Shown here: one piece after another, positions 1 through 64,000 of the stretch | How positions within the stretch are numbered: the stretch's first letter is position 1 | Layout of the letters: each line of letters starts with the position of its first letter | NCBI GenBank assembly: GCA_016930055.1 | Contig: JAFGHP010000083.1 | Location: 15,138-79,137, forward strand | Length of the DNA stretch: 64,000 nucleotides | Direction of reading: 5' to 3' | Origin: Candidatus Bathyarchaeota archaeon | Lineage (GTDB): Archaea > Thermoproteota > Bathyarchaeia > TCS64 | Program-made: the position numbers and the translations under genes | Notes under the pieces: generated by a model | What the model was told of the DNA's origin: nothing | Database searches by the model: none | Seen by the model: the letters and a program-made list of their open reading frames with translations, nothing else

Positions 1-259
1 CATTATCGTAATCTAATACTGCACCACCACCAAGTGCTATTACATGTTTATCTAATGTTGATATTTCTAAAATTTTGTCTTTTTCAATTTTCCTGAATCC
101 TGATTCTCCATAAATGTTAAAAATTTCAGATATACTCTTTCCAACTTCTTTCACTATTTCTGAATCCAAATCGATAAAAGGATAATGAATTTTTAATGCT
201 AATAATTTACCTACAGTGCTTTTCCCAACACCCATAAAACCAAATAATACTAGATTCAA
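1..259 (-). CDS. aroK: shikimate kinase (partial; the gene continues beyond the window start)
   Basis: Minus-strand translation reads ...LNLVLFGFMGVGKSTVGKLLALKIHYPFIDLDSEIVKEVGKSISEIFNIYGESGFRKIEKDKILEISTLDKHVIALGGGAVLDYDN, with the GxxGxGKST P-loop typical of AroK. The likely TTG start at 257-259 overlaps the aroE stop (TTGA); an alternative ATG lies at 233-235. It is absent from the ORF track because the window edge truncates it. Confidence 0.7.
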   Translation of the reverse strand, partial: MNLVLFGFMGVGKSTVGKLLALKIHYPFIDLDSEIVKEVGKSISEIFNIYGESGFRKIEKDKILEISTLDKHVIALGGGAVLDYDN

Positions 260-1095
260 GCTTCACCCTTCTCCAACTGATTTTTAACTAATTTCAACAT
301 TAAAGATTCATCAGGATTCAAGCCAGTCCAAATTTTAAAAGACTCAACTCCCTGATACACAAGCATGTCGGCTCCTCCCAAAAATATTGCACCTGCTGCT
401 TCTGCATCAAGTAAAAGCCTAGTTTTTATTGGGTTATAGACTAAATCAAAAACGAATAAAGTTGAAGGTATAGTATTATTTCCTATCGGAGACGACTCCA
501 TATCGGGATACATGCCAACTGGAGTAGCATTTATTAAAATATCAGAAACATTGAGTAAGTTACCTACATTATCTAATTTTTCAGCAGATACTTCTGAATT
601 TCCATATTTTTTAAGGGATTTTACCAAAGATTCTGCTTTTAATAAGTTACGATTAAGAATTGTTAATTTTTTAACTTTATTAACTATACTGAAACCCACC
701 GCTCTTGCAGCTCCTCCAGCTCCTAGAAGTAGTACATCGGTTCCATTAATAGAGCCATATTTATTAGTAATCGCTTTAATTGCGCCTAAACCATCAGTAT
801 TATATCCTTTTAGGAGCCCATCTTGATTATTAATAGTGTTAACAGCACCAATATTCGCTGCAAGATCATCGATTATGTCAATGAATGGAAGAATAGTTAT
901 TTTATGAGGTATGGTAACGTTTGCGCCTTTAACGTTTGAGTTCCTCAAAGATTCTGCAGCTGTTCTTAATTTTTCAGGTTTCACAGATAATAATTCATAT
1001 TTTATTTTCAAATTTAGTTTTTGAAAAGCAGTATTATGCATTAAAGGACTCAACGAATGCTCAACAGGATACCCCAATAAATAACAAAATTTCAT
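256..1095 (-). CDS. aroE: shikimate 5-dehydrogenase
   Basis: The 279-aa ORF has an AroE-like N-terminus (GYPVEHSLSPLMHN) and a GAGGAARA Rossmann motif. It lies in an aro operon. Confidence 0.9.
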   Translation of the reverse strand: MKFCYLLGYPVEHSLSPLMHNTAFQKLNLKIKYELLSVKPEKLRTAAESLRNSNVKGANVTIPHKITILPFIDIIDDLAANIGAVNTINNQDGLLKGYNTDGLGAIKAITNKYGSINGTDVLLLGAGGAARAVGFSIVNKVKKLTILNRNLLKAESLVKSLKKYGNSEVSAEKLDNVGNLLNVSDILINATPVGMYPDMESSPIGNNTIPSTLFVFDLVYNPIKTRLLLDAEAAGAIFLGGADMLVYQGVESFKIWTGLNPDESLMLKLVKNQLEKGEA

Positions 1096-1769
1096 TGATG
1101 TAACTCCATTAATTCATAAATTCTTCGAAGCCTCTCCAAAGGTAATTGACCAGGAGCTACTGCTTCATGTTGATTAGGTGAAGCATATGTCCATTCTCCT
1201 CCTACCAAGGGAGATATTATTCTAGACAATACTCCCGATGTAGACATCCCGAAAGCTATGTTTCCTGGATGATTTTTTAAAAATTCTAAATAAACGATGT
1301 TGTCATAATAATTATTTGCGTTACCAACAATTTTACAAATACTACAACCAGAGTTTTTTGCTCTAGTGTACATTTCTTCCATTTCATATATTGTTGGTGT
1401 TTTATTGAAGTCATGATATGAAATTATTAATTTTGAAGATGTGCTTTGAAGATCTGATGCAACATTAAGTATGTTTGGAGTTGATGCTTCTAAATCAACA
1501 TAAGAAAAACCCGAATTACAAGCATTTATTAAAAGATTAATTCTATCTTTTTCAGGTTTTTTCCATAATCCACCATCATTTTTGATTCGTGCAGTTGCTA
1601 TTAACGGGATTTTTGTTACTTCAACGATTTTATAGGGATTAATATCCTTTTTGCTGTAATCGAAACGTATTTCTATTAAATCTGGAGATAGAGGTTCTAG
1701 TCTTTTAATCGTTTTTATTATTTTTGATATATTTAATGCTTGTAGAGTAACACAAATCTTGGGATTCAT
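1092..1769 (-). CDS. aroD: 3-dehydroquinate dehydratase, type I
   Basis: The 225-aa ORF has type I DHQase length and TIM-barrel-like sequence. It lies between aroB and aroE with 4-nt overlaps. Confidence 0.85.
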   Translation of the reverse strand: MNPKICVTLQALNISKIIKTIKRLEPLSPDLIEIRFDYSKKDINPYKIVEVTKIPLIATARIKNDGGLWKKPEKDRINLLINACNSGFSYVDLEASTPNILNVASDLQSTSSKLIISYHDFNKTPTIYEMEEMYTRAKNSGCSICKIVGNANNYYDNIVYLEFLKNHPGNIAFGMSTSGVLSRIISPLVGGEWTYASPNQHEAVAPGQLPLERLRRIYELMELHQ

Positions 1770-1771
1770 GA

Positions 1772-2863
1772 TTATAACTCCAAAACTTTTAAAATAGTAT
1801 CTTCTGGAACTGGTTTAATTATTGGTGTTTTACCTATCCCTGTTGGTAAAATAAAATTTATGCTTCCAGCTTCTGTCTTTTTATCCCTTTTCATAACAGA
1901 TATCAATTCATTATAATTTAATTTCGGTAACTTTATGGGTAAACCCAATGATTTCAACAGATTCTCTTGACGTTCAAAATCGTTATATTTTAAATATCCA
2001 AGATTTTCAGAAATTTTTGATGCAGCTAACATTCCTATTGAAATAGCTTCTCCATGATTAATTTCATGATTACTTAAAGTTTCTATTACATGTCCTAAAG
2101 TATGTCCATAATTTAAAATCGCTCTCTTTCCTTTAGAATCTTTTTCATCTTCTTCGACAAGTTTAGCTTTAATTAATACACATTTTTTTACTATTTGAGT
2201 CATCAGTTTTTTATCAGCTTTAAGTATAAAGCTACCCTTGTTTTCAAGGAGAGTAATTAAATCTGGATCAGAAATTACACCATATTTAATAACTTCTGCT
2301 AAGCCTGAACGTAATTCTCGAAGAGGAAGAGTTTTCAGAACAGAAGTATCACATATAATTAAAGTAGGTTGATAGAATGAACCTATCAAGTTTTTACCTT
2401 TAGAATGGTTAATAGCTGTTTTTCCACCAATAGCACTATCCACTTGACCAAGTAAAGTGGTTGGAATCTGAATATATCTTATACCACGTAAATAAATTGA
2501 TGCAGTAAAACCTGCTGTATCACCTACTGAACCTCCACCAAGTGCTATTACTACACTTTTTCTGTCTAATCCTTTTTCAATATAATCTCCAAGTAATGCT
2601 TCAACAACATTCCATGATTTTGCTGCTTCTCCATCGGGAACCAGTATTTTTTCGATCTTTAATTCAGATAAGTGTTCAAGAATAGATGTACCATATAAAT
2701 CAAAAATTGAAGATGAAGTAACTAAAACACAACTAGTTATTTCATGAACGTTTTTTTTAATTAATAGTTCTATATTTTCTAAAACTTTTTCTCCTATGAA
2801 AATGTGGTGGCTCCTTTCTTCTAACTCTACTGTTATTGGAGCCGGCATTTTATAGCCGGTCAA
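1772..2863 (-). CDS. aroB: 3-dehydroquinate synthase
   Basis: The 363-aa ORF carries a GGGSVGD nucleotide-binding motif and HGEAI metal-binding residues typical of the classical DHQ synthase. Confidence 0.9.
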   Translation of the reverse strand: MTGYKMPAPITVELEERSHHIFIGEKVLENIELLIKKNVHEITSCVLVTSSSIFDLYGTSILEHLSELKIEKILVPDGEAAKSWNVVEALLGDYIEKGLDRKSVVIALGGGSVGDTAGFTASIYLRGIRYIQIPTTLLGQVDSAIGGKTAINHSKGKNLIGSFYQPTLIICDTSVLKTLPLRELRSGLAEVIKYGVISDPDLITLLENKGSFILKADKKLMTQIVKKCVLIKAKLVEEDEKDSKGKRAILNYGHTLGHVIETLSNHEINHGEAISIGMLAASKISENLGYLKYNDFERQENLLKSLGLPIKLPKLNYNELISVMKRDKKTEAGSINFILPTGIGKTPIIKPVPEDTILKVLEL

Positions 2864-2864
2864 T

Positions 2865-3701
2865 TTACATCTGCTTTCCTATTGCTCTAGTTAGGGGATA
2901 TAACTCTTTCATTAAAGTCATGAATTCATTTGGATGAAGACTTTGATCTCCGTCACTTAGAGCTTTCTCTGGTTCAGGATGAACTTCGATTAATAAACCA
3001 TCTGCACCAGCTACAACTGCTGCTTTTGCCATGGGGTTTACTAAACTTCTTACGCCAGTACCATGGCTTGGATCAACAATTATAGGTAAGTGACTTAATT
3101 GTTTAATGACAGGCACTGCAGAAACATCTAGAGTGTTTCTAGTAATAGTTTCATAAGTTCGGATACCCCGTTCACAAAGCATTACTTGTTGATTACCTTC
3201 ATTAAGAATATATTCAGCGCATCCAAGCCACTCTTCGATTGTTGCAGACATTCCTCGTTTGAGTAATACAGGTTTATTTGCTTTACCAACTCTTTTAAGA
3301 AGATTATAATTCTGCATATTTCTGCTACCTATTTGAAGAATATCAGTATAATTTTCTACCAGTTCAACATCCTCAGGACTTAAAACTTCAGTGATTATGG
3401 GTAGATTAGTTTCTTTTCTGGCTTCAGATAGTATTATTAGTCCTTCTTCACCTAATCCTTGGAAACTATATGGTAAAGTACGTGGTTTGAAAGCACCTCC
3501 TCTAATTATGTGGGCTCCAGCTTCTTTTACAGCTCTCGCTGATTCAAGCATCTGTTCCATTGATTCAACAGAGCATGGTCCAGCCATAACAACAAGTTGA
3601 TCTCCCCCAATTTCGATATCTCTTACTTTAATTCGCATGGTTTTATGTTCGCCAGGACTAACAGCTAATTTAATTTTCTGAGATACATTTAACTTTGACA
3701 T
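2865..3701 (-). CDS. 3-deoxy-7-phosphoheptulonate (DAHP) synthase, KDO8PS-like class I-beta
   Basis: The 278-aa ORF reads ...[10 protein letters not shown]...[12 protein letters not shown]..., the DAHPS/KDSA fold signature. It is the first gene of the aro operon. Confidence 0.85.
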
Positions 3702-3792
3702 TATTCTAACCTCAAAATATTTTTAAAAAATAAAAAACATCATATTGAATTTATGTTTAATTTTAGATGTTTTCAATACATCGTTAACATGC

Positions 3793-3805
3793 AGGACAAT
3801 GTCCT
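3793..3805. promoter_or_regulatory. perfect 6-1-6 palindrome AGGACA-A-TGTCCT in the divergent aro / ykgJ intergenic region
   Basis: Seen directly at 3793-3805, about 95 nt upstream of the DAHP synthase start codon. It is GC-rich relative to the surrounding AT-rich spacer, and is a candidate transcription-factor operator. Confidence 0.25.
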
Positions 3806-3966
3806 TGGAAATATTTCTAAGAACTAGGCTTAGAGAAGTTTTTTTATTCGATTTTAGTGAAATTGGCGCATTTATCGCACCGTCCAATATATTGCCTATG
3901 AAGGTACCAATTACATATATTTAACCCTAGTGGAAAAAATATTTAAAATAAGTACTTATTTCAAAG

Positions 3967-4010
3967 TAAGACTTTAAGTGTGCAAAATATTTCATTTAGA
4001 TAAAGTCTTA
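3967..4010. promoter_or_regulatory. 10-bp perfect inverted repeat TAAGACTTTA ... TAAAGTCTTA with a 24-nt spacer
   Basis: The arms lie at 3967-3976 and 4001-4010, about 26 nt upstream of the 4036 start codon. This could be an operator or an RNA hairpin, but AT-rich context raises the chance expectation. Confidence 0.2.
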
Positions 4011-4035
4011 TTAATTATAATGTGGAGTCCCAAGT

Positions 4036-4716
4036 ATGTTATCGAAATCCCCTCTTGACAACATTCTTGAGAAACCGGGTTTTAAACCATTTTCAGGAAA
4101 AAGAGCATTTAAAATTTTAGAATTAACTAAAAATAACCTTAAAACCGTATCTTATAACATGGAAGATGTCTTGAAATCAATTTCTAGCCTAAGTTCAATT
4201 TCAGATAAAGAAATATCATTACTTGTTAACCTCCAATCACAAATATGTACAGGTTGTGGTAATTGTTGCCTTTACAGAGGATCCATTGATATTAATAAAA
4301 ATGAACTTCTTAAGATTGCGTCTTTTCGAAATAAATCGTATAAAAAAATGAAGCAAGAATTAAAAGCTATTCCTTTAGGAAATGGAAAATTTAGAATTCA
4401 ACAACCATGCAAATTTTTTACCGGGAAGAGTTGTGAAATATTTGAAGTTAAACCATTTACTTGTCTTAGTTACCCTACAATTGAAATTTTAAAAAATTTA
4501 AGCACTGGAATATATGATGATTTTTGTCCAATTATTAATGATATTCTATCAGAATTAGTAATTAAACGGGTTATTGAAGAGAAATTATATAAAGAAAATC
4601 CTGAAGAATTTAATGAAATAACAGAAAAATGGAAAAAAGAAATATTATCTTATTCAGAGTTATCTCAAAAAGAACGTTTAAAACTTATGATTCTGAAATA
4701 TAATAATAAAGATTAA
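4036..4716 (+). CDS. YkgJ/UPF0153-family putative Fe-S or Zn-binding protein (CxxCxxCC)
   Basis: The 226-aa ORF contains CTGCGNCC plus downstream Cys residues, the signature of the CxxCxxCC family. Confidence 0.55.
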   Translation: MLSKSPLDNILEKPGFKPFSGKRAFKILELTKNNLKTVSYNMEDVLKSISSLSSISDKEISLLVNLQSQICTGCGNCCLYRGSIDINKNELLKIASFRNKSYKKMKQELKAIPLGNGKFRIQQPCKFFTGKSCEIFEVKPFTCLSYPTIEILKNLSTGIYDDFCPIINDILSELVIKRVIEEKLYKENPEEFNEITEKWKKEILSYSELSQKERLKLMILKYNNKD

Positions 4717-4739
4717 TAAAATGAATAAAATTAGTATTT

Positions 4740-5588
4740 TTAAGATTTGTCTTCAATTTTTGTTTTCAAACTTGATGCTTGGGCATTAGCTTTAGCAATT
4801 AACTCAGATACAGTCTCCTTTGTTACATAACCTGCTTCAATAGCGACTTTCTTAGCATTCCCAAATACATAACTGATTATACTTGGTGCAGTTTCTGGGG
4901 TTACATAAACTGATTTAATTGCTAATTGTAAGGCATTACTGTATGCTTCCTTTAATTTCGTTGCATAACTGGAGATATCAATTAGTAAGTCTGATCCTTG
5001 AATTATTGAACCCTTCTCATAAACTGCTTTAAGACTCAAGCCCATGTAAGCAGCTTTTATATTTAATCTTTGTAAAAGATCAGCTAAATCAGAGTTGATT
5101 ATTTCACCTTCATTAGCTACTAAAGTATCTTGTTGAACCCAAATATTTCCACTTTCAATCCGCGTTTTAATACCTAAAGTACCAAATTTAGCAATCATTG
5201 GTCCTGGAGATATTCCTGTGTTACCTGATGGAATATAAATATCAGTAAGCGCTTTATCTCCAGCTTTTGCGAAAACCTGAGCTTTACTCTTCTCAAGAGT
5301 CATTGCTAGTCTGAAGGGGTCACCATTAGTGAAAAGGAATAAGTTTGGACCTTCAATGGTTTTTATCCATTGTTCAACGCCTTCTTTATTGGCTTTTTCC
5401 ATACTAATTCGCATTAGAGTGTTTTTTATTGCCTTTATCTCAAGTTGCCCTCTGAGGCTTTTCCTCATGTCCATAAGCATACCACTTTGGACTTTGTTGA
5501 GATCTGCAGCAGCAATTATGTGATATTTATTTAATAAATCAACTGTTGATTCAACTATCTCTGTTTTAACTTTAGATACTTGCGACAT
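4740..5588 (-). CDS. rpl10: 50S ribosomal protein L10 (acidic P0)
   Basis: The 282-aa archaeal P0-type L10 has a typical N-terminal domain. It lies downstream of L1 and L11. Confidence 0.9.
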   Translation of the reverse strand: MSQVSKVKTEIVESTVDLLNKYHIIAAADLNKVQSGMLMDMRKSLRGQLEIKAIKNTLMRISMEKANKEGVEQWIKTIEGPNLFLFTNGDPFRLAMTLEKSKAQVFAKAGDKALTDIYIPSGNTGISPGPMIAKFGTLGIKTRIESGNIWVQQDTLVANEGEIINSDLADLLQRLNIKAAYMGLSLKAVYEKGSIIQGSDLLIDISSYATKLKEAYSNALQLAIKSVYVTPETAPSIISYVFGNAKKVAIEAGYVTKETVSELIAKANAQASSLKTKIEDKS

Positions 5589-5598
5589 TATTGTAACC

Positions 5599-6243
5599 TC
5601 AGTATAATTTTACTGCCTCTCCCATACTTGTTTTAATAAACATTGTTTTAATGTTTCCGAAACCACGTTTAGTAGAGCTGGTTAAGTTACTTATAATTGC
5701 TTCAATATTTTGAGCAACTTCTTCATCCGTCATTGATTCTTTTCCAACCATACAATGAACGAAAGGTTTGTCTCTACTTCTTAGTACCACTGCTTTTCTT
5801 TCTCTCTCAATGACATTATCCACTGGAGCTTGAGATGGTACAGGTGTTGGCATTTTGCCACGTGGACCTAATATGGGACCAGCTACACGACCCACTGTTG
5901 GCATTAGTGGGGCTTCACTTATGAAGATATCAAAGTCTTTTAGCCTCTTTTTTGCTGCTTTTTTATCTTTAGCAAGCTCATTTAATTCCGTTGGTTCAAT
6001 AACTTCATCTGCTCCACTTCTACGAGCTCTTAAAGCAAGGTCTCCACCTGCAAAAACAAGAACTTTTTGTCCCTCTATTCCATTAGGTAATTGGACACGT
6101 AGATTAATCCTATTTTCTGGACGTTTCATATCGAGTTCACGGAGGTTAATGACGAGCTCAATTGTCTGCTCGAAGTTGCGTTTAGGTGAGGCTTTTCTAG
6201 CCTTCGATATCGCTGTTAAAATTTGTTGTCTTGGTAACGACAT
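5599..6243 (-). CDS. rpl1: 50S ribosomal protein L1
   Basis: 214 aa, with L1 signature and the conserved L11-L1-L10 order. Confidence 0.9.
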   Translation of the reverse strand: MSLPRQQILTAISKARKASPKRNFEQTIELVINLRELDMKRPENRINLRVQLPNGIEGQKVLVFAGGDLALRARRSGADEVIEPTELNELAKDKKAAKKRLKDFDIFISEAPLMPTVGRVAGPILGPRGKMPTPVPSQAPVDNVIERERKAVVLRSRDKPFVHCMVGKESMTDEEVAQNIEAIISNLTSSTKRGFGNIKTMFIKTSMGEAVKLY

Positions 6244-6283
6244 TTCTAAGCCTTCTATTTCTCCTTTTATTAGATAATAAAGA

Positions 6284-6772
6284 TTATGTGGTTTCTAAGA
6301 ATTTAGAATCATAATCTCCATTACTTATGAGATTTTGCATCTCTTTAGCGGACTTTCCTTCAACAGTTACACCCATACTTTGGCAAGTCCCAAGAACCTC
6401 CTTTGTAGCAGTTTTTAGTGAAGATGCATAGATTCCTTGCATTTTCTTTTTAGCAATACTAACTAACTGATCAAAAGACAAATCCCCAACATATGATTTA
6501 TTGGGGGTACCTGAGCCTTTTTTTATTTCCAGTACTTGTGTTATTAAAGCAAAAGTAGATAACATACCAACTTTTACTTTAAACGCTCTAGAATCTGTAT
6601 CAATAATTACGTCAACAGGTACAGGTGTTCCATTATATTCGGCTGTTAATTTATTGATTTCATTAACTATAGCCATAATATTAACACCTAGTGGACCTAA
6701 TGCAGGTCCTATTGGGGGACCTCCTGTTGCTTGCCCTCCATTTACTATGAAATTAAAACTTTTATCAACCAA
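6284..6772 (-). CDS. rpl11: 50S ribosomal protein L11
   Basis: 162 aa, with the GGQATGGPPIGPALGPLGVN motif of L11. Confidence 0.9.
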   Translation of the reverse strand: MVDKSFNFIVNGGQATGGPPIGPALGPLGVNIMAIVNEINKLTAEYNGTPVPVDVIIDTDSRAFKVKVGMLSTFALITQVLEIKKGSGTPNKSYVGDLSFDQLVSIAKKKMQGIYASSLKTATKEVLGTCQSMGVTVEGKSAKEMQNLISNGDYDSKFLETT

Positions 6773-6774
6773 TA

Positions 6775-7239
6775 TTATGCTACTCCTTTAACTTCTCTAA
6801 CATAATCAGCGTGGACAGTGATGGGAAGACTAAACGCAGCTTCAAGTATTTCAATTGTTACCTCTTCTTTAGATGAATCAACTCTAACTATACGAGCTTG
6901 CATTCCTTTGAAAGGACCAGCTACAACATCCACAAGAGTACCTTCAGAAAGTCCCTCTATTGCTGGTTTAGTCTCTAGATACTTGTCTACCTCTTCAGGT
7001 GTAACAACGCCTTGCACTCTTGATCTGGCATAACGCATTCCGCGAATAGCTTCATCAACAGTATGAGGGGTCATTGATTCAACAATTATGTACCCCTTCA
7101 ATTCAGAAGGTGAAAGGATTGAGAAGATGGGTAAATTCTCAACTTTTGCTTTATCAGCAAGCATCTCAGCTACCATTCGCTCTTGTCCATTAGTCACCTT
7201 CACGGCGTATAGAGAGGTATTAGGTTTATCTTCTGGCAA
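6775..7239 (-). CDS. nusG: transcription elongation factor Spt5/NusG
   Basis: 154 aa with an NGN domain plus a C-terminal KOW-like region. It sits in the position upstream of L11 conserved across archaea. Confidence 0.85.
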   Translation of the reverse strand: MPEDKPNTSLYAVKVTNGQERMVAEMLADKAKVENLPIFSILSPSELKGYIIVESMTPHTVDEAIRGMRYARSRVQGVVTPEEVDKYLETKPAIEGLSEGTLVDVVAGPFKGMQARIVRVDSSKEEVTIEILEAAFSLPITVHADYVREVKGVA

Positions 7240-7361
7240 TTATGCCACTTCCGGCGCAACGTATGCGTAAGTACAGCGTCAATATTAATATTGCTGATTT
7301 TAAGAAGATTATTATTAATGTTGGAATGTTCTAAAGGAGAAATAATATAATAAAATACTTT

Positions 7362-7526
7362 TCAAGCGAAAGATATTGAAATTAATTTAACTAAAAATCC
7401 TATTGCGCCTAAAATACCAATGCCAGCGAATACAATTTTTACACTTAATGAATATGTTTTCCAATCAGGTTTAGACAGAGTTTTCAAAAGTCTGTCAGCA
7501 CTTTGTAGAAAATCGTTTAGGCCCAT
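7362..7526 (-). CDS. secE: protein translocase subunit SecE (Sec61-gamma); a small gene missed by the ORF track
   Basis: The minus-strand ORF encodes MGLNDFLQSADRLLKTLSKPDWKTYSLSVKIVFAGIGILGAIGFLVKLISISFA (54 aa). It has the KPDW motif and a single C-terminal TM helix typical of archaeal SecE, and sits in the canonical position upstream of nusG. Confidence 0.65.
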   Translation of the reverse strand: MGLNDFLQSADRLLKTLSKPDWKTYSLSVKIVFAGIGILGAIGFLVKLISISFA

Positions 7527-7569
7527 TTTTTTCGCATCTAACCGATCAAATCAAGACTTAAATCCTTTA

Positions 7570-8478
7570 CTAATCTTGAAGCAATTTTTCAGCAAACCAA
7601 TGCGAATTAAAGGGTTGTAAATCATCGTATCCTTGTCCAACCCCTATGTAAATTATTGGCTTGTCGGTTAAATAACTTACACTTAAACTTGAACCCCCCT
7701 TAGCATCAGCGTCAACTTTTGTTAATATTGCTGCGTCGAAACCAACTGAAGCATTGAAAGTTAAAGCTTGTTCAGTTGCATCATTTCCTATTAAGCTATC
7801 AAGAATCATTATAGTCAAATTTGGTTTTACTACTCTTTTAATCTTAATCAATTCATCCATAAGATTCCTGTTGGTCTGCATCCTCCCTGCTGTATCAATT
7901 AACACGACGTCGATTCCTTTCGCTTTTGCATGTTGTACTGCGTCAAATCCAACAGCAGCTGCATCGGAACCATATTGATGTTTAATTAATTTTACATCTA
8001 ATCTATTAGCGTGCTCTTCTAATTGCTCAATTGCTCCTGCTCGATAAGTATCTGCTGAAGCAATGACTACTGTGTATCCGTTTTTCATTAAAAGTTTAGT
8101 GAATTTAGCTATTGTAGTAGTTTTACCTGTTCCATTTATTCCTACAAACATTATTACAAAAGTTTCGGTTTTTTTCTTTGACTCACTAATCATATTTAAT
8201 AGATCAATTTGATTTTTATTCATCATTACTGCTTCAATTGACTCTTTTAGTGCTTTTTTAACAGTGGATGATTTATCACCAAATCTCGGTGCTTCTTGTC
8301 CTATCAATCGGTTTTTGAGTTCCTCACAAATTTTTTCTGCAACTTGGACAGAAACATCGTTACTTATTAACTGTATTTGTAAATCCCATATTAGGGGATC
8401 AAGATCTTTTTCTGATAAGCCAGTTGAAGAAATCTTTTCAACTAGATTTTTAAAACTCTGTTTGAGTTTTTCAAACAC
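7570..8478 (-). CDS. ftsY: signal recognition particle receptor FtsY
   Basis: 302 aa with an SRP GTPase NG domain (GINGTGKTTT, DTAGR). Confidence 0.9.
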   Translation of the reverse strand: MFEKLKQSFKNLVEKISSTGLSEKDLDPLIWDLQIQLISNDVSVQVAEKICEELKNRLIGQEAPRFGDKSSTVKKALKESIEAVMMNKNQIDLLNMISESKKKTETFVIMFVGINGTGKTTTIAKFTKLLMKNGYTVVIASADTYRAGAIEQLEEHANRLDVKLIKHQYGSDAAAVGFDAVQHAKAKGIDVVLIDTAGRMQTNRNLMDELIKIKRVVKPNLTIMILDSLIGNDATEQALTFNASVGFDAAILTKVDADAKGGSSLSVSYLTDKPIIYIGVGQGYDDLQPFNSHWFAEKLLQD

Positions 8479-8480
8479 TA

Positions 8481-8915
8481 CTACGATACTCCTTGAAGTT
8501 CAGCACTTAATCTATTAGCTACATTCTGATATATTTCCATTTGTTGTACTATCTGACCTAATTGTTCTTCTACAGAAGTTTTGGTTTTTAGCACTTCATC
8601 TAATCTATTAGCAATTTCTTTTAATGCGTCTTCTACTTTCATTTCAACCGAAATATCTGCACCAATTCCTACAACTACTAAATTTAAATCGCCTGTTTTT
8701 CCTCTGACAAAGGTTCCTCCACCAATAGGAATTAAAATTGGATTATCATGAGGTAGATTTTTCATATCTTGGAGAGTCTGTTGCGAGATCTGTAGATCTG
8801 TTGAAGCAGATGATAAAATTTGGTATCTTTGTTGCAGAATTTGTACGGAACTCTCCATTAACTGATATTCGTATAGTATTCGATTAAGTTGCTCCTCTTT
8901 ACTAGGAGAAGTCAA
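8481..8915 (-). CDS. pfdA: prefoldin alpha subunit
   Basis: 144-aa coiled-coil protein with a central beta hairpin region. It sits in the pfdA position of the conserved ftsY-pfdA-rplX cluster. Confidence 0.8.
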   Translation of the reverse strand: MTSPSKEEQLNRILYEYQLMESSVQILQQRYQILSSASTDLQISQQTLQDMKNLPHDNPILIPIGGGTFVRGKTGDLNLVVVGIGADISVEMKVEDALKEIANRLDEVLKTKTSVEEQLGQIVQQMEIYQNVANRLSAELQGVS

Positions 8916-8917
8916 AA

Positions 8918-9136
8918 CTAATACCCCGAATTCTCTACTTTATTATCGAGTTCTTCAACACTCAAGATAGTAATCTGGTTTCTTTTTGCCCTATGTCGAC
9001 TACCTAATTCAGTATAAATTTTTTCTAATGCATGTTCTAGTTTTACAGCTTTAATTTCTTTCTTAAATGAAAGAGGAATAAATAATTTATGTTTATTAAT
9101 TACACCAGTTATTTTAAAGGTTTTAGTTTCAGTCAT
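8918..9136 (-). CDS. rplX: 50S ribosomal protein LX (L18Ae/L20A family)
   Basis: The 72-aa ORF resembles LX (..KITG....KEI.A...EHALEKIYTELGSRHRAKR.QI.I..VEEL). It sits in the conserved position between L31e and prefoldin. Confidence 0.6.
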   Translation of the reverse strand: MTETKTFKITGVINKHKLFIPLSFKKEIKAVKLEHALEKIYTELGSRHRAKRNQITILSVEELDNKVENSGY

Positions 9137-9399
9137 TTATCTTCAGCCTCTGCCAATGTTACTTTAACTACACCTTCCGTATCTTTGTTGAGTTTTACCC
9201 TAATCTTATGCGGTGGTGATTTTATCCCTCTTGCCCAAATAGCTTCGTTTACAGAAGGGTCTAAAACAACTTTTTCAGCCTTCATATGGCGTTTAACAAA
9301 TTCTTTCAAAACAGTAATGGCTCTCTCTGATCTACGATAACGTTGAGCATTCCAAGCTTCTTTGAGAGGAACTGTATAAATACGTTCTATTTCAGACAT
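9133..9399 (-). CDS. rpl31e: 50S ribosomal protein L31e
   Basis: 88 aa, with an L31e-like sequence (RIYTVPLKEAW...RA..A...LKEFV.RH). Confidence 0.85.
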   Translation of the reverse strand: MSEIERIYTVPLKEAWNAQRYRRSERAITVLKEFVKRHMKAEKVVLDPSVNEAIWARGIKSPPHKIRVKLNKDTEGVVKVTLAEAEDK

Positions 9400-9408
9400 T
9401 ATTCATCA

Positions 9409-9567
9409 TTAATCCTTTAATTTTCTTGTACGCCAAGCACGAACACTTTTAGGGCTATACCTAATACTACCCTTTGTTTTAGCAATTATCCAGGCAGGTA
9501 CAGATTTTGATTGTTTACCCGCCTTAATTAAGCGAAGCTTGTATGCTAGTGGTTTATTTCGAGCCAT
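9409..9567 (-). CDS. rpl39e: 50S ribosomal protein L39e (a small gene absent from the ORF track)
   Basis: The minus-strand ORF encodes MARNKPLAYKLRLIKAGKQSKSVPAWIIAKTKGSIRYSPKSVRAWRTRKLKD (52 aa), a clear L39e signature. It sits in the canonical position next to L31e. Confidence 0.8.
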   Translation of the reverse strand: MARNKPLAYKLRLIKAGKQSKSVPAWIIAKTKGSIRYSPKSVRAWRTRKLKD

Positions 9568-9569
9568 TA

Positions 9570-9923
9570 TTATTTTCTCCTTATACTGATTTCTCTCTTC
9601 TGTTGCTGAGCCTCTAATTGTGAGAGGATCCTTTTTAATATCTCGTCTGTGATAGGGACAGGTACTTTACCAGCTTGAGCTAATTGAAGCAACTGAAGTT
9701 CTAATTGTTCACCAAACTCAGGACGTACCATCTTTATATTTGTGAGTCTTAATCTTGCTTCAGGAGTTAAAAGCTTCCTCATCAAAGCTTGTTTTTGAGC
9801 TTCAGCCTCTGCAATAGCTTGTGCTCTCTGTTGTTCTTCGCTTTGATTTTGCCTAGCTTGTAACTCAGCTAGACGCTGAGCTCTAAGCCTTTGAAGCTCT
9901 TCTTCGGAAGACATAGACTCCAC
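9570..9923 (-). CDS. PDCD5/TFAR19-like dsDNA-binding protein
   Basis: The 117-aa ORF has a Glu/Gln/Ala/Arg-rich N-terminal helix and a C-terminal ..PVPITDEILKRIL.. region typical of archaeal PDCD5 homologs. These are conserved next to rps19e and rpl39e. Confidence 0.7.
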   Translation of the reverse strand: MESMSSEEELQRLRAQRLAELQARQNQSEEQQRAQAIAEAEAQKQALMRKLLTPEARLRLTNIKMVRPEFGEQLELQLLQLAQAGKVPVPITDEILKRILSQLEAQQQKREISIRRK

Positions 9924-9927
9924 ACAT

Positions 9928-10383
9928 TTAATATATCTTAAGCTCTGGTTTATCCCTATCGAGATCTTTCTTGATTTGGGTAGACATAGCGTCTAATAAA
10001 CTTCGACCTTTTTTACTAATTATACGACCGTTTTTCTCAACCTTCTCCACCAACCCTGCTTTTTCCATTTGTTGAAGAGAAGTACGAATAATATTACCAC
10101 CAGCTAAGCGATGATGAGCTGGAAAATTGCCTATTCTTTTACGACCACCATATTCTTTTCTAAGTCTTTGAACCCCAATTGGACCATTAATATACAATTT
10201 TCTTAAGAGTGAGGCACTTCTAACATACCACCAATCACTTATTTGGGGAACCCTTTCCACATGGCTTCCAGTCTTCACATAATCTGCCCAGTCAGGAGGG
10301 GTCACTTCTTTAATGCTCTCTTTAATATAGCTACTAAGTTTCGAAATTAGTATATCTGCTGGCACGTCGTATACAGTCGTCAC
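9928..10383 (-). CDS. rps19e: 30S ribosomal protein S19e
   Basis: 151 aa with the S19e signature (DWWY.R.ASLLRKLY..GPIGV..LR..YGG). Confidence 0.9.
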   Translation of the reverse strand: MTTVYDVPADILISKLSSYIKESIKEVTPPDWADYVKTGSHVERVPQISDWWYVRSASLLRKLYINGPIGVQRLRKEYGGRKRIGNFPAHHRLAGGNIIRTSLQQMEKAGLVEKVEKNGRIISKKGRSLLDAMSTQIKKDLDRDKPELKIY

Positions 10384-10659
10384 GTTTATATCCCTTTTCC
10401 AGATGCTAAGTTATCGAAGTTAAACAAGCATATATGTATAGCTTTTTTACATCGAGTTTTAGCAATCCTAAACCACACAATTAAAATAAAAAGGTTTAGG
10501 CAAAAAAAGATTATATATAAAAATCTAGAATAACTTGATTAAATTTACTATTAAATATATTTTAGTTTTGGGTGAACAAATTTTATTCCAACCAACCAGC
10601 TCTCAGCGAAAGGGGTATGCACGCATATTTTTTATTAAAAGCACCTGATAATTAATACT

Positions 10660-10854
10660 ATGAAAAATAGAAAGAAGACCGCTAGATGTGAGATATGCTT
10701 ACAGCCAGCAACAAAAGATTACATGTTTAAATTAGCATATTACGAGGTTAGAAAAAAAGTTAATAAAGTGTTCTGCGGAGCATATTGCCTTAAAGACTTA
10801 GTTGAAAAAGAACTTGATAAAACGCACCTAGATGAACTGTACTCACCAGAATAA
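10660..10854 (+). CDS. small zinc-ribbon protein (hypothetical)
   Basis: The 64-aa ORF has CEIC ... CGAYC Cys pairs. It lies at the left edge of the R-M island. Confidence 0.35.
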   Translation: MKNRKKTARCEICLQPATKDYMFKLAYYEVRKKVNKVFCGAYCLKDLVEKELDKTHLDELYSPE

Positions 10855-11078
10855 TTAGTTGATGAAAACAGGATTCATTGATGATTAAAATGATCTTTAT
10901 CATAATAGCTCAATTATTTTGAAGTACTTCAACGAACCATTCAAAAACAAGTACTATGATCTTCCAGTATTTCGTTTTGCTAGAAACCATGGATGTAAAA
11001 ATTGTACAAATCAAAAATGTGACCTCAAAACTATGAAAAATTGTGAGGAAATAAGGTAGATGAGTTTATTTTATAAAT

Positions 11079-11684
11079 TTAACTTCCCCTATAAGTTGCT
11101 TTTTGAACAATTGTAAAAATCTCATCATCATTATATAAAGCATCAAGAACTTCTTTAAACATATAAGCTTCATGATTACTTGTTTTTTCTTCAATCATCA
11201 TAAGCTCGATAACATGTCCTATAAACTCAACGGAATATTCACCATATTTATCTAATTTTTTAAATCTCTTAAAATCCTTGTCTTTAGTTAATTTTAATTC
11301 ACATTTTTGCTGTTCTTCTTTTGTTGTGAAAGGTTTAATATTTTCCCACATATCAGACAGATATTTAATACACGATTTAGTTAATTTGGGACTGTGTTCC
11401 TTTTTAAGCAATAGATCAATTGCCCAATGAATATGTTGCGGAGTTCTAACTCTTTTTCTCAGCTCCTGATACTTTACAATTATATCTAAATCAGGATGGT
11501 TACCATAACTTCCTTGAAAAACACCGATAATTGTTCCATTTTTTAATCTGAATTCTTTAAACGCAAATAATTTTCTATGTTTTCCATTTCTTCCTTTTAC
11601 TGAACATTCCATCAAAATATTATCATCTGTATGTTTTATTTCTAAATCAGGTTTAAAATTTTTTGTATTTTTTAAATATTTCAA
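11079..11684 (-). CDS. hypothetical protein (R-M island; divergent from the Dam-like MTase)
   Basis: The 201-aa ORF has no recognisable family. The clean ORF shares a 114-bp divergent promoter region with the Dam-family MTase gene. Confidence 0.5.
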   Translation of the reverse strand: MKYLKNTKNFKPDLEIKHTDDNILMECSVKGRNGKHRKLFAFKEFRLKNGTIIGVFQGSYGNHPDLDIIVKYQELRKRVRTPQHIHWAIDLLLKKEHSPKLTKSCIKYLSDMWENIKPFTTKEEQQKCELKLTKDKDFKRFKKLDKYGEYSVEFIGHVIELMMIEEKTSNHEAYMFKEVLDALYNDDEIFTIVQKATYRGS

Positions 11685-11798
11685 AAAGTTAATACTCTCC
11701 GTTAAAATACATGAAACTTGTTTTAATAAATAAAAGTTTAGTACTAATAAATAATAGGATATAAATTATATGATTGATTATCTCAAAATCAAGGTATC

Positions 11799-12623
11799 AT
11801 GATCGAACCAATATTGAAATGGGCTGGGGGAAAAAGAAGTCTCATACCAGAAATAATATCATTGTTACCTAAAGATTATAGAAACAAAAAATATCATGAA
11901 CCCTTCTTTGGTGGTGGAGCCTTATTTTTTGAGATCCAGCCTAAATCTGGTTCTATCAATGATATAAATAGACAATTAATGAATTTTTATAGGGTAATTC
12001 GAGATAAACCAGAAGAAATCATTGAATTAGCATCTAGTTATAAATACGAAAAAGAAGAATTTTACAAGCTTCGAGATAAATATAATACACCAAACCTTAC
12101 AGATGTTGAATATGCCTCACTTCTACTATACTTGAACAAAACTGCATTCAATGGATTATATCGTGTAAACTCAAAAGGGCTATTCAATGTACCTTTTGGT
12201 AGATATAAAAACCCGACAATTGTAGATGAAAATCGAATAAAAAAAGCTAGTAAAGCTCTAAAAAATGTCGAAATCTTAAACAAAGATTTCTCTTATGTAA
12301 TTGATTATTCAAAAAAAGGTGATATCTGTTATTTTGATCCACCCTATTCCCCATTAAATAAGACTGCTTATTTCACTTCATATTCGTCAGATGGTTTCAG
12401 TTGGGAAGATCAAATAAGACTTAGAGACACTTGTATTTCACTTGATAAAAAAGGTGTTTTATTTGTTTTAAGTAATTCATATGTTAAGGAATTAGTTGAA
12501 GAATACCGAAAAATAGATTCATTTTATATTAAAACTGTTAAAGCTAATCGAGCAATTAATTCAAAAGCTAGTAATCGAGGACCCATTAACGAGATTCTTG
12601 TAACAAATATACTTGTAAAATAA
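11799..12623 (+). CDS. Dam-family (D12 class) DNA N6-adenine methyltransferase
   Basis: The 274-aa ORF has the N-terminal KWAGGK motif and the DPPY catalytic motif (FDPPYSP), and collinear similarity to E. coli Dam and DpnM-type enzymes. Confidence 0.85.
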   Translation: MIEPILKWAGGKRSLIPEIISLLPKDYRNKKYHEPFFGGGALFFEIQPKSGSINDINRQLMNFYRVIRDKPEEIIELASSYKYEKEEFYKLRDKYNTPNLTDVEYASLLLYLNKTAFNGLYRVNSKGLFNVPFGRYKNPTIVDENRIKKASKALKNVEILNKDFSYVIDYSKKGDICYFDPPYSPLNKTAYFTSYSSDGFSWEDQIRLRDTCISLDKKGVLFVLSNSYVKELVEEYRKIDSFYIKTVKANRAINSKASNRGPINEILVTNILVK

Positions 12624-13271
12624 TTATTTTTTAACTTTTTCAAATACTAGAAAATATGTATGCATAATAACTGAACAAGGACGATTTTTTACTTGAAAAG
12701 CAGTTGGCGACATACGATGATGAATAAATATGAAAGTATCTATTAATCTAAAATTTGAAAGTTTACTAACCCAAGTTATATGGTGAGCATAAAATTTACG
12801 CTCTTTTGTTTGATATTGATCAGCACATTTTAAAATGAGCTTACCATCATCTTTTAACCAATCAGGAAATTTATCATTAGCAAAAACTATGAACCATAAT
12901 AAATCATCATAGGTTTGTATATAATCTCCGTAATCCTGTCTTCTGGGATCATTTGAGTTTTTATAACCAAAGAAATAAGGTGGATCATAAATTATACCAT
13001 CAAATTGTTTATTAAAATTTAGATCTTTGATAGCGCTAACAACTTCTTGTCCATAATTAATTTTATCTGAGAAAATTACTTCTCCATATTCACTAATTTT
13101 ATTACTTCCATTAATATCTGGTTTATAATATTCAACCCAAAGATGCTTTTTACCACATGTAGGATCCAGAATTATCTTATTTTTTGTAGGAGGAATATGA
13201 AAATTTAAGATATCATAAAAATATTCGCCTAATTTTTTATTGGCATTGTGAGATAAAGGATATTTAGCCAT
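12624..13271 (-). CDS. putative small DNA methyltransferase (N6A/N4C, DPPY motif)
   Basis: The 215-aa ORF has an AdoMet motif-I-like DPTCGKK followed by IIYDPPYFFGY (motif IV). It is convergent and abutting the Dam-like gene and divergent from the MutH-like nuclease gene. Confidence 0.55.
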   Translation of the reverse strand: MAKYPLSHNANKKLGEYFYDILNFHIPPTKNKIILDPTCGKKHLWVEYYKPDINGSNKISEYGEVIFSDKINYGQEVVSAIKDLNFNKQFDGIIYDPPYFFGYKNSNDPRRQDYGDYIQTYDDLLWFIVFANDKFPDWLKDDGKLILKCADQYQTKERKFYAHHITWVSKLSNFRLIDTFIFIHHRMSPTAFQVKNRPCSVIMHTYFLVFEKVKK

Positions 13272-13424
13272 TTTAAAGATCTAGATCATAAGAATAAAAA
13301 AAGATATGTGTATTTTATCTATCTAAAGTTAGTTTAAAAAAATATATTACTTTCAATATTTTAAAAGTTTTTTAATAAATTCGGTATTCAGAAAAAATAA
13401 ATCTTTTAAGATTAAACTTAAATC

Positions 13425-14030
13425 ATGAATCGACAAGAAGCTATTGAAAAATTAAATTGTTTAATAAATCAGGATTTAGTTGAACTAGCAAAAAAATTTA
13501 ATGTTACTATCTGGACTGGAACAACTAAAAATAAAGGGTGGGCTGGACATACAATTGAAAAATATTTAGGTTTAGAACTAAATTCAACTCAAAAACCTGA
13601 TTTTGGTGATTGGGAATTAAAGATAGTTCCGTTACTATATGATTCATTTGGTAAATTAAAAGTAAAAGAGACAATGGCAATTACAATGATTAATCCTTCT
13701 CATGTTATTCAACATGATTTTGAAGATAGTCATTTATTAGCAAAATTAAATAGACTTGTTATATGTTCAAGAATATTTGAAAGTCAATCTGAAGATCATT
13801 CTTTATTTCATAGTGCAGCGATTTTTGATTTATCGAATAATGTGTTATTTGAACAAGTAAAAAAAGATTACGAAGAGACTAAAAGTTGTATTATTACGAA
13901 TGGATTTAATAGTTTATCAGGTAATATGGGTCAACTTGTACAACCAAGAACAAAAGGACCAGGTCATGGAAGTACTAGTAGAGCTTTTTATGCTAGAATT
14001 GGGTTTGTAGAAAAAATCTTAAAATTATAA
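13425..14030 (+). CDS. MutH/Sau3AI-family GATC-type endonuclease (putative restriction subunit)
   Basis: The 201-aa ORF reads KNKGWAGHTIEKYLGLELNSTQKPDFGDWELKIVPL, aligning with MutH KGWIG..LE.WLG......P...ALGVELKTIPV including the D..ELK catalytic motif. The C-terminus (PRTKG...SRAFYARIGFVEKI) matches the MutH ...LPRGFYLKKNF tail. Confidence 0.8.
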   Translation: MNRQEAIEKLNCLINQDLVELAKKFNVTIWTGTTKNKGWAGHTIEKYLGLELNSTQKPDFGDWELKIVPLLYDSFGKLKVKETMAITMINPSHVIQHDFEDSHLLAKLNRLVICSRIFESQSEDHSLFHSAAIFDLSNNVLFEQVKKDYEETKSCIITNGFNSLSGNMGQLVQPRTKGPGHGSTSRAFYARIGFVEKILKL

Positions 14031-14246
14031 TTTTAAAATTATAAGAATTAACTTAATTATTAAATTAAAAATATAAAAAATTTAAATAACATTGTTTCGT
14101 TAATTTGATATATTATTAGATTTATTTAAAGATATGAGTGGAGGACGATATAATATTAGGAGAACCTTGGTACAGTTCAGAGCAATTAAGTCAAGAACCA
14201 TAATCCATTTAATTACCTAAGGTAAATATAATAGAAGAGGTTTTTT

Positions 14247-14600
14247 ATGCAACTAATAGAAAACATCGCCTATATATTAATAAATTATTCTAAAATATTT
14301 AATAATGGTATTTATTCAACCTCAAATATACTTAAAAAATATTTGGCAACATATTTTTTTTCTCTATTATTATATTCAATAGATTTTTCAAGTTTATTAT
14401 TCTCAATTTATTGTTATGATGCTTTCGGAGGAGGGCTTCTTGATATATATATTTTATTAATTATACCTATATTGTTTATCCGCTCATATAGTATAATTAA
14501 GTTGAACTTTATAAAATTTAAAAAAAATGCTCATTTGATTTATTTATTTCTAATTTATGGTTTTCCATCAATTCCCTTTGTTTTTTTTTGGAGAAATTAG
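14247..14600 (+). CDS. hypothetical small hydrophobic protein (doubtful; in an AT-rich spacer)
   Basis: The 117-aa ORF is low-complexity Ile/Leu/Phe/Tyr-rich. It could be spurious in a 730-bp AT-rich region. Confidence 0.2.
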   Translation: MQLIENIAYILINYSKIFNNGIYSTSNILKKYLATYFFSLLLYSIDFSSLLFSIYCYDAFGGGLLDIYILLIIPILFIRSYSIIKLNFIKFKKNAHLIYLFLIYGFPSIPFVFFWRN

Positions 14601-14763
14601 GAATATTATCCTTGTTCAATTGGAATCTATCCCAATTAGATCAAAATAAAGCTAATCTTGCATTTATTTTATTGTCTTTAATACCACAAATATTGATTGA
14701 TTATCCTAGACTAATTTTATTAATTTATATATTTAAAGAAAAAAATAACAGCTCTAAGTAGAT

Positions 14764-15042
14764 TTATTCTTTTACATAAAATTCAATATATCCACATACA
14801 CTGCATCTATAAGTTTTAATGTTCATTATTGCTGTTGATTCTCTACCTAGAAACCCTTTTTTGCCTGTTTTTTCTTCCCAATAAGGATACACCGTTGCAG
14901 GTTGCCCTATTTGTGTTGTACCAAAACTACTCATAGGACTCATTGGATTCATTGAAGATGTACTAGGTGGGATATCTATTCTGAAATCACCACTTTTCAT
15001 AGTTCCTCCACATTTAGGACAATTTGTATTTTGATTGGACAT
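14764..15042 (-). CDS. zinc-ribbon domain protein (hypothetical)
   Basis: The 92-aa ORF has an N-terminal CPKCGG and a C-terminal CSVCGY, forming a C4 zinc ribbon. It lies at the right edge of the island. Confidence 0.45.
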   Translation of the reverse strand: MSNQNTNCPKCGGTMKSGDFRIDIPPSTSSMNPMSPMSSFGTTQIGQPATVYPYWEEKTGKKGFLGRESTAIMNIKTYRCSVCGYIEFYVKE

Positions 15043-15199
15043 CTCAGAATATTGTTGTAATACTTTCTATTAAGCTTCATCTCTGGAATCTCAGTTTTTA
15101 TTATATTTGTTTAAATATTAAATAGGAAAGATTAAAAAGAACCTGTATTGCTCCTATCATAGCAGTTCCACTAAGGAATAGCATTTAGAGGTAATAAAG

Positions 15200-15496
15200 A
15201 TGGAATACATGTATGCCGCTATGCTCCTCTACAGCGCAAAAAAACCAATTACAGAGGAGTCAGTTACAGCGATACTTAATGCCGCCGGTGTCACAGCTGA
15301 CGGTATACGCGTTAAGGCACTTTGTGCTGCACTTGCAGAAGTCAACATTGAAGAGGCTCTCAAGGCACCAGTTTTCGCTACAGCAGCAGCTACACCAGCT
15401 GCAGAAGTTAAGAAAGAAGAAGCAAAACCTGCAGAGAAGCCTAAAGAAGAGAAGAAAGAAGAAGATCTTCAAGGTTTGGGCGCACTCTTCGGTTAA
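15200..15496 (+). CDS. rpl12: 50S ribosomal protein L12 (acidic P1 stalk protein)
   Basis: The 98-aa ORF has an [21 protein letters not shown]-terminus, an Ala/Pro hinge, a KKEE-rich acidic tail and a GLGALFG C-terminus. Confidence 0.9.
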
Positions 15497-15596
15497 CCCC
15501 CTTCAAATTTTCTTAAATTATAATAATAGTATCCTGTTTTTGGAGTATATCCCAAAATGCTTGGGAGTATCTTAAAGGTAACTGAATGAAGTGTAG

Positions 15597-17372
15597 GTGG
15601 TAAGGTTGATCAATTCTATAAAGTTAAAAAAGATGTTTCTGGAATTCTTTAAGATAAATGGGCATGAAGTAATCACTAACGCATCTCTTATACCAGAGAA
15701 TGATCCTTCAGCTCTATTCACTTCAGCAGGGATGCATCCACTCGTGCCATATCTGCTTGGTCAGCCACATCCAAATGGTAGAAGGCTCGTGAATGTACAA
15801 AAATGCCTTAGAACCAGCGATATAGATGAGGTTGGTGATAGCTTCCACCTAAGCTTTTTCGAGATGTTAGGCAACTGGTCACTAGGAGATTATTTCAAAG
15901 AAAAATCTATTCCATGGAGTTACAAGTTTCTTACAGAAAAAAAGTGGCTAGGTATAAATAAGGAGAGGCTCTATGTCACCGTTTTTGCTGGAGATGAAAA
16001 GGTACCTAGAGACACTGAGAGCGCAAAAATCTGGGAGGAACTTGGTATCCCTAATGAAAAGATATTCTATTTGTCAAGAAAAGACAATTGGTGGGGTCCG
16101 GTGGGAAATACTGGACCTTGTGGACCTGATACGGAGATATTTTATGATACTGGTAAAGAGCCATGTGGAACCGATTGTAAACCTGGTTGTTCCTGTGGCA
16201 AGTATAATGAGATATGGAACAATGTTTTCATGGAATACAACAAGACTCTTGATGGTGAGTACATTCCTCTTCATCAGAGAAATGTAGATACCGGTATGGG
16301 GGTAGAGCGAACTGTTGCGGTCCTTCAGGGTAAGGACAATGTTTACGATACTGAGATATTTTTCCCTCTTATAGAGAAGCTTAAGAAACTCATGGATGTA
16401 GATGAGGTTCCAGAAACCCAAACTAGAAGCATTAGAGTAATATGTGACCACATACGTGCAGCGACATTTATCCTAGCTGAAGGGATAACACCCCTTAATG
16501 TAGAGCAAGGGTATGTCTTGAGAAGGCTAATCAGAGGAGCTATCAGACATGGCAGAATGATAGGATTAGATAAAGAATTCCTCAGTAAGTTATCCCAGAT
16601 TGTGATACTGTCGTATAATGATGATTACCCTTATCTTAAGCAGAAGGAGGAGTTCATTGTCTCAGAGCTAGTGAAGGAGTATAACAGATTTAGTAATACA
16701 TTAGCAAGAGGTTTGAACAGATTCAATAGGATTGCTGCTGAGAAAAAGAAGATTGATTCCAAAGATGCTTTTCTCCTCTATCAGAGCTTTGGCTTCCCTA
16801 TTGAGATAACAAGAGAACTAGGGTATGAGAGTGGTATTGATGTCGATGTGAATGGGTTCCACGAGGAGCTAATGAAACATCAACAGGTTTCTAAGGCTGG
16901 TGCTGACAAAAGGTTTGGTAGTGGCTTAGCTGATACTGCAGAAGCAACAGTTAAGTTACATACAGCAACACATCTACTAAATGAGGCATTGAGACAGGTT
17001 CTTGGTAAAGAGATCTACCAGAAAGGCTCAAACATAACACAGAAACGCCTCAGGTTTGACTTCAACTTCGACAGGAAAATTACAGATTACGAACTAAAAC
17101 AAGTAGAGGATTTGGTTAACAAGCAAATTAGTAAAGCTCTTCCCGTAAAAAGAATTGAGACGACTTTGGATGAAGCAATCGAGATGGGTTGCCAAGCTGT
17201 TTTTGAACAGAAGTATGGTGAGAAGGTCTCTGTTTACATTATAGACGATTTCTCAAAGGAGCTCTGTAGTGGTCCTCACGTAGAAAACACCCGTGAACTC
17301 GGTAGATTTAAGATAGTTAAAGAAGAAGGGATCTCAGCAGGAGTACGACGGATAAGAGCTATTTTGGAATAA
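15597..17372 (+). CDS. alaS: alanyl-tRNA synthetase, bacterial-type, lacking the C-Ala domain
   Basis: The 591-aa ORF has an N-terminus (FLEFFKINGHEVITNASLIPENDPSALFTSAGM...FFEMLGNWSLGDYFK) nearly collinear with E. coli AlaRS. The editing domain carries the HxxxH (HTATH) and CxxxH (CSGPH) Zn motifs, and the ORF ends right after the editing domain. The true start may be GTG at 15597 or the ATG at 15633. Confidence 0.85.
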   Translation: MVRLINSIKLKKMFLEFFKINGHEVITNASLIPENDPSALFTSAGMHPLVPYLLGQPHPNGRRLVNVQKCLRTSDIDEVGDSFHLSFFEMLGNWSLGDYFKEKSIPWSYKFLTEKKWLGINKERLYVTVFAGDEKVPRDTESAKIWEELGIPNEKIFYLSRKDNWWGPVGNTGPCGPDTEIFYDTGKEPCGTDCKPGCSCGKYNEIWNNVFMEYNKTLDGEYIPLHQRNVDTGMGVERTVAVLQGKDNVYDTEIFFPLIEKLKKLMDVDEVPETQTRSIRVICDHIRAATFILAEGITPLNVEQGYVLRRLIRGAIRHGRMIGLDKEFLSKLSQIVILSYNDDYPYLKQKEEFIVSELVKEYNRFSNTLARGLNRFNRIAAEKKKIDSKDAFLLYQSFGFPIEITRELGYESGIDVDVNGFHEELMKHQQVSKAGADKRFGSGLADTAEATVKLHTATHLLNEALRQVLGKEIYQKGSNITQKRLRFDFNFDRKITDYELKQVEDLVNKQISKALPVKRIETTLDEAIEMGCQAVFEQKYGEKVSVYIIDDFSKELCSGPHVENTRELGRFKIVKEEGISAGVRRIRAILE

Positions 17373-17513
17373 TTTTCTAATACTAACAACTTTTATTTTT
17401 ATAAGTAAAAGCAATGTCATCTTATTGCCCCTTAATTGTAATACGTAAGTCTTTTTGCCCATAATGTTTATTCTAAATCTCAGTTGAATTAGTATTGGTA
17501 GAGGTTACTCTGT

Positions 17514-20429
17514 ATGATTGACTGGAAAAAAATTGAAAATAAATGGCAACAGCGTTGGGCTGAAGCAAGAGTTTTTGAAACCGATCCCGACCCTGATAAG
17601 CTTAAGTATTATCTAACTGTAGCATATCCATATCCTAACAGTCCTCAACACATAGGTCATGGAAGAACTTACACACTAACTGATGTACATGCTAGATTAA
17701 TGCGAATGAAAGGATATAATGTACTCCTACCAATGGCATGGCATTATACAGGTACTCCATTATTTGCTATGGTTGAAAGACTAAAAGAAAAAGATCCAAG
17801 TATAATAGATACGTTTTGTAACCTCTATAATATCCCTGAATCAAAACTACCTGAATTAGAAACACCTGTATCTATGGCAAGGTATTTTGCTAAAGAAATT
17901 AAAACTGGAATGCAGAAAATTGGTTACAGTATTGATTGGAGAAGAGAATTTACAACAATTGATCCATATTATAGCAAATTTATTGAATGGCAATTTACTA
18001 AATTAAGACAACGCGGTTACATAACTCAAGGAAGCCATCCAGTAGGGTGGTGCCCTCATTGTGGTAATCCAGTAGGGCAACATGATACGGTTGGTGATAT
18101 GGAACCAGAAATTGAAGAATTTACATTAATAAAATTCAGAAAAGGAGAACTAATTTTTCCTGCAGCAACACTTCGCCCAGAAACGATTTATGGCGTAACC
18201 AATATGTGGTTAAACCCCGATGCTCTTTATGTAGAAGCTAAAATCAATGGTGAAATATGGCTAATAAGTGAAGAAGCAGTTAATAAATTAGAATATCTAG
18301 GTCATAAAGTTACAATTTTATCAGAATTGAAGGGTTCGCGTTTTATTGGTCAAAAGTTAGTTAATCCAGCAACTGGTAAAGAAATAATAATTTTACCCGC
18401 CTCTTTTGTTAACCCTAGAAATGCAACGGGAGTTGTAATGTCAGTACCTGCACATGCTCCTTTCGATTATGTTGCTTTAGAACAACTTAAAAAGGAAGTA
18501 AAAGCTAATCCTGATTCATTTAAAATTAAACCTAGTGATATTAACAAGTTAGATCCAATTAGCATAATTGATGTCCAAGGTAACAACGAGGGTTTAGCTG
18601 TTGAAATCGTTAAAAAAATGAAAATAACTTCACAAGATAGCCAAGACCTTGAAAAAGCAACTAAAGAAGTTTATGGCACCGAATATCATGGAGGCAGAAT
18701 GAAGACAAATACGGGTACTTATAGTGGTTTAAGTGTACAGGATGCTAAAGAAGCAGTAAAAATGGATTTAATTGCTAAAAGTGACGCATCAATAATGTAT
18801 GAACTTAATGAACCAGTTAAATGTAGATGTGGAACAGATGTCTTAGTAAAAATATTCGAAAACCAATGGTTCATTAATTATGGTGATCCAGAATGGAAAA
18901 GGTTAGCAAAAGAAAATATTGAAGAAATGGAGATCATCCCCCGAGAATTAAAACAAGAATTCGTAAATGTAGTTGATTGGTTAAAAGAAAAAGCCTGCGC
19001 AAGGAAAGCAGGCATGGGTACACCTTTACCATGGGCAAAAGATTGGATTATTGAATCACTAAGTGATTCAACAATATATATGGCGTATTATACTGCGATA
19101 AATGGTTTAAACGAAATTAAACCTAAGCCTGAGCAACTAACAGAGGTTTTTTGGGATTATGTATTCTTGGGTAAAGGTACATCTTCAAATATCGAAATTG
19201 AAACAGGCATACCTAAATCTAAATTAGAAGAGTTACATAATGAATTCGAATATTTTTATCCACCAGAGGCAAGACATAGTGGTAGAGATCTAATTCCTAA
19301 CCACCTTACTTTCATGATATTTATTCATGATGCAATTTTTCCACACGAAAAATGGCCTCAAGGAATAGTTGTAAATGGATCAGTTTTAATGGAAGGCCAA
19401 AAAATGAGCAAGAGCCTAAATAATATTATACCATTAAGTAATGCTATTGAAAGATTTGGGGCAGATCCTTTAAGATTAAGTTTAATGATAACAGCGGAAC
19501 CACTAAAGGATGCTGATTTTAGCCCAGATTTAGCTAAAAGCATGGGTGATGTTTTAGAAAAACTCTATAATCGAGCTCAAAGAATTATTAAAGAAAAACA
19601 TGAAGATGATGTAGAATTTACTGAAGTAGATTTATGGATGATGAGTAGACTTCAAAACCATATACAAAATGCAAACGAAGCCATGATTGATATGAAAGTA
19701 AGAAAAACCATTCACTCAGCAATTTATGACTTAGAACAGGATTTAGAATGGTATACAAAAAGAATTTCTTTTGATAAAGAGCATGCTATTAGACGTAAAT
19801 CAATAAGTAAAGTAGAGTGGGAAGTCCTTTCCTCACAAATACGAATGTTAACACCTTTTACACCACATATCTGTGAAGAGATATGGGAGGAGATGGGTTT
19901 TGACCCCTTCGTATGTTTTGCAGAATGGCCTATAGTAAAGAATGAACTGGTTAGACCCGATGCAGAAGAATTAGAGTTAATGATAAAAACTTGCATAGAA
20001 GATGTTCAAAATATTATCAGAGTAACGGGCATAAAACCTAATTTAATTCACTACTATACAGCGGATAATTGGAAATGGAAAATGTATCTTAAAGCACTAC
20101 AACTACAGGAAAGAGGGCAACTTGAAATTGGTTTATTAATTCAAGAATCTTTCAAAGACGATGAACTAAAAACAAAAACTAAGGAAGTCCCGGGGATGGC
20201 AAGAAGTTTAGTTGACGAAATAAAAAAAATTCCAGAAAAAACTCTTGGCATAAAAAAATCTTTAGGTCATGTTAATGAAGTTAAATTAATACAGGATTCG
20301 ATAAACTTCATCAGAGCTGAATTTGGATGTGATGTGACTGTATCATCAGAAAGTGATCCATGGATAATAGACCCTAGTAAACGAGCTTCAAAGGCTAAAC
20401 CATACCGACCAGCTATCTATGTCGAATAA
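17514..20429 (+). CDS. leuS: leucyl-tRNA synthetase (archaeal/eukaryal type)
   Basis: 971 aa with the HIGH motif (PQHIGHGRTY), the KMSKS motif (QKMSKSLNN) and the CP1 editing insertion. The domain organisation is archaeal. Confidence 0.9.
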   Translation: MIDWKKIENKWQQRWAEARVFETDPDPDKLKYYLTVAYPYPNSPQHIGHGRTYTLTDVHARLMRMKGYNVLLPMAWHYTGTPLFAMVERLKEKDPSIIDTFCNLYNIPESKLPELETPVSMARYFAKEIKTGMQKIGYSIDWRREFTTIDPYYSKFIEWQFTKLRQRGYITQGSHPVGWCPHCGNPVGQHDTVGDMEPEIEEFTLIKFRKGELIFPAATLRPETIYGVTNMWLNPDALYVEAKINGEIWLISEEAVNKLEYLGHKVTILSELKGSRFIGQKLVNPATGKEIIILPASFVNPRNATGVVMSVPAHAPFDYVALEQLKKEVKANPDSFKIKPSDINKLDPISIIDVQGNNEGLAVEIVKKMKITSQDSQDLEKATKEVYGTEYHGGRMKTNTGTYSGLSVQDAKEAVKMDLIAKSDASIMYELNEPVKCRCGTDVLVKIFENQWFINYGDPEWKRLAKENIEEMEIIPRELKQEFVNVVDWLKEKACARKAGMGTPLPWAKDWIIESLSDSTIYMAYYTAINGLNEIKPKPEQLTEVFWDYVFLGKGTSSNIEIETGIPKSKLEELHNEFEYFYPPEARHSGRDLIPNHLTFMIFIHDAIFPHEKWPQGIVVNGSVLMEGQKMSKSLNNIIPLSNAIERFGADPLRLSLMITAEPLKDADFSPDLAKSMGDVLEKLYNRAQRIIKEKHEDDVEFTEVDLWMMSRLQNHIQNANEAMIDMKVRKTIHSAIYDLEQDLEWYTKRISFDKEHAIRRKSISKVEWEVLSSQIRMLTPFTPHICEEIWEEMGFDPFVCFAEWPIVKNELVRPDAEELELMIKTCIEDVQNIIRVTGIKPNLIHYYTADNWKWKMYLKALQLQERGQLEIGLLIQESFKDDELKTKTKEVPGMARSLVDEIKKIPEKTLGIKKSLGHVNEVKLIQDSINFIRAEFGCDVTVSSESDPWIIDPSKRASKAKPYRPAIYVE

Positions 20430-20513
20430 ATTTTTTTATAAACTATTTACAAAAATATTTTAGGTTAGATTTATTTCCTTAATCATATTTAATCTGCAGA
20501 GTTTGGTACTATT

Positions 20514-21071
20514 ATGAATAATAAAATAGACATTGTTTCTCTTTTCAATGAAATTAACCAAATTTTTAAGAAATATAATATGCCCAAAATGATCGGTTTC
20601 ATTCCAGACAAAATCAATATTTTTCTCGAAAGAGAAAACAATTCATCTTTTAGTTTAATATATGAAGAATTCTTTACATATTTACCTAAAGAATTATTAG
20701 ATCTTTCAAGAAAAAACGCTATAGAGCTTTTAACTAAAGTAGGGATCCCCTCTGAAAAAATAACTTCATTAGATAAAGGGATACAAGTGAAAATTACTGG
20801 CGATGCTAAAATAATTCAGTTTCCTATTCTTGAATTAATTCTTCAAGATAAAAAAATCAATAAAAATTCTAAATCATTTTGCGAGGACCTAATAAAATCA
20901 ATTAACAATATTTCTGAATTTTATGAATTAATTTATAGTACAAATATTGAAGAATCGATTAGTTTAGTAGATTATATTGAGGATATTTCAAATAATATTG
21001 AAAAAAAACCTGAAATCCAACAAGAAATTGAAAAAATAGTTAAAAAATATTATAACCAAAATAACATGTAA
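20514..21071 (+). CDS. hypothetical protein
   Basis: The 185-aa ORF is Asn/Ile/Glu-rich with no recognisable motifs. Confidence 0.35.
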   Translation: MNNKIDIVSLFNEINQIFKKYNMPKMIGFIPDKINIFLERENNSSFSLIYEEFFTYLPKELLDLSRKNAIELLTKVGIPSEKITSLDKGIQVKITGDAKIIQFPILELILQDKKINKNSKSFCEDLIKSINNISEFYELIYSTNIEESISLVDYIEDISNNIEKKPEIQQEIEKIVKKYYNQNNM

Positions 21072-21118
21072 TATTTTTTATTAAACTTTTTATCTTTCCA
21101 TAGTTGTTGCAGTAAAAG

Positions 21119-22123
21119 GTGAATAATTTGAGCCCCTTCCTTTGCCTTGGAATCGAATCTACAGCAGACAATCTTGGAATAGGTATTGTTTCTTCAGAAG
21201 GAATAGTTTTAGCAAATGAAGTGAAAGTACATATACCAGAAGAAGGGGGAATACACCCTCGAGAAGCTGCAAGACATCATTCAGAAAATATTGGAGAAGT
21301 CATGAATAGAGCTTTAAATAAAACAAAATTAGGTATCGATGATATTGATATTATTGCTTTTTCACAGGGGCCTGGCTTAGGTCCATGTCTTAGAACAGGA
21401 GCAACAGCAGCGAGGGCAATTTCATCATATTTAAAGAAACCGTTAATTGGTGTTAATCATTGCGTAGGTCATATTGAGATAGGTCGTTTAACAACAGGTG
21501 CTAAGGATCCACTTACATTATATGTTTCAGGGGGCAATTCCATTGTTTCAGGCTATGAATCAGGAAAATATAGAGTGTTTGGTGAAACACTTGATATAGC
21601 AATAGGAAATTGTCTTGATACTTTTGCTCGTGCAGCAGGATTAGAATATCCAGGAGGACCAGCAATTGAAAAATTAGCTCTCAAGGGCTCTAAACTTATT
21701 CCGTTACCATATGTAGTAAAAGGAATGGATATGAGTTTTAGCGGACTTTTAACAGCGGTTTATAATGAATTTAAATCAGGGAAATATGAATTAGCTGATT
21801 TATGCTATAGTTTACAGGAAACGGGATATTCAGCTTTAGGAGAAGTGACTGAAAGAGCATTGGCACATACAAAAAAACCAGAATTACTTTTAACTGGTGG
21901 TGTTGGAGCTAACAAGAGATTGAGGGATATAATAAAATGTATTGCAGAAGAGCAGGGAGCACAACCATTTTATGTCCCAATTAATTTTGCCACAGATAAT
22001 GGAGCTATGATTGCGTGGACAGGAATATTAGCATATAAAGAAGGAATAACAACTCCAATTGAGTATAGTTATGTTAATCCAAAGTGGAGGCTTGATGAGG
22101 TAAATATACCATGGCGGATTTAA
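21119..22123 (+). CDS. kae1: tRNA N6-adenosine threonylcarbamoyltransferase Kae1 (KEOPS)
   Basis: The 334-aa ORF has LGIESTADNLGIGIV and HCVGHIE metal-binding motifs typical of Kae1/TsaD. The start is probably TTG at 21128, preceded by AAAGGTGA. Confidence 0.9.
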   Translation: MNNLSPFLCLGIESTADNLGIGIVSSEGIVLANEVKVHIPEEGGIHPREAARHHSENIGEVMNRALNKTKLGIDDIDIIAFSQGPGLGPCLRTGATAARAISSYLKKPLIGVNHCVGHIEIGRLTTGAKDPLTLYVSGGNSIVSGYESGKYRVFGETLDIAIGNCLDTFARAAGLEYPGGPAIEKLALKGSKLIPLPYVVKGMDMSFSGLLTAVYNEFKSGKYELADLCYSLQETGYSALGEVTERALAHTKKPELLLTGGVGANKRLRDIIKCIAEEQGAQPFYVPINFATDNGAMIAWTGILAYKEGITTPIEYSYVNPKWRLDEVNIPWRI

Positions 22124-22752
22124 AAATAATAGCTAAAGGAGCAGAAGCAGATATTATCCTCGATCCAAATTGGAATGGAAAAAAAGCTATTATTAAAAGA
22201 AGAAATCAAAAAAAATATAGACATCCTATGTTAGATGAAAATATTAGAAGAATACGTACAATACATGAAGCTGAAATCATACATAGAGCAAAAGAATCAG
22301 GAATTCCTACACCACTAATCTATCTAGTTAACCCCACAAAAGCAGAAATTATTATGGAATATATTGAAGGAACAAAAATAAGGGACATCGTTATGACAAA
22401 TAACGATGAAGAAAACACTAGAATTTTCTACCAAATTGGTATACAAGCTGGTAAATTGCATAAATTAAAAATAATTCATGGAGATTTAACAACTTCAAAT
22501 ATGATTAAATCGGGGAATAGAATAGTATTCATTGATTTTGGTTTAGGTGAAATCTCGGAAGAAGTTGAAAAAAGGGGAGTTGACGTAAATTTAATGAAAA
22601 AAATGCTTACAAGCACACACTATTTAAAACAAGATATACTTTTATCAGCTTTTCTAAAAGGATACGTTGCTTCAATGGATGAGGAGGCAAAAGAAGTGTT
22701 AGATCGAGCCGAGGAAATTTCTAAAAGAGGCAGATATATTGAAAAAGAATAA
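22111..22752 (+). CDS. bud32: KEOPS kinase Bud32 (PRPK/RIO-like)
   Basis: The 213-aa ORF has an atypical kinase fold (AIIKRR..., HGDLTTSNM, DFGLG). It overlaps the kae1 stop by 13 nt. Confidence 0.85.
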   Translation: MADLKIIAKGAEADIILDPNWNGKKAIIKRRNQKKYRHPMLDENIRRIRTIHEAEIIHRAKESGIPTPLIYLVNPTKAEIIMEYIEGTKIRDIVMTNNDEENTRIFYQIGIQAGKLHKLKIIHGDLTTSNMIKSGNRIVFIDFGLGEISEEVEKRGVDVNLMKKMLTSTHYLKQDILLSAFLKGYVASMDEEAKEVLDRAEEISKRGRYIEKE

Positions 22753-23293
22753 AATTTATTTGGGGACAAGTAATAAAAATAAAGTAAAAGAAGCATCAGC
22801 AATTCTTGAAAAATTTGGTATAAATTTAATACATTATCCTATTGAACGGATAGAAATTCAATCTGATAATCTGGAGGAGATTGCTATATTTAGTTTAAAA
22901 AATGTTCATGAAAAAATACCTATAGTTATCGAAGATGCTGGATTATTTATTAATAAATTCAAGGGTTTTCCTGGACCTTATAGTAGTTACGTTTTAGAGC
23001 GTCTTGGAAATCCTGGTATTTTAAAATTAATGGAAAATGTTGAAGACAGAACAGCGAAATATATTTCAGCAATTGCGTATAGAGATGAAACAGGAATACA
23101 TAACTTTAAAGGAATTGTTGAAGGATCAATAGCTTTCTCTATTAGAGGTTCAAATGGTTTTGGTTATGATCCAATTTTTATTCCAAAGGAAGGAAAAGAC
23201 CAAACATTTGGAGAGATGAGTGAACAAGAAAAAAATCTACTAAGTCACCGTTCAAGAGCTTTTATTGCCCTTGGAAAGTGGTTAACTGAGTAA
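22739..23293 (+). CDS. non-canonical purine NTP pyrophosphatase (Ham1/RdgB/ITPase)
   Basis: The 184-aa ORF has GTSNKNK, FGYDPIF and SHRSRA motifs of the Ham1 family. Confidence 0.85.
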   Translation: MKKNKIYLGTSNKNKVKEASAILEKFGINLIHYPIERIEIQSDNLEEIAIFSLKNVHEKIPIVIEDAGLFINKFKGFPGPYSSYVLERLGNPGILKLMENVEDRTAKYISAIAYRDETGIHNFKGIVEGSIAFSIRGSNGFGYDPIFIPKEGKDQTFGEMSEQEKNLLSHRSRAFIALGKWLTE

Positions 23294-23359
23294 AGCTTTT
23301 TAAACATACCTTCACTTTAACTCAGAGCTATCGGGAGATAAAGAAAAGGCGGATCATTA

Positions 23360-23806
23360 ATGGTCGGAAAATTGTCTAATATGCGTGGGCGTTCACTATC
23401 ATCTAGACCTGTTTCTAAAAGGCCTCCTACTTGGGTTCAGTATCAGCCAGATGAAGTTAAAGCCTTAATCATTAATCTTGCTAGAGAAGGAAGAAAACCC
23501 AGTGATATTGGTAATATATTAAGGGATGAACACGGTGTTCCATTAGTAAAACCAATTGTAGGTTATGGTATATCGAAAGTACTTACTGAAGCAGGAATCG
23601 CACAAACAATACCTGAAGATTTGTACAACTTAATGATAAGGGCTACTCGTTTAAGACGCCATATGGATAGAAATCCAAAAGATTTTTCAAATAAAAGAGG
23701 ATTACAAATAACCGAATCTATGATTTATAGAGTAACTAAATATTATAAAAAGATCGGGAGACTTCCAAGAGATTGGAATTATAGAAACGAAATTGTTACA
23801 ATATAA
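23360..23806 (+). CDS. rps15: 30S ribosomal protein S15 (S13e)
   Basis: 148-aa archaeal S15/S13e with an N-terminal extension and a C-terminal S15 domain. Confidence 0.9.
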   Translation: MVGKLSNMRGRSLSSRPVSKRPPTWVQYQPDEVKALIINLAREGRKPSDIGNILRDEHGVPLVKPIVGYGISKVLTEAGIAQTIPEDLYNLMIRATRLRRHMDRNPKDFSNKRGLQITESMIYRVTKYYKKIGRLPRDWNYRNEIVTI

Positions 23807-23817
23807 TCTGAACAATC

Positions 23818-25242
23818 ATGGATCCTCCTCTAGATTTTTTAAAATCTTTTGAATCAGCAGTAGATGTTATAAAAAAACACATAACTGAAGGAAATACTAT
23901 TCACATAATAACGCATAATGATGCAGATGGTATAGCTTCTGCTGGAATAATAAGTAGAACAATTCTAAGAAGTGGAGGATTATTTAAAACAACTGTCGAA
24001 AAAAGATTAGATGACGTTGTTTTTAATAGATTGGCTGAAGAAAATCCCAAAATCATAGTTTTTACAGATTTTGGGAGTGGATATTTAGAGAAAATTAGTC
24101 AAAGTCTTCCTAATCAAGATATCATTATACTTGATCATCATTTAATAATAGGTGAAAAACCAGACAACATTATACAAATAAATCCATTAAATCATAATAT
24201 CGACGGGTCAAGAGAGATTGCTGCATCTGGTGTCTGTTATTTATTATCAAAAATGATAGATGAACGAAATAAAGATCTTGCTCATTTAGGTTTAATAGGA
24301 GCACTCGGAGACCAGCAGGATAAAGGTAATCAAAAAAGCTTCATAGGATTAAATATTTTTTTAGAAGAAGAAGCAATAAAAAATAATCAACTAAAAAAGA
24401 AGGTTGATTTAATTTTTTATGGATATGAAACCCGACCAATTCACCGTGCAATTGCTTATACAACATTTCCATTTATTCCAGGTTTAAGTGGAAGAGAGGA
24501 TAATTGTGTAGCTTTTTTAAATAATGTAGGAATAGAATTCAAAAATAAAGAAAAACTGAGAAGTCTAAGTGATTTAAATGAAGAAGAAAAAAGACTACTA
24601 TTTAGTTCATTAAGTAATTATATGGTTAGTCAAGGTTGTGATTCATCAAGTGTTCATAATATTATTGGAACAGTCTACACTTTCGAAAAAGAAACTCCAT
24701 CAACTCCATTAAGAGATGGAAGAGAATATGCTAGCCTTCTAAATGCATGCGCAAGAATGATGCGTCCAAGTATTGGTTTAAGTATAGTTCTAGGGGACCG
24801 AAACGAGTCAATAATTGAAGCTGAACAAGTTGTTGAGGAATATCGACGGAAAATAGGAACATATCTGGATTGGGTTCATGAAAATAATAGGATTAAAGAA
24901 CTATCTAACATATATGTTTTAGATGCTGGTTTTGAAGTAGATGAAAATATTATTGGTGTAATTGCTAGTATACTTCAAGGACAAGGTATTTTAAAGAATA
25001 CTAAACCGATTATTTCAGCAGCTAATTCTAATGATGGCACAACGAAGATCTCAGCTAGAGGTACAGATTTTATTATTAATGCAGGATTACATTTAGGAAA
25101 AATAATGCAAGAAGCAGCGGAGCTGTGCGGTGGTAGTGGTGGAGGCCATGATATCGCAGCAGGAGCATTTATTTTACAAGATAATGTAGAGGATTTTATT
25201 AGAAGGGTAAATGAAATTGTCAGCAAACAATCAGTACGTTGA
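23818..25242 (+). CDS. DHH-family RecJ/Cdc45-like nuclease (GAN-like)
   Basis: The 474-aa ORF has a DHH motif region (HNDADGIASAG, LDHH) and a C-terminal DHHA1 GGGH motif (GGSGGGHDIAAGA). The gene is conserved downstream of rps15 in archaea. Confidence 0.8.
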   Translation: MDPPLDFLKSFESAVDVIKKHITEGNTIHIITHNDADGIASAGIISRTILRSGGLFKTTVEKRLDDVVFNRLAEENPKIIVFTDFGSGYLEKISQSLPNQDIIILDHHLIIGEKPDNIIQINPLNHNIDGSREIAASGVCYLLSKMIDERNKDLAHLGLIGALGDQQDKGNQKSFIGLNIFLEEEAIKNNQLKKKVDLIFYGYETRPIHRAIAYTTFPFIPGLSGREDNCVAFLNNVGIEFKNKEKLRSLSDLNEEEKRLLFSSLSNYMVSQGCDSSSVHNIIGTVYTFEKETPSTPLRDGREYASLLNACARMMRPSIGLSIVLGDRNESIIEAEQVVEEYRRKIGTYLDWVHENNRIKELSNIYVLDAGFEVDENIIGVIASILQGQGILKNTKPIISAANSNDGTTKISARGTDFIINAGLHLGKIMQEAAELCGGSGGGHDIAAGAFILQDNVEDFIRRVNEIVSKQSVR

Positions 25243-25477
25243 GACTTTGATTACACTAAAGTATGTTGATATAGAAACAGCAAAAATAATTTTAAATGCA
25301 GTTATACCTGACAACACCAAACTTCCCAATGATCTAGTAATTGAAATGTCAAGAAAAGACAAAGAAATAAAAATTTTAATAAAATGCAAAAAAGGAGTTG
25401 GAACAATGTTAAATACAATAGATGATTTACTTGAATGCGTTTCAACAGCTGAGAAAGTTATAAAAAAATTAAGTTAA
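25211..25477 (+). CDS. pcc1: KEOPS subunit Pcc1-like
   Basis: The 88-aa ORF shows pattern similarity to Pyrococcus Pcc1 (beta1 ETLITLKY, helix ETAKIILNAV.P, then EIKILIKCKKGVGTMLNTIDDLLECVSTAEKVIK). It overlaps the recJ-like 3' end. Confidence 0.5.
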   Translation: MKLSANNQYVETLITLKYVDIETAKIILNAVIPDNTKLPNDLVIEMSRKDKEIKILIKCKKGVGTMLNTIDDLLECVSTAEKVIKKLS

Positions 25478-25554
25478 TTTAAATTAAATTATGGAAAGCT
25501 ATATATGAGCGTTATGCATGACTAGGCTGCGTAAAAAGGAGAGACAAAATTAAC

Positions 25555-26136
25555 TTGTCAAAGGCTGTTAGAGACAAGTGGCGCCGGAAGGAGTGGTATG
25601 ATATTATCCTTCCACATTATTTCGGTGAGACTAAAGTCGGTGAAACCCCAGCGGAAGAAGGGGTTAATATAAATGGAAGAATATTTGAAACCACTCTAGC
25701 TCAAATCACCGGAGATTTTAGCCAAGAACACATTAAAATGTATTTCCAAGTAACAGATGTTGAAGAGCATAAAGCGAATACAATTTTTAGAGGACATGAA
25801 TATCTTCGAGATTATTTAAGGAGCCTAGTTAGAAGACGCAGCACTAAAATAGATGGCATATTCAGAGTAACAACACAAGACGGTTACAAAGTGAAAATCA
25901 TAGTTACCACAATGACTCAAACAAGAATACAGACAAGTCAGGAATATAAAATTAGACTGATAATGAAAGAAATCGTTGAAGAAAAAGCGAAAAATCTTAC
26001 ATTTGATCAAATAGCACATGAAATGGTTTTAGGAAAATTAGCTAGTGATGTATATAATTTAGCTAAAAATGTCACTAGTCTTCGTCACGTTGGAGTAAGA
26101 AAGAGTGAATTAATATCCTTGCCTATATCATCTTAA
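25555..26136 (+). CDS. rps3ae: 30S ribosomal protein S3Ae (S1e)
   Basis: 193 aa with the S3Ae signature (KEWYDI.LP..FG...VGET...). It has a TTG start preceded by AAAGGAGAG. Confidence 0.9.
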   Translation: MSKAVRDKWRRKEWYDIILPHYFGETKVGETPAEEGVNINGRIFETTLAQITGDFSQEHIKMYFQVTDVEEHKANTIFRGHEYLRDYLRSLVRRRSTKIDGIFRVTTQDGYKVKIIVTTMTQTRIQTSQEYKIRLIMKEIVEEKAKNLTFDQIAHEMVLGKLASDVYNLAKNVTSLRHVGVRKSELISLPISS

Positions 26137-26179
26137 GTGTTTATATCTGTAAATAATTATATATTAGATAACGGGAAAG

Positions 26180-26776
26180 ATGGAAAAACGTTCTTTAGTA
26201 GCTAAAGAAGCTGCAAGATTACTTTACTATAATATAGTTAATGAGTATATTCAAGCTAAAGAACTTGCTATAAAAAATATTGGTGTAAAAACTATCCCGA
26301 GTAATTTTGAAGTAGCAGAAGAACTCGATAAAATAACTGATGAGATAGAAGGCACCAATAGACAAAAAAGATTAATCGAAATGCGTCTAAGCGCAAAAAA
26401 GATTATGACCGATTTGGTTCAATTTGAACCACGTTTAATAGGAAGTGTTTGGAGAGGAACCATTAATCAAGGAAGCGATATTGATATAGTTGTACTGGCT
26501 TCAAATTATAGAAGCATAGACGAAATTATTAAAAAATACGATTTAATAGAAAAAGGAGAGGTCACTTTTAAGGGGGGTATTAAAGCTTATCATTATAAGA
26601 TTAAAGTTGATGAATTTTTAACTGAGATAGTAATCCGTCGACCTGATGAGTATAATCCAGAAACATGCGATATTTATGGAGATAAAAAAACGGGCTTATC
26701 CATTGAAGAGTTAGAAAAACTTTTGAAGACAGACTCCCTACGCAGATTTATTCCAAAGAGGCGGATTAAAGGTTGA
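26180..26776 (+). CDS. nucleotidyltransferase-domain (Pol beta superfamily) protein
   Basis: The 198-aa ORF has a GS...GSDIDIVV minimal NTase motif in the middle, flanked by helical regions. Confidence 0.5.
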   Translation: MEKRSLVAKEAARLLYYNIVNEYIQAKELAIKNIGVKTIPSNFEVAEELDKITDEIEGTNRQKRLIEMRLSAKKIMTDLVQFEPRLIGSVWRGTINQGSDIDIVVLASNYRSIDEIIKKYDLIEKGEVTFKGGIKAYHYKIKVDEFLTEIVIRRPDEYNPETCDIYGDKKTGLSIEELEKLLKTDSLRRFIPKRRIKG

Positions 26777-28125
26777 AGATATCTTTTGGTTCATCGGGTA
26801 TTCGTGGATTAGCTAATATCGAAATTACACCAAATTTAGCACAGAGACTTGGATCTACTATAGCAACAATCAATGATGGCGGTTACACATTGGTTGGACG
26901 TGATGTACGTGTAACGGGACCAATGCTTGAATATGCTCTTATTTCTGGAATAAATTCATGTGGTGGAGATGTTGGATTAGTTAATGTACTTCCAACACCC
27001 ATAATTGCTTGGTTAACTAAAAAATTGGATGCAGACAACGGAATCGCAATAACTGCAAGCCATAATCCTTCTGAATATAATGGTTTTAAAATATTTAATA
27101 ATAAAGGCATGAGTCTAACTAAAAATGAGAGAAAAAAAGTACAAAATATTATAAATTCACATAAATTTAGATCATGTTCATGGGATGAAATAGGTAAAGT
27201 TGAAAATCTTGATGTTTCAGGAATGTATCTTGATAATTTATTAGATTCAATCGATATTGCTAGATCGTGGAAAGTTGCATGTGATTTATTTTATGGATCA
27301 ACTGCATCAGTTGCAAAAAAAATATTTGATTGTTTTAATTCGAAAACGGTTTTTTTGAATAGTAATCCTGATGGATATTTCCCTGCTGGAAAACCAGAAC
27401 CGTCTCAAGAAAATCTGTTAAGACTTGGTCAATTAGTCAAAAAAACAGAAGCAGATATTGGTTTTGGATTCGATGGTGATGGAGATAGAGTAATGGTTGT
27501 TGATGAAAAGGGTATACCTATCAATGGAGATAGATTATTAGCAGCATATGCTAATCATGTAATTGAAAAAAATGGTGGAGGCATTATTGTTACGCATATC
27601 GGTTCCTCAATGAGTATCGAAGATATGGTAGAGCCAATTAATGGTAAAGTAATTAGAGTGAAGGTCGGAGATTCTTTTATTTCGGAAGAGATGGTTACAA
27701 GTGGAGCTGTTTTTGGTGGTGAACCTATAGGAGCTTGGATTCTGCCAGAGATAAATATGTGCCCTGATGGTATACTTAGTGCATTAAAATTGATGGAAGC
27801 TCTTGAAGATAAAGATATAAAGATTTCAAAATTTATAGAGAAAATTCCCGAATATCCTAATCAGAGTTTAAGTATTCAAACAGAAAATAAAAGCAAATTA
27901 ATGCAGTATGTTTTAAAAAATTATGAAAAATTATTTAATAATATTATAAAAGTGAATACTATGGATGGGCTCCGTTTAGAATTCGATGAGGGGTGGGTGT
28001 TAATAAGAGCATCTGGAACTGAACCCTTAATTAGAATAACTATTGAATGCAGAAACAATAAAAATTTAGAAAACTTGATGAAAAAAAGTATTACTATAAT
28101 AAAAAATATTGAGGAGATAATATGA
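26773..28125 (+). CDS. glmM: phosphoglucosamine mutase / phosphohexomutase
   Basis: The 450-aa ORF has the active-site TASHNP serine loop, a GFDGDGDR metal-binding loop and a C-terminal GTEP sugar-phosphate loop. Confidence 0.85.
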   Translation: MKISFGSSGIRGLANIEITPNLAQRLGSTIATINDGGYTLVGRDVRVTGPMLEYALISGINSCGGDVGLVNVLPTPIIAWLTKKLDADNGIAITASHNPSEYNGFKIFNNKGMSLTKNERKKVQNIINSHKFRSCSWDEIGKVENLDVSGMYLDNLLDSIDIARSWKVACDLFYGSTASVAKKIFDCFNSKTVFLNSNPDGYFPAGKPEPSQENLLRLGQLVKKTEADIGFGFDGDGDRVMVVDEKGIPINGDRLLAAYANHVIEKNGGGIIVTHIGSSMSIEDMVEPINGKVIRVKVGDSFISEEMVTSGAVFGGEPIGAWILPEINMCPDGILSALKLMEALEDKDIKISKFIEKIPEYPNQSLSIQTENKSKLMQYVLKNYEKLFNNIIKVNTMDGLRLEFDEGWVLIRASGTEPLIRITIECRNNKNLENLMKKSITIIKNIEEII

Positions 28126-29372
28126 AAGCTGTAATTTTAGCAGCAGGAAAAGGAGAACGCTTAGATCCTCTAACTAAAAATCGCCCTAAACATCTTCTAC
28201 CAATTGCTGGACATCCTTTATTAGAATGGTTAATAAAAGGGATCTCTAATGCAGGAATTCAAGAAATATTAATTGTAACCCATTTCATGGAAGGTAAAAT
28301 AAAAGAATTTTTCGAAGATGGCACAAAATATAATTTAAAAATAAAATATGTTACACAAAAAGAGATGAAAGGTACTGCAGACGCTTTTAGTTATGCAGAA
28401 GATTTTGTAGGAAATGAAAAATTTCTTGGTATATATGGAGACCTTTTCTTGTCACATAACATTTTAAAACAGATAGTTATTAATCAAAAAGAAGAACCAA
28501 TAATATCTGGATTACAGAGAGACCCTTACAAATATGGAGCACTTAAGATTGAAGGAGATAGAGTAATAGAAATAGTTGAAAAACCAACTAAAGGAACAGC
28601 TCCAAGTAACATAACAAACGCAGGGATCTACATATTTCCTCCAGAAATATTCAAATATATTAAAAAAACACGACCAAGCCTTCGTGGGGAATATGAAATA
28701 ACTGATTCAATAAATGAAATGATTAAAGAGGGCATAAAAACCAGATTATATATGCTCTCTAAAGAGGAGTGGCTTGATGTTGGGTATCCATGGTCTTTAT
28801 TAGAAGCAAATTCCAGAGCATTATCAAGTATGGTAACAAAAATCGAAGGGACCGTCGATGAAGGAGTTAAAATTCAGGGAGTAGTACAAATTTCAAAAAC
28901 AGCCCATATTAAAAGTGGTGTATATATTGAAGGCCCTGTATATGTTGGTGAAAACTCAGAGATTGGTCCAAACAGCTATGTACGTCCTGGAACTACTCTA
29001 AACAAAAATGTGAAAATCGGTGCTAATTGCGAAGTAAAGAATAGCATCATTCTTGATGGAACACATATACCTCATTTGAGTTATGTTGGTGATTCTATAA
29101 TTGGTGAAAGATGCAACCTAGGAGCAGGAACAATAATAGCAAATTTAAGATTCGACAAAAAAAATATTAAAATGACTATAAAAGATGAGAGAATTGATAC
29201 AGGGTTTAGGAAACTTGGCGCTATTATAGGGGATGATGTTCAGACTGGTATAAATGTAAGTATTTACCCTGGTGTAAAAATTGGTAATAATGTCTGGATT
29301 GAACCAGGAGTTAAAGTTTCAAAAGATATTAATGAGGGTATTTTATCAAATATCGATAAAAATAAGAACTAA
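28122..29372 (+). CDS. bifunctional sugar-1-phosphate nucleotidylyltransferase / acetyltransferase (GlmU-like)
   Basis: The 416-aa ORF has an N-terminal LAAGKGERL NTP-transferase motif and a C-terminal left-handed beta-helix with hexapeptide repeats. It is translationally coupled to glmM. Confidence 0.8.
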   Translation: MKAVILAAGKGERLDPLTKNRPKHLLPIAGHPLLEWLIKGISNAGIQEILIVTHFMEGKIKEFFEDGTKYNLKIKYVTQKEMKGTADAFSYAEDFVGNEKFLGIYGDLFLSHNILKQIVINQKEEPIISGLQRDPYKYGALKIEGDRVIEIVEKPTKGTAPSNITNAGIYIFPPEIFKYIKKTRPSLRGEYEITDSINEMIKEGIKTRLYMLSKEEWLDVGYPWSLLEANSRALSSMVTKIEGTVDEGVKIQGVVQISKTAHIKSGVYIEGPVYVGENSEIGPNSYVRPGTTLNKNVKIGANCEVKNSIILDGTHIPHLSYVGDSIIGERCNLGAGTIIANLRFDKKNIKMTIKDERIDTGFRKLGAIIGDDVQTGINVSIYPGVKIGNNVWIEPGVKVSKDINEGILSNIDKNKN

Positions 29373-29402
29373 AAAACCAAAAAATAAATAAATGGGTGTG
29401 AG

Positions 29403-29795
29403 GTGAACGAAATACCCATAATGAACAAGAAGGACTTCAAAAAACTCTTTCCAAACCTTTCTGATGAGATGGAGACAGGAAAGTCCCTAGCAGATATAGA
29501 ATTTGAATCAGATCCTCCAAAAAAAGAGAGAAGATATCAAAGTTATAATCCAGAAGCAGTGGATTTCCTCCGCCGTTGTAAAACTATTGAACAAGCAGAA
29601 GAGATAATAGCATATCTTGAAAAAAGAAAGGAAATTCAAAAACAAGAAGCCACTGCTCTTAGAAAACAATTAAAAGAAAAAGGATTAAAAAGTTTCGGAG
29701 CACCAAAAAGACTTGGTTTTTATGAAATTGACGAGAAAGAAGTAGATGATGAAGACGAAGACGATTTTGATGATTTTATCGATGAGGATGAATAA
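29403..29795 (+). CDS. hypothetical protein with acidic C-terminal tail
   Basis: The 130-aa ORF has a C-terminal DDEDEDDFDDFIDEDE tail. Confidence 0.4.
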   Translation: MNEIPIMNKKDFKKLFPNLSDEMETGKSLADIEFESDPPKKERRYQSYNPEAVDFLRRCKTIEQAEEIIAYLEKRKEIQKQEATALRKQLKEKGLKSFGAPKRLGFYEIDEKEVDDEDEDDFDDFIDEDE

Positions 29796-29857
29796 ATTTT
29801 ATGCATAATTAACCAAAAAGGTTTACATAAGTAAAATAGGGTTTATTCAATATAGAC

Positions 29858-31069
29858 TTGGCACCCATTGTTGGTTTAGTAGGAAAAGCAAACGTTGGTA
29901 AAAGTACTTTTTTTGCTGCTACCACTTTAAAACCAGTAGATATAGCAAATTTTCCTTTTACAACCATAAAAGCAAATAGAGGAATAGCTTATTTTAGAAG
30001 CAAATGTGTATGTACTGAATTTAAGGTAAAAGATAATCCAAATAATAGTGCTTGTATTGATGGGGTCAGATTATTACCTGTAGACTTGATTGATACTCCG
30101 GGGCTTATTCGTGGAGCTCATGAAGGAAAAGGGCTTGGAAACCAATTTTTAGATGAGGTTCGTCGTGCAGATGCGTTAATTGTTGTATGCGATGCAGCAG
30201 GGTCAACAGATGTGGGAGGACAACCTGTTACACCTGGAAGTAACGATCCTTTAGATGACATTAGATTATTTGAAGAAGAATTTGATCTATGGCTTTTAAA
30301 TATAATTTCTAAAGATTTTGAAAAGTTTTCAAGAACAGCAGAGATGAAAAGAGAAGAAATATGGAAATATATTGACGAGAAATTAAGTGGATTAGGGATT
30401 ACGCGTAACCATATAATTAATGCATGTGAAAAATGTAAATTAAATCCATTCAAAGCCACAGGTTGGAGTCGAGAAGACCTTAAAAGGTTTGCAGTTGAAC
30501 TTAGGAAAAGTTCTAAGCCTTTAATTATTGCAGCGAATAAAGCAGATAAAGAATTTGCACAAGAAAATATTGAAAGAATCAAAGCTGAAGGATATATAGT
30601 AATACCAACCTGTGCTGAAGCAGAATTAGCTCTTAGAAGAGCAGCGGATGCTGGTTTAATTAAATATACTCCAGGAGACAAGGATTTTAACATACTTCAA
30701 CCAGATAAGCTTAACCAAAATCAACTTAGAGCCTTGGAAAGTATTAGAGAAAAAGTATTCAGAAAATATGGTAACACAGGGGTACAAGATGCTGTTAATG
30801 AAGCTTTTAGTAAATTACTAGATATGATTGTCGTATATCCCGTTGAAGATGCAGATAAGTTAACAGATAGTAAAGGACGAATACTACCAGATTGTTATCT
30901 TGTACCAAATGGTATAACTGCTCGACAATTCGCGGGAGTAATTCATAGTGATCTTGCGGATAGTTTCATCTATGCAATCGACGCTCGTACAAAAAAACGT
31001 CTTGGTGAAGGGCAAACCCTAAAAAATAGAGACGTCATCCAAATAGTCGCTGCAAAAGCAAGGAAATAG
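29858..31069 (+). CDS. Obg-like GTPase/ATPase (YchF/DRG-like family)
   Basis: The 403-aa ORF has a G1 motif GKANVGKSTFF, a G2 FPFTT and a G3 DTPGL. It has a TTG start. Confidence 0.7.
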   Translation: MAPIVGLVGKANVGKSTFFAATTLKPVDIANFPFTTIKANRGIAYFRSKCVCTEFKVKDNPNNSACIDGVRLLPVDLIDTPGLIRGAHEGKGLGNQFLDEVRRADALIVVCDAAGSTDVGGQPVTPGSNDPLDDIRLFEEEFDLWLLNIISKDFEKFSRTAEMKREEIWKYIDEKLSGLGITRNHIINACEKCKLNPFKATGWSREDLKRFAVELRKSSKPLIIAANKADKEFAQENIERIKAEGYIVIPTCAEAELALRRAADAGLIKYTPGDKDFNILQPDKLNQNQLRALESIREKVFRKYGNTGVQDAVNEAFSKLLDMIVVYPVEDADKLTDSKGRILPDCYLVPNGITARQFAGVIHSDLADSFIYAIDARTKKRLGEGQTLKNRDVIQIVAAKARK

Positions 31070-31078
31070 ATAGGAACA

Positions 31079-32002
31079 ATGAAAGACAAGAAGATTTTGA
31101 TTTGTGATTCTATAGATGAATTAGGAGTAGAAATTCTTCGAAAATCAGAATATCATGTTGATGTTGAACCAAACATAACTTCAACAGATTTATTAAAAAA
31201 AGTAGCTGGTTATGAAGCTCTTATAGTACGGAGTCGTACAAAAATAACTAAAGAAATTTTACATGCTGGAAAAAAATTGGTAGTTGTAGCAAGAAGTGGG
31301 GTGGGTCTTGATAACATAGATGTTGAAGAAGCAAAAAAACTCAATATACAAGTGGTTAATTCAGCAGAAGCCCCAAGTAATTCTGTTGCAGAATTGGTAA
31401 TTGGATATATTTTATCATTAGCAAGAAACATTCCAAAAGCTGATTCTTCAATGAAAAATGGTTTATGGATTAAAAATAAGCTTACTGGATTTGAAATAAA
31501 AGGAAAAACAATTGGAATAGTCGGTTTTGGTAGAATTGGTTATTTGGTAGGAAAAAAAGCTAGAGCTTTAGGTATGAGAGTTCTTGCTTATGATGTAGTA
31601 CTAGAGAAGATAATTCACTTAACTAAAGAAATAGATGTTGAAGCATCAAATTTCGAAAAAATCCTTGAAGAATCGGATTTTATTTCAATTCATGTACCGC
31701 TTTTACCATCAACGACTTATATGTTTAATTCTTTGACTCTAGGCAAAATGAAGAAAGGAAGCTATATAATTAATGCTGCACGAGGAAAAATAATTGAAGA
31801 AAAAGCACTATTAGAAGCTATTAAATCGGGTCATATTGCAGGTGCAGCGTTGGATGTTTATGAAGAAGAACCTACTCAAAACATGGAATTAATTAAATTA
31901 GATAATGTAATTTGTACCCCACATATTGGAGCAGAATCAAAAGAAGCGCAACTGAGCAATAGTACCATAATTGCTGATAAAATAAAAAATATATTAGGTT
32001 AA
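31079..32002 (+). CDS. D-isomer-specific 2-hydroxyacid dehydrogenase (SerA-like, no ACT domain)
   Basis: The 307-aa ORF has an NAD-binding GIVGFGRIGYLVG motif, the catalytic R/E/H arrangement and a C-terminal PHIGA. Confidence 0.75.
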   Translation: MKDKKILICDSIDELGVEILRKSEYHVDVEPNITSTDLLKKVAGYEALIVRSRTKITKEILHAGKKLVVVARSGVGLDNIDVEEAKKLNIQVVNSAEAPSNSVAELVIGYILSLARNIPKADSSMKNGLWIKNKLTGFEIKGKTIGIVGFGRIGYLVGKKARALGMRVLAYDVVLEKIIHLTKEIDVEASNFEKILEESDFISIHVPLLPSTTYMFNSLTLGKMKKGSYIINAARGKIIEEKALLEAIKSGHIAGAALDVYEEEPTQNMELIKLDNVICTPHIGAESKEAQLSNSTIIADKIKNILG

Positions 32003-32796
32003 TCAATCATTTTATTTCTATTATCATTCATATCTTCATAAAAATCGTTAATATTATCAAATAAATAATATTGAACTAAAAATTTGAGATATTTTAATAC
32101 ATAACCAGTTTTAGTCCATTGTCTAATTCTTCTAGGAGAAGTATACATACTGGCTTTATTACATACTGAAAACTTACCTAATCTACTTAATCTTAAACTT
32201 AGATCCATATCTTCACAACTTAATAAATCATCTCTGAATCCATTTACCTTTAAAACATAATCTCTCATATAACAATGGCAACTAAAATAACTAAGTTGAT
32301 AAATACGTAATTTATTAGCGATCCATGCTAAAATATTATTAAATTCATACATAACTCGCTCTAACTTATTCCCCATGTAGGGTTGGATTTTAAGACAAAC
32401 ACCAATAATATTCTTTTTACAGAATTCTTCTTCTAAGACTTCTAGGGTATTTGGATCAATGCAAATATCTGCATCAACAAAAAAAACATATTTCCCTTTA
32501 CTTCTTTTAACACCTTCATTTCTTGCTCCACTGACATCATGTGGTCTATTTTTAGGTACAGAAATTAATTCAAAACCATTTTTTTTCACAATCTCTAGAG
32601 TACGATCCTTACTTCCTCCATCCATTATTAAAACTTCATAATTTTTATGCGTCTGATTAACAATAGATTTTAAGCATAGATCAATATTTTTTTCTTCATT
32701 AAGTGTCGGTATTATTATACTAAATAATATTTCATCTGTGCTTTTTTTGTTTTCTTCATCTGTTTTAGCACAGAGGTATGACAGCTTAGTGTTCAC
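31999..32796 (-). CDS. family 2 glycosyltransferase
   Basis: The 265-aa ORF has the GT2 fold FSIIIPTLNEEKNI...DGGSKD...FVDAD (DXD). Confidence 0.8.
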   Translation of the reverse strand: MNTKLSYLCAKTDEENKKSTDEILFSIIIPTLNEEKNIDLCLKSIVNQTHKNYEVLIMDGGSKDRTLEIVKKNGFELISVPKNRPHDVSGARNEGVKRSKGKYVFFVDADICIDPNTLEVLEEEFCKKNIIGVCLKIQPYMGNKLERVMYEFNNILAWIANKLRIYQLSYFSCHCYMRDYVLKVNGFRDDLLSCEDMDLSLRLSRLGKFSVCNKASMYTSPRRIRQWTKTGYVLKYLKFLVQYYLFDNINDFYEDMNDNRNKMID

Positions 32797-32850
32797 CTTT
32801 CATATGATTATTAAAACATCTATAACAAAACTTTAATGTTATTAAAAAAT

Positions 32851-33303
32851 TTATTTTCTTCTTGCCCAGTCTATTTCCTTATCAGCAATAATATGAGGAT
32901 TATTTGGGTCAACAAGAATTATTTCGTACCATTTATTTACTCCATCTTGCCAAACCCAATAGCTGTTTAGTAATTTTAGGTTGGGATATTTTCTTAAAGC
33001 ACGCTGTTCAGCTATTTTTTGTAAGCTTTGTGTTGTAGTATATTTTGTTACACCCATACGTTTTTGCCTATGCCCTAAAATTGGACGACTTTTTCTAGAG
33101 CCGCCTCTACGTATACGTACTCTTAAAATTACAAATCCAGTTTTAGCTTTGTACCCCAGCCTATGCGCCCTATCTAGTCTGGTTGGTTTGTCTACTCTTG
33201 TTATTGTTGGTTGTTTGCGCCAAATGACTACCCTTTGTCGCATTAGGTCTTTAACATAACTTTTATCTGGGCGCTTCCATGCTTGTTTAAGATATCGATA
33301 CAT
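32851..33303 (-). CDS. rpl15e: 50S ribosomal protein L15e
   Basis: 150-aa ORF with the L15e signature (YRYLKQAWKRP...). Confidence 0.9.
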   Translation of the reverse strand: MYRYLKQAWKRPDKSYVKDLMRQRVVIWRKQPTITRVDKPTRLDRAHRLGYKAKTGFVILRVRIRRGGSRKSRPILGHRQKRMGVTKYTTTQSLQKIAEQRALRKYPNLKLLNSYWVWQDGVNKWYEIILVDPNNPHIIADKEIDWARRK

Positions 33304-33367
33304 TAGATATAGCTCCTATGCAGAGCTAAAAATGAAGAGTTGTTGCTAATAAAGGTATAGGGATAGT

Positions 33368-35431
33368 TTATCGAAATAAAGCATAAATTAAGAATAGTGG
33401 TAAGAATATATTAGCAACTAGACCAATAACTGTAACCATAGTATTAAGACTTGGTCCTGCAGTGTCCTTAAAGGGATCACCAACAGTGTCCGCAATCACG
33501 GCAGCTTTGTGAGCTTCGCTATGTTTACCTCCATGATGACCTTCTTCAATATACTTTTTAGCATTGTCCCATAATCCTCCCGCATTACTCATTAATAAAG
33601 CGAAAAGTAATCCGCTGAAAATATTTCCTGCTAGATAGCCACCGAGCCCGTATACCCCAAAAATTAATCCAACCATTATTGTGACGGTTATGATAATTAT
33701 TGTTGCAGGCATCAATTCGTGTAGTGCACCAATTGTAGCAATATCAACACATTTAGCATAATCTGGAACAACACCTTCTTTTCCTTCACGTAAACCAGGA
33801 ATCTCTTTAAATTGTCGTCTAACCTCCTCAATCATACGTTGAGCATTTTTACCTACACCTAACATAAGGATTGCAGAAAAAATAGGTGGAAGAGCAATAC
33901 CAATTAACACTCCTACCATCACTATTGGATTCATTAAATCGAAAGTAATTATTTGATTTAATTGCACTTCAGCAACTTCTTTATATGCAGCTAAAATACT
34001 CAAGACAGTTAAACCTGCTGCACCAATGGCGAAGCCTTTTGTTATGGCTTTGGTTGTATTGCCAGCAGCATCTAGCTTATCTAAAATATTTATCGTTTCT
34101 TCAGTAAAACCACTCATTTCTGCAATGCCTTTAGCATTATCTCCAATAGGTCCAAAACTATCTCCTGCAATAATCATAGCCACTACACTAAGCATACCAA
34201 AAGCAGATATTCCTATACCATATACTCCATATCCAGGACCTATTGCTTCGCATAGTGTGTAAGAAATCCAGCTTCCTAATCCAATACCAACAAGTGGAGG
34301 AAAAACACTAATTAAACCATAACTAAATCCAGTAATTATAGTAACAGCTGGACCTGTAAGACTACTAGATGCTGTAAGTTGAGTTGGTGGTTTATTGGTG
34401 CTAGTGAAATATTCAGTAGTCATACCAATTATTACTCCAACAATTAATCCAACTGTACTTGCCCCCCAAAGCCTCCAATTATATCCTTGAAGATAAGTTA
34501 CAATTGAAGTCAGTATCAGATATAGAATACAAGTCACATATGTACCATTATTTAGGACTGCACCAGGATCTTGACCTTCTTTAACATTAACTAAGAAAAT
34601 TCCAATTAAAGCACTAGTTATACCTATGCCTGCAAAAATTAAGGGGAGTTCTACTAGATAACCACCTAGAATTACTCCTAAAAGCATTACAGCCATTAAA
34701 CTTGCTACGTAACTATCAAAAAGATCAGCACCCATTCCCGCACAGTCACCAACATTATCTCCAACATTATCAGCAATTACAGCAGGGTTTCTAGGATCAT
34801 CTTCTGGTAAGTCCATCTCAATTTTTCCTACAAGATCAGCTGCAATGTCAGCGGTTTTTGTATATATACCACCTCCAGCTTTAGCAAAAAGAGCCATTGC
34901 GGATGCACCGAAACTAAAGCCAACTATAATATTAGGATCTCCAGTGAAGAAATATATTGCACTTACACCTAACAGAGCAAGACCAACAACAGCTAATCCT
35001 GTAACAGCACCACCTCGAAAGGCTATTAAAAAGGCACGAGTAATACCTTTTTGTGCAGAGTGAGCGCTCCTCATATTACTATCGGTAGCTACATCCATTC
35101 CTAAATATCCGGCAAGACCAGAACAAAGTGAACCAAATAAATATGCGACCACTAAAAGGATATTATCTATTGGTGTAGTAGTTGACCAAATCGGGTGTGG
35201 TAAGAAAATTAATAGAATAATAGACATGACAACAACAAACATACCTAACATTTTATACATTCGTTTGAGGAATGCTTGAGAACCATCTTTGATCGCTTTT
35301 CCAATGAAACGGGTTCTTTCGTTTCCAGGATCTTGACCTTTAACCCACCGGAGAATATAAAGTCCGGTTAAAATTGATATGAGTGCCGAAATTGGCGCTA
35401 TTAGCCAAGCGTTATCTATTGCTATTTTAAT
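33368..35431 (-). CDS. hppA: membrane-bound proton/sodium-translocating pyrophosphatase
   Basis: The ORF has the canonical IADNVGDNVGDCAGMGADLFDSY motif and many TM helices. The ORF-track start (ATG 35260) lies inside the conserved ..AFLKRMYK.. motif. The first TM helix (IAIDNAWLIAPISALISILTGLYILRWV) is encoded in-frame upstream (35261-35452) with no ATG/GTG/TTG. GGAGGT lies 8 nt before ATA (35423-35425), so the exact 5' end is uncertain. Confidence 0.8.
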   Translation of the reverse strand: MKIAIDNAWLIAPISALISILTGLYILRWVKGQDPGNERTRFIGKAIKDGSQAFLKRMYKMLGMFVVVMSIILLIFLPHPIWSTTTPIDNILLVVAYLFGSLCSGLAGYLGMDVATDSNMRSAHSAQKGITRAFLIAFRGGAVTGLAVVGLALLGVSAIYFFTGDPNIIVGFSFGASAMALFAKAGGGIYTKTADIAADLVGKIEMDLPEDDPRNPAVIADNVGDNVGDCAGMGADLFDSYVASLMAVMLLGVILGGYLVELPLIFAGIGITSALIGIFLVNVKEGQDPGAVLNNGTYVTCILYLILTSIVTYLQGYNWRLWGASTVGLIVGVIIGMTTEYFTSTNKPPTQLTASSSLTGPAVTIITGFSYGLISVFPPLVGIGLGSWISYTLCEAIGPGYGVYGIGISAFGMLSVVAMIIAGDSFGPIGDNAKGIAEMSGFTEETINILDKLDAAGNTTKAITKGFAIGAAGLTVLSILAAYKEVAEVQLNQIITFDLMNPIVMVGVLIGIALPPIFSAILMLGVGKNAQRMIEEVRRQFKEIPGLREGKEGVVPDYAKCVDIATIGALHELMPATIIIITVTIMVGLIFGVYGLGGYLAGNIFSGLLFALLMSNAGGLWDNAKKYIEEGHHGGKHSEAHKAAVIADTVGDPFKDTAGPSLNTMVTVIGLVANIFLPLFLIYALFR

Positions 35432-35509
35432 TACCTCCTTTGGACCTTGAAATTACTCTTTGTGAATACCAGTAAAGAATATAAAAAGATAGATACAAAA
35501 AAGCCTATT

Positions 35510-35929
35510 TTAATTAATAATATAGCCATCTAAGGCTAAATGATTTTTTTGTCTAAGATAAATTACGGGTATACCTTCATTTCTTAGTCGTTGTCTTAAT
35601 TCGTTATCGGTTGTCGCAACGATATATGAATTTTCTTTGGCTAATCTTAGTAACTTTGAATCAACATCTTCATCATTATTACTGTTATCATCATCAATTA
35701 TTTTATATTTAGAAAGATTTGACAAAACAAAACTGATTTCTTTTTTAAAAGAAGGCTGACCTCCTTTTTTGAGACTATCCAATTCTTTTAAAACTGATTT
35801 TGTTATGGTTGGTTCATAAGCAATATCTAATAACATATCAAGTTGATCAAAAACATCTATACCAAATCTTATAGGCAATAATAAAAAATTTGTATCAAAA
35901 ATAATAATTAATGGGGCTTTGTGCATCAA
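35510..35929 (-). CDS. PIN-domain protein
   Basis: The 139-aa ORF has an N-terminal IIFDTNFLL PIN motif and conserved acidic residues. It occupies the position downstream of aIF2-gamma that is conserved in archaea. Confidence 0.65.
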   Translation of the reverse strand: MMHKAPLIIIFDTNFLLLPIRFGIDVFDQLDMLLDIAYEPTITKSVLKELDSLKKGGQPSFKKEISFVLSNLSKYKIIDDDNSNNDEDVDSKLLRLAKENSYIVATTDNELRQRLRNEGIPVIYLRQKNHLALDGYIIN

Positions 35930-35930
35930 T

Positions 35931-37169
35931 TCAGTTTCTCAATACCCCTGCTCCAATTAATCTCCATCTACCACCAATTCTACGACTTATTGCTACGTGA
36001 TCAGTTTCTTCTCCACAGATAGGAATAGATAATTTTGCCTCTATGTAGTCTTTCTTTACTAAAGTAATGTCCGCCATAGTCTTTGAGGTTCCTACATTTA
36101 GTAGAAGTTTTTCTCCTTTAGCAATTTTAGCTACTGCTTCCTGTTCTTTACTACCAATAACGCTACTAAAAAGTTTAATATCAAGATTTAGCTCTTCACG
36201 AACAGGTGGTAACATGCCAGGTATTCCAGCAATACTTCCAACTAGACCATCTGATTTGGTTAAAGATGGATCAAGAGTTGTCCCAACACCTACAAGACCC
36301 CCAGGCAAAGCCTCTGAAACAGAACTATCTCCTATATATAAACTGGTAATTTCTGTAGTTAATTCTCTCATTTTGACTTTATTTTTCTCTCTAGTGGGTA
36401 AACCGGGGCGAATTTCTATTTCATCGCCTACTTTGAAGCTGCCTTGATAAATTGAACCTCCAAGAACCCCTCCCATCAGATCTTCAATTAATGTTCCTGG
36501 ATTATTCACATCGAAACTTCGAATAATATGCATTCGTGCAGGTTTATTTGGGTCTCTTTTAGGGGTTAGTAAATATTCTTGAATTGCTTGTAAAAGGAGA
36601 TCGATATTTAATTTATGTTGAGCGGAAACAGGGATTATTGGAGCATTTTCCGCAATACTTCCTTTTAAAAATTTTAATATATCAGTATAATTTCTAATCG
36701 CTTCGTCACGATTAACTAAATCGATTTTATTTTGGACCACAATAATGTTTTTTAAACCAATTATATCTATAGCTGCTAAGTGTTCGCGGGTTTGTGGTTG
36801 AGGACATTTTTCGTTTGCTGCTATAACTAATATGGCTCCATCCATAACTGCAGCTCCACTTAACATAGTGGCCATTAAAATCTCGTGACCTGGCGCATCA
36901 ACAAAACTGATTGCTCTCTTAAACTCAGTATCCGAACCGCATTTTGTACACTCTGGTGTTACAGAATAACAATCAGGTTCATCACATTCTTTACATTTAT
37001 AAATAGCAAAATCAGCATAACCTAATTTAATCGTAATGCCTCTTTTTAATTCTTCACTATGTTTTGAAGCCCATTCTCCTGTAAGAGCTTGAACTAGTGT
37101 TGTTTTACCATGGTCGACATGACCTATTGTACCAATATTAATTTCTGGCTGCTTTGGTAGTTTAGGGAT
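35931..37169 (-). CDS. eif2g: translation initiation factor 2 subunit gamma (aIF2-gamma)
   Basis: The ORF track starts at an internal Met (36875). The in-frame upstream part encodes PKQPEINIGTIGHVDHGKTTLVQALTGEWASKHSEELKRGITIKLGYADFAIYKCKECDEPDCY...APGHE (P-loop and Zn knuckle). No ATG/GTG/TTG lies between the stop at 37200-37202 and the P-loop. GGGAGG (37179-37184) is followed 9 nt later by ATC (37167-37169). Confidence 0.85.
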   Translation of the reverse strand: MPKLPKQPEINIGTIGHVDHGKTTLVQALTGEWASKHSEELKRGITIKLGYADFAIYKCKECDEPDCYSVTPECTKCGSDTEFKRAISFVDAPGHEILMATMLSGAAVMDGAILVIAANEKCPQPQTREHLAAIDIIGLKNIIVVQNKIDLVNRDEAIRNYTDILKFLKGSIAENAPIIPVSAQHKLNIDLLLQAIQEYLLTPKRDPNKPARMHIIRSFDVNNPGTLIEDLMGGVLGGSIYQGSFKVGDEIEIRPGLPTREKNKVKMRELTTEITSLYIGDSSVSEALPGGLVGVGTTLDPSLTKSDGLVGSIAGIPGMLPPVREELNLDIKLFSSVIGSKEQEAVAKIAKGEKLLLNVGTSKTMADITLVKKDYIEAKLSIPICGEETDHVAISRRIGGRWRLIGAGVLRN

Positions 37170-37362
37170 ATTTCTTCGCCTCCCTGAATCTAAATGCGAT
37201 TACTATATTACTTACACTTAAATACGTTTAGCATAACTCGATGTATATTTCTTGTTTAAAAAATACTTTTTTTAATAAAAAAAAGTATTAAAAATATGAA
37301 AATAGTGATTATTTTTATAATGATAATCGATGCATCTAAACGTAGAGTGGGAAGAGCAATAA

Positions 37363-38529
37363 TTGGATAATTATTTAATAATTTGGATAAGACTACTAAA
37401 TAGTTTAATAACCATTGCTTTTTTCCCATATTTATATTTTATTTATAAAAAAACAAAAAAACATTTTTATCTACTTTGGGGAGGAGGATTTTTACTTTAT
37501 GGTATAGGCATTATAATTAGATCAATTTTACCTACAATTGGTTTAGAAGAATCTTTAAATGCACAAATCTTTTCCTTTATTTTCACTTTATCGGGATTCA
37601 TTTTTATTATAGTTGGAATCGGGGATCTTACAAATAGGATAAAATTAATGTTATGCACTTCGATGAGCATACCATTATTTTTATCTTATTTATTTTTTAC
37701 ATCTAAACCATATGAAATTGGTAGAGCAATTTCATTAATTCCCTTCATATTCATTAGTATAAGTTTACTGTTAATTAGGAAAAACTATACTTCAAGTCTA
37801 GATTTGTTAACAATAGGATGGATAATATTAACAATTGACAATATTGGATTAGCTTTAGAATTGATTTCTGAGATATTCGTAGAAGTTTTTGCGGTCTTAG
37901 GTAAGATTATAATTTTTTTAGGTATGACTTACCCACGTTTTTCACTGCTTGTGGATGATTTTAAAAGATTCTTAATATCAGGTTTACCAAATAATTATAC
38001 CGAAAATAATTTAAAACATGTTATTTTAGTGAATTCTACTAATGCAAATCGTGAAGTAGAATTAAAATGGATTAAAGAACAAGTTGAAGAAAATAAAATT
38101 CATGGTATTCGTACAATTCTTATTTCATATCATGATTTAATTTCAATTAATGATATAAAAAATATTAGAATAGATCAAAAGGATCTTTATATTGTTCGAA
38201 TGTTAACTGGAGGAAGAATTCTGCAAGAAATATTTACTAAAGATTCTATGACTATTAACGATGATCTTAACGAACTTGATATTTTATTAAATGAAATTAT
38301 TGAATTCTCCAAAGAAAAAAAAATAAAATGTTCAGTTATTCTTTATACTCTTTCTTCACTTATTCATATTCATGGGTGGAAAAGAGTATATTCTTTCATG
38401 GTTTCAAAGTTTCAATATATTAAAGATAGTGAGATTCATGTGATTGCTTTTTATTACCCTCAAACACATGAAAATATTGCAGATATAGTAAAATTTGAAA
38501 AAATTGTAGATGATATTATTGATTTGTAA
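37363..38529 (+). CDS. membrane protein with cytoplasmic C-terminal domain (possible KaiC-associated sensor/anchor)
   Basis: The 388-aa ORF has about 6 predicted TM helices in its first 190 aa, followed by a 200-aa soluble domain. It lies upstream of a GH3-like ligase and a KaiC-like ATPase. Confidence 0.45.
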   Translation: MDNYLIIWIRLLNSLITIAFFPYLYFIYKKTKKHFYLLWGGGFLLYGIGIIIRSILPTIGLEESLNAQIFSFIFTLSGFIFIIVGIGDLTNRIKLMLCTSMSIPLFLSYLFFTSKPYEIGRAISLIPFIFISISLLLIRKNYTSSLDLLTIGWIILTIDNIGLALELISEIFVEVFAVLGKIIIFLGMTYPRFSLLVDDFKRFLISGLPNNYTENNLKHVILVNSTNANREVELKWIKEQVEENKIHGIRTILISYHDLISINDIKNIRIDQKDLYIVRMLTGGRILQEIFTKDSMTINDDLNELDILLNEIIEFSKEKKIKCSVILYTLSSLIHIHGWKRVYSFMVSKFQYIKDSEIHVIAFYYPQTHENIADIVKFEKIVDDIIDL

Positions 38530-38554
38530 ACATTCGAGGTGTGAGAGATAATCG

Positions 38555-39979
38555 ATGTCAACATTAATTAAAAAAATTTTTGTTAAAACTTTAGAAAAAT
38601 ATGCTTTAAGATTTACTTCAAAAAAGAAAATTAGTGAAGAAATTACTAAAAATATTTCAGAAAAATTAAAAAAAGCTTCAAATTCAACACTAGGGAAAGA
38701 ATTAGGGATTTCTTATAATTCAAATATAGATAAATTACCATTAACAAATTATGGTTTTTATCAAAAATATTTCGAATTTCCGAATTCTAATAGTTTATTA
38801 TATCCAATAAATGATTATGTAAAAGTATCTACTAGTGGAACTATGGGAAAACCTAAAAGTTTCCTCGTTCCAAAACCTGCTTTAACAGATAATATGCAAA
38901 AAACAGGGTTTTCTAACCTTTTCCTTTATACTCATGATGGTGAAAAAGTGACATTTGAGTATGGAGATGTAGTTTATACGAATACTCCTGGAGGAAATCA
39001 CCTTGCAGCATACAATTCAGAGATTGGAGCTAAACAAAATAAGGGTCTAGTTAAATTATGTCCAGACATTAATCTTCTTTTTAAAGATAAAGTTGAGTTC
39101 TTTATTGAAAATTATAATAAAATTGATGTAGCTTACATGCCAGTAACCACATTGATTGATGATGTTTATCCAAAAATTGGGCATCCATTTAAATTGAAAG
39201 GGTTCATAACACAAGACAGTTCTGCATGTTTTCTGAAAGAAGAAATAAAGAAAATTATTGGAAGTTACCCAAAAGTAACTTATGGTTCAACTGAAACATT
39301 AGCTTCAACTATGCCTTCAATAGAAAATCCTGGTTCTTTCTTTTTTGATTGGAGGGTATTATTTATAGAGTTAATTCCCGAAAAAGACCAGATAAAAACT
39401 GATTTCCAAACTCTAAAGGAACCCAAAGAAACATTATCTTTTTTAGATGCAGAAGTAAATAAAAAATATCAAGTTGTAGCAACTCTCTATAAAACAGATT
39501 TAACAAGATATGTAATGCCAGATATAATTGAATGCACCTGTATAGGTGACGATGTTTTAGGTTTAGAAACTCCAGTCTTTAAATATTATTCTAGATCGGA
39601 TAAAATCATTAATTTACATAATTTTACTAGGATTGGAGAACCTGAAATGTTAGAAGTCTTACTAGCATCAGGGATTAAATTCGTGGATTTTGTCGTATCT
39701 AGAGAAGTTGAAGGTTCTAGAGAGTATATGATATTATATATTGAAACGGATTCTAAAATAGATGAAACAGATCTTTATAGGGCTATTGATGAAGAGCTTA
39801 CGACTTTTGATAAAGATTGGAGAGATCTAAAGAATTACTTTAATTATTATCCTTTAAAAATCAGATTTTTACCAAAGGGAAGTTTCAATAGATATTTATC
39901 TAATAAAAAAGGTATGCCTTCTATTGACCGTATTGGTATGAAAGAAGAAAATTTAAAACAATTATTAAAACAGGATTAA
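38555..39979 (+). CDS. GH3/ANL-superfamily adenylate-forming enzyme (putative)
   Basis: The 474-aa ORF has a VSTSGTMGKPKSF motif (ANL motif A3-like) and a YGSTE motif (A5-like), plus GH3-like length. Confidence 0.5.
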   Translation: MSTLIKKIFVKTLEKYALRFTSKKKISEEITKNISEKLKKASNSTLGKELGISYNSNIDKLPLTNYGFYQKYFEFPNSNSLLYPINDYVKVSTSGTMGKPKSFLVPKPALTDNMQKTGFSNLFLYTHDGEKVTFEYGDVVYTNTPGGNHLAAYNSEIGAKQNKGLVKLCPDINLLFKDKVEFFIENYNKIDVAYMPVTTLIDDVYPKIGHPFKLKGFITQDSSACFLKEEIKKIIGSYPKVTYGSTETLASTMPSIENPGSFFFDWRVLFIELIPEKDQIKTDFQTLKEPKETLSFLDAEVNKKYQVVATLYKTDLTRYVMPDIIECTCIGDDVLGLETPVFKYYSRSDKIINLHNFTRIGEPEMLEVLLASGIKFVDFVVSREVEGSREYMILYIETDSKIDETDLYRAIDEELTTFDKDWRDLKNYFNYYPLKIRFLPKGSFNRYLSNKKGMPSIDRIGMKEENLKQLLKQD

Positions 39980-40692
39980 ACTAAGACTGGTTCTTTATTA
40001 AAAACTTCGAAACCACGATAAGTAATTGAATATCTTCTAGGTTGTTCGTCATATTTTATTCCGCGCATTTTATCTACTCTTATTGTTTTTATTAAATTAT
40101 ATTCTCTTAGATCTTTATTCAATAAGATTACTCCATCAGCTAGAAATTGTTCCATATAGAAATCTCCTTCCTGTGGACTTGTTTCTGATGTTACTATAAC
40201 ATTACATCTTATCTTTCTTAATTCTTCAAACAATTCACTAATTAAGAATCGTTTTCGTCCAGAACGAGACTCATGAATCACGAGACTTGTTAAAGGGTCT
40301 ATTACTACATTTTTTGCTTTAGTTATCTTAATTGTATCTAGCAATTTTGTTATTGATAAATTAATTAGCTCATCAGATTCTTTGTCTCTATTTTTATTTG
40401 AACCAATTTCCGGTCGGGTAAATAAATCAAGTGTTATAAGTAGACCCTTCATCTCCCAACCAGTTAGATCCCATCCAAAGGAAGCGGTGTTTTTTTTCAT
40501 ACTTTCAATTGGCTCCTCAAGGCTAGCATAGACGCATATTTCTCCTCTATGAAGCGCTTTGATCAAGTATTGTATAGAAAATACTGTTTTACCTGTTCCA
40601 GGTCCACCACATAAAAGGGTGATTTTACTTTCTGGAAATCCTCCCCCAAGCATTTCATCTAATCCTAATATCCCAGTTGGAATGAAGTTCAT
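39976..40692 (-). CDS. KaiC-like RecA-superfamily ATPase (single domain)
   Basis: The 238-aa ORF has GILGLDEMLGGGFPE, a Walker A GGPGTGKT and a Walker B hydrophobic-D (NVVIDPL), the same arrangement as archaeal KaiC-like ATPases. Confidence 0.8.
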   Translation of the reverse strand: MNFIPTGILGLDEMLGGGFPESKITLLCGGPGTGKTVFSIQYLIKALHRGEICVYASLEEPIESMKKNTASFGWDLTGWEMKGLLITLDLFTRPEIGSNKNRDKESDELINLSITKLLDTIKITKAKNVVIDPLTSLVIHESRSGRKRFLISELFEELRKIRCNVIVTSETSPQEGDFYMEQFLADGVILLNKDLREYNLIKTIRVDKMRGIKYDEQPRRYSITYRGFEVFNKEPVLV

Positions 40693-40865
40693 TTAATCAC
40701 CTTAATTTTAACGGAATTATCTTAGGAGAATAATAACTAATACAAATATATTTCTAAAATATATAAAGCCTTTATGCTATTAGTAAAAGTTAAGTTAATT
40801 GAAAATATGATTATAATTGCGAAAGGGATGAGGTTCTATTAAGAACCAAAGTAATAGGTGTCGCT

Positions 40866-41468
40866 TTGAATAAGATCAAACATATTAAATATAAACCAAT
40901 ACCTGTGAGAGATACTCTAATTGAAATAAAAGATGTTTCTGAGTTAATGTTAGATCTTGCATATTCTGCAGCACTCTTTAATAATGTACAATTAGCAGAA
41001 GAAGTTATTCAGTTAGAAAAAAAAATTGATGATTTACAATACCAGTTAAATATGAATTTAATGTTAATAACGCATAATCCGAAAGATGCTGAAGCATTAG
41101 CGGGAGTACAAAGAGTTGGAAGTTTAGCAAACACAATATCTGACGCTGCTGGAGATATTGCTAAAATTGTTTTAAAAGGATTAAATGTTCATCCAATAGC
41201 TCAAAAAGCATTTGAATTAACTGAAGAAAAATTAGATTTAATGTTTGTTTCAGAAAACTCGATAATTATTGGTCATACAGTAGACGAATTACATTTGGCT
41301 AGAAAAATAGGTGCAGATATAATTGCAATTAGAAGAGGTCAACATTGGTTAATTAACCCTGGAAAAGAGATGATTATGCCTGAGGATATGATAATAGCTA
41401 GAGGAACATTTTCGGGACTGGAAGTTTTAAAGAAAGCATCAACGGGAGAGATAGATATTATTGAGTGA
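40866..41468 (+). CDS. PhoU-like / TrkA-C (RCK_C) domain regulatory protein, paralog 1
   Basis: The 200-aa ORF has an N-terminal helical PhoU-like region and a C-terminal TrkA_C-like barrel (..IIAIRRGQHWLINPGKEMIMPEDMIIARG). Confidence 0.55.
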   Translation: MNKIKHIKYKPIPVRDTLIEIKDVSELMLDLAYSAALFNNVQLAEEVIQLEKKIDDLQYQLNMNLMLITHNPKDAEALAGVQRVGSLANTISDAAGDIAKIVLKGLNVHPIAQKAFELTEEKLDLMFVSENSIIIGHTVDELHLARKIGADIIAIRRGQHWLINPGKEMIMPEDMIIARGTFSGLEVLKKASTGEIDIIE

Positions 41469-42054
41469 TGACGTTAATCGTATAGAAAAAGCAACCCAAA
41501 TTCTCGTAGAATTAAAAGATACGTCTGAATTAATGATGGATTTAGCCTATTCTTCAATTCTGTTAAATAATTCGTACTTAGCCGAAGAAGTTCAAATACT
41601 TATGGAAAAAATGAGCCAACTTCATTTCGATTTTGATTATATAATTTTGTCATGTAAAATAGAAAAAGATGATGTTGGTGGTTTAATAGGTCTACTTAGA
41701 ATTGGAACAGCTTCAGAAAAAATTGCAGATGCTGCTTCAGAAATAGCACAAATTGTTTTAAGAGGAATTGAACCCCATCCAGTTTTATCTATGGTTATAC
41801 AAGAAGCCGAAGAAACAGTGGAGAGAGTTACTGTTCCAGAAGGATCTCCAATAGTTAATAAGACATTAAAAGAAAGTCAAATTCCTGAAGAAACAGGTAT
41901 GTGGGTTTTAGCTATCCGCCGTGGGGATAGATGGATTCGACCTAAAGCAAATACAGTAATTGAAGCGAGGGACATCATTGTTGCAGCAGGTTATGCTGAT
42001 GGAGAAACCGATTTCAAACAATTAATTTGTGGGTGTGAAAACCCCTTAGACTAA
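41461..42054 (+). CDS. PhoU-like / TrkA-C (RCK_C) domain regulatory protein, paralog 2
   Basis: The 197-aa ORF is collinear with the preceding ORF (IELKDTSELMMDLAYSSILLNN..., VLAIRRGDRWIRPKANTVIEARDIIVAAG) and overlaps it by 8 nt. Confidence 0.55.
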   Translation: MSDDVNRIEKATQILVELKDTSELMMDLAYSSILLNNSYLAEEVQILMEKMSQLHFDFDYIILSCKIEKDDVGGLIGLLRIGTASEKIADAASEIAQIVLRGIEPHPVLSMVIQEAEETVERVTVPEGSPIVNKTLKESQIPEETGMWVLAIRRGDRWIRPKANTVIEARDIIVAAGYADGETDFKQLICGCENPLD

Positions 42055-42068
42055 TTTTAAAAAATTTT

Positions 42069-42461
42069 TTAATCAGTACTAACTGATTCGAGTTTGCTAT
42101 CCGTTTTTTTACGACTTTTAGGTTGTTCAGTGATCATTAGATTTAAAAATTTAATATCGGTACTAACCATATTTCCTCGAATTACTTTTCTCTTACGTTC
42201 ACCTTTTGTTTTTGGGTGGTATCCAACTCCTTCACTTAGGATCGGGGATATTTTTACACTCCCATGTATATCTGTTCTCATTGGTATACCATCTTTATCA
42301 TTTCCTCCAGTGATTTTTAATTTATAACCTGGCATATTAGCTATATTTCCATCAATTATTTCTCCAATTCGCTTACCAATAAGGGGGCTATACCTAGAAT
42401 CTTCTAAATCGATCTTTTGACTTTTTCCTGTTGAGGGATCCGATACTATGAGTGTTGGCAT
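42069..42461 (-). CDS. rps6e: 30S ribosomal protein S6e
   Basis: 130-aa ORF with the S6e signature (KLKITGGNDKDGIPM...). Confidence 0.9.
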   Translation of the reverse strand: MPTLIVSDPSTGKSQKIDLEDSRYSPLIGKRIGEIIDGNIANMPGYKLKITGGNDKDGIPMRTDIHGSVKISPILSEGVGYHPKTKGERKRKVIRGNMVSTDIKFLNLMITEQPKSRKKTDSKLESVSTD

Positions 42462-42471
42462 TTTTATTCAC

Positions 42472-44259
42472 CTATATTGCCCATAAGGGGTCTTTTTTCC
42501 TTTTTATTTGAATTAGTTCCTCGAGGGTTTTATTAGCATTCTCCGTCAAGCGTGTTACGAATTTTTGTCGTAACATCCTGACATCCTTCTCTGGAACGTC
42601 TACGTACAGAACATCTTTCTCTTTTATATGTCTACCTACGATTGGGGTAGGCATTGACACTGCTACTTCTTTTCCTTCATCGGCTTTGGATATAGGTTGT
42701 CCTTGATCTTGCATTTGAGTCAATTTTCCTAACCCTTCATTTTCTCTATTTATCATTGGTACATTTGAGTATAGTACACCTGCTTCAACTTTTGCACCAA
42801 AAATAGCAGGTTTTGCACGTCGAAAAATAAAACCTTCCATTACTTGTATTTTAGCGGGTTGAATTAAACTATTAAATTCTTTTCGTGCTTTAGCTTCACG
42901 TTCTTCCTCAATCCATCGGACATAATCATCAATGATATTATAAATTATTACTCCTTTGAACACTTTGATTCTTTGTGATTCAGCTTCTGATTCAGCATCT
43001 GGTAATGTTTTTACATTGAATGCAAGAATTGCACCATATAATGGATCTTCATATTTTACACTTAAAGCCTCTAAAACATCACGCCGACTAACATCACCAA
43101 TATCAGCTAATCTTATAGGAATATCTCTTGCACGTATGCTTTCAACAAGTGCTTCTAAACTTCCAAGCGTATCAGTTTTTACTATTACACCGGTTCGATC
43201 CGCTTTAATTTTAACACTATCAACTTCTTGATTTACATCAGCTATTGCTTTTTCAAGAGTAATATCATCACCAACTGCAATAAGAGGAGTACCAGGTAAA
43301 GCGTCTTCAATAGAAGGAGCAGCAATTTTAATACCAGAAGCAGCGTGTACTTCTTGAATTATATTAAATTTCTTTTTTGGGTCTCTAATTTCATCAAGTG
43401 GCTGAGGCATAAGTAAAGCTCTAATTTTTGTTACAATAGGTCCATTTTTCCCACCAATGACAATTGTGTCTTCTTGATGTAATATCCCGTCATAAATTAT
43501 TGCATTAAGCGTAATTCCTAAACCTACTTCTTCACGAACTTCAAGGACAGTGCCTAAAGCAGATCCATCAGTAACTCTTAATTTATCTTGCATGTATTGT
43601 TGAGTTAAACCAATTAAAACCGCTAATAAGTCACCTACACCTTCACCAGTTTTTGCACTTACAGGAACCATTGCTATTGATCGAGTAAAATCACGAACCC
43701 GATCATAACGTTCACTATAAAAACCTTCACGACTCAGCGTCCCCATCATCTGATAGAGACGATTATCAAGATCTTCTTTAACAAGAGGAAGTTGTTCATT
43801 ATAACTCTGTAGAAATGCAGTGTTTTCTTTAGAACGCCAGCCTTCAATTCTATCTATTTTATTCGCAGCAATGATAAAAGGTGTTTTTCTACTTTTCAAA
43901 ATATTTAAAGATTCATATGTTTGGTTTTCAAATCCGTGCATAACATCTACAACTAAGATGGCGATATCAGCAACACTACCTCCTCGTCTACGAAGATTGG
44001 CAAATGCTTCGTGACCCGGGGTATCAACAACTAAAAGTCCTGGAATCTGAACATTTACTTTAAAATTTTTAACTAATTGTTGTGTTATAGCAACTAAAGT
44101 ATCGAAAGGGAAGTAACTTGCTCCAATTTGCTGTGTCATTCCTCCTGCTTCACGTAACTGAACCGCAGTACCACGAATTTTATCTAACAAACTAGTTTTT
44201 CCTGTATCAACGTGTCCTAGCATACAAACAATTGGCTGACGAATTACCATACACGACAC
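42472..44259 (-). CDS. infB: translation initiation factor aIF5B (IF-2 homolog)
   Basis: The 595-aa ORF has a G domain (GHVDTGKTSLLD, DTPGH, NKID) followed by beta-barrel domains. Confidence 0.9.
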   Translation of the reverse strand: MSCMVIRQPIVCMLGHVDTGKTSLLDKIRGTAVQLREAGGMTQQIGASYFPFDTLVAITQQLVKNFKVNVQIPGLLVVDTPGHEAFANLRRRGGSVADIAILVVDVMHGFENQTYESLNILKSRKTPFIIAANKIDRIEGWRSKENTAFLQSYNEQLPLVKEDLDNRLYQMMGTLSREGFYSERYDRVRDFTRSIAMVPVSAKTGEGVGDLLAVLIGLTQQYMQDKLRVTDGSALGTVLEVREEVGLGITLNAIIYDGILHQEDTIVIGGKNGPIVTKIRALLMPQPLDEIRDPKKKFNIIQEVHAASGIKIAAPSIEDALPGTPLIAVGDDITLEKAIADVNQEVDSVKIKADRTGVIVKTDTLGSLEALVESIRARDIPIRLADIGDVSRRDVLEALSVKYEDPLYGAILAFNVKTLPDAESEAESQRIKVFKGVIIYNIIDDYVRWIEEEREAKARKEFNSLIQPAKIQVMEGFIFRRAKPAIFGAKVEAGVLYSNVPMINRENEGLGKLTQMQDQGQPISKADEGKEVAVSMPTPIVGRHIKEKDVLYVDVPEKDVRMLRQKFVTRLTENANKTLEELIQIKRKKDPLWAI

Positions 44260-44355
44260 CTGTCCTTTGCTTAGAAACTCTTCCTATTAACTTATTCTTA
44301 TTTTAAAAAGAACTATGTTTTTAGAAATAAATTTAATATAATAGATAATTTTTAT

Positions 44356-45225
44356 TTAAGTCAATTTTTTAACTAATTCTAATAGTTTTTCTTTACGGGA
44401 AGAATTTTCGATTGTATTCAGAGAATCGTTTATTACTTTTAAAGCTTCATTATAATATTCTTTAGATTTCTTTTTATCTCCTTTTTCGAAATATAAGCCT
44501 CCAATCCTGCGTAAATTTCTAAAATGTTTTATTTTTTCATCCTCTGAATAATTATTATAATTAATTTTATTACTGTGCAAATTTTTAATATAATTTAAAT
44601 TTTTATTTAGTATATCTAAATTGTTTGATGGTAAATCATGACCTGAAATAATAATTGATGGATTAATATTCAAATATTCTTCAAGACTTGATTGCCAATC
44701 TTTTAAATTTAAAAGATTCACTTGAGGGAAAGGTAATTCTAAATTATCACCAACAAATAATACTTTATCAACCTGATCAAAGCAACTAGCACTATCACCA
44801 GTATGACCTGGAGTGTAATTAAATTCAACCTCATCATAAGTTAGAATGATTTTTTTTCTAAAAAGAAGATTTGGTGGAGTTATTTTAACGTCTCCTTTTT
44901 TTATTTTTCCATATAATTCCAATGATTGCTTACCTTGAGCTTTAATCCTTTTATACGCTGAGTCGTGTGCAATTATTAAATCGTTAACAAATTCTTGATT
45001 GCCCCAATAATGATCATAATCTGCATGGCTGTTAAAAACTATAAAGGATTTACCATAAACCTCCTCTTCAATTAATCTCTTTTTAATTTCAATAATCGCA
45101 TTTGGACCAAGAAAAGTATCTAAAAAAATTATATGCTTTTTACCATTTATCACATATACATTTGTGAGGTATGGTTCATTAAAAGTAAATAGATGCCCAC
45201 GAGTACCTACTTTTTGATATTCCAT
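44356..45225 (-). CDS. metallo-beta-lactamase fold hydrolase
   Basis: The 289-aa ORF has an HADYDH (HxHxDH) motif and downstream His/Asp ligands. Confidence 0.7.
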   Translation of the reverse strand: MEYQKVGTRGHLFTFNEPYLTNVYVINGKKHIIFLDTFLGPNAIIEIKKRLIEEEVYGKSFIVFNSHADYDHYWGNQEFVNDLIIAHDSAYKRIKAQGKQSLELYGKIKKGDVKITPPNLLFRKKIILTYDEVEFNYTPGHTGDSASCFDQVDKVLFVGDNLELPFPQVNLLNLKDWQSSLEEYLNINPSIIISGHDLPSNNLDILNKNLNYIKNLHSNKINYNNYSEDEKIKHFRNLRRIGGLYFEKGDKKKSKEYYNEALKVINDSLNTIENSSRKEKLLELVKKLT

Positions 45226-45259
45226 ATCAATAATAAAATAATGTCCAATTTAATAAAAG

Positions 45260-45333
45260 ATGGGCCGGGCCGGACTTGAACCGGCGACCTCCGCGGTGTG
45301 AACGCGGCGTTCCACCAAGCTAGACTACCGGCC
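45260..45333 (-). tRNA. tRNA-Val (anticodon CAC)
   Basis: The GC-rich 74-nt minus-strand sequence is GGGCCGGTAGTCTAGCTTGGTGGAACGCCGCGTTCACACCGCGGAGGTCGCCGGTTCAAGTCCGGCCCGGCCCA. It has a 7-bp acceptor stem, a 5-bp anticodon stem with loop UUCACAC (CAC anticodon) and a T-arm GCCGG/TTCAAGT/CCGGC. CCA is not encoded and there is no intron. Confidence 0.75.
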
Positions 45334-45431
45334 CACAACACATGTAGCTAAAGAAACAAAATAAATTCCTTTTCATAAAAATTAAATTGTAAAGTCAATT
45401 TTCATTAATTAGAACAAAAGATTGTTTAAAA

Positions 45432-46820
45432 TTATAGATTGTCCATGTTTTTAATTATTGTATCACCGAAATCTGTACAAGACACTAACTTTGCATTTTC
45501 TAATTGTCTATAAAGATCTTGAGTCACAATTCTTGAACTGAATGTTTTTGTAATTGAAGATTGTATAAGTTCTGCAACTTCATTCCAATTCATATATTGT
45601 AACATCATAACAGCGGATAAAATTATGGAACTTGGATTTGCTCGATTTTGATTAGCATGTTTTGGTGAAGTCCCATGAGTTGCCTCAAATATCGCATGAC
45701 CTGTTTCAAAATTAATGTTAGCCCCCGGAGCTATTCCCAATCCACCAACTTCCGCAGCACATGCGTCACTTAAATAATCACCATTCAAATTCAAAGTAGC
45801 GATTACATCATATTCACGTGGTTTAATGATTAATTGCTGAAACATTTGATCAGCGATTCTATCATTTACTATTAACATTTTTTCTAAATTTTTACCACCA
45901 TTTTTTTCTTCTAAAAGTTCTAAAATCTTATTTATTTCAGTTTCTTTACCTTTAAACCCTAATTCATTAATTTTTACTGAAATATCTTTTAAACTCGTGT
46001 TCGGGTATTTATTTTTAATATCAAGAATTTGATATTCCATTTCTGTGACAATATAGTTTCTAAACTCACTTTGAGCTACTTCATAACCCCACTTTAGAAA
46101 TCCGCCTTCAGTATACTTCATTATATTTCCTTTATGTACTAGAGTTACAGATTTACGATTATTTTTTAAAGCATAATTTATGGCAGCTCGTACAAGTCGC
46201 TTAGAAGAGGATTCAGATACTTGTTTAAGACCTAATGCAGCATCTTGAGGAATAATTAGACCAAAATTTTTCAAAAAACCACGAATAGTTTTAGCTTCAT
46301 CCGAATTATGTGCCCACTCTATACCACAATATACATCTTCTGTATTTTCACGAAAAATAATCATATCAATTTTATAAGGATCCTTTATTGGTGTAGGGAC
46401 ACCTTCATACCATTTAATAGGTCTTATACACGCATAAAGATCTAATTTCTGTCTTAATGCTACGTTTAAACTTTTAAAACCATCTCCAACAGGAGTTGAT
46501 AGTGGTCCTTTAATACCAATCTTATATTTATTGAATGCTTCAAGTGTTTCTTTAGGTAAAAGAATTTTTTGATAAGAATCATCTGAAATGTTTGATAAAT
46601 AACCTTGATCTAATCCTGAAGTTTCAATTGCATCTTCACCCGCATATACTCTTAACCAATTTATTTTTCGTTTTTTTGCATAAATTTTGTCAACTGCAGC
46701 ATCTACAACCTTAATCATTACAGGCGTAATATCTTTACCTATGCCATCACCCATGATAAAAGGAACCACAGGATTATTACCAGTAACTTCTAAATCATTT
46801 TTAAAATTATGCATTGACAT
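45432..46820 (-). CDS. icd: NADP-dependent isocitrate dehydrogenase
   Basis: The 462-aa ORF has an N-terminus VPFIMGDGIGKDITPVMIKVVDAAVDKIYAKKRKINWLRVYAGED collinear with E. coli Icd (IPYIEGDGIGVDVTPAML KVVDAAVEKAY...ISWMEIYTGEK). Confidence 0.85.
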   Translation of the reverse strand: MSMHNFKNDLEVTGNNPVVPFIMGDGIGKDITPVMIKVVDAAVDKIYAKKRKINWLRVYAGEDAIETSGLDQGYLSNISDDSYQKILLPKETLEAFNKYKIGIKGPLSTPVGDGFKSLNVALRQKLDLYACIRPIKWYEGVPTPIKDPYKIDMIIFRENTEDVYCGIEWAHNSDEAKTIRGFLKNFGLIIPQDAALGLKQVSESSSKRLVRAAINYALKNNRKSVTLVHKGNIMKYTEGGFLKWGYEVAQSEFRNYIVTEMEYQILDIKNKYPNTSLKDISVKINELGFKGKETEINKILELLEEKNGGKNLEKMLIVNDRIADQMFQQLIIKPREYDVIATLNLNGDYLSDACAAEVGGLGIAPGANINFETGHAIFEATHGTSPKHANQNRANPSSIILSAVMMLQYMNWNEVAELIQSSITKTFSSRIVTQDLYRQLENAKLVSCTDFGDTIIKNMDNL

Positions 46821-48736
46821 TATTTACCTCTTAACTTATTTTTAATGAACTCCATTTTTCCACCTGCTTTAATGATTGATATTTCATGCTCACTTAAATT
46901 ATGTTTAACATAATATTTTTCACCAGAAGCTTCAACTAGAACAAGTTCATCAAAATTATCTAGGTTTAGTTCGAGTTCATTACCTTCTTTCAATTTATCA
47001 TAATCATCTTTATCTCTAAAAATAAGAGGTAATATGCCAAAATTAATTAAATTAGCAATATGAATCCTAGCAAAACTTTTAGCAATTATTACGTTTATCC
47101 CAAGATAACGAAGAACTATTGCTGCATGTTCTCTACTACTACCTTGACCATAATTTTCTCCTGCAACAATAAATCCCCCATTTTTTTGAATAGCTTCATT
47201 ATAAAAGGTACTTCGAATATTACTAAAAGTAAATTTTGTTATTTCAGGGATGTTACTTCTTAAAGGTAATATGTGAGCAGTTGCAGGGAGAATATCATCA
47301 GTAGTGATGTTATCTCCTAATTTTAATAAAATTTTACCATAAAATTTGTTATTCAGTTTTCTAAATATTGGTAAAGGTTTAATATTTTGTCCTCTAAAAA
47401 TCTGAATATCTGATCTATTATCTAAAGGGGTAACAATCATATTATCATTGACCATGAATTTTTTAGGCATTTTTAGTTTGATATCAATATTTAAAGACCT
47501 AGGATCGGTTATGTAACCCGTTAACGCCGATGCAGCAGCAGTTTCAGGGCTAACTAAATATACATTAGCATCGTTAGTTCCACTACGACCTTTAAAATTT
47601 CTATTAAAAGTTCTAAGGCTAGTTGATCCAGAAAAAGGAGCTTGCCCCATTCCTATACAGGGACCACAAGCACATTCTAATAACCTTGCTCCTGAATTAA
47701 TTATATCATTTAATTCTCCACTTTCAATAATATGTTGAAGGACCTGCCGGGATCCAGGTGATATAACTAAACTTAAGTTTTCGTTTATTTTTTTATTCTT
47801 TAAAATTTGAGATACAATTTTGATATCTCTTAAGCTTGAGTTAGTACAACTTCCAATACAAACTTGATTAACTGGTATATTTTTTAATTCATTTACTTTT
47901 TTAACATTTCCGGGGCTATGTGGTAAGGATATTAGAGGTTCAAGTTCGTTGAGATTGATTTCAATAATTTCATTATATTGAGTATTGGAGTCAGCTGTAA
48001 GTTTTATCCAATCATTAACACGGTTCTGTGAATACAGAAATCTTTTCGTTATTATATCAGAAGGGAAAATACTCGTTGTTGCTCCAGTTTCAACACACAT
48101 ATTAGTTATAGTACTACGTTCAGGAACACTAAGATTTTTAACACCAGGACCAAAAAATTCTAAAATTTTACCAACACCTCCCTTAACACCTAAAATTCTT
48201 AATAGCTCTAAAGCGATGTCTTTTGCTGAAACCATTGGTGTTAGATTTCCGATTAATTTTATTCCAATAAGTTCTGGCATTTTTATTGAAAACTTTTCTC
48301 CAGCCATTACTGCAGCTACATCTAGACCTCCTGCACCGAAAGCTAACATACCTATCCCTCCAGCTGTAGGAGTATGACTATCGCTTCCAACCAATATTTT
48401 TCCAGGTTTAGCAAAGCGTTCTAAAAAAACTTGATGACATATACCGTTTCCAGCTTTCGAAAAATATAAACCATGTTTAGATGAAAAAGATTGTAAATAT
48501 TGATGGTCCTCCATATTCTTATAATCTTCTTGAAACATGTTATGATCAATAAAACAAACACTTAACTCTACTTGAGTATTAGAAATCTCAAAAGATTCAA
48601 ATTGAAGCGCAGACATTGTTCCTGTCGAATCTTGAAGAAGCGTATGTGTAACTTCAAATTCAACTTCATCATTTTTTACGAAGTTATCTCTTGGTAATTG
48701 TTTTTTTATTATCTTTTCCACTATACTTTTACTCAT
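46820..48736 (-). CDS. aconitase-family hydratase, fused catalytic and swivel domains (~640 aa)
   Basis: The 638-aa ORF has the GSDSHT, CTNSS and SREHAA Fe-S/active-site motifs of aconitase/LeuCD. Its stop overlaps the icd start. Confidence 0.8.
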   Translation of the reverse strand: MSKSIVEKIIKKQLPRDNFVKNDEVEFEVTHTLLQDSTGTMSALQFESFEISNTQVELSVCFIDHNMFQEDYKNMEDHQYLQSFSSKHGLYFSKAGNGICHQVFLERFAKPGKILVGSDSHTPTAGGIGMLAFGAGGLDVAAVMAGEKFSIKMPELIGIKLIGNLTPMVSAKDIALELLRILGVKGGVGKILEFFGPGVKNLSVPERSTITNMCVETGATTSIFPSDIITKRFLYSQNRVNDWIKLTADSNTQYNEIIEINLNELEPLISLPHSPGNVKKVNELKNIPVNQVCIGSCTNSSLRDIKIVSQILKNKKINENLSLVISPGSRQVLQHIIESGELNDIINSGARLLECACGPCIGMGQAPFSGSTSLRTFNRNFKGRSGTNDANVYLVSPETAAASALTGYITDPRSLNIDIKLKMPKKFMVNDNMIVTPLDNRSDIQIFRGQNIKPLPIFRKLNNKFYGKILLKLGDNITTDDILPATAHILPLRSNIPEITKFTFSNIRSTFYNEAIQKNGGFIVAGENYGQGSSREHAAIVLRYLGINVIIAKSFARIHIANLINFGILPLIFRDKDDYDKLKEGNELELNLDNFDELVLVEASGEKYYVKHNLSEHEISIIKAGGKMEFIKNKLRGK

Positions 48737-50115
48737 TTTTTAACTTCCTTAATATATTGTTGTGTAGTATCAAACTCATCTTTTTTATTTACATTATAAT
48801 GTTCCCATAATTCTGGTAAATGATAGTGAACTAATTTAAGGATCTCTGAATCACTTATCGTAGTAACTCGTCCTTCATCATACTGGAAGGAAATTATTTC
48901 TACGATTTTTTGAATTCCATGATTATCCTTTGTTATCCATTCTGATCTTGGTATTTCAAGAAGTTCATTTATTTTCCAAGCAACACCACTAGATCCACTA
49001 TATTGTCCTATGGCAGATTTATAAGGTCTATTTAAAATTAATTCTAAATCATAGGAAGAATAAATTTCAGGATGCTTAATCATCCCATCCACGTGAATTC
49101 CAGCCCATGTAACATTAAAATTTTTACCAATTAAAGGATAAAAATCTGGGATTTTGTAACCAATCTCTTTATAATAATTAGCTATTTCATTAATAATTCT
49201 TGTATTAATCGATAAAGTTGGTTTTAATTGTAAAATTTGGAATATCATGCCTTCAATAGGAGTATTTCCTGCTCGTTCACCAATACTTAAAAGAGTCCCA
49301 TTCACCGCAGAACAGCCATATAACCAAGCAGATGCTGAGTTAACAACACTTAGATGGTAATCGTTATGTCCATGAAATTCAAGCCATTCGCTAGGTACAT
49401 TAGCTTCCTTATTTAAAAGATGCATAATTTTAGGAATACTTCTGGGAGATTTAACATTCGGGTAAGGTAAACCAACACCAAGAGTATCACATACTCTAAT
49501 TTTTACAGGTAATCCATACTCCTCAGATAATTTCATTAAACATTTAGCAAAGGGTAAAATCACTTTATCGATGTCAGATCTCGTTGCGTCTTCTAAATGA
49601 CAACGAGGAATAATCTCTTGGTTTAAACAACATTCAGCAATATTTAAATGATTATTAATCGCTTTCTCACGAGTCCAACCAAATTTAAAATATATATGAT
49701 AATCACTTAGAGAAGATAAAATACCTGTTTCAGTAATACCAGTATTTTTGACTAGTTCTAAATCTTTTACATTCGCTCTAATCCAACCAGTAATTTTAGG
49801 ATATTCGTAACCCAGTTCTTGACAATTTTTAACTGCTTCACGATCTTTTTTATTATATAAAAAAAATTCTGTTGCCCTAATTATGCCTTGAGGACCTCCA
49901 AGTTTATGCATGTATTTATAAAGTTTCTCAATCTGTTCAACTGTATAAGGCTCTCTTGCTTGTTGACCGTCTCTAAATGTCGTATCAGTTATCCAAATAT
50001 CTTCAGGAATGTTAATTGGTAAATATTCTTCATCAAAAGCTATTTTGGGTAAGTGAGGAAAAGGGAATACTTCTCTGAATAAATTTGGATTATTGGAAGA
50101 TTCATTTAATATCAT
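48733..50115 (-). CDS. LeuA/NifV-family DRE-TIM metallolyase (Re-citrate synthase-like or homocitrate synthase-like)
   Basis: The 460-aa ORF has TDTTFRDGQQ and HGHNDYHLSV motifs of the isopropylmalate/homocitrate synthase family. It has no LeuA regulatory C-terminal domain and is the first gene of an operon with aconitase and icd. Confidence 0.7.
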   Translation of the reverse strand: MILNESSNNPNLFREVFPFPHLPKIAFDEEYLPINIPEDIWITDTTFRDGQQAREPYTVEQIEKLYKYMHKLGGPQGIIRATEFFLYNKKDREAVKNCQELGYEYPKITGWIRANVKDLELVKNTGITETGILSSLSDYHIYFKFGWTREKAINNHLNIAECCLNQEIIPRCHLEDATRSDIDKVILPFAKCLMKLSEEYGLPVKIRVCDTLGVGLPYPNVKSPRSIPKIMHLLNKEANVPSEWLEFHGHNDYHLSVVNSASAWLYGCSAVNGTLLSIGERAGNTPIEGMIFQILQLKPTLSINTRIINEIANYYKEIGYKIPDFYPLIGKNFNVTWAGIHVDGMIKHPEIYSSYDLELILNRPYKSAIGQYSGSSGVAWKINELLEIPRSEWITKDNHGIQKIVEIISFQYDEGRVTTISDSEILKLVHYHLPELWEHYNVNKKDEFDTTQQYIKEVKK

Positions 50116-50207
50116 ATTCTAATCACTTTTCTCAAACGCATATTTGTTACAAAGAATTTTTATATAATAAAAACATATTTCCTGGAAAACTGAACATACG
50201 GTTATAA

Positions 50208-50699
50208 ATGAGGAGAATGTATGAACACATGAAAAATAATGAGAATGTTGTTAATTTTCTTAATGATGAGATAAATCGGAAAATTTTACAAGAATATTTA
50301 AACGATTCCCGGCAATCCTATAGAGAAATTTCAAGGAAATTAGGCGTAGCACCAGGAACAATAATTACTCGTATGAAACACCTTGAAGAAAATGGTTTAA
50401 TAAAAAAGTTTACAGTACAAATTAATCTTGAAAAAATGGGCTACATTATTACTGCAATAACCCACATGCAAATCCGAGGTTCATCAATTTTAGAAAAAGA
50501 CAATATATTATTTAAGTTAAAAGAAGCTAATGCAATTTACAAAGTTACAGGTGGAACAGACATCATCATTATTGCTAAGTTAAAAACAACAATGGAACTT
50601 GATAAATATCTCACAAAATTAAATAACAATAAAGCTATTAGAAGGACTCATACATACGTCGTATTAGATACTATAAAAGAAGATTTTAACCATATATGA
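50208..50699 (+). CDS. Lrp/AsnC-family transcriptional regulator
   Basis: The 163-aa ORF has an N-terminal HTH (SYREISRKLGVAPGTIITRMKHLEENG) and a C-terminal RAM domain. It is divergent from the citrate-synthase-like operon. Confidence 0.85.
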   Translation: MRRMYEHMKNNENVVNFLNDEINRKILQEYLNDSRQSYREISRKLGVAPGTIITRMKHLEENGLIKKFTVQINLEKMGYIITAITHMQIRGSSILEKDNILFKLKEANAIYKVTGGTDIIIIAKLKTTMELDKYLTKLNNNKAIRRTHTYVVLDTIKEDFNHI

Positions 50700-50701
50700 A
50701 T

Positions 50702-50866
50702 TCAACTATTTAATTTCTTAAATTGGTCTTTGGTTGCACCACAAATGGGACAAACCCATTCTTGAGGCAACTTTTCAAAAGGAGTATTTACAGGAACACC
50801 GTTTGAAGGATCACCCTCAGTAGGATCATAAATATATCCACATACAGTGCATTCGTATTTGTTCAT
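50702..50866 (-). CDS. rubredoxin
   Basis: [52 protein letters not shown] carries both CxxCG knuckles. The ORF-track N-terminal 20 aa (to 50926) are probably not translated. Confidence 0.8.
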
Positions 50867-51056
50867 ATCTAGAAACATTGTAGCAGAATAATTTAAAGGA
50901 ATCCAAAATACATAGTTATACATCAAAATACAAAGATATATACATCAGAAAACCAGTAATAAAATAAAGGTTTTAGCTAATTTCATTTAAAAATTATCAA
51001 TTATTTCATTAATTATCGAAAATTTTAAAATAAACTATATCGACAATAAAAGCATT

Positions 51057-51239
51057 TCAGTTACCTGAAGAAGCCTTTTCTGCTGTTCTTTTCATAATAA
51101 TTCGATATTTTCTATATTTATCATCCATTGAAAATTTTGCTGGGTGAGGTATAATTACAGGTCCGCTGCATTTAGGACATTTATCAGTATTTAGTGTATA
51201 AATACCACATTTTTTACACTGTCTTAAAAGCCATACCAA
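51057..51239 (-). CDS. nop10: H/ACA RNP protein Nop10
   Basis: The 60-aa ORF has CKKCGIYTL...CPKCSG...HPAKFSMDDKYRKYR, which matches the archaeal Nop10 Zn ribbon and C-terminal helix. It sits in the canonical position next to aIF2-alpha. Confidence 0.75.
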   Translation of the reverse strand: MVWLLRQCKKCGIYTLNTDKCPKCSGPVIIPHPAKFSMDDKYRKYRIIMKRTAEKASSGN

Positions 51240-51251
51240 TCAATATCACTT

Positions 51252-52052
51252 TTACATTCTTTTAAATGAAATCGTGCCTTCGAAATTTGTCCATAATTTT
51301 TCTGTATGTTTAACTAGCTTATCTATGGCTATTTCTGCTTTTTTATAATCATCAGAAGTGACTTCCAATTTGTATTTGGGAGCACCTAGAGTATATATAT
51401 TAACAGATGAGTCTAATTCGTCTCCTAAAGATTTTATATCCATAAATACGCCTTTGATGTCTTCGACGCCTTGCTCTCCCAAAGCGGTTGCTTCATAAAC
51501 ACCATGCACTGTAACTCCTTTAACAATTATTTTATCTTTTGCTACTTCAGTTAAAACCTGGGCAATTTTTTCTTTTATACCTAATTCTATAAATATTATA
51601 GAATTTTTTTTAGCTGCTTCTTCCAATGCATCGTAAATACTATTATATTTCGTACTGATAGGTGGGTTAATTTCATTAAACAAATCTTCAGGCGTCATCA
51701 TTAATGTTTGTGCTGCTAATTTAAGTAGGGTTTCTGCTTTACGGGTTTTCTTCCAGTGTTCGAGTTTCTTTCGTTTATCATCTCTATTAACTCGTCGCAA
51801 AGATAAATCAACTTGACCTTTAGATGCATCAACTCTAAGTACTTGAAGAACTACTTTCTGACCTTCTTTAACATGGTTCCTTATATTCCGTACCCAACGT
51901 GAAGAAATTTCAGATATATGTAGAAGAGCTTCCTTTGAAGCGTATTCATCAAGAGTAACATATGCTCCATAGGACTCAATCCGACTTACTGTTGCTACAA
52001 CCATCTCGCCATTTTCAGGCCATTCGGATCGTCCAAAACTCAAGTCTCTCAC
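51252..52052 (-). CDS. eif2a: translation initiation factor 2 subunit alpha (aIF2-alpha)
   Basis: The 266-aa ORF has an N-terminal S1 domain (EGEMVVATVSRIESYGAYVTLDEY), a helical domain and a C-terminal alpha-beta domain. Confidence 0.9.
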   Translation of the reverse strand: MRDLSFGRSEWPENGEMVVATVSRIESYGAYVTLDEYASKEALLHISEISSRWVRNIRNHVKEGQKVVLQVLRVDASKGQVDLSLRRVNRDDKRKKLEHWKKTRKAETLLKLAAQTLMMTPEDLFNEINPPISTKYNSIYDALEEAAKKNSIIFIELGIKEKIAQVLTEVAKDKIIVKGVTVHGVYEATALGEQGVEDIKGVFMDIKSLGDELDSSVNIYTLGAPKYKLEVTSDDYKKAEIAIDKLVKHTEKLWTNFEGTISFKRM

Positions 52053-52246
52053 CCTAATACAGCTAATATTGACCCATTAATTTTTGCTTTTCCACCAGTT
52101 GGTTCAGCTAGAATTTCACCACAAGTACGACATTTAACTATATTTGTGCAGTTACTAAAGACTAATTGTTCGCTTTCGCAATTTAAGCACTTTACTCGTA
52201 AAAATCTCGAGGTAGGTCTAGGGATCAAATCATTCCATTCTGACAT
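52049..52246 (-). CDS. rps27e: 30S ribosomal protein S27e
   Basis: The 65-aa ORF has a C4 zinc finger (CLNCESEQ...CRTCGE). Confidence 0.85.
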   Translation of the reverse strand: MSEWNDLIPRPTSRFLRVKCLNCESEQLVFSNCTNIVKCRTCGEILAEPTGGKAKINGSILAVLG

Positions 52247-52247
52247 T

Positions 52248-52523
52248 TTATACTATCTCCGCTTTCTTTAGACGTATCCCTTCTCTCATTAAATTATATT
52301 TACACTCTTTACATTGAAGTTGTAATGTAGTTTTTTTTGTTACTTTAGCTTGATTATGTTGCATAGGGAACTTTTGTCCACCATAACCCTTTTTTCGAAT
52401 TGCTTGATCACGTTCACCTTTACGAGCACCACGTCTTTTACCTGCTTTGTGGATTGAAACAGTAAATTCAGTATGGGTCTTACACTTTGGGCAATAAGTT
52501 TTTAGTGTTTTTGGTATTTTCAT
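52248..52523 (-). CDS. rpl44e: 50S ribosomal protein L44e
   Basis: The 91-aa ORF has CPKCKTHTEF...CKECKY Zn-binding motifs and a basic sequence typical of L44e. Confidence 0.85.
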   Translation of the reverse strand: MKIPKTLKTYCPKCKTHTEFTVSIHKAGKRRGARKGERDQAIRKKGYGGQKFPMQHNQAKVTKKTTLQLQCKECKYNLMREGIRLKKAEIV

Positions 52524-53128
52524 TGATCTATCTCCACCACCTTAGCTATGCCCTTCCTTATTAGGTTTTCAGCGTTTTGAGCTGGTAAAGTAGCAACATC
52601 CTCGATTTTAAATGGTCCATATGTCTTTAAATCAATGCCCATAATAGCTGGAAGGGCTTGAAGGAACCTAACTACTTTATAATTTATTTCTTGTTTCTCG
52701 ACTTTAACAGAAGGGGTTACTGGTTGATAGACTGGGGGTGAAAAAGTATCTTTTATTATTTCTCTCCCTATTAGAAGATGTTTTAATGATTGGTTATGAG
52801 AAGCTATTAAACGTCTTAAGTCTACTTGGAATTTTTTTTCATCATTTGTAAGATTAAGAGGTTCAACACTGTTTCCATCTAATTCAGCTTTAACTATTTT
52901 CTCCAATCTAAGTTCCCATAAATGGTTAATCATTGAATCAACATGTAATTTTTCTTTATCTATAATCTTATCAACAAGTAAAGAACTATCACTTTTACGT
53001 TTTTCTTCTTTTAATCTTTTAGAATATCCAGAAATTTGATCAAAAAAACCTTCTGGAAGAGGCTGAATATCCTTATTATTTTTTTCTTTTTTCCAATAAT
53101 CTAATAAAAGATAATAATATTCTGTCAA
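52520..53128 (-). CDS. putative GINS subunit (Gins51/Gins15-like) or other primase-associated protein
   Basis: The 202-aa ORF has a helical N-terminal half and a beta-rich C-terminal half. It is translationally coupled downstream of priS, the position where Gins51 is usually found in archaea. There is no direct motif proof. Confidence 0.4.
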   Translation of the reverse strand: MTEYYYLLLDYWKKEKNNKDIQPLPEGFFDQISGYSKRLKEEKRKSDSSLLVDKIIDKEKLHVDSMINHLWELRLEKIVKAELDGNSVEPLNLTNDEKKFQVDLRRLIASHNQSLKHLLIGREIIKDTFSPPVYQPVTPSVKVEKQEINYKVVRFLQALPAIMGIDLKTYGPFKIEDVATLPAQNAENLIRKGIAKVVEIDQ

Positions 53129-54378
53129 TTTATTACACGAGCCCCTTTTTTACATAATAAAAATATTGCAACAGCTAAAGGAAGAGTAACTTTCTCTTCA
53201 TTATATTCACCATAAGTTGTATCTCCTATCCTTATTTTAGGAGCCCATCTAACAAATAATTTTACTTCCTCTCCTTTAAACACAATTGCATTTGTAAATG
53301 GATCATAATCAGAGATATTTTCAGGGTTTATAGTCTGAGTTTGCCACCCTGTTTTACCATGAAGTGTATTCGGTAAACGTATTAGACGGTGAATATCAGT
53401 GGTTACAACTGTGTCAATATCAGCTGATTGTTGTTTAATAGCAATTTTTAATATTGTATCTAGGTCAGTAATTATTCGTTCTTCATCTCTACCAGCAAAT
53501 TTTTTTAATATAAAACTTGGATGGTTATTTTGTAGCGCGATTAAAAATTCACTCTTTTTATTAATTAAATTTTGAGTTAAAGTACGACTTAGGTTTAAAC
53601 TTTTTATCGTTTCAGAGGAAGAATCATCAACAAAATCATATAGAGCTTTACCTACTCTTCCCCTCCAACCTTCATCGCCTAGAATGCTTCTTCCCCCATG
53701 ACCTTTAGGATTGAATCCAATATATTCTGGTTTTATTCCAGTACCAAGAATATAATCAACAATTTCACGTCTTGAAGATTGATCAAAATATCTTACATTT
53801 TTATTTCTAACATGAACGTGGTATCCACGATTACCACTAAAGTTTACTACTAAATCATTTTTGGTTGTGAAACCAAAATCTTGTATTAAAATATCTAAAA
53901 GTTTCTGAGTCTCATTTTTTGCAGCCTGAAGACATTTTTCACATAACCATGTTTCAGTTTGAAACTGTGCTTTCCCACATTCACAAAGTTCAGGTGGTTT
54001 TCCAACCCCCGTTTTGCCACAATTTCTGCAAAGCCATTTATCGTGTTCAGTTTGGCAAGGTAAATTAAAATGATCAGCATCTATATCAAAAACTAAATCA
54101 GCTCCAATCCAACCTTTTTCATTCATATCATAGTCGGGATGTTTATAATAGCTTGATGAATGGTAACTATTTGCAGGTGCATTATCAATTAAATAACGAT
54201 GTAACACTACTTCATCTTTGAAGCTTATGTGACGAAACATTGTTCTTCCTTCGAAAGTAAGAAAAGCAAATTCTCTAAGCTTAATTTCTGTTGGGGCAGG
54301 AATAGTTTTTGCATTATTTCTATACCATTTACTAAATTGTTCAACTACAAATTTGGTGCTACCCCAATCGGATTCCAT
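53125..54378 (-). CDS. priS: DNA primase small (catalytic) subunit PriS
   Basis: The ORF has a Zn knuckle (CRNCGKTG...CECGK), a catalytic DIDADH and FSGNRGYHVHV. The ORF-track N-terminal 35 aa overlap priL and look spurious. The likely start is MESDWGSTKF at 54378. Confidence 0.85.
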   Translation of the reverse strand: MESDWGSTKFVVEQFSKWYRNNAKTIPAPTEIKLREFAFLTFEGRTMFRHISFKDEVVLHRYLIDNAPANSYHSSSYYKHPDYDMNEKGWIGADLVFDIDADHFNLPCQTEHDKWLCRNCGKTGVGKPPELCECGKAQFQTETWLCEKCLQAAKNETQKLLDILIQDFGFTTKNDLVVNFSGNRGYHVHVRNKNVRYFDQSSRREIVDYILGTGIKPEYIGFNPKGHGGRSILGDEGWRGRVGKALYDFVDDSSSETIKSLNLSRTLTQNLINKKSEFLIALQNNHPSFILKKFAGRDEERIITDLDTILKIAIKQQSADIDTVVTTDIHRLIRLPNTLHGKTGWQTQTINPENISDYDPFTNAIVFKGEEVKLFVRWAPKIRIGDTTYGEYNEEKVTLPLAVAIFLLCKKGARVIN

Positions 54379-54436
54379 ATCTAATTTTAATGCACACAGA
54401 AGTTTAAAAATTGGACTAAAATAAATTATTTGGATG

Positions 54437-55504
54437 TTAATTATTGATAATGTTTGTACCATTTTCTTTAGGTTGAGAAGCAATAACTCTCTTCGCTTTT
54501 ATTCTATAATAATTTAGGGGGTGTTTTATACGTTCACATATTTCATCTTTGTTACGGCAAATTCCATGTGTTCTTAAAGTATCACATAGAGGGGGAGTAT
54601 AGCGGGTTTTATTACCTTTTAAACCTGCAATGTGCTCTATTTGATAACGAGTTAAAGCTTCATCAAAATCAGTTACACTAACATACAAATCAACGATGCT
54701 CTCAATAGGCATTCCAACATTTATAAGAAAACTTGTTAAAGCAAATCTTTCCATGTGGCTAGCACGACGTCCAGAAAGCAATCCTTCCAAACAATAAGTC
54801 ATACAGGGTGGAAATGCTTCACGGATAACTTCTAAAGGTAAATCTTCTGCACCAATTTTTCGTCTATTTTCTTCAAAAATTTTGGAAATTTCCTCTAATT
54901 TGAGTTTAATAGGTGAAGGTAAATCAAAATTTACTCTATTAGAGACACGTTCTCTAATTAGCATTTCAACTTCTCCTTGTATTAGACGTGCAACTTCATT
55001 TTGTTGTAATAAGACATACCCATTCTTTAAAATGCGGTTAACTAGTTTCCATTTATCTTCATGAAAAATGCTACTGCTATGAAGATAATTATTAAAAAAT
55101 AATTTGAAGGGATATGTTTGTCCATCATAATTTTCTTTTGTGTTCTGAAGATCCCAATTAAACTCGTTTATTGCTATATCAAATAATGTTTTACTATCTT
55201 CCTTCATAAGCAAAAAATATATTCTTACGGCTTCAGCTAAAGCATATCTTCTATCAAGAAATGAATCGCCCTTTAGACTTACTAACATCGAAGCTACAGG
55301 ATATGAAAGCAACTCAGTCATATAATCTTCAAGCTTCGCTTCTACAACACCTTCAATAATAGCTTCAGTTACTCTTTCTGTTGCTCTATCAAGGATTTTT
55401 GAAAATGATGGATCAGCTAGGTCGTTTAATTGAATATTTAAAGCATCAACTAGTCTCACTGCTTCCTTTAAAAAAGGATATTTTGCAGCATCTCTTTCAA
55501 GCAT
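54437..55504 (-). CDS. priL: DNA primase large subunit PriL
   Basis: The 355-aa ORF has the C-terminal 4-Cys Fe-S cluster domain (PPCMTYC ... PPLCDTL ... GICRNK) and a helical N-terminal domain. Confidence 0.8.
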   Translation of the reverse strand: MLERDAAKYPFLKEAVRLVDALNIQLNDLADPSFSKILDRATERVTEAIIEGVVEAKLEDYMTELLSYPVASMLVSLKGDSFLDRRYALAEAVRIYFLLMKEDSKTLFDIAINEFNWDLQNTKENYDGQTYPFKLFFNNYLHSSSIFHEDKWKLVNRILKNGYVLLQQNEVARLIQGEVEMLIRERVSNRVNFDLPSPIKLKLEEISKIFEENRRKIGAEDLPLEVIREAFPPCMTYCLEGLLSGRRASHMERFALTSFLINVGMPIESIVDLYVSVTDFDEALTRYQIEHIAGLKGNKTRYTPPLCDTLRTHGICRNKDEICERIKHPLNYYRIKAKRVIASQPKENGTNIINN

Positions 55505-55708
55505 AAACGACCGCTAATAGATAAATGATTAGTATGTTTTAGAGTTTACCAAAATTTTTATCATAACATGTAAAAATTTAAAATCTTTATAGGTCTAATT
55601 AAAAAAATACCTAATAACAGAATATTATTTATAAAAATTAAATTTTAGAAATTAGTAAAACTGGAATGTTTTTATTTATCTCTATAGAATTTTTGTCTAG
55701 ATTTCTAT

Positions 55709-56908
55709 ATGGTTACTGAAATTTTACTAATATTGGGTATTTCAGTCATTATTTCAGTAATCGGACATGGATTTTTTGAAAAAACAGGAACACCTGAATC
55801 AATATTTTTATTAATTTTTGGTTTGATTCTTGGCCCAGGAATTGGATTTATTAGACCTTCTGATATAGAAAACCTTGTTCCCTTTGTTTTTACTTTATCA
55901 ATAATTATTATTCTTTTAGAAAGCGGATTATCTACCTCTTTATCAGATCTTTTTGAGACTATGAAAGTATCAACCTTTTTTACTTGCATGGTGTTATTAA
56001 TAACAACTCTTCTATGCAGCTTATTTTTTTACTTTCTTTTAAAATGGGATTTATTCTCAAGCATAATAATCGGTGTAATATCAAGCGGTACATCAACACT
56101 ACCAATAATGTATTTTATTAACCGAATGGAAATGGACATTAAAGTGACTCAATTACTTGTTTTTGAATCAATCATTAATGATGTTACAATACTCACCTCA
56201 GTAGCTATTATCCTTCAAATAATGACTCTAAAAATTGAAATTAGCAACATTATTACAAATATCATATTATACTTAATCGTTGCAGTTATCTATGGTTTAC
56301 TTTTTTCTTTAGGATGGGTTTATATTTTAATAAAATTTTTTGACGATTTACAATTAAAATATATTTTAACCTTAGCAGTAGCAGTAATTCTTTATTCGAT
56401 AGTTGAATCTCATGGAGGAAGTGGCGTCATTTCAGTTATGGTTTTCGGAATTTCCGTAAATAATTTACCAAACTTTTTCACTGAACATGGAGTTATTGCA
56501 ATAAAAACTAAAAATTTTTTCACACATATACAAGTTATGCAAGACGAGATCACATTCTTTGTAAAAAACATCTTCTTTCTAATAATGGGGCTTTTATTTG
56601 ATATACGATCTTTTAACAATTTTATTCTTTTAATTTCTATTTCCTTAATAGTTTTAATGGTATTAAGCAGATTAATTTGTGTAATAATATTAGGAAAAAT
56701 TGATTCTTTATACAATAAATATATTTGGAAAATTTCATTAATGTTGCCAAGAGGACTTACTGCTGGTTTAGCAGCTGTTATGCCAATAGAAAAAGGTATA
56801 AATATTCCTTATTTAAAAGACCTTGTGATTTTTCTGGTACTTTTAACAAATATTACTGCCACAGTAGGATTTATGAGCTTCATTAGAATGAAAAACAGGA
56901 TCGAATAA
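55709..56908 (+). CDS. Na+/H+ (cation:proton) antiporter, CPA1/NhaP-like
   Basis: The 399-aa ORF has about 11 TM helices and an LLESGLS region typical of NhaP-type exchangers. Confidence 0.7.
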   Translation: MVTEILLILGISVIISVIGHGFFEKTGTPESIFLLIFGLILGPGIGFIRPSDIENLVPFVFTLSIIIILLESGLSTSLSDLFETMKVSTFFTCMVLLITTLLCSLFFYFLLKWDLFSSIIIGVISSGTSTLPIMYFINRMEMDIKVTQLLVFESIINDVTILTSVAIILQIMTLKIEISNIITNIILYLIVAVIYGLLFSLGWVYILIKFFDDLQLKYILTLAVAVILYSIVESHGGSGVISVMVFGISVNNLPNFFTEHGVIAIKTKNFFTHIQVMQDEITFFVKNIFFLIMGLLFDIRSFNNFILLISISLIVLMVLSRLICVIILGKIDSLYNKYIWKISLMLPRGLTAGLAAVMPIEKGINIPYLKDLVIFLVLLTNITATVGFMSFIRMKNRIE

Positions 56909-56972
56909 GGAATCATAACTAAATGAATGTATAAATAATCTTTTACTTAAATATTGATTAATTATAAACGTT

Positions 56973-57413
56973 TTATCTTGCTGGTTTTTGAATTTTTCCT
57001 AAGACAAGTAATTTTAATGGTACACCATTTACTGAATGAACTTTATAACGGACGCCAGGAATATCACCCATAGAACGGCTGCGGGGGCCACTAATTCCTT
57101 CAATTGTCACTTCATCATGTTCATCAACGAAATTTAATGCTCCATCTCCGGGTAAGAATGCGGTTGCTAATCGACCATTTTTAATTATTTGTATACGAAC
57201 ACATTTACGAATGGCTGAGTTAGGCTGTTTGGATTCAACACCAACTTTTTGAAGAACTATCCCTCTTCCTATTGGAGCTCCTTCTAAAATATCCTTCTTT
57301 TCAGCTTTACGTTTCTTACGGAGGACATAGTCTTTACTTTTATATCGCATTGCTTTACGAACATTTTTCAACCTGCGACCTGCATACATACCGTTTGCCA
57401 AGTGATTCTCCAC
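56973..57413 (-). CDS. rps12: 30S ribosomal protein S12 (S23e)
   Basis: The ORF has a [37 protein letters not shown] core. The track start is GTG (57411-57413). A better-placed TTG lies at 57399-57401, 6 nt after GGTGGAG. Confidence 0.9.
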
Positions 57414-57573
57414 CTACCGGTGAAGACTGGAATGTTTAAACTTTACGCATTTAAAGACGTGAAAAAATGGTTTGATATTAAAAGTTAATCTAATCTTAAT
57501 TGAATTTATTATGCTAACAAACCGAACCTTTTTATTTTCCATATGTTTTCCAACTGTGTAGGAGAATAGAGAA

Positions 57574-58869
57574 TTGAGTGGAAAAGTTAAACCACACATT
57601 AACTTGATAATTATTGGTCATGTCGACCACGGTAAAAGTACAAGCGTTGGACATTTGTTCTATGATGCTGGTGCTATTGACGCAAAATATGCTAGAGAAA
57701 TGGAAGCAGAATCTAAAGCTATGGGAAAAGAATCTTTCAAATATGCATGGCTTCTTGACCGTCTTAAAGAAGAACGTGAGCGAGGCATTACAATCGACCT
57801 CGCGTTCTATAAATTAGAAACCGCAAAAAATTTCTTTACTATAATAGATAGCCCTGGACACCGCGATTTTGTTAAAAACATGGTCACTGGAGCAAGTCAA
57901 GCAGATGGAGCTGTTTTACTTATATCAGCTAAAAAGGGAGAATATGAAGCAGGTACTAACCCAGGTGGTCAAACAAGAGAACACGCATTCCTAGCAAAAA
58001 CATTAGGTGTTAACCAGATTGTTGTTGCAGTAAATAAGATGGACGACCAATCAGTAAACTGGTCAGAACAACGTTATCAAGAAGTAAAAGACGGTGTATC
58101 GCGTCTCCTCCAAATGGTTGGATATGATGTAAGTAAAGTCTATTTCGTACCAACAAGTGGTTGGGGTGGCGATAATTTAGTAAAGAAAAGCGAAAATATG
58201 CCATGGTATAAGGGACCTTCTCTATTAGAAGCATTAGATACTTTCACTATACCACCTAAACCAACTGATAAACCATTAAGAATACCTGTTCAAGAAGTTT
58301 ATACTATACGTGGTGTTGGAACAACACCTGTTGGAAAAGTTGAAACTGGAAATTTGAAAGTCGGTGACGATTTAGTATTTATGCCAAGTGGTGAAAAAGG
58401 TAAAGTAAACAGTATAGAAACACATTACACAAGATTAGATGAAGCAAATCCAGGAGACAATATAGGCTTTAATGTTAAAGGTGCTAGTAGAGACAAGCTT
58501 AAACGTGGAGAAGTAGCTGGACATCCAAATAATCCACCTAGTGTAGCTAAAGCATTCAAAGGAAGAATATTCGTTATTCATCACCCAACCGCAATTGCTC
58601 AAGGATATACTCCTGTACTACACATACATACAGCGCAAATAGCAGTTAGATTTGATAAACTTGAAAGTAAACTCGATGCAAGAAGCGGACAAGTTGTTGA
58701 AGAGAATCCAAACTACCTAAGAACAGGAGAAGCAGCAGTCGTACGTTTCGTACCACTACAACCAATATCTGTTGAAACATTCATAGACTTCCCACAGCTT
58801 GGTAGGTTTGCTCTAAGAGATATGGGTACTACTATTGCTGCTGGAGTCATCCTTGAAATAGAAAAATAA
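57574..58869 (+). CDS. tuf: elongation factor 1-alpha (aEF1A/EF-Tu)
   Basis: The 431-aa ORF has KPHINLIIIGHVDHGKST, DSPGHRDF and NKMD motifs. It has a TTG start with GGAG upstream. Confidence 0.9.
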   Translation: MSGKVKPHINLIIIGHVDHGKSTSVGHLFYDAGAIDAKYAREMEAESKAMGKESFKYAWLLDRLKEERERGITIDLAFYKLETAKNFFTIIDSPGHRDFVKNMVTGASQADGAVLLISAKKGEYEAGTNPGGQTREHAFLAKTLGVNQIVVAVNKMDDQSVNWSEQRYQEVKDGVSRLLQMVGYDVSKVYFVPTSGWGGDNLVKKSENMPWYKGPSLLEALDTFTIPPKPTDKPLRIPVQEVYTIRGVGTTPVGKVETGNLKVGDDLVFMPSGEKGKVNSIETHYTRLDEANPGDNIGFNVKGASRDKLKRGEVAGHPNNPPSVAKAFKGRIFVIHHPTAIAQGYTPVLHIHTAQIAVRFDKLESKLDARSGQVVEENPNYLRTGEAAVVRFVPLQPISVETFIDFPQLGRFALRDMGTTIAAGVILEIEK

Positions 58870-58933
58870 ATTTTTTAATTTATTTTTTCGATAGGTTTAA
58901 GTTCTTAGTTGTCTGACAAATCGGGGAACAATC

Positions 58934-59242
58934 ATGGCACGCCGTGCAAGAATAAAACTAACAAGCACAGACACTGATAAACTCGAGGCAGTGTGTGGAG
59001 AAATCAAAGAGATCGCTTCAAAAATTGGCGTAAAGTTAGTTGGGCCTATACCTTTACCAACAAAAAAATTAATTGTACCAACAAGAAAAACACCTTGCGG
59101 TGATGGTACAAGCACTTGGGATAAATACGAGATGAGAGTGCATAAAAGGTTAATAGAAATCGATGCTCGGGACCGTGTAATGCGTAGCATAATGCGTATA
59201 AGAGTACCCAATGAAGTCTATATTGAGATGGAAATCAAGTAA
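58934..59242 (+). CDS. rps10: 30S ribosomal protein S10 (S20e)
   Basis: 102-aa ORF, with the canonical position downstream of tuf. Confidence 0.9.
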   Translation: MARRARIKLTSTDTDKLEAVCGEIKEIASKIGVKLVGPIPLPTKKLIVPTRKTPCGDGTSTWDKYEMRVHKRLIEIDARDRVMRSIMRIRVPNEVYIEMEIK

Positions 59243-59349
59243 TTATAACATTAAGTTAACAGCCTTTTTAATGTTTATTATTTTTAAGATTTAAAACATA
59301 AATACTTACTAAGCTATTTTTTAAGTAATTTCAATTTAGGAGAAATTCA

Positions 59350-60291
59350 ATGAAAAAATTATTAATAGCCTTGGGTGGCAATGCTATCAAAAAAAACTAT
59401 GAAAAAGGAACATATGAAGAACAAATCAAGAACATTGATGTTGCATGTGAACAAATTGCTGAACTATCAAATCAGGGTTATAAAATCGTAATAACTCATG
59501 GTAATGGTCCTCAAGTAGGAGATTTAGCTATACAATCTGAAAATTCACTTGATTTAGTACCACCTCAACCCTTATCCGTACTTGGTGCGATGACTCAAGG
59601 ACAAATCGGTTATATGATTCAACAATCGATAAAAAATAAATTAAAAAATAAAGATAAAAATGTAGTAACAGTAGTAACACAAGTCTTAGTTAATGATAAA
59701 GATGAGGATTTTAAAAACCCTACTAAACCAGTAGGTCCATTCTTTGACGAAGCCACTGCTAAAACTCTTGCAGAAAAACAAGAATGGATAGTAAAAAAAG
59801 TTACAACAGAGGGGGAAAAGACCTGGAGACGTGTAGTTCCTTCACCTAAACCGATTAAAATTATTGAATCACAGTTTATTCATGATTGTATAGAAAAAGG
59901 ATCAATAATTATCGCAGCTGGTGGTGGAGGAATACCGGTTGTTTTTGATAAAAAGGGTAAATTAAAAGGAATCGACGCAGTTATCGATAAAGACAGGTCT
60001 GGATCACGATTAGCTATAGATATTAAAGTGGACATTTTTCTAATTTTAACTGACATTGAATATGTTATGAAGAATTATGGAAAAAAAACTCAAAGACCTT
60101 TTAGAAAGTTATCAGTAAAACAAGCTAAAGAATATTTAAATGAAGGTCAATTTGGTTTAGGTAGTATGGCACCAAAAATTGAAGCAGCATGTGATTTTAT
60201 TGAAGCTGGTGGCGAATTAGTCATTATTACTAGTTTAGAAAAAGCATTAGAAGCTATGGAAGGTAAAACAGGTACTAATATTTTAAGATGA
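59350..60291 (+). CDS. arcC: carbamate kinase
   Basis: The 313-aa ORF has LIALGGNA and ITHGNGPQVG motifs of carbamate kinase in the amino-acid kinase family. Confidence 0.8.
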   Translation: MKKLLIALGGNAIKKNYEKGTYEEQIKNIDVACEQIAELSNQGYKIVITHGNGPQVGDLAIQSENSLDLVPPQPLSVLGAMTQGQIGYMIQQSIKNKLKNKDKNVVTVVTQVLVNDKDEDFKNPTKPVGPFFDEATAKTLAEKQEWIVKKVTTEGEKTWRRVVPSPKPIKIIESQFIHDCIEKGSIIIAAGGGGIPVVFDKKGKLKGIDAVIDKDRSGSRLAIDIKVDIFLILTDIEYVMKNYGKKTQRPFRKLSVKQAKEYLNEGQFGLGSMAPKIEAACDFIEAGGELVIITSLEKALEAMEGKTGTNILR

Positions 60292-60411
60292 TTAAAAATT
60301 CATTTTATTTTAGTAATACTAATAATCGATGCCATAGTTGAATTCATTACTGCAATCATTACCCTGTTGGAGGTAAAATGGGGGAGTAAATGGATTATGT
60401 ATTGAATTAAT

Positions 60412-60963
60412 TTAGGATTTAAGATTGATTAATGGTTTCAGCAGTGCACAAAAAAGATTTTCAAAAAACAAATTTTGTTCTTCTAATACAATCCAATCGT
60501 AACCATAATTTTGATTAATTCCCGTCAGAGAAGAATAAATTATTAGTATTTGACCATTTTCGTTTAAATATTTTTTTGCTTGATTAAGGAAGCTACTAAT
60601 AAGTTCCTTTCCTGTTTCACCTCCATCCCAAGTACTATCATTTATGCTTTTCTCTGAGGGCAAGTATGGTGGATTAAAAAGTATCCAATCAAACTTTCCA
60701 CAAATTTTCTCAAATAAATTACTCTTAAACACAGTTATTTTATCTGAAACATTATTTTCTATAGCAAATTTTTTTGTAACTTCAATAGCTTCTAAATTAA
60801 TGTCAACGGCAACAACTTTTTGAACCACATTTTTTTTAGCTGCAGTTACTGCTTGTATACCACTTCCAGTGCCCATATCAAGAACTTTACCGTAAACAAA
60901 TTTTTCAACATATTTTTGTAATAAGAAAGAGTCTTCTGCTGGAAAATAGATGGAGCACATCAA
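60412..60963 (-). CDS. HemK/Mtq2-family protein (release factor glutamine) N5-methyltransferase
   Basis: The 183-aa ORF has IYFPAEDSFLL, motif I VLDMGTGSG and motif IV NPPY. Confidence 0.7.
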   Translation of the reverse strand: MMCSIYFPAEDSFLLQKYVEKFVYGKVLDMGTGSGIQAVTAAKKNVVQKVVAVDINLEAIEVTKKFAIENNVSDKITVFKSNLFEKICGKFDWILFNPPYLPSEKSINDSTWDGGETGKELISSFLNQAKKYLNENGQILIIYSSLTGINQNYGYDWIVLEEQNLFFENLFCALLKPLINLKS

Positions 60964-61034
60964 ATTTAAAACGAATCTGTTTAACTTAAAGAATAGGGTA
61001 TTGTATCATACGATAATTTAAAGAAATAAATTTT

Positions 61035-62486
61035 TTAATAAGTTCTTGATACGTATGCTATATATTTAGCAGAATTTTCACATAGAATACAATTATCAGT
61101 TGGTTCTTCAAGGTCAAGCCATAAAGTTCCTCTAATTTCACCACTGACTTTATCTTTTAGAGCTTCAGCGCAACCTTTATTTCCACACCAATTGATTCTT
61201 ACTAGTTTTCGTTGATCCATAAATTCCTTTAATTCATCCAAAGTGTATGCAGTCGCCATTCGTTCATTCATAATTTTCTTGCTTCTTTCATTCAAAGTCT
61301 GATTAATTGATTTGAATAATTCATGGACTGTATCAACTAAGTTTACTAAATCTGCTTTACTTTTTTTGAAAGTATCCCGGCGTACGAATGTTACAGTTTT
61401 TGACTCTGCTTCTCTTGGACCTATCTCAATACGTATTGGAACTCCATTCATTTCCCATTTATAGAATTTTTCTCCTGGTCTTAAACGATCATCTTCGTCA
61501 AGTACTGTTCTAATATTATTTGATGTTAAATTATGGTAAATTAGTTTAGCATATTCTTTTGATATTTGTTCTTTACCTTTAACGGGGATTGGTATAATTA
61601 CAACCTGTTTTGGAGCGACGATTGGTGGGAGAATTAAACCGTGGTCATCACCATGTTGACTTATCAAACACGCGAGGGTTCTACCAAAACCCATTCCATA
61701 ACATGTATTTGTGCAAAGCTCCTGTTTTCCATCTTCGTTTTCATACGTCATTTCGAAGGCTTTAGCAAAATTATTACCTAATTGATGTACTGTGCCAATT
61801 TGATTACTTTTACCATCAGGATTCCAAGCATCAAATGCAACACTATAATCAGCTCCAGCAAATTTATCAAAATCTGGTCTCCTAAGTTTAATATAATTAA
61901 GAGATAAGGAATCATAAACTTCACTGTATATCCTTATTGCAGTTCGTATCTGCTCTTCTGCTTCATTATATGTAGCATGCGCGGTATGCCCCTCATTCCA
62001 TAAAAACTCACGTCCACGATATAGTGGCCTAGTTGCCTTAGTTTCGTATCTGTAAACGTTACATGTCTGATTCATTAATAAAGGCAGATCTGCGTGGCTT
62101 CGTATCCACATTTTAAACATAGGATATATAGCTGTCTCACTGGTGGGTCTAAGAACCAGTCTGCGTTCCAACTCATTTTCTCCAGCATGTGTAATCCAAA
62201 ATACTTCCCCACTAAACCCTTTTATGTGGTCCTCTTCTTTTTGGAAAGCATCTTCTGGAATAATAACAGGGAACTGCATTGGTTCATGTCCTGATGAATC
62301 TAATTTTTCTTCCAACATAGAAATGATTCTTTTAACTATGCTGAAGCCCCATCCTGTATAGACTGTGAATCCTTTGACGGGGTATCTGTCGTCAACTATT
62401 TTTGCTTCAAGCAGGACATTGTCATACCATTCACTAAAGTTTTCTTTCGGAATCAATGTTTTCTGAATAGTTTTGTTGGCTGCCAT
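61035..62486 (-). CDS. proS: prolyl-tRNA synthetase (archaeal/eukaryal type)
   Basis: The 483-aa ORF has a class II core and a C-terminal Zn-binding domain (CGNKGCAE...CILCENSAKYIAYVSRTY). Confidence 0.9.
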   Translation of the reverse strand: MAANKTIQKTLIPKENFSEWYDNVLLEAKIVDDRYPVKGFTVYTGWGFSIVKRIISMLEEKLDSSGHEPMQFPVIIPEDAFQKEEDHIKGFSGEVFWITHAGENELERRLVLRPTSETAIYPMFKMWIRSHADLPLLMNQTCNVYRYETKATRPLYRGREFLWNEGHTAHATYNEAEEQIRTAIRIYSEVYDSLSLNYIKLRRPDFDKFAGADYSVAFDAWNPDGKSNQIGTVHQLGNNFAKAFEMTYENEDGKQELCTNTCYGMGFGRTLACLISQHGDDHGLILPPIVAPKQVVIIPIPVKGKEQISKEYAKLIYHNLTSNNIRTVLDEDDRLRPGEKFYKWEMNGVPIRIEIGPREAESKTVTFVRRDTFKKSKADLVNLVDTVHELFKSINQTLNERSKKIMNERMATAYTLDELKEFMDQRKLVRINWCGNKGCAEALKDKVSGEIRGTLWLDLEEPTDNCILCENSAKYIAYVSRTY

Positions 62487-62596
62487 TCCAAATCCCTACT
62501 GCAGGTTTTGATGATGAGAGATTATTAAATCATTATGTTCAAATATTAATCATTTGAATAATATTTTACAGATTTTTTGATTTTAGGTTAAAGTGG

Positions 62597-62821
62597 TTAT
62601 TTCTTTTTTATTATAATTATTGTTACTTCGTCTTCTTTTTTTATACTAACGACTTCGTGACCTAAACGTTCTGCTAGTCTACGTAAATCTTCATAAGCAG
62701 CAGGATCATCAGCATGTATTTCAATTGTTTGACCTTTTTCAAGCTCATCTAAAGCTAGACGTGTACGGAATACTGGTTCGGGACAAAATAATCCTATACA
62801 ATCAAGGGTCTTATCAACCAT
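62597..62821 (-). CDS. tusA: TusA/SirA-family sulfurtransferase
   Basis: The 74-aa ORF has an N-terminal LDCIGLFCPEP (CPxP motif). Confidence 0.75.
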   Translation of the reverse strand: MVDKTLDCIGLFCPEPVFRTRLALDELEKGQTIEIHADDPAAYEDLRRLAERLGHEVVSIKKEDEVTIIIIKKK

Positions 62822-62823
62822 GT

Positions 62824-63540
62824 TTATTCATCACCCCTAGATTTCGGTGGTTGCGTCATAGGAATAATTTCATCTCTTACATATTGAAGATATTGTGCTT
62901 GATCAACTGAGTTGAATATTGTAACCGAGCCGTCTCTAACTAATCCTACTGTATTACCAAATTTCCTGCTCTTTGTAAGGATATACCAAGGATCACCAAT
63001 TTTCGCGTATTCTTTAAAAAGTTTAGTATCAACAACATCAGGTCCATAAAGACTCAATTTATTAATATTAGGGATATCCATGTTTTCGAAAAAGATGACT
63101 TTAGTCGATTCAGGGTTTTCTAAATGGAATTTTTTAAGGGTTTCAGGAAGAATACGTGCTTCAACAATTACACCAATATCACCAAAAACAATTTCAGATA
63201 GTCTATTAACTACACGATTGGCAACATCTTTTTTATCAACAACCGCAAAATACGTTCTATTATCATATTCACTTACACTAAAAAGTACTTCTTTGGTTAC
63301 AGGACTTGGCGCAACTTTTCCTCGATGATAATAATAAATTACGTTATCAAAACTGTACAATCCCGTTAAGACTTCTTCATTTATACTTAGGTTGGCAACT
63401 TCTGTAATAAGAGTGATTTTAAAATCTCCTTCTACATAATCTTCTTCAACCTTATAACCTTCAAGAGCTGCAGATACATCAATAATTTTTTTATAGTTGG
63501 TCGAGACAAAAACTTTACCCGCTGTTGGCAATAAATACAC
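62824..63540 (-). CDS. hypothetical protein (cysteine-free, adjacent to tusA)
   Basis: The 238-aa ORF has no recognisable motif. It abuts tusA with a 2-nt gap. Confidence 0.4.
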   Translation of the reverse strand: MYLLPTAGKVFVSTNYKKIIDVSAALEGYKVEEDYVEGDFKITLITEVANLSINEEVLTGLYSFDNVIYYYHRGKVAPSPVTKEVLFSVSEYDNRTYFAVVDKKDVANRVVNRLSEIVFGDIGVIVEARILPETLKKFHLENPESTKVIFFENMDIPNINKLSLYGPDVVDTKLFKEYAKIGDPWYILTKSRKFGNTVGLVRDGSVTIFNSVDQAQYLQYVRDEIIPMTQPPKSRGDE

Positions 63541-63640
63541 CTAGAAAAGCAAATAAAAGCTACCTTTTAAGGCTAATGAAGATTCTGTACTAAGATAAAG
63601 AGAGTTTTAAGAATTCACTTAAAAAAATTTATGAAGTTTA

Positions 63641-64000
63641 TTATTTCCACACCTGTTTGAAAACTCTTAAATGGTTCCCGCCTAAAATTTTCTTAATATC
63701 ATCTTCTTCATAGCCTCGTCTTATTAGTTCTTTAGTAAAATTGAGTAATTTACTTGAGTCTTCTAATCCTGGGCATCCACCACCACCATCATAATCTGCA
63801 CCTAAACTTACGTGGTTGGGACCAACCAATTTTACAATATGATCAACATGATCTATCATTTTCTCAAGGTTTGCTCCTTCTTTAGCTATAAAACCAGTTA
63901 AGAAATTCATGCCCATTACTCCACCATCCTCAGCTAATGCTTTAATCATATCATCGGTTAGATTTCTTGGAGAATCACATAAAGCACGACAATTACTATG
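63641..64000 (-). CDS. membrane dipeptidase (peptidase M19 family), C-terminal part; the gene continues beyond the window end
   Basis: The C-terminal sequence ...HVSLGADYDGGGGCPGLEDSSKL...IKKILGGNHLRVFKQVW matches the M19 dipeptidase C-terminus (GxDxDG metal site). Confidence 0.65.
   Translation of the reverse strand, partial: HSNCRALCDSPRNLTDDMIKALAEDGGVMGMNFLTGFIAKEGANLEKMIDHVDHIVKLVGPNHVSLGADYDGGGGCPGLEDSSKLLNFTKELIRRGYEEDDIKKILGGNHLRVFKQVWK

Follow-up and report, generated by a model that had tools for sequence, protein, structure and literature searches.

A horizontally acquired island in a Candidatus Bathyarchaeota archaeon probably encodes two adjacent GATC restriction-modification pairs

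Overview

The window analysed here, a whole stretch of 64,000 nucleotides from a Candidatus Bathyarchaeota archaeon, includes an island of four genes that probably represents two adjacent Type II restriction-modification (R-M) pairs, both directed at GATC, both using N6-methyladenine for protection and both acquired horizontally. Pair A, which is divergently arranged, would consist of a DpnM-type Dam methylase and a 177 aa protein, here called unk178, and pair B, also divergent, would consist of a 215 aa DPPY methylase and a 201 aa MutH/Sau3AI-type nuclease. The original prediction, a GATC-type R-M island, is supported by family matches, gene context and absence of the genes from relatives, and an ORF call recovered every one of the ORFs it had listed. 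Of the two readings it had offered, a DpnII-like variant (rearranged or novel) and a pair of neighbouring systems, the evidence favours the second. The Dam methylase, small methylase and nuclease of the three-gene cassette that it described are all present, but the count has to be revised because unk178 is probably a second restriction partner, making two methylases and two restriction genes more probable than a three-gene DpnII-like cassette. The features are as follows.

10660-10854, + strand: left-edge zinc-ribbon ORF (CxxC...CxxxC), 64 aa, 33 % GC, membership of the island uncertain
11079-11612, - strand: candidate gene unk178, 177 aa, uncharacterised family, candidate restriction partner
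11613-11798: AT-rich intergenic region between the divergent unk178 and Dam genes, read directly
11799-12623, + strand: Dam/DpnM-type (D12, alpha-class) N6-adenine DNA methyltransferase (PF02086, TIGR00571)
12624-13271, - strand: small methylase, 215 aa, a minimal DPPY amino-methyltransferase with linear (gamma-like) motif order, uncharacterised family
13272-13424: intergenic region between the divergent small methylase and nuclease genes, 15.7 % GC
13425-14030, + strand: single-domain MutH/Sau3AI-type PD-(D/E)XK endonuclease, 201 aa (PF02976, PDB matches)
14031-14763: AT-rich island tail, 21 % GC, with two hydrophobic ORFs, membership uncertain
14764-15042: right zinc-ribbon ORF, native, homologues at the same position in relatives

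Origin and boundaries of the island

The GC content of the island is 25-29 % compared to 33-40 % in the flanks, and at six loci from related Bathyarchaeia the arrangement ftsY-pfdA-S19e ... L12-alaS-leuS is kept while all four island genes are absent. On the basis of this GC contrast and the absence from relatives, the island is foreign and horizontally acquired, and the comparison of synteny proposed with the original prediction thus shows that the block does not belong to the core genome. Mobility genes, a tRNA and flanking repeats were looked for at the island as marks of insertion and none was found, which is a point against this reading. The rpl12 gene had been described as detached, but the same S19e ... 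L12-alaS-leuS layout is seen in the relatives, with a gap of variable size.

Both zinc-ribbon ORFs at the edges had been counted as parts of the island. For the right one, homologues stand at the same position in related Bathyarchaeia (L019, L027); it is, therefore, native and lies outside the island. The GC content of the left one resembles that of the host flank, and neither family searches nor tblastn on related Bathyarchaeia at E 1e-5 produced a match. The two tail ORFs (14247-14600 and 14588-14761) also match no family, and homologues in the relatives were not found.

The intergenic region between unk178 and Dam presumably holds the promoters of both genes. The one between the small methylase and the nuclease includes a perfect palindrome, GATCTAGATC, at 13278-13287 and two GATC sites compared to 0.17 expected from composition, though any regulatory role for these would be speculation. 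As to the GATC frequency, which was to be compared with expectation, the site is mildly under-represented in the whole window (167 versus 190 +/- 13 in shuffled sequences; Markov observed/expected 0.84, z approximately -1.8), while inside the island it is not avoided (16 observed, 13.3 expected). That the site is under-represented so weakly counts against the two-pair reading.

Pair A: the Dam methylase

The Dam methylase matches PF02086 (7.9e-66, 222.8 bits versus a cut-off of 22) and, over its full length, TIGR00571 (286.6 bits versus 114.85), and includes the KWAGGK and DPPY motifs by which it was first recognized as a member of the Dam family. The motifs EPFFGGGALFF (SAM-binding FxGxG) and YFDPPYSP follow one another in the alpha-class order and align with those of DpnM and EcoDam. 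DpnM is the closest (PDB 2dpm, 1.8e-70, compared to 2.3e-35 for EcoDam), and M.LlaDCHIA of pSRQ700 shares 47 % identity with the island enzyme. DpnM is the double-strand GATC methylase of the DpnII system, and LlaDCHI is an experimentally established, DpnII-related G(m6A)TC system (PMC4132740, PMC3812788). From the 2dpm match and the identity to M.LlaDCHIA, the product of the Dam methylase is predicted to be G(m6A)TC.

Pair A: unk178

The gene for unk178 had been assigned 201 aa from an upstream TTG start that is not used by any homologue. Because all 160 of 160 homologues start at the methionine of MECS..., the gene was redefined as 11079-11612, encoding 177 aa. No match was found in Pfam, NCBIfam, PADLOC or PHROG and no fold match in the PDB, and there is no recognisable sequence or structural similarity to the known nuclease folds (PD-(D/E)XK, HNH, GIY-YIG, PLD, half-pipe); against DpnII homologues the hhalign probability was 0.1 %.

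Of the 80 metagenomic loci with an unk178 family member, 69 have a methylase as its immediate neighbour: Dam in 30, a DpnA-type enzyme in 25, the two together in 11 and another N6_N4 type in 3. In approximately 75 of the 80 a methylase is the only conserved neighbour and a known nuclease is absent, with a known nuclease nearby in one. No third recurring partner gene was found in these loci. The 79 unk178/methylase pairs include 50 that are convergent, 27 that are divergent and two in tandem, so that co-transcription of unk178 with the methylase is hardly ever seen. The classes of GATC methylase with which unk178 pairs interchangeably are structurally unrelated; hence, the link appears to be via the DNA mark and not via a protein partner. 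A candidate role for unk178 is that of a restriction partner of a new type for GATC methylases, i.e. a methylation-sensitive effector, and we infer that it would act as a nuclease.

The leading alternative, possible but considerably less probable than two R-M pairs, is that the island is a single R-M system in which the Dam methylase, small methylase and MutH-type nuclease form a DpnII-like set of two methylases and one restriction enzyme, with unk178 a non-nucleolytic accessory such as a reader, regulator or sensor. Such a role would suit a protein with no known nuclease fold whose N-terminal part is weakly like the SH3-like DNA binder Cren7 (Foldseek E 0.8, not significant). A diverged unk178 is fused to a TIR effector (P0476), as is often seen with sensor domains, and this fusion, near which no methylase was found, gives a hint that unk178 is a sensor domain and not a catalytic one. 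An accessory role also fits because several cassettes with unk178 have a DpnII or MutH-type nuclease of their own, including L119 and others with the order small methylase-unk178-Dam-DpnII (L011) or Dam-unk178-like-DpnII-DpnA (L190-192), or with a Dam, a LlaDCHIB-like and a MutH-like protein together with a long unk178 (L193-195). The composite clusters L011, L190-192 and L193-195 resemble the island in make-up and also support the two-pair reading. However, if unk178 were an accessory, the methylases of approximately 75 of the 80 loci would count as orphans, each tied to a mobile partner that is obligatory, and the rarity of tandem pairs and the unrelated methylase classes also weigh against it. 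Moreover, the conserved D, H, D, K and E residues of the family would suit an active site, and a Dam-unk178 fusion (P0364) resembles known methylase-restriction enzyme fusions (PMC2441816).

Pair B: the small methylase

The 215 aa protein was correctly identified as a second, small DPPY methyltransferase, having a class-I Rossmann fold, the motif-I glycine loop, the motif-II acidic residue and DPPY. It is also, as had been noted, unlike DpnA, with motif I before motif IV and blastp E values of >0.09 against DpnA/M.LlaDCHIB-type enzymes. The PF01555 score of 19 is under the cut-off of 26.7, while DNA-methylase matches were obtained in PHROG (2.5e-16) and PADLOC (5.3e-7), and homologue searches found no characterised relative. 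Elsewhere, members of this family adjoin DpnII-family GATC nucleases and in L013 and L181/L182 are the sole methylase beside them and, thus, presumably protect double-stranded GATC there. The prediction for the island enzyme is that it, like Dam, methylates GATC at adenine N6.

Pair B: the nuclease

The assignment of the 201 aa nuclease to the MutH family holds (PF02976, 48.8 bits versus a cut-off of 23; PDB matches to Sau3AI, 4pxg, 4.9e-9, and MutH, 2aoq, 3.3e-7), and the D-x(n)-E-x-K motif (PDFGDWELK) and MutH C-terminal tail reported for it are present, the latter with an RAFY motif. Its alignment with MutH and the N-terminal domain of Sau3AI spans the whole protein, and the E. coli MutH residues K48G49W50, E56, D70, E77, K79, K116, R184, K186 and Y212 are all matched, with E45, D59, E64, K66 and K107 corresponding to E56, D70, E77, K79 and K116. 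Tyr212 is the methylation sensor in MutH (PMC3848065, PMC3089477).

The match to the Sau3AI model NF040973 (2.1e-17, 63.2 bits versus a cut-off of 300) covers only model positions 4-187 of 475, and this 201 aa protein is not a member of that family, which has two tandem MutH-like domains and approximately 475-510 aa. Nor is it a MutH mismatch-repair equivalog, as both scores are far under the cut-offs (NF003458, 57.4 versus 243; TIGR02248, 39 versus 229.9; both approximately 1e-15). More than 5600 homologues of approximately 201-204 aa were found, and in 111 of 120 homologues the position of D59 is occupied by Asn.

The usual partner in this family is a methylase gene directly upstream on the same strand. 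It is DpnA-type in L001, L002, L004, L185 and L186, sharing 55-57 % identity with M.LlaDCHIB in the first three, and in more distantly related members the paired methylase is of the Dam type (L187, L188). These methylase-nuclease operons are spread over many phyla, where their surroundings are proviral or mobile, and neither MutS nor MutL was seen beside them in the neighbourhoods examined. The order and orientation of the island genes are unlike this usual tandem methylase-then-nuclease arrangement, which counts against the two-pair reading. We predict that the nuclease is a restriction enzyme specific for GATC and sensitive to m6A.

It is unlikely that pair B instead reads a non-GATC site, e.g. 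one of the CCNGG type as for BcnI and MvaI (CCSGG and CCWGG), giving the island two specificities. In favour of this, the small methylase lacks a characterised relative, some homologues of the nuclease are named 'MvaI/BcnI family restriction endonuclease' by NCBI, and the nuclease itself partially matches PF15515 MvaI_BcnI (3.3e-7, residues 32-68), but this match spans just 37 residues, whereas the MutH/Sau3AI alignment is full-length, taking in both the RxK loop and the residue that corresponds to Tyr212. The close M.LlaDCHIB homologues that partner the nuclease family and the DpnII-family nucleases that adjoin the small methylase family also point to GATC, and the methylase partners of MvaI and BcnI are N4-cytosine enzymes.

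Even less likely is a decaying remnant in which at least one of the four genes no longer functions, e.g. methylases left as orphans beside dead nucleases; the odd gene order, the weak host avoidance of GATC and the 730 bp AT-rich tail with only unsupported ORFs would be in keeping with decay, but the four ORFs are full length and retain every family-invariant residue. Least likely of all is a role in methyl-directed mismatch repair or housekeeping epigenetics rather than defence since, though Dam and MutH are the E. coli strand-discrimination pair and the residues that serve catalysis and methyl sensing in MutH are kept, the equivalog score is low (57 versus 243 bits), the family occurs in mobile operons lacking MutS or MutL neighbours, and the block has foreign GC and is absent in related Bathyarchaeia.

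Comparison with known systems

The island has in common with DpnII (dpnMAB of S. pneumoniae) and LlaDCHI (pSRQ700 of L. lactis) the predicted use of GATC and m6A, two methylases, one of them DpnM/M.LlaDCHIA-type, and the form of a compact mobile cassette set between housekeeping genes. It differs in that the DpnA-type beta-class methylase is replaced by the unrelated linear DPPY enzyme, a DpnII-family nuclease is absent (no island protein matched PF04556 in a profile search), there are two candidate effectors and not one, and the genes form two divergent pairs instead of a co-oriented operon. SsuDAT1I of Streptococcus suis would be a precedent for the gene count, as this GATC cassette, also set between housekeeping genes, combines two methylases with a pair of isoschizomeric restriction genes. 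Its nucleases and methylases are all DpnII/LlaDCHI-type, whereas the two effectors and one methylase of the island are from other families.

With Sau3AI and MutH the nuclease shares the PD-(D/E)XK domain, D-(x)n-E-x-K, KGW, the RxK loop, the Tyr212 equivalent and, by prediction, the GATC site. Its predicted partners are N6-adenine enzymes, whereas the cognate methylase of Sau3AI is a C5-cytosine enzyme. Sau3AI has two domains and approximately 490-510 aa (PMC5766183), and the nuclease, which is single-domain, lacks the C-terminal effector domain. Unlike MutH, it is in methylase-nuclease operons without a MutL context. In its size, MutH-fold class and single domain it is comparable to BcnI and MvaI, which are monomers with one active site that cut both strands by nicking first one and then, once re-oriented, the other (PMC3089477, PMC3203586, PMC5766183).

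Proposed mechanism and implications

As in other Type II R-M systems, methylase and nuclease genes are adjacent and the families have a patchy, cross-domain distribution, and the adjacent genes presumably share specificity. Homology and gene context point to GATC for all four proteins. Either methylase would convert host GATC to G(m6A)TC. The MutH-type enzyme would bind unmethylated GATC as a monomer, sense the adenine N6 via the Tyr212 equivalent and cut 5' of the G, two sequential nicks producing a double-strand break as in BcnI and MvaI; both this mode of cleavage and the pairing of the genes we infer. The second effector, unk178, would be unrelated and tolerated only if GATC is methylated. 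As the mark would be the same for both pairs, the four genes would work as a single immunity unit in which both the methylases and the effectors are redundant. The island would then be an R-M system of an ordinary kind, in which one methylase and one likely nuclease come from uncharacterised families.

Layout of the island and its borders

Judged from its proteins, the island appears to work as a GATC system of the DpnII/LlaDCHI kind in which functions are duplicated. It consists of genes for a Dam methylase, a protein of an uncharacterised family (unk178), a small methylase and a MutH-type nuclease, and lies between two blocks of translation genes. The GC content is 25-29% over 10.9-14.8 kb versus 33-40% on either flank. 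Locus tags JW865_07725, JW865_07735 and JW865_07740 belong to proteins identical to those of the window (Candidatus Bathyarchaeota MAG contig).

Features of the island and its edges
right end 10383: S19e-L39e-L31e-prefoldin-FtsY block
10660-10854, +: 64-aa zinc ribbon
11079-11684, -: 'unknown' ORF as first called
11799-12623, +: Dam
12624-13271, -: small methylase
13425-14030, +: MutH-like nuclease
14031-14763: AT-rich stretch with two hydrophobic ORFs
14764-15042, -: 92-aa zinc ribbon
15200 onward: L12 (P1), short AlaRS, LeuRS

Related genomes were located via the AlaRS gene and the island genes were sought in them by tblastn. Six Bathyarchaeia loci (L018-L022 and L027) keep both ftsY-pfdA-...-S19e and L12-alaS-leuS, and none of the four island genes was detected in any of them (0/6 loci), answering the question of whether relatives lack the block that was posed with the original prediction. 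The gap between S19e and L12 in these loci is 1.7-4.3 kb long, is occupied by other genes and looks like a recurrent insertion spot. An acetamidase/formamidase-like gene occurs there, and L019 has genes of rubredoxin-like, ferritin-like and 4Fe-4S type. The 92-aa zinc ribbon had been counted as part of the island, but positional homologues in L019 (8242-8535) and L027 identify it as native. The insertion is dated only loosely, as the flanking proteins of the relatives are only 65-79% identical. Neither a tRNA nor an integrase or Rfam element was found at the island borders, and no direct repeats on the two sides were convincing.

The Cys residues of the 64-aa ORF at 10660-10854 are spaced CxxC-x25-CxxxC (VFCGAYC), reminiscent of zinc ribbons of the TRASH/L24e type; the ORF has no family match, and no homologue was found in the related Bathyarchaeia loci. 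At the right edge, 14031-14763 (730 bp, 21% GC) contains two overlapping hydrophobic ORFs of 117 and 57 aa with no family match, and may be either non-coding filler or the remains of decayed sequence. The AlaRS of the window (15597-17372) is short at 591 aa, includes tRNA-synt_2c and tRNA_SAD, and ends at the SAD domain. It shares 70-79% identity with most other Bathyarchaeia matches, about 63% with Aenigmatarchaeota and about 55% with many Clostridia, a pattern which may reflect inter-domain transfer.

The Dam methylase and the MutH-type nuclease

The Dam methylase is a full-length D12-class enzyme (PF02086, 7.9e-66; TIGR00571, 286.6 bits versus a cut-off of 114.85). Its closest solved relative is DpnM (2dpm, 1.8e-70), which methylates double-stranded GATC in the DpnII system, and EcoDam comes next (2.3e-35). 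It shares 47% identity with M.LlaDCHIA of pSRQ700, experimentally a G(m6A)TC methylase from a DpnII-related system (PMC4132740). The 201-aa nuclease exceeds the MutH Pfam threshold and can be aligned over its whole length to MutH and to the catalytic N-terminal domain of Sau3AI. The family assignments originally made for both proteins are upheld. The aligned residues include the equivalent of MutH Tyr212, the reader of adenine methylation (PMC3848065, PMC3089477).

Residues of E. coli MutH and their counterparts in the window nuclease (alignment)
K48-G49-W50: K37-G38-W39
E56: E45
D70: D59
E77: E64
K79: K66
K116: K107
R184: R175
K186: K177
Y212: Y189

The nuclease is not an orthologue of either enzyme, scoring 57 bits versus 243 with the MutH equivalog model and 63 bits versus 300 for Sau3AI, and it has a single domain whereas Sau3AI has two (PMC5766183). 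The first catalytic Asp is found in the window protein (KPDFGDWELK), MutH and Sau3AI; 111 of the 120 closest homologues (P0001-P0120) carry Asn (SPNFGSWELK). The MutH-type family is large, with >5600 matches at about 60% identity in bacterial phyla, and the plasmid and phage collections yielded one weak match to an annotated relative. In five independent loci (L001, L002, L004, L185 and L186) the MutH-type gene lies directly 3' of a DpnA-type methylase gene, and the three of these methylases that were compared share 55-57% identity with M.LlaDCHIB. More distant MutH-type members are paired with Dam-type methylases (L187 and L188). As both classes of partner are GATC m6A enzymes, these pairings support GATC as the target of the MutH-type nuclease.

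The small methylase

The small methylase belongs to a family of about 180 members of approximately 214 aa, with no annotated relative in the plasmid and phage collections. The original prediction that it is unlike DpnA proved correct, as comparison with the DpnA/M.LlaDCHIB-type enzymes ruled out orthology. In L013 and L181/182 its homologue directly follows a DpnII-family nuclease with no other methylase present, and in L011 it is the first gene of a cluster that continues with unk178, Dam and DpnII. As the sole methylase beside DpnII-family nucleases, it would have to protect double-stranded GATC alone, and such contexts suggest a role beyond that of the single-strand specialist described for DpnA (PMC3812788).

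Both divergent intergenic regions of the island are very AT-rich. The 153-bp region between the small methylase and nuclease genes (15.7% GC) includes a perfect 10-bp palindrome, GATCTAGATC (13278-13287), which contains two GATC and a CTAG and lies 7 nt 5' of the start codon of the small methylase gene. It is speculation that this palindrome is an operator making expression methylation-sensitive.

The unk178 family

The fourth protein was originally predicted to be 201 aa long. This ORF was over-extended, as every homologue starts at the internal Met of MECS..., giving a protein of 177 aa (11079-11612). Uncultured archaea and bacteria encode several hundred members of the family. No match was found in Pfam, NCBIfam, PADLOC or PHROGs, including when 47 diverse members were scanned singly, nor between the family profile and PDB sequences, and there was no annotated relative in the plasmid and phage collections. 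Fold matches to Cren7 and Las1 were below significance. A literature search, with REBASE outside its scope, found no described family that matches, which does not prove absence. A diverged DpnII-type or MutH-type nuclease was rejected (hhalign probabilities of 0.1% and 1.2%, respectively), and the motifs RTPxHxHW, D-x3-K and EEK, considered as SeqA-, HEPN-, HNH- or PD-(D/E)XK-like, received no support from fold searches. The conserved residues D43, H60, D66, K70 and E142 are compatible with a metal-dependent active site.

Known partners were placed by tblastn in 80 fetched metagenomic loci encoding the family.

Methylases beside unk178 in 80 loci
Dam-type only: 30/80
DpnA/M.LlaDCHIB-type (beta-class) only: 25/80
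both Dam-type and DpnA-type: 11/80
another N6_N4 methylase: 3/80
none found nearby: 11/80, most on contigs that stop at or shortly beyond the gene on one side or both

The DpnA-type partners share 41-48% identity with M.LlaDCHIB. The paired genes (n=79) are convergent in 50 cases (median gap about 20-50 bp), divergent in 27 and tandem in 2, and one protein (P0364, 462 aa) is a fusion of an N-terminal Dam methylase and an unk178 domain. A known nuclease was found nearby only once (DpnII-family 1, MutH-type 0). When all adjoining ORFs were clustered there was no third recurrent neighbour, the next 'families' being antisense ORFs within the unk178 and methylase genes. The association of the unk178 family with GATC methylases is tight and specific, and the family lacks any known fold or annotation.

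Movement between archaea and bacteria, a GATC methylase as the sole constant companion, methylases of structurally unrelated classes and independent transcription together resemble the behaviour of a Type II system's restriction partner, and on these grounds we consider the chance that unk178 is a restriction effector to be about even. About half as probable is a non-nucleolytic accessory or reader, to which the missing recognisable nuclease fold, the nuclease already within some unk178 cassettes (L011, L119, L190-L192 and L193-L195) and a diverged member that is joined to a TIR domain and has no methylase in its vicinity all point.

In viral contigs from IMG/VR (L190-L192, 2991-6191) an unk178 relative (30% identity) sits inside a complete DpnII-type cassette, co-oriented with Dam, a DpnII nuclease and a DpnA-type methylase. 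In human-microbiome contigs (L193-L195, approximately 800-5700), an operon for, in order, a MutH-like protein (223 aa), DUF7004 (221 aa), a long unk178 relative (336 aa) and a 200-aa unknown diverges from genes for Dam and an M.LlaDCHIB-like methylase (66% identity); distant homologues here represent all four functional classes of the island. The TIR fusion (P0476, 388 aa; L196, 4001-5167) carries the TIR domain at the C-terminus, and no methylase was within reach. Uncharacterised N-terminal extensions are present in the 280-aa and 336-aa groups.

GATC frequency

The window contains 167 GATC versus 190 +/- 13 in dinucleotide shuffles, 95/100 of which were at or above the observed count, and the Markov O/E of 0.84 is the second lowest among the sixteen 4-bp palindromes, after GGCC. 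Within the island GATC is not depleted (16 observed versus 13.3 expected). Applied to the window, the GATC-frequency check that accompanied the original prediction gave mild under-representation overall and no depletion inside the island. Strong avoidance as a signature of restriction was rejected, the effect being too mild to use on 64 kb, and the counts fit the model without demonstrating restriction pressure. GGCC is the most under-represented palindrome (17 observed versus 30 expected, O/E 0.56, small counts), and a further restriction system of this genome could be the cause.

Proposed mechanism and comparison with known systems

In the proposed mechanism, either methylase would modify host GATC to G(m6A)TC. 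The single-domain MutH-type enzyme would bind unmethylated GATC asymmetrically as a monomer, the N6-methyl group being shut out by its Tyr189 pocket, and would nick 5' of the G, one strand then the other. Sequential strand nicking has been established for BcnI and MvaI, its relatives in fold (PMC3089477, PMC3203586, PMC5766183). Independently and by a mechanism of its own, unk178 would also act against these unmethylated sites.

The likeness to DpnII/MboI cassettes originally noted extends to function as a GATC system but not to strict membership. Unlike the DpnII cassette, the island has neither a DpnA-type methylase nor a DpnII-family nuclease (both tested) and, with two of the three defining components absent, falls outside that family. 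The nearest architectural precedent is SsuDAT1I of S. suis, reportedly a 2M+2R cassette.

As GATC restriction-modification is textbook material, the island as a whole is unsurprising. Its defence logic is ordinary, and the interest lies in two uncharacterised families, above all unk178. Our tentative proposal, held at slightly less than even, is that unk178 represents a new structural class of restriction effector, with an SH3-like beta domain, a helical domain and the conserved D43/H60/D66/K70/E142, that targets GATC lacking methylation and is held in check by any m6A methylase of GATC specificity. Together with DpnII-type and MutH-type nucleases, it would belong to a set of several interchangeable effectors that gather around GATC methylases to form shared-immunity islands in both archaea and bacteria. 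If it is a nuclease, the Type II restriction enzymes would gain a new structural class, and a small new reagent for GATC would become available. The 215-aa DPPY family appears able alone to protect against DpnII-type enzymes and, if so, would be among the smallest DNA methyltransferases and useful for studies of minimal target recognition. Comparable multi-effector assemblies recur in distant lineages (L011, L190-L195), and the island illustrates how unrelated effectors and methylases that have a common mark assemble, with a redundancy that would be hard for phages to escape.

Follow-up and report, generated by a model that had tools for sequence, protein, structure and literature searches.

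Displacement of an archaeal-type alaS by a small, bacterial-type alanyl-tRNA synthetase gene at the same genomic site in Bathyarchaeia

Bathyarchaeia carry two dissimilar forms of alaS in one genomic slot, between the gene for ribosomal stalk protein P1 and leuS: an archaeal-type gene, and a small gene whose product is, by its sequence, a bacterial-type alanyl-tRNA synthetase (AlaRS). For the stretch of DNA analysed here (64,000 nucleotides, termed the window), we consider it likely that a working small AlaRS displaced the archaeal-type alaS of about 910 codons from this ancestral slot, and that the present copy came from a Bathyarchaeon with a higher GC content. Replacement at one and the same site is documented here unusually well and provides a clear example of gene displacement in situ. 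New here are the presence of small alaS in Bathyarchaeia, its position in a conserved rpP1-alaS-leuS slot, and the documentation of its same-site replacement of the archaeal-type gene.

A bacterial-type member of the small-AlaRS group

Residues of the window AlaRS are numbered throughout by the 591-residue frame that begins at GTG 15597. The N-terminal catalytic region is E. coli-like, as the initial annotation had stated: identity to E. coli AlaRS was 39% over residues 6-437 (E. coli 4-445) and 47% over residues 450-589 (E. coli 558-698), compared to 24% and 32% for the corresponding regions of the A. fulgidus enzyme, and no part of the protein matched A. fulgidus residues 1-60, the N-terminal zinc finger whose absence had likewise been called. 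The bacterial NCBIfam profile TIGR00344 yielded 619 bits (cut-off 457), with its best stretch restricted to profile positions 2-431 of 847, whereas the archaeal profile TIGR03683 yielded 237.9 bits, far short of the 744.7 required, which places the protein outside that family. When the PDB was searched, E. coli and Aquifex AlaRS scored approximately 315 bits and archaeal enzymes 128-156 bits.

Profile NF002436 (PRK01584) scored 895.1 bits (cut-off 529), aligning residues 8-591 to positions 4-593 of its 595, and returned 884-951 bits for small forms from another Bathyarchaeon (L013), a member of the Methanomassiliicoccaceae (L058), Clostridium zeae (L066), and an Aenigmatarchaeota genome (L010). 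By this profile match, the window AlaRS is a member of an already named group, the small AlaRS, and not a one-off truncation; the assignment was made because the beta-barrel is missing in addition to C-Ala. Like the rest of this group, it combines catalytic, tRNA-recognition (ATL), and editing domains of bacterial-type sequence and has neither cradle-loop barrel nor C-Ala, the latter absence setting it apart from the four-module prototype of canonical bacterial AlaRS. The group was named, and transfer from bacteria to some archaea proposed, by Alvarez-Carreno et al. (bioRxiv 10.1101/2023.05.29.542759), who list members from CPR, Thermoplasmatota, DPANN, and Asgard but not from Bathyarchaeia; in contrast to the present analysis, genomic context, same-site displacement, a remnant of the displaced gene, and spread within a phylum are not described there.

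Pfam recognized tRNA-synt_2c (residues 10-460) and tRNA_SAD (residues 544-586) in the window AlaRS, and no DHHA1/C-Ala domain (for the coordinates of all features, see Table 1). The initial annotation thus correctly had the protein end without C-Ala after an HxxxH/CxxxH editing domain, but this domain is not complete, as its beta-barrel half (E. coli 446-557) is gone as well. Alignment blocks that occur only in long forms were placed after residues 433-444, and the protein terminates 30 residues past the CSGPH motif, with no helical linker. Because the alignment shows no counterpart of the E. coli beta-barrel (446-557) or of the helical linker and C-Ala (699-876), the enzyme would have neither tRNA-elbow contact nor a dimer interface. 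What remains of the editing domain, with HTATH at 455-459, Q475, CSGPH at 557-561, and R584, covers only positions 93-233 of the AlaX-M profile, compared to 1-232 for an archaeal-type AlaRS. Residues 451-575 align to residues 5-134 of AlaX-S (PH0574; 1v4p/1wnu), which also has no beta-barrel subdomain but is free-standing, whereas the editing core of the window protein is fused to a synthetase.

Table 1. Features of the window in and around alaS (window coordinates; residues in the 591-residue frame)
Feature	Position	Strand	Remarks
Small Zn-ribbon protein (DUF6487)	14764..15042	-	PF20097; upstream of P1
Ribosomal stalk protein P1 (aL12)	15200..15496	+	PF00428; upstream flank of slot
AGGTGGT, Shine-Dalgarno-like element	15594..15600	+	5 nt upstream of TTG start
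alaS, small bacterial-type alanyl-tRNA synthetase	15606..17372	+	588 aa from TTG 15606
Aminoacylation and tRNA-recognition (ATL) domains, residues 6-437	15612..16907	+	39% identity to E. coli AlaRS 4-445
Cys cluster C190-x3-C194-x3-C198-x-C200	16164..16196	+	Catalytic domain, at place of E. coli Cys-His box
N301, equivalent of E. coli N303 (G3:U70 reader)	16497..16499	+	Retained, by alignment column counts
Q396, at E. coli D400 position (second G3:U70 reader)	16782..16784	+	Asp to Gln, by alignment column counts
Short linker, residues 438-449	16908..16943	+	Replaces beta-barrel of about 112 residues (E. coli 446-557); gap in E. coli alignment
Minimal editing core, residues 450-591	16944..17369	+	47% identity to E. 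coli 558-698; tRNA_SAD
Archaeal-type leuS	17514..20429	+	TIGR00395, 1016 bits; downstream flank of slot
ProRS	61035..62486	-	TIGR00408, 532 bits; archaeal-type

Conservation of the active sites

Alignment columns were counted over 117 sequences (11 from Bathyarchaeia, including the window, 17 from other archaea, 53 bacterial small forms, and 36 long forms). The residues of the alanine pocket (R72, W166, N208, D231, and G233, corresponding to E. coli R70, W171, N213, D236, and G238 when the initiator Met is counted) were invariant in all of them. Those of the editing site (H455, H459, Q475, C557, H561, and R584) were invariant in the 28 archaeal small forms and the 36 long forms, and the sole exception among the 53 bacterial small forms was a single Tyr at the second His; unnamed short representatives showed a few substitutions. 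The residue at the E. coli D400 position is Gln in 11 of 11 Bathyarchaeia and four of four Aenigmatarchaeota, as well as in three of five Nano/Woesearchaeota-type loci, whereas 49 of the 53 bacterial small forms have Asp.

Of the cluster at residues 190-200, which may bind a metal, all four cysteines were found in 20 of the 28 small forms from archaea, in 42 of the 53 from bacteria, and in 23 of the 36 long bacterial representatives. We rejected the cluster as a novelty of the family, since most long bacterial representatives share it. With 45 close homologues as input, structure prediction reached a mean pLDDT of 54 and a pTM of 0.42; the model was unusable, and no claim is built on it.

An intact gene on an archaeal contig

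The alaS reading frame is unbroken from GTG 15597 to 17372 on the forward strand (591 aa), and its product is 100% identical to NCBI MBN1683429.1 ('alanine--tRNA ligase [Candidatus Bathyarchaeota archaeon]'), for which NCBI places the start at ATC 15609. TTG 15606 (588 aa) is the most probable homologous start, because it is preceded by the conserved AGGTGGT and because relatives have in-frame stops upstream of the corresponding TTG (immediately 5' of it in five of nine related Bathyarchaeia loci, i.e., L002, L003, L004, L007, and L013). The AGGTGGT is a candidate ribosome-binding element: GGTGGT or GGTGAT lies at the same distance from the TTG in L002-L005, L007, and L013, and GGTGTT in L006. 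In metagenomes, there were at least 120 homologues at 77-82% identity, nearly all of them 579-598 aa long, and about half of the columns were invariant when 45 of these were aligned. Three further open reading frames (15973-16287 and 15213-15575 on the forward strand, 16074-16451 on the reverse strand) were rejected as genes, being frame shadows of alaS and P1.

Given that the window derives from a metagenome-assembled contig, the gene might be a bacterial fragment mis-assembled or mis-binned into archaeal sequence, or might be dead. We find this hardly credible: on one contig, it has archaeal genes to either side, the same arrangement recurs in nine independent assemblies, another independent assembly (P0002, Logan) encodes an identical protein, the frame is uninterrupted, and no catalytic residue varies. 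The archaeal character of the neighbouring LeuRS and ProRS, noted in the initial annotation, was borne out by their profile scores (Table 1), and aIF5B, an archaeal RecJ, and GlmM/GlmU are also encoded in the window.

Two forms of alaS in one slot

As far as contigs reach, small alaS fills the slot between P1 and leuS in the window and in nine other Bathyarchaeia genomes (L002-L009 and L013; 47-60% GC), in eight of which P1 is visible and in eight leuS. Wherever the contig extends far enough upstream (L002-L008, L013, and L014), P1 precedes the small gene. The nine relatives are 70-79% identical to the window in AlaRS and 64-72% in LeuRS. The very same slot is filled by an archaeal-type alaS in L114, L102/L154, L107, L150, L153, and L168, and the LeuRS encoded beside it is 66-71% identical to that of the window; the L114 gene encodes a bona fide member of TIGR03683 (1092 bits). 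Homologues of the DUF6487 protein are encoded in the equivalent place in L005, L013, L085, L102, and L154. Archaeal-type AlaRS, as represented by A. fulgidus 3wqy and TIGR03683, thus shares with the window AlaRS its reaction and, in Bathyarchaeia relatives, its genomic slot, but is only 24-32% identical to it and possesses the zinc-finger subdomain, beta-barrel, and C-Ala that the window enzyme lacks.

In a single assembly, L013 (JADHWN010000008.1), a decayed 64-codon remnant of the start of an archaeal alaS lies directly upstream of the small gene; it was placed by scanning metagenome contigs with a degenerate DNA pattern that represents the zinc finger of archaeal AlaRS. The remnant (ORF 5808-6017) begins with MQVPPDEF, as does the L114 archaeal AlaRS, to whose first 64 residues it is 62.5% identical over 64 aa; it matches TIGR03683 over positions 2-59 (E = 7.5e-10) and has lost three of the four zinc-finger cysteines. 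The junction falls approximately 10 nt upstream of the TTG of the small gene. In L013, the resident archaeal-type gene was therefore destroyed, not retained. A search for similar remnants in the window spacer (15497-15605) and at the other loci gave only chance-level matches, and the 69-aa L013 remnant, when compared to a set of 5.8 billion proteins, found no candidate with enough common 5-residue words.

Because the L013 remnant is of archaeal type and decaying, replacement ran from the archaeal to the small form. The reverse order, in which archaea have inherited the small form vertically since early times and the archaeal-type genes of relatives are newcomers, might be entertained from the occurrence of small forms in several archaeal phyla and from the deep bootstraps of the AlaRS tree, which are below 50%. 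However, apart from the state of the remnant, archaeal-type alaS fills the slot in the more distant outgroups L107, L150, L153, and L168, small forms group with bacterial AlaRS, and an anomalous codon composition marks the small gene as an import (see below), such that we regard this order of events as extremely improbable.

Neither an archaeal-type AlaRS nor AlaX or C-Ala was matched in the 64-kb window or within 6 kb of 80 species loci, and tRNA-Ala genes were found near alaS only in Methanomassiliicoccales and Christensenellaceae loci, with none near that of Bathyarchaeia. The small enzyme is probably the only AlaRS of the organism. Alternatively, it could be an accessory second AlaRS with a side role (e.g., inhibitor resistance, stress-specific charging, or trans-editing), with an archaeal-type alaS elsewhere in the genome, of which our sequence covers 64 kb: duplicates of synthetase genes that serve auxiliary roles are frequently encountered (PMC9437257), homeoalleles may pass through a stage of co-existence (PMC3191353), and in the cultured Clostridium zeae and Anaerocolumna aminovalerica, which have the small form, it may be a second copy. 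An accessory role is nevertheless unlikely, in that the small gene occupies the slot of the relatives' archaeal-type alaS and not a new site, both of its active sites are fully conserved, the resident gene was destroyed in L013, and the searches above returned no archaeal-type counterpart.

Origin of the small allele

Among the 80 species loci of small AlaRS that were closest in a scan of the genome collection, 53 were bacterial, and archaeal carriers fell into at least three separate groups. Trees were built by neighbour-joining on corrected distances. As a phylogeny had been expected to reveal, small forms grouped with bacterial and not archaeal AlaRS, forming a clade among bacterial sequences at 85% bootstrap support, within which the Methanomassiliicoccales enzyme was sister to a Clostridia group (72%). 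Judged from these sequences, the small-AlaRS family is bacterial in origin, an origin that is remote for the window gene. The deep backbone of the tree, on which the identity of the bacterial donor lineage and the number of transfers into archaea depend, has bootstraps below 50%.

The window AlaRS itself lies inside a Bathyarchaeia clade (100% support) whose sister is Aenigmatarchaeota (97-98% bootstrap), and its nearest relatives are from Bathyarchaeia (70-79% identity) and then Aenigmatarchaeota (63%), the best bacterial match being 57%. Its GC3 of 0.375, which extends over the entire length of the gene, is the highest of 60 ORFs in the window (mean 0.198, sd 0.045; 0.213 in adjacent leuS). 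LeuRS, a single gene adjoining the transferred alaS, served as stand-in for the organism tree, and with this one gene as host tree the two trees conflict: in that of LeuRS, L013 (small form) pairs with L114 (archaeal-type form) at 98%, L005 belongs to the same group (100%), and group II stands apart from group I at 100%, whereas in that of AlaRS, L005 and L013 are nested among group I alleles (99-100% relative to L008). From this conflict and the high GC3, it follows that the immediate donor of the window alaS was probably another, higher-GC Bathyarchaeon and not a bacterium.

The initial annotation had alaS replaced by transfer from bacteria, and the replacement stands, as evident from the shared slot and the L013 remnant, whereas the immediate donor was probably not a bacterium. 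Acquisition by the window lineage straight from a bacterium, with no archaeal intermediate, would fit a mostly bacterial family, a protein of bacterial type, and a GC3 foreign to the host genome; however, we consider it very improbable, as all nearest relatives are archaeal, the gene is placed within the Bathyarchaeia clade, and the slot, start region, and Shine-Dalgarno-like element are common to Bathyarchaeia relatives.

How a minimal AlaRS might work and spread

In the mechanism that we propose, bacterial-type class II catalytic and tRNA-recognition domains, joined through the 12-residue linker to an AlaX-S-like editing core, would charge tRNA-Ala with alanine, and Ser-tRNA-Ala would be cleared at a zinc site formed by H455, H459, C557, and H561. 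To our knowledge, C-Ala is the only dimer interface of AlaRS, and because it is missing, the enzyme presumably acts as a monomer. It would bind only the acceptor arm of tRNA-Ala and might read G3:U70 through N301 together with Gln in place of the usual Asp; AlaRS enzymes with neither reader residue are still able to read this pair (PMC10036535). Aminoacylation without C-Ala is feasible, as known from Aquifex N453, human AlaRS devoid of C-Ala, and the Tupanvirus mini-AlaRS (PMC10036535). A review holds that prokaryotic AlaRS requires C-Ala-mediated dimerisation for tRNA charging (PMC8583063), and if this requirement is general, the window enzyme would be a poor sole AlaRS.

Like the engineered Aquifex N453, the Tupanvirus enzyme is free of C-Ala, and it is a natural protein that binds the acceptor stem only (PMC10036535). 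Unlike the window protein, which retains an editing core and the Asn reader, it is viral and eukaryote-derived and has neither editing domain nor either of the G3:U70 readers. Relative to canonical bacterial AlaRS (E. coli AlaS, TIGR00344), the alanine pocket and the zinc editing site are preserved, identity is 39-47% in the catalytic, tRNA-recognition, and editing-core regions, and the differences are the loss of 446-557 and 699-876 and the change of D400 to Gln.

Homeoalleles and in-situ xenologous displacement are known for TyrRS, ThrRS, SerRS, and LeuRS (Andam and Gogarten, PMC3191353), and we found no report in the literature of AlaRS as such a pair, nor anything relevant on alanyl-tRNA in Bathyarchaeota or Methanomassiliicoccales. 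As in those cases, close relatives carry one or the other of two divergent, functionally equivalent forms in one gene neighbourhood, the allele phylogeny departs from that of a host gene, and replacement by recombination requires no stage of co-existence. What sets the alaS forms of Bathyarchaeia apart is a difference between the two of about 320 residues and of two or three domains, their origin in different domains of life, and the survival of a remnant of the displaced allele. At this locus, an essential gene is seen almost as it is being displaced: both alleles in one slot, a stub of the loser, and the foreign codon composition of the winner.

In our model, the small allele would move between Bathyarchaeia lineages, each time ousting the resident gene, and it is on account of such movement that a higher-GC Bathyarchaeon is proposed as the donor for the window. 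In its furthest form, which we put forward tentatively and hold to be somewhat short of an even chance, small alaS is a spreading allele with several independent entries into the slot (at least those of the L005, L013, and window lineages), every one of which erased the 910-aa archaeal enzyme and left a monomeric, C-Ala-free, and barrel-free protein as sole AlaRS. If this were true, the small form would either have a selective advantage or swap in very easily, and C-Ala dimerisation and tRNA-elbow contact would be dispensable for alanylation in prokaryotic cells.

AlaRS is commonly presented as the sole synthetase with a four-module design fixed throughout life (PMC10036535, PMC8583063), a view challenged by a widespread natural AlaRS that lacks C-Ala and beta-barrel and sits in the place of the normal gene. 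The window AlaRS is thus a test case for whether a monomeric enzyme confined to the acceptor stem can support a cell. AlaRS is also ill suited as a phylogenetic marker for Bathyarchaeia, DPANN, and Methanomassiliicoccales, and marker sets for genome completeness that are based on TIGR03683 miss the alaS of genomes with the small form.

A bacterial-type AlaRS lacking two domains

The window alaS is a single open frame of 591 codons from GTG, to which residue numbers refer, and its product matches the NCBIfam small-AlaRS model NF002436/PRK01584 ('alanine--tRNA ligase') over its full length (895 bits, cut-off 529; positions 4-593 of the 595 in the profile). As initially annotated, the enzyme is confirmed to be of bacterial type: it scored 619 bits on the bacterial alaS model TIGR00344 (cut-off 457) and 238 on the archaeal model TIGR03683 (NCBIfam), far below the cut-off of 745, and solved structures gave the same order, with about 315 bits for E. 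coli and Aquifex, 294 for human and 128-156 for Pyrococcus and Archaeoglobus. Alignment with E. coli AlaRS (Ec; reference sequence from NC_000913) agrees, falling into two blocks: window residues 6-437 with Ec 4-445 (39% identity) and 450-589 with Ec 558-698 (47%). A C-terminal truncation had also been claimed, and the helical linker and C-terminal domain (C-Ala; Ec 699-876) indeed have no counterpart; however, the claim overlooked that the beta-barrel half of the editing domain (Ec 446-557) is missing as well. In agreement with the absent barrel, the protein matched the AlaX-M profile from position 93 only, whereas an archaeal-type AlaRS covers positions 1-232. Pfam recognized tRNA-synt_2c (class II AlaRS core, residues 10-460) and tRNA_SAD (Thr/Ala-RS second additional domain, 544-586), and no further domain. 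The window protein and MBN1683429.1 ('alanine--tRNA ligase [Candidatus Bathyarchaeota archaeon]', 91,243-bp contig) share 100% identity, and an identical protein occurs in an independent Logan assembly.

Neither this enzyme type nor its transfer into archaea is new: a preprint (10.1101/2023.05.29.542759) names exactly this subgroup 'small-AlaRS', gives its layout as catalytic, ATL and editing domains only, without cradle-loop barrel or C-Ala, lists CPR, Thermoplasmatota, DPANN and Asgard carriers, with Bathyarchaeia unnamed, and reports bacteria-specific insertions and a tree favouring transfer into some archaea. The AlaRS literature covered here still holds the four-module prototype to be universal (PMC10036535, PMC8583063). 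What the window locus adds is a documented in-situ displacement and evidence of spread inside Bathyarchaeia.

A species-level genome scan returned more than 570 loci with a relative. The best 80, all about 590-600 aa, came from Bathyarchaeia (58-79% identity to the window AlaRS), Aenigmatarchaeota (58-63%), Nanoarchaeia and Woesearchaeota (54-57%), Methanomassiliicoccales and other Thermoplasmata (52-53%) and 53 bacterial genomes (52-57%), the latter including Christensenellales, Oscillospiraceae and other Clostridia, Clostridium zeae, Anaerocolumna, Shimazuella, Spirochaetes, Anaerolineae and Patescibacteria. Tested small-form members scored 884-951 bits on NF002436. The small alaS of a Spirochaetaceae genome bin (L022) has an in-frame stop at codon 434; the gene may be split or a pseudogene, or the stop may be a sequencing error.

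Displacement between P1 and leuS

The host is archaeal: beside the stalk protein P1, LeuRS (TIGR00395, 1016 bits) and ProRS, the last two rightly recognized from the start as archaeal-type, the window encodes aIF5B, archaeal RecJ, archaeal GlmM and GlmU, Kae1, Bud32 and Ham1. The order P1-small alaS-leuS is common to the window and nine Bathyarchaeia loci (L002-L009, L013), within each contig's reach, and three further downstream genes are common to the window, L006 and L008. A degenerate pattern of the N-terminal Zn finger of an archaeal-type reference (A. fulgidus 3wqy) was scanned over metagenome contigs, several of which have an archaeal-type alaS of about 910-920 aa between P1 and leuS, with a LeuRS close to the window's: 66% identical in L114 (alaS 1092 bits on TIGR03683), 66-71% in L102/L154, where the upstream Zn-ribbon gene is also present, and, more distantly, 49-55% in L107, L150, L153 and L168. 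Both alleles thus occupy one slot among close relatives.

One small-alaS carrier (L013; JADHWN010000008.1, Bathyarchaeota BS750m-G28) has an ORF of 69 codons in the gap between P1 and its small alaS. Over 64 residues this ORF shares 62.5% identity with residues 1-64 of the L114 AlaRS, both starting MQVPPDEF, and over 56 residues 68% with another relative (L085), and it matches TIGR03683 at positions 2-59 (E 7.5e-10); three of the four Zn-finger cysteines are lost (CPHCG...CGDAPC to CPSRG...YGDASY). By its sequence, this ORF derives from codons 1-64 of an archaeal-type alaS and has decayed. The junction sits about 10 nt upstream of the small alaS TTG. An assembly chimera would join a functional 5' end, so the lost cysteines argue against one. 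Judging from the occupied slot and this remnant, the small alaS would be the only AlaRS copy of the window genome, of which 64 kb was seen.

Translation of the window alaS probably starts at the TTG at 15606, giving 588 aa: of nine related Bathyarchaeia loci, five carry an in-frame stop immediately 5' of the equivalent TTG, which a conserved AGGTGGT precedes by 5 nt. The NCBI annotation starts at ATC (15609). A CCTTAAATGAT-like element, conserved about 30 nt ahead of the start in the window, L002-L004, L007 and L009 and only degenerate in L005 and L006, is a candidate promoter (TATA/BRE). In L013, which retains the GGTGGT element, the CCTTAAATGAT motif is missing and the old-gene remnant takes its place.

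About 1.2 kb upstream of the slot there is what looks like a GATC-type restriction-modification island, in an AT-rich stretch of about 27% GC. ARAGORN gave a 92-nt tRNA-Tyr inside a well-supported opposite-strand type I 3-dehydroquinase gene; Rfam reported no tRNA there, and the call is probably a false positive.

Coordinates of features in the window and, where a locus is named, in relatives
Feature	Coordinates	Strand	Remark
3-dehydroquinase, type I	1092-1769	-
tRNA-Tyr (ARAGORN)	1623-1714	+	probable false positive
AT-rich stretch	11799-14030
Dam-type D12 methyltransferase	11799-12623		within AT-rich stretch
Second ORF with DPPY motif	12624-13271	-	within AT-rich stretch
MutH/MvaI-BcnI-like nuclease	13425-14030		within AT-rich stretch
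Stalk protein P1	15200-15496		archaeal host gene
CCTTAAATGAT-like element	15575-15590		candidate promoter
alaS ORF	15597-17372	+	from GTG
alaS TTG	15606	+	probable start
Cys cluster	16164-16196	+	residues 190-200
LeuRS	17514-20429		archaeal
ProRS	61035-62486	-	family I
L013 remnant ORF	L013:5808-6017	+	archaeal-type alaS 5' end
L014 small alaS	L014:963-2822		JARRMA010000179.1
L022 small alaS	L022:206-1999		in-frame stop

Phylogeny and evidence of spread within Bathyarchaeia

In a neighbour-joining tree (579 columns, 100 bootstraps) of 173 sequences, comprising 80 labelled loci, unlabelled 50%-identity representatives and E. coli, the small forms make one group (85% bootstrap), save a few long sequences inside; the trees are distance-based, resolve poorly at depth and leave the backbone of this group unresolved. 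The window AlaRS falls inside a Bathyarchaeia clade (100%) with an Aenigmatarchaeota clade as sister (97%; 98% in a 1000-replicate subset), and Methanomassiliicoccales cluster on their own (100%), with a Clostridium/Anaerocolumna group as sister (72%), placements which indicate that archaea received the small form more than once. A few full-length AlaRS of 870-885 aa (representatives P0199, P0200, P0142 and a few others) fall inside or beside the small group, P0142 sharing its Cys cluster, and may mark the bacterial lineage where the two domains were lost. The small alaS of L014 (labelled Bathyarchaeota, 33% GC), likewise just downstream of P1, groups with Aenigmatarchaeota (86-100%), outside the main Bathyarchaeia clade; either a separate displacement or mislabelling of the genome bin may explain this.

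Host relationships were taken from LeuRS alone, a single gene adjoining the transferred alaS. The LeuRS tree joins L013 to the archaeal-type carrier L114 (98%) and puts L005 in the same group (100%), distinct from the group of L003, L004 and L006-L009 (100%); by AlaRS, L005 and L013 nest among the alleles of that second group (99-100% relative to L008, 79% relative to L007/L009). The window, too, lies outside the second group by LeuRS and inside it by AlaRS (79-99%). Pairwise identities agree with this conflict: AlaRS against LeuRS gave 87% and 68% for L005-L003, 88% and 92% for L006-L003, and 77% and 90% for L007-L009. Furthermore, alaS has the highest GC3 of 60 window ORFs (0.375; mean 0.198, sd 0.045, z = +3.9), uniformly 0.30-0.48 along the gene and falling sharply at leuS (0.213), and related small-alaS carriers have 47-60% GC against 32% in the window lineage. 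On the simplest reading of the tree conflict and GC3, this lineage took alaS fairly recently from a higher-GC Bathyarchaeon. Replacement by transfer, as initially proposed, is supported by the shared slot and the remnant, but an immediate bacterial donor is unlikely, given the Bathyarchaeia clade, GC3 and LeuRS conflict. Such an import fits the 'homeoallele' pattern known for TyrRS, ThrRS, SerRS and LeuRS, including replacement via recombination in conserved flanks (PMC3191353). P1 has the second-highest GC3 in the window (0.333); high expression or co-transfer may account for this.

Active sites and predicted function

By its sequence, the window alaS looks functional. The alanine-pocket residues R72, W166, N208, D231 and G233 are kept, and invariant in 117/117 sequences of four aligned groups. 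The editing-site residues H455, H459, Q475, C557, H561 and R584 are kept too, and invariant or nearly so in all groups. The best 120 metagenomic homologues listed were 77-82% identical and nearly all 579-598 aa, and about half of the columns were invariant in an alignment of 45.

E. coli reads the G3:U70 identity pair with N303 and D400 (PMC8583063). The window AlaRS retains the Asn (N301) and has Gln (Q396) for the Asp; every Bathyarchaeia and Aenigmatarchaeota member has Gln at this position, and 49/53 bacterial small forms have Asp. The Methanomassiliicoccales small AlaRS shows the opposite pattern, with the Asp kept and Lys or Arg at the N303 position (Methanomassiliicoccales/Thermoplasmata loci L044, L056, L058, L059, L064, L073, L078, L079).

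The enzyme would act as a monomer binding only the acceptor arm of tRNA-Ala, read G3:U70 through N301 and Q396, and clear Ser-tRNA-Ala with its AlaX-S-like core. The barrel reportedly contributes to Gly-tRNA-Ala editing (AlaX work of Sokabe in 2005 and of Fukunaga and Yokoyama in 2007); with the barrel absent, such editing may be weak and left to DTD. Precedents for alanylation without C-Ala are Aquifex N453, human AlaRS and the Tupanvirus mini-AlaRS (PMC10036535).

A C-x3-C-x3-C-x-C cluster stands in place of the E. coli Cys-His box; it is found in most small forms but also in 23/36 long bacterial representatives, and so does not set the small family apart. In five of the eight loci with Lys/Arg at N303, a tRNA-Ala(UGC) gene lies a few kb or less from alaS.

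Follow-up and report, generated by a model that had tools for sequence, protein, structure and literature searches.

Non-canonical start codons have very rarely been documented; in E. coli, the only confirmed natural ones are those of infC, the gene of initiation factor IF3, and pcnB, and both of them are AUU (10.1101/063800). In these genes, a near-cognate AUH codon located behind a Shine-Dalgarno (SD) sequence is read by the initiator tRNA, and the resulting initiation is weak and dependent on a fidelity factor (10.1101/063800; PMC4705826). Measurements in E. coli showed that AUA, AUC and AUU initiate at 1–2% of the AUG level, AUA being approximately tenfold weaker than UUG (10.1101/063800). 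As for the archaea, the 30S complexes of S. solfataricus bind AUU mRNA unless aIF1 is present (reviewed in PMC4705826), and in P. abyssi, mRNAs whose SD context is good are stabilised by aIF1 (PMC6237735). In the eukaryotic autoregulation of eIF1 and eIF5, genes of initiation factors with a suboptimal start are synthesised in a manner sensitive to initiation stringency (PMC6237735). Our survey of the literature, which covered archaeal AUA, AUU and AUC starts, start codons of Bathyarchaeota and autoregulation of aIF2, yielded general background but no archaeal gene described as starting from AUH. To our knowledge, AUA initiation has never been demonstrated experimentally in any archaeon.

The window analysed here is a stretch of 64,000 nucleotides from a Candidatus Bathyarchaeota archaeon, with a G+C content of 32%. 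A non-canonical start is needed by only two of its approximately 60 genes, namely those of a membrane pyrophosphatase (hereafter the pump) and of the neighbouring aIF2-gamma. With infC and pcnB they share the near-cognate AUH codon behind an SD and, as predicted, the use of the initiator tRNA. The differences are that the host is an archaeon, in which the fidelity factor would be aIF1 and not IF3, and that the pump is not a translation factor and has AUA instead of AUU. Meanwhile, aIF2-gamma resembles infC in being a translation initiation factor gene. It differs from eIF1 and eIF5, which rely on an AUG in a poor Kozak context or on uORFs, in that its proposed start is a non-AUG codon preceded by an SD and in that it is not itself the stringency factor. 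The weak canonical starts UUG and GUG are a further point of comparison, as the sister lineages of the pump use UUG at the homologous codon and the same logic of tuning by start strength would apply; however, gene callers accept UUG, in which the mismatch falls on codon position 1, whereas in AUA it falls on position 3. With the K+-independent H+ pumps (PDB 8b37; PF03030), the window pump is homologous from helix 1 to the C-terminus, and it is unusual only in its initiation codon. The features of the locus are given in Table 1.

Table 1. Features of the pyrophosphatase and aIF2-gamma starts (positions of the window).
Feature	Positions	Strand	Basis or remark
Membrane pyrophosphatase CDS as proposed	33368..35425	minus	685 codons + TAA, ATA start; translation, profiles, 8b37_A, NCBI P0001
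First canonical in-frame start of the pyrophosphatase, ATG (Met56 of the proposed protein)	35258..35260	minus	not the real start
Codons 2–55, transmembrane helix 1 and following cytoplasmic loop	35261..35422	minus	dN/dS, profiles, 8b37 alignment
ATA, proposed pyrophosphatase initiation codon (predicted to give Met via initiator tRNA)	35423..35425	minus	homologous to TTG/ATA of relatives; 7-nt spacer
ATT used as pyrophosphatase start by the NCBI annotation	35429..35431	minus	rejected
Pyrophosphatase Shine-Dalgarno AAGGAGGT	35433..35440	minus	anti-SD match length, spacing, conservation
Leader motif AGAGTAATTTCAA, downstream of the TATA-like element and upstream of the SD	35447..35459	minus	identical in window, L001 and L003; flanking bases differ
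In-frame TAA closing the pyrophosphatase frame upstream	35453..35455	minus	
TATA-like element ATCTTTTTATAT, putative promoter, ~59 nt upstream of ATA	35479..35490	minus	conserved in window, L001 and L003
aIF2-gamma CDS, ATC start (37169–37167)	35931..37169	minus	NF003077, NCBI P0121, homologous ATH codons
GGGAGG Shine-Dalgarno of aIF2-gamma	37179..37184	minus	9-nt spacer to ATC

The pump and the codons upstream of its first ATG

On the minus strand, the frame of the pump is open for 694 codons from position 35452 onwards. The frame scan confirmed the statement of the initial annotation that no ATG, GTG or TTG lies between the in-frame stop and position 35260; the first of these codons is the ATG at 35260–35258, which 64 codons of the open frame precede. 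These upstream codons read FQGPKEVIKIAIDNAWLIAPISALISILTGLYILRWVKGQDPGNERTRFIGKAIKDGSQAFLKR. From the composition, a run of 64 stop-free codons is expected by chance with P ~0.006 and a run of 64 sense codons that includes no canonical start with P ~0.036, and it is homology and conservation, not these P values, that are decisive for the extension.

The protein read from the ATA codon scored 779.6 bits against PF03030 (H_PPase; cut-off 29.7 bits) over residues 15–673 and 829 bits against NCBIfam NF001960 (cut-off 546 bits), with residues 6–682 pairing with profile positions 4–671 of 673, as a full-length member of the family does. The name "sodium-translocating" borne by NF001960 is generic. 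The solved K+-insensitive proton pump PDB 8b37_A aligned with residues 9–675. The motif GNTTKAITKG is found at residues 455–464, where the aligned counterpart of the K+-dependent pump of V. radiata reads GNTTAAIGKG. The K+-independent H+-PPase subfamily is reportedly marked by Lys and Thr in GNTT(K/A)Ax(T/G)K, a distinction that is said to go back to Belogurov and Lahti in 2002, and both residues are present in the window motif. This signature fits a predicted K+-independent proton pump, as does the label of H+-PPase given initially. The best explanation is that the product of the gene, as predicted from its translation, is a complete K+-independent membrane pyrophosphatase of the 16-helix type. 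The NCBI protein P0001, [quoted passage not shown] (687 aa), is 100% identical to it, extends two codons further upstream and begins with MKIAIDN.

The alignments place the beginning of the family close to the ATA codon. Both profiles begin 2–14 residues from this end, position 4 of NF001960 pairing with residue 6 and position 1 of the Pfam profile with residue 15, and residue 17 of the 8b37_A chain pairs with residue 9, at which that alignment starts. The alignment with the V. radiata pump begins at residue 41. Residues 77–97 of the V. radiata protein align with the conserved motif AIKDGSQAFLKRMYK, and this alignment puts the first ATG of the window within a conserved motif after helix 1, in agreement with the initial annotation. 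Helix 1 is present in the pump only if translation starts upstream of this ATG.

The comparison of the window with two related lineages, L001 and L003, gave dN/dS values of 0.04–0.17 for codons 2–64, at synonymous sites that were near saturation (pS 0.60–0.69); downstream of codon 64, dN/dS was ~0.02 and the 685-codon frame was intact. These results show that the N-terminal extension is coding sequence on which strong purifying selection acts. Thus, NF001960, H_PPase, 8b37_A and dN/dS agree with the earlier claim that the upstream codons encode helix 1. It would be very surprising, given this selection and the intact frame, if the protein were made from the first ATG without helix 1, or if the gene were decaying. 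It should be noted that a standard gene caller would yield exactly such a product of 630 aa, and that two relatives in the database, P0061 and P0087, were called from the position of this ATG, i.e., 55 residues short. However, this ATG is part of a conserved motif and no SD was found upstream of it, so that the 630-aa product would have neither helix 1 nor a ribosome-binding site. Moreover, the frame of P0087 itself contains no canonical start ahead of the called ATG, where it carries GGAGGT-N9-ATA after a TAG; P0061 begins at base 1 of its contig, its upstream DNA lying beyond the contig. The two closest public homologues of the pump, those of L001 and L003, were called 12 residues short, a GTG or TTG within helix 1 having been taken as the start.

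The ATA codon and its homologues in related lineages

The spacer between AAGGAGGT and the ATA codon is 7 nt long (AATTAAA). The initial annotation had proposed AUA initiation behind a GGAGGT site: the ATA was confirmed at its position and the SD site is real, but GGAGGT occupies 35438–35433 and not 35434–35439, and the spacer is 7 nt and not 8 nt. Among the 62 ORFs of the window, no anti-SD match is longer than the AGGAGGT 7-mer of the pump, the spacing of which is optimal, and the sole other match of 7 nt has a spacer of 3 nt. Although the synonymous sites are saturated, GGAGGT was kept in both L001 and L003.

The DNA of the closest homologues, together with metagenome contigs scanned by a clade-specific pattern, was used for the comparison of the start region. 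Eleven distinct sister lineages of higher G+C content (~77–79% identity) have GGAGG-N6-8-TTG, and their TTG is the codon-for-codon homologue of the window ATA (LVFENAWLIAP versus IAIDNAWLIAP). GGAGGT-N7-ATA at the homologous codon was found in two further low-GC lineages, one recovered from four samples (L001, identical to L002, L085 and L088) and the other being L003, whose pumps share 87–88% of amino acids with that of the window. The codon just before the ATA of L003 is an in-frame TAG. A fourth lineage, L106/L107, is unlinked and has another gene neighbourhood; its sequence TAG CGA CGT GGA GGT GTA TGT GGC ATA GAG AAC GCT TGG presents GGAGGT-N9-ATA after a TAG, again without a canonical start, and its database protein has been cut to 630 aa. 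A search of the contigs with the whole pump protein gave, among the matches listed, distant pumps only (at most 55% identity), none of them with aIF2-gamma nearby.

Thus, the conserved pump protein is preceded by no canonical start, and an AUH codon properly spaced from the SD is conserved among the relatives. The homologous TTG in 11 lineages and the SD–ATA arrangement in three further ones support AUA initiation behind GGAGGT. We estimate the probability that translation of the pump begins at the ATA at 35425–35423 at approximately 0.78; that some ATH codon within 35431–35419 serves as the start is highly probable from the same comparison. The preference for ATA over ATT or ATC is weak (P ~0.05, calculated for three low-GC lineages with 36% ATA among Ile codons), and the ATA lineages number only four.

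The comparison also bears on the neighbouring codons. The NCBI annotation of P0001 starts the pump from the ATT two codons upstream of the ATA (MKIAIDN...), which is likewise a near-cognate codon. However, this ATT is only 1 nt past GGAGGT, too close for SD-directed placement, and the TTG of the relatives pairs with the ATA and not with it. As L001 has AAA and L003 has the stop codon TAG at the position homologous to the ATT, the ATT start is not conserved while the ATA is, and we consider initiation at the ATT highly improbable. A start at the next in-frame Ile codon, the ATA at 35419–35417, or at another nearby ATH would agree with the third codon of the pump, which in the three low-GC lineages reads ATA, ATC and ATA, and with the single ATA of L106, whose alignment to codons 2–3 is ambiguous. 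This reading is nevertheless improbable, since the ATA at 35419 would have a spacer of 13 nt, compared with ~5–8 nt in the confident ATG genes of the window, and is not homologous to the TTG of the relatives.

A mutation or sequencing error of a true ATG was also suggested initially. An ATG, which the orthologs might have been expected to show, was present at this codon in 0 of the 15 lineages examined; the relatives have TTG or ATA. An ATG is a single mutation away from both of these codons. The ATA recurs in four diverged lineages and in six or more assemblies that are independent and come from different samples (the window, SRR7989281, SRR7008010, Ga0194111, Ga0194125 and JGI 3300061209), by which a sequencing or assembly error is excluded, and the same kind of start at the neighbouring aIF2-gamma gene also argues against it. 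As nothing beyond prior expectation speaks in favour of a true ATG, its probability is practically negligible and the point-error reading is refuted.

Recoding would supply the N-terminus of the pump in another way, either by a frameshift or by re-initiation after translation of an upstream ORF or of the PIN gene, which ends 85 nt upstream (35510). However, the leader contains no start codon in any frame, with no ATG, GTG or TTG found within 35475–35423 (53 nt up to the ATA), and in-frame stops precede the pump start in all lineages. The conserved TATA-like element lies between the PIN gene and the pump gene, and L106 shows the same start architecture next to other neighbours. Recoding, which the initial annotation had listed among its possibilities, is therefore unsupported and barely tenable.

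The start of the neighbouring aIF2-gamma gene

The initial annotation made no mention of the same peculiarity at aIF2-gamma. The frame of this gene (35931–37199, minus strand) runs for 108 codons without ATG, GTG or TTG, and this stretch includes the GHVDHGKT GTP-binding loop. When started at the ATC, the protein has 412 aa, and its residues 6–411 pair with positions 6–411 of 412 of the NF003077 profile; the NCBI protein P0121 is annotated with the same ATC start. At the homologous codon, 12 distinct Bathyarchaeia lineages have ATA (seven), ATT (two) or ATC (three), and none has ATG. In several lineages, the ATH follows an in-frame stop at a distance of one or two codons (TAA GTC ATA, TAG ATT ATA, TGA GAC ATC), and G-rich SD equivalents are located 8–10 nt upstream of the start in the relatives. 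Since ATH is used at aIF2-gamma in the same genome and class, the translation machinery appears to be able to initiate at such codons.

The annotation of this gene was surveyed in the best 120 database homologues. The protein was called without its P-loop in 43 of them and with long extensions in 25; some of these extensions start from an upstream ATG that, in related contigs, forms part of the conserved TATA-like element, and they are probably spurious. In 20 of the 120, the called start was a canonical codon located two codons ahead of the conserved Ile; in another 20 it lay at least one codon downstream of this Ile, while one homologue was called one codon upstream. The conserved Ile codon itself was chosen in 11, several of which are NCBI's own calls.

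Outside these two genes, no start of this kind was seen. Ten more ORFs of the window have 5–27 codons before their first canonical start, and the Pfam scan of these ten gave no domain match beginning upstream of that start, although two of the ten are uninformative, a single ORF being devoid of any match and the match to DUF2095 beginning at profile position 18. Among 116 ORFs in related contigs, which had been picked through the pump and aIF2-gamma genes themselves, long start-less extensions were found only in these two genes, the rest being shadow ORFs.

Proposed mechanism and its implications

The pump mRNA would probably be transcribed from its own promoter, the TATA-like element ATCTTTTTATAT, and carry a leader of ~30 nt. 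The promoter assignment is inferred from archaeal promoter architecture, and the TTG-start relatives carry a similar TATA-like element, 'catctaNNtttttata'. The leader motif AGAGTAATTTCAA may mark the transcript start, and this arrangement suggests that the mRNA would be an independent leadered transcript. The unusually strong SD of the leader (AAGGAGGU), 7 nt upstream of the AUA, would pre-position the small subunit, and the initiator Met-tRNA would pair with the AUA despite the mismatch at the third position, so that the pump protein would begin with Met. AUA being a poor start for which the strong SD would compensate only in part, initiation would on balance be kept deliberately low. The pairing of a strong SD with a weak codon and the fact that ATG is persistently absent suggest that low initiation has been selected, which is plausible for a polytopic membrane protein. 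The weak start of the window pump would continue a trend of its clade, the other members of which use UUG and never AUG.

The pump and aIF2-gamma are, as judged by sequence comparison, comparatively well-supported candidates for new archaeal members of the known class of AUH-initiated genes. Tentatively, and with less confidence than in its rejection, one may propose that Bathyarchaeia hold non-AUG starts under selection (AUA, AUU or AUC at aIF2-gamma throughout the class, UUG or AUA at the pump, with AUG a single mutation away yet absent from the lineages examined), that the AUH of aIF2-gamma acts as a sensor of initiation stringency or of ternary-complex supply, being the archaeal counterpart of the infC AUU feedback, and that the pump rides on the same relaxed third-position discrimination. 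The infC-like feedback at aIF2-gamma is an attractive possibility, for which this gene displays the sequence precondition only, i.e., a conserved AUH with ATG in 0 of 12 lineages.

For annotation, the consequence is that ab initio callers limited to ATG, GTG and TTG mis-annotate both the pump and aIF2-gamma and cut off essential N-terminal parts of the proteins. The homology-guided pipeline of NCBI recovered both genes in the window but gave the pump the neighbouring ATT, which the comparison does not support. For the biology of these archaea, an AUH start on the factor that delivers the initiator tRNA, together with a gene starting from AUA, would provide a system for probing the third-position stringency of archaeal aIF1 and aIF2. 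The same two genes would also allow one to ask whether archaea regulate through the weakness of their start codons.

N-terminus, leader and ion signature of the pyrophosphatase

The NCBI protein of the membrane pyrophosphatase (pump) gene begins at the ATT at 35429–35431 on the minus strand, 1 nt past the Shine–Dalgarno (SD) sequence. The closest relatives have AAA or TAG at the homologous position, so the deposited N-terminus, MKIAIDN, is, judging from the sequences, probably two residues too long. Upstream of the gene, two elements, the motif AGAGTAATTTCAA in the leader and a TATA-like ATCTTTTTATAT, were kept in three lineages (the window, L001, and L003) despite the saturation of synonymous sites in the coding sequence. 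It should be mentioned that the motif GNTTKAITKG of the pump (34034–34063, minus strand) has the Lys and Thr by which K+-independent proton pumps are recognised. The automatic names read 'sodium-translocating' or 'K+-stimulated sodium pump'.

Features discussed in this part (window coordinates unless a related contig is named)
Feature	Position	Strand	Remark
SD-like motif + ATT or ATA	25537–25557	plus	ribosomal protein S3Ae gene
SD-like motif + ATT or ATA	29400–29423	plus	DUF2095 protein gene
Leader motif AGAGTAATTTCAA	35447–35459	minus	upstream of pump gene
TATA-like ATCTTTTTATAT	35479–35490	minus	upstream of pump gene
aIF2-gamma frame	35931–37199	minus	no canonical start ahead of GTP-binding loop
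aIF2-gamma, relative L003	1184–2459		same start peculiarity
130-aa ORF	42069–42461		S6e candidate by size
595-aa ORF	42472–44259		aIF5B candidate by size
Pyrophosphatase, different Bathyarchaeia lineage	L106 2820–4893; L107 710–2783		without canonical start

Start codons of other genes

The pyrophosphatase of the L106/L107 lineage has different neighbours (a metallophosphatase and a P-type ATPase), and its reading frame shows an in-frame TAG followed by GGAGGT-N9-ATA; the database protein P0087 of this lineage is shortened to 630 aa. In the genes of S3Ae and the DUF2095 protein, too, an ATT or ATA is spaced an ideal 7 nt from an SD-like motif, and the canonical TTG or ATG lies farther away. 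As the Pfam matches of both proteins are compatible with the canonical starts, the choice of the start codon in these two genes is ambiguous.

A 92-nt tRNA-Tyr called by ARAGORN at 1623–1714 (plus strand) sits antisense within a type I dehydroquinase gene (ORF 1092–1814, minus strand) and found no support in Rfam; it is probably a false positive.

Gene order and start of aIF2-gamma

The gene order was compared between 37363–42467 of the window and 1–1340 of L003. In L003, aIF5B, S6e, and aIF2-gamma lie side by side, whereas five other ORFs in the window separate aIF2-gamma from the 130-aa and 595-aa ORFs, the candidates by size for S6e and aIF5B, which suggests a lineage-specific insertion or rearrangement.

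The aIF2-gamma comparison also took in L085, L086, L089, L090, L094, L096, L097, L101, L102, and L104. No canonical start codon was present upstream of the GTP-binding loop in the window or its relatives, and the sole possible start is a conserved Ile codon downstream of a G-rich SD. This codon is ATC in the window and ATA, ATT, or ATC in 12 Bathyarchaeia lineages, with ATG in none of them; in the databases, truncation reaches past the P-loop in 43 of the 120 closest entries. By analogy, the aIF2-gamma start may be an archaeal counterpart of the AUU start of E. coli infC.

Follow-up and report, generated by a model that had tools for sequence, protein, structure and literature searches.

Archaeal start codons are given as AUG, GUG and UUG only in a review of archaeal translation initiation (PMC7531240). 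In many bacteria, infC starts at ATT or ATA and is subject to AUU-dependent autocontrol, and the starts of Deinococcus dnaA (ATC) and rpsL (CTG) have been proven by N-terminal proteomics (PMC2830850). Eukaryotic eIF1 (with an AUG in poor context) and eIF5 (with a uORF) are autoregulated through the stringency of start-site selection, as discussed for a/eIF1 (PMC6237735). Here we analysed a 64,000-nucleotide stretch of DNA from a Candidatus Bathyarchaeota archaeon (the window), in which the gene for the gamma subunit of archaeal initiation factor 2 (aIF2-gamma) is very probably intact, functional and translated from a near-cognate AUC codon (37169–37167).

The aIF2-gamma frame lies on the minus strand, and re-reading of the window sequence reproduced all coordinates given for it by an earlier, sequence-only reading. 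The frame is closed on its upstream side by an in-frame TAA (37202–37200), after which it reads S H L D S G R R R N I P K L P K Q P and then E I N I G T I G H V D H G K T T. From this TAA down to the earliest in-frame ATG (36875–36873), ATG, GTG and TTG are absent in frame; the translation from 37202 bears out the claim that none of them lies between the stop and the P-loop. That ATG is codon 108 of the stop-to-stop open reading frame (ORF) and Met-99 counting from the ATC. The G1/P-loop GHVDHGKTT (37124–37098) and the zinc knuckle (Cys59, Cys62, Cys74 and Cys77; about 36995–36939), both invariant in an alignment of 30 protein sequences (A1), are encoded in frame upstream of it, as had been claimed. 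ATG, GTG and TTG together make up 3.2% of in-frame codons in the long ORFs of the window, so that a run of 98 codons without any of them has a chance probability of around 4%, which is unusual and by itself not decisive. What we consider decisive is that homology to full-length aIF2-gamma reaches as far as the ATC.

The coding sequence read from this codon comprises 412 codons plus TGA (37169–35931). Its product matches the NCBIfam model NF003077 with 648 bits (cut-off 315), residues 6–411 falling on profile positions 6–411 of 412, and TIGR03680 with 635 bits (cut-off 514.5); against the Pyrococcus abyssi structure (PDB 1KK0; E = 2.5e-162), query residues 5–411 align with chain residues 6–409. 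The NCBI protein of identical sequence (P0001) begins at the same ATC, and Pfam domains PF00009, PF03144 and PF09173 are recorded for it. The product is a full-length, three-domain aIF2-gamma that passes both equivalog cut-offs and contains the G1 motif and the four-cysteine knuckle. Counted from the ATC, its 412 residues line up position by position with the 412-position model and with the solved structures, in agreement with the proposal that the N-terminal length fits that of Pyrococcus.

A mechanical list of ORFs begins the gene at ATG 36875, which would speak for a pseudogene or for a truncated product missing the P-loop, switch 1 and the zinc knuckle. We give this reading a negligible probability. 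Compared with the nearest relative (L081), codons 2–98 have a dN/dS of 0.038 and the remainder of the gene has one of 0.049, so the 98 codons ahead of the first ATG are under purifying selection as in the rest of the gene; the score of 648 bits belongs to the whole 412-residue protein; ATG 36875, which on these grounds is internal, has no Shine–Dalgarno (SD) motif ahead of it; and the AUH (AUA, AUC or AUU) feature is common to independent assemblies (below). A gamma subunit made as two polypeptides, which would have undermined the sequence-only reading, is excluded because no break in the ORF separates the stretch ahead of the first ATG from the rest of the gene, and both are under the same purifying selection.

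The ATC is the first AUH codon after an SD motif, GGGAGGCGA (37184–37176), of which the G-run and CGA are kept in relatives. Its GGGAGG (37184–37179) is followed by a 9-nt spacer, CGAAGAAAT, and then by the ATC, exactly as had been described; the distance from the GGAGG core to the ATC is also 9 nt. Pairing was scored against the general archaeal consensus, from which the 3′ end of the organism's own 16S rRNA may differ. As a reference for spacing we used 25 genes of the window whose canonical start follows an SD match of 5 nt or more; their most frequent spacing is 8 nt (9 genes), a spacing of 9 nt occurs in 4, and the range is 4–12 nt. The AUC therefore sits at a functional SD spacing (window peak, 8–9 nt).

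Two ATT codons within E-I-N-I-G (37145–37143 and 37139–37137) are also AUH and in frame, and initiation at one of them, or at some other non-canonical codon, would give a slightly shorter protein. This is unlikely. These codons lie 33–39 nt from the GGAGG core, compared with 4–12 nt in the SD-led genes of the window, and alignment to the family profile and to the solved structures already begins at residue 5–6. In addition, the P-K-L-P-K-Q-P that follows the ATC, and precedes those ATT codons, is conserved among relatives as amino acids, by way of synonymous changes (CTA/CTT/CTC/TTA and CCA/CCG/CCC).

Further upstream lies an element resembling a BRE/TATA promoter, GCTAAACGTATTTAAGTG (37232–37215), the TATA part of which ends 47 nt before the ATC. 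The block ATAAA[CT]GTAT[AT]TAAG is kept in all 14 aligned relatives, at a distance of 41–47 nt from the start codon on its upstream side, and what is known of archaeal promoters suggests a promoter role for it. In leaderless archaeal mRNAs the TATA box is centred about 26–27 nt upstream of the start codon. We rejected leaderless initiation because the TATA-like box, the only such element conserved among the relatives, is too distant and an SD motif stands in between. Initiation at an upstream ATG followed by a frameshift was likewise rejected: in the window, the nearest upstream ATG lies beyond the TATA-like box, and in-frame stops occur just upstream of the start in two relatives (L082 and L210). 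A conserved regulatory hairpin at the start is not supported: when positions −26 to +45 of 14 relatives were folded, the z-scores lay close to zero (−1.9 to +1.1) and the relatives shared no structure. At the gathering score, Rfam models matched tRNA-Val alone, with no leader or riboswitch family near aIF2-gamma.

Loci of relatives were found by applying a hand-made degenerate DNA pattern to metagenomes. A scan of species-representative genomes by protein alignment, in which bacterial EF-Tu matches dominated through the GHVDHGKT pattern, yielded 16 archaeal loci that were used as outgroups. The comparison covers 19 loci taken from assemblies in NCBI, JGI, ENA and Logan; their GC contents span 32–63% and their protein identities are at least 69%. 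The aligned start codon is ATC in 12, ATA in 3, ATT in 2, ATG in 1 and TTG in 1, that is, AUH at the orthologous position in 17 of 19; as the loci are phylogenetically related, these counts do not stand for separate events. Alignment A2 shows no variation at the A and T of the codon, and in all 19 loci the codon is preceded by a G-rich SD motif and by the conserved TATA-like box 41–47 nt upstream. Nine loci (the window and eight further relatives) have no canonical start between the in-frame stop and the P-loop. A TAA lies two codons upstream of the aligned start in L082 and six codons upstream in L210, with no canonical codon in between in the latter. Among four loci with a constant ATC, the codon at −2 is TTG in L207 and L212 but has become TTT in L210 and L211, which are nearly identical to them.

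On these patterns, the AUH start of aIF2-gamma is an old, maintained trait of a large clade of Bathyarchaeia. The three isoleucine codons are freely exchanged at the start, where a third-position G is almost never present, and canonical codons two triplets upstream are gained and lost among near-identical genomes. An essential initiation-factor gene of a widespread, uncultured archaeal clade has retained an AUH start over deep divergence.

The same comparison bears on the possibility, raised by the sequence-only reading, that systematic errors had turned true ATG codons into ATC here and into ATA in hppA (below). Only one contig and one protein record exist for the exact sequence, which leaves room for such a miscall. 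Independent samples share the ATC, ATT or ATA as well as the SD and promoter geometry, and the 17 of 19 AUH loci come from several assembly sources. Miscalls would not yield three isoleucine codons that track the codon bias of each genome, and the ATA of hppA is also found in L081. Because independent assemblies of varied GC content carry AUH at the aligned codon, we exclude sequencing or assembly error as extremely improbable.

The sequence-only reading had also pointed to a second gene of the window with an SD motif and an AUH start, and this too was confirmed. The hppA gene (membrane pyrophosphatase; minus strand, 35425–33368) comprises 685 codons from an ATA, and its product matches NF001960 with 829 bits (cut-off 546), residues 6–682 falling on profile positions 4–671 of 673. 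In its initiation region (35442–35423), AGGAGGT (35439–35433) is followed by the ATA (35425–35423), 8 nt past the GGAGG core, so that here as in L081 it stands at the modal spacing of the SD-led genes of the window; the start chosen by NCBI is an ATT at 35431–35429, and the first canonical start of the ORF does not come until codon 64. L081 shares the ATA, with TAGGAGGT, 7 nt and then ATA, and with an in-frame TAG four codons upstream, whereas L082 has TTG at the aligned codon. On this comparison, the AUH start of hppA is recent, limited to the closest relatives and derived from ATG or TTG. As hppA starts at AUA here and in the nearest relatives, AUH initiation evidently works in this lineage. 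The earlier suggestion of genuine AUA/AUC initiation is thus supported, although not as a property of this organism alone: AUH on aIF2-gamma is clade-wide and that of hppA extends to the closest relatives only.

Within the window the use of AUH starts is gene-specific, with aIF2-gamma and hppA being the 2 of about 65 ORFs that require one. Seven other ORFs with 11–27 codons before the first canonical start (S3Ae, L1, DHquinase, Ham1, PhoU/TrkA-C, a dsDNA-binding protein and a methyltransferase) were rejected as non-canonical starters, because none has a Pfam domain that begins before its canonical start. TTG opens 10 of the 25 SD-led genes (about 40%), including aEF1A and probably aIF2-alpha, and the lineage may simply tolerate weak starts.

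This raises the question of whether the AUH codon is a neutral, tolerated weak start with no regulatory meaning, in a lineage whose initiation machinery discriminates start codons poorly. We regard this as possible, although we lean against it. The frequent TTG starts fit such tolerance, as do the recent change of hppA from ATG or TTG to ATA in the closest relatives and the gain and loss of near-start canonical codons among close relatives. However, ATG is a single mutation away and yet occurs in only 1 of the 18 loci with an ATN codon, whereas C, T and A are all found in third position, and AUH has been kept throughout a clade whose members share as little as about 70% protein identity and range in GC content between 32% and 63%. 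Canonical triplets in any frame are also depleted around the start (9 observed versus 22 expected), which is only suggestive because the sequences are related.

In the mechanism that we favour, aIF2-gamma would be transcribed from its own promoter, with the TATA-like box about 47 nt upstream giving an mRNA leader of roughly 20–25 nt from the putative transcription start. Pairing of GGGAGG(CGA) with the 3′ end of 16S rRNA would bring the AUC into the P site, at a distance typical of the genome, and initiator Met-tRNA would presumably decode it with a third-position mismatch. The predicted product has 412 residues and the N terminus Met-Pro-Lys-Leu-Pro-Lys-Gln-Pro-Glu, the methionine being expected from such decoding, with the predicted peptide (M)PKLPKQPEINIGTIGHVDHGK. 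The role that we think most likely, from conservation and by analogy with infC, is that of a start kept weak by design behind a good SD motif; it would limit production of the gamma subunit and tie it to the strictness with which the initiation machinery (aIF1 and aIF2) rejects non-AUG codons.

The AUC might instead be read as isoleucine, giving a protein that begins with Ile; the decoder would then be either an elongator-type tRNA or an initiator tRNA whose anticodon has changed. Among 120 homologous protein clusters, a canonical codon stands two triplets upstream in 20 (about a sixth), and because isoleucine is kept at the aligned position in all 20, it could be conserved partly as an amino acid, which fits a need for Ile. 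We consider Ile-decoding very unlikely nonetheless. The same position is ATG in one relative and TTG in another, and none of the tRNA genes of the window bears on the decoding of AUC. To our knowledge, initiation at AUC decoded as isoleucine has no archaeal precedent. The AUU start of bacterial infC and the ATC start of Deinococcus dnaA both use initiator tRNA, with Met incorporated (PMC2830850).

Starts of this kind leave their mark on annotation. Gene calls are truncated inside or after the P-loop in 45 of the 120 clusters, and another 25 carry long, unconserved N-terminal extensions, of which 21 keep isoleucine at the aligned position; truncated and extended calls are scattered over the whole tree. 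Gene callers that accept canonical codons only mis-annotate aIF2-gamma, which distorts analyses of pangenomes and of completeness. NCBI already annotates ATC, ATT or ATA starts for the window protein, L081, L082 and the complete genome CP070784.1. In the literature, of which coverage was incomplete, we came across no account of aIF2-gamma genes that start at AUH or CUG; this absence is no proof.

Among the systems introduced above, Deinococcus dnaA and rpsL resemble aIF2-gamma in being essential, conserved genes without a canonical start, in which the start is kept among relatives and recognition of ATC or CTG resolves heterogeneous annotated N termini. They are bacterial and were shown experimentally, whereas the case for the AUC of aIF2-gamma is built on comparative sequence analysis. 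The control proposed here is akin to that of eIF1 and eIF5 in that synthesis of a factor would be tied to the rejection of suboptimal starts; there, it works through scanning and Kozak context, and here it would work through an SD-positioned non-AUG codon. We know of no evidence that eIF2-gamma itself is under start-stringency control.

The parallel with bacterial infC, which starts at AUU, AUA or AUC, is that both are core genes for initiation factors with a conserved near-cognate AUH codon behind an SD motif, kept over long evolutionary distances, and by analogy aIF2-gamma could plausibly be regulated as infC is. The two differ in domain of life and in the function of the product: IF3 is a fidelity factor, the closest archaeal counterpart of which is aIF1, whereas aIF2-gamma carries the initiator tRNA. 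Any equivalent here of the autogenous control of infC is hypothetical, and a simple negative loop through aIF2 itself is not obvious. A single leader with AUC or AUG would be a suitable substrate for tests of stringency feedback through aIF1 and aIF2 in reconstituted Pyrococcus or Saccharolobus systems, by comparison with IF3. More speculatively, and in our view rather doubtfully, selection may have kept near-cognate starts on aIF2-gamma as an archaeal equivalent of the infC device, with CUG perhaps serving as the weak start in BA2-like Bathyarchaeia and possibly in Poseidoniales; if this is true, the device arose more than once in archaea. In BA2-like Bathyarchaeia, an S6e ORF overlaps the aIF2-gamma start. 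With ordinary archaeal starts, aIF2-gamma shares a leadered, SD-guided architecture and its spacing, whereas its AUH codon falls outside the set of AUG, GUG and UUG; the eukaryote-like initiation machinery of archaea can apparently make routine use of third-position near-cognate codons when these are positioned by an SD motif.

The gene for aIF2-gamma (the gamma subunit of archaeal translation initiation factor 2) occupies an open frame of 422 codons on the minus strand (37202–35931), bounded by TAA (37202–37200) and TGA (35933–35931). Codons 1–25 translate as S H L D S G R R R N I P K L P K Q P E I N I G T I, the P-loop GHVDHGKTT follows directly (37124–37098), and the first in-frame canonical start (ATG, GTG or TTG) is an ATG at codon 108 (36875–36873). 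Upstream of the P-loop, GGGAGG (37184–37179) is followed by CGAAGAAAT and then by ATC (37169–37167). All coordinates that the sequence-only reading had given proved correct when the sequence was re-read. Canonical starts make up 3.2% of in-frame codons in the long open reading frames (ORFs) of the window, a rate at which 98 codons would lack one with a chance of about 4%; the 98-codon gap is unusual, but not decisive alone.

A start at the ATC yields a product of 412 residues. Its score against NF003077, an NCBIfam equivalog with a cut-off of 315, is 648 bits, residues 6–411 falling on profile positions 6–411 of 412, and its score against TIGR03680 is 635 bits. From residue 5 onward the product pairs with residue 6 onward of the Pyrococcus abyssi structure 1KK0 (E = 2.5e-162), which bears out the earlier proposal that a start at ATC gives an N terminus of Pyrococcus length. 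An identical 412-residue protein from a 91-kb contig is held at NCBI (P0001, ‘translation initiation factor IF-2 subunit gamma [Candidatus Bathyarchaeota archaeon]’) and begins MPKLPKQPEINIG; the NCBI pipeline had therefore already chosen the ATC. Translation table 11 admits ATH starts (ATA, ATC or ATT), as does existing NCBI annotation, so this annotation by itself brings nothing new. The point of interest is an AUH start that is conserved clade-wide on a core initiation factor.

DNA of relatives was gathered by exact-protein look-up and by scanning metagenomes with a degenerate DNA pattern that encodes QPExNxGTxGHVDHGK, and the clade was delimited by clustering the encoded proteins (members at least 69% identical to the aIF2-gamma of the window). 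Across 19 distinct loci of the clade, with GC contents of 32%–63% (32% in the window), the codon aligned to the window ATC is ATC in 12, ATA in 3, ATT in 2, ATG in 1 (L118) and, with a one-codon shift, TTG in 1 (L158). Nine of the 19 lack a canonical start all the way from the in-frame stop to the P-loop (the window, L081, L082, L083, L086, L206, L210, L211 and L117). In L082 an in-frame TAA lies just two codons before the aligned codon (TAA GTC ATA); L210 has a TAA six codons before the start, and none of the codons in that interval is canonical. An alignment of 14 sequences around the start shows the A and T of the start codon to be invariant and the third base variable. When the window is compared with L081 (89% protein identity), codons 2–98, which precede the first ATG, have a dN/dS of 0.038, and the remainder has 0.049.

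Conserved AUH codons in relatives and low dN/dS before the first ATG together reject the readings that would explain the ATC away. Sequencing error, including the systematic errors at ATG raised earlier, is ruled out by ATC, ATA or ATT at the aligned codon in loci of such varied GC content; a pseudogene is ruled out by the dN/dS values; and a truncated gamma subunit, or one made as two polypeptides, is ruled out because the sequence upstream of the first ATG is equally selected. Genuine AUH initiation, the reading preferred from the outset, is supported by AUH in 17 of the 19 loci. The comparative sequence evidence establishes an intact, selected gene with no canonical start and a clade-conserved AUH codon at a functional Shine–Dalgarno (SD) spacing.

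That spacing was judged against 25 window genes in which 5 nt or more match the SD ahead of a canonical start, counting from the last G of GGAGG. Spacing in these genes peaks at 8 nt (9 genes), followed by 9 nt (4 genes); for the aIF2-gamma ATC it is 9 nt. Two clade-conserved non-coding blocks precede the gene: a TATA-like box, ATAAA[CT]GTAT[AT]TAAG (37232–37215, minus strand), which ends 41–47 nt upstream of the start codon, and a G-rich SD motif (GGGAGGCGA, AGGGGCGA, GGGGGA or AAGAGGCGA), the G-run of which ends 7–9 nt before it. Conservation of both suggests that the transcript is most likely short-leadered and SD-dependent and arises from the gene’s own promoter, at an inferred transcription start. 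No conserved RNA secondary structure was found around the aIF2-gamma start (z-scores near zero).

Gene calls were surveyed in the 120 best-matching protein clusters, each at least 69% identical. The call starts within or past the P-loop in 45 (for example, VDHGKTT...), and in 25 it carries a long unconserved N-terminal extension back to a distant canonical codon, with Ile at the aligned position in 21. Another 20 start two codons upstream (M/V/L-x-I...), all 20 keeping the Ile; 11, mostly NCBI records, start at the Ile position, and 18 have a canonical start of the type MRLPA or MKLPK. On a neighbour-joining tree, states without a canonical start occur throughout the crown of the clade; canonical starts occupy the most basal branch and are otherwise scattered. 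Canonical codons at −2 adjoin the SD motif (spacing of 0–3 nt), and this codon differs among near-identical genomes (TTG in L207 and L212, TTT in L210 and L211) with the same ATC and SD. Judging from these sequences, the constant element of the start region is the ATH codon and not the neighbouring canonical codon. Of 18 ATN loci, just one has ATG as its start codon, although ATG is a single mutation away, and canonical triplets in any frame from −22 to +27 number 9 against 22 expected from shuffles, a depletion that is just suggestive because the sequences are related to one another. We regard it as rather unlikely that the AUH codon is neutral, a ‘tolerated weak start’.

The membrane pyrophosphatase gene hppA (35452–33368, minus strand), previously named as the other gene with an SD and an AUH codon, stood up as such. 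Its first canonical start comes only at codon 64; within 35423–35442, AGGAGGT (35439–35433) precedes ATA (35425–35423), which lies 8 nt past the GGAGG core, the modal spacing in the window. The product from ATA has 685 residues and is in register with NF001960. In the nearest relative (L081, 4700–4760), TAGGAGGT is followed after 7 nt by ATA, and a TAG stands in frame four codons before it. L082 (4700–4760) has TTG at the aligned codon, and homologues of around 79% identity start with M or L there (TTG or ATG), so the hppA AUA start, as these sequences indicate, is recent and limited to close relatives of the window. Two homologues with 87–88% identity have truncated gene calls of 673 residues. 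The NCBI record for this contig (P0241, 687 amino acids) starts at an ATT two codons upstream of the ATA, 2 nt from the GGAGG core; both candidates are AUH codons, and we prefer the ATA, the ATT probably being two codons too far upstream.

A long conserved stretch before the first canonical start is confined to aIF2-gamma and hppA among around 65 substantial window ORFs, and in window ORFs with 11–27 codons before a canonical start no Pfam domain begins upstream of it. The proposal of AUH initiation in this organism thus holds for these two genes; among window ORFs it is not a general habit. Weak canonical starts are common in the lineage: TTG starts 10 of the 25 SD-led genes, and TTG genes include aEF1A (57574, plus strand; AGGAG, 7 nt, TTG) and probably aIF2-alpha (52043, minus strand; TTG after GGTGA, product in register with its NCBIfam profile). 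Such use of TTG on highly expressed translation genes is unusually heavy. In the gene for ribosomal protein S3Ae (25522–25560, plus strand), an ATT stands 7 nt past AGGAG, with TTG two codons on; the Pfam domain starts exactly at the TTG, so either could be the start.

In a second clade, the BA2-like Bathyarchaeia (around 62% identical), the tail of the ORF for ribosomal protein S6e runs over the aIF2-gamma start. Across 22 tabulated loci (a subset of L091–L198; for example, L095 near 9201–9248, L191 and L092), a conserved Leu codon lies 5–6 nt after GGAGG[TC]GA, as CTG in 21 and TTG in 1. NCBI annotation starts the gene at this CTG in L208 (1501) and L209 (1501), the latter being the complete genome CP070679.1. 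An in-frame stop three codons before it occurs in 2 of the 22 loci (L092 and L191; also in L135, read by eye), whereas GTG or ATG stands there in 14, so that a CUG start, perhaps coupled to S6e translation, is possible. In L010 (Poseidoniales, about 2560–2640) the frame reads TGA GAA CTG GCA ..., with GGGGGGA upstream, and no canonical start was found before the P-loop; in L011 (about 2930–3010) a TTG adjoins GGGGTGA and a CTG lies 5 nt past the motif (GGGGTGAT). These sequences may represent further lineages with a near-cognate aIF2-gamma start.

Gene order in L081 (1–4657) is aIF5B, S6e, KaiC-like ATPase, aIF2-gamma, PIN-domain protein and hppA. The window keeps these genes (within 35510–44283), with around 3 kb of extra genes (37363–39979) separating the ATPase from aIF2-gamma and two additional PhoU/TrkA-C-like genes (40803–42054). 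The start of the PIN-domain gene and the stop of aIF2-gamma overlap (TGA ATTG ATG). Elsewhere, ARAGORN reported a 92-nt tRNA-Tyr (1623–1714, plus strand) within an opposite-strand 3-dehydroquinase ORF, probably a false positive or otherwise an intron-bearing tRNA; at the gathering score, the only Rfam hit in the window was tRNA-Val (45261–45334).

By analogy with near-cognate initiation elsewhere, initiator Met-tRNA would read AUC with a third-position mismatch, and initiation would be inefficient and sensitive to fidelity factors. Archaeal aIF1 destabilises complexes formed on non-AUG codons (PMC6237735), so gamma-subunit synthesis from AUC would be expected to fall as stringency rises. A review of archaeal initiation gives only AUG, GUG and UUG as start codons (PMC7531240), and nowhere in the literature searched was aIF2-gamma described as starting at AUH or CUG. 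Precedents for near-cognate initiation are the AUU of infC and the ATC of Deinococcus dnaA, the latter proven by proteomics (PMC2830850). The closest analogue of the aIF2-gamma AUH start, a case known from sequence, is bacterial infC, which belongs to another domain and encodes another factor, and in which control has been demonstrated.
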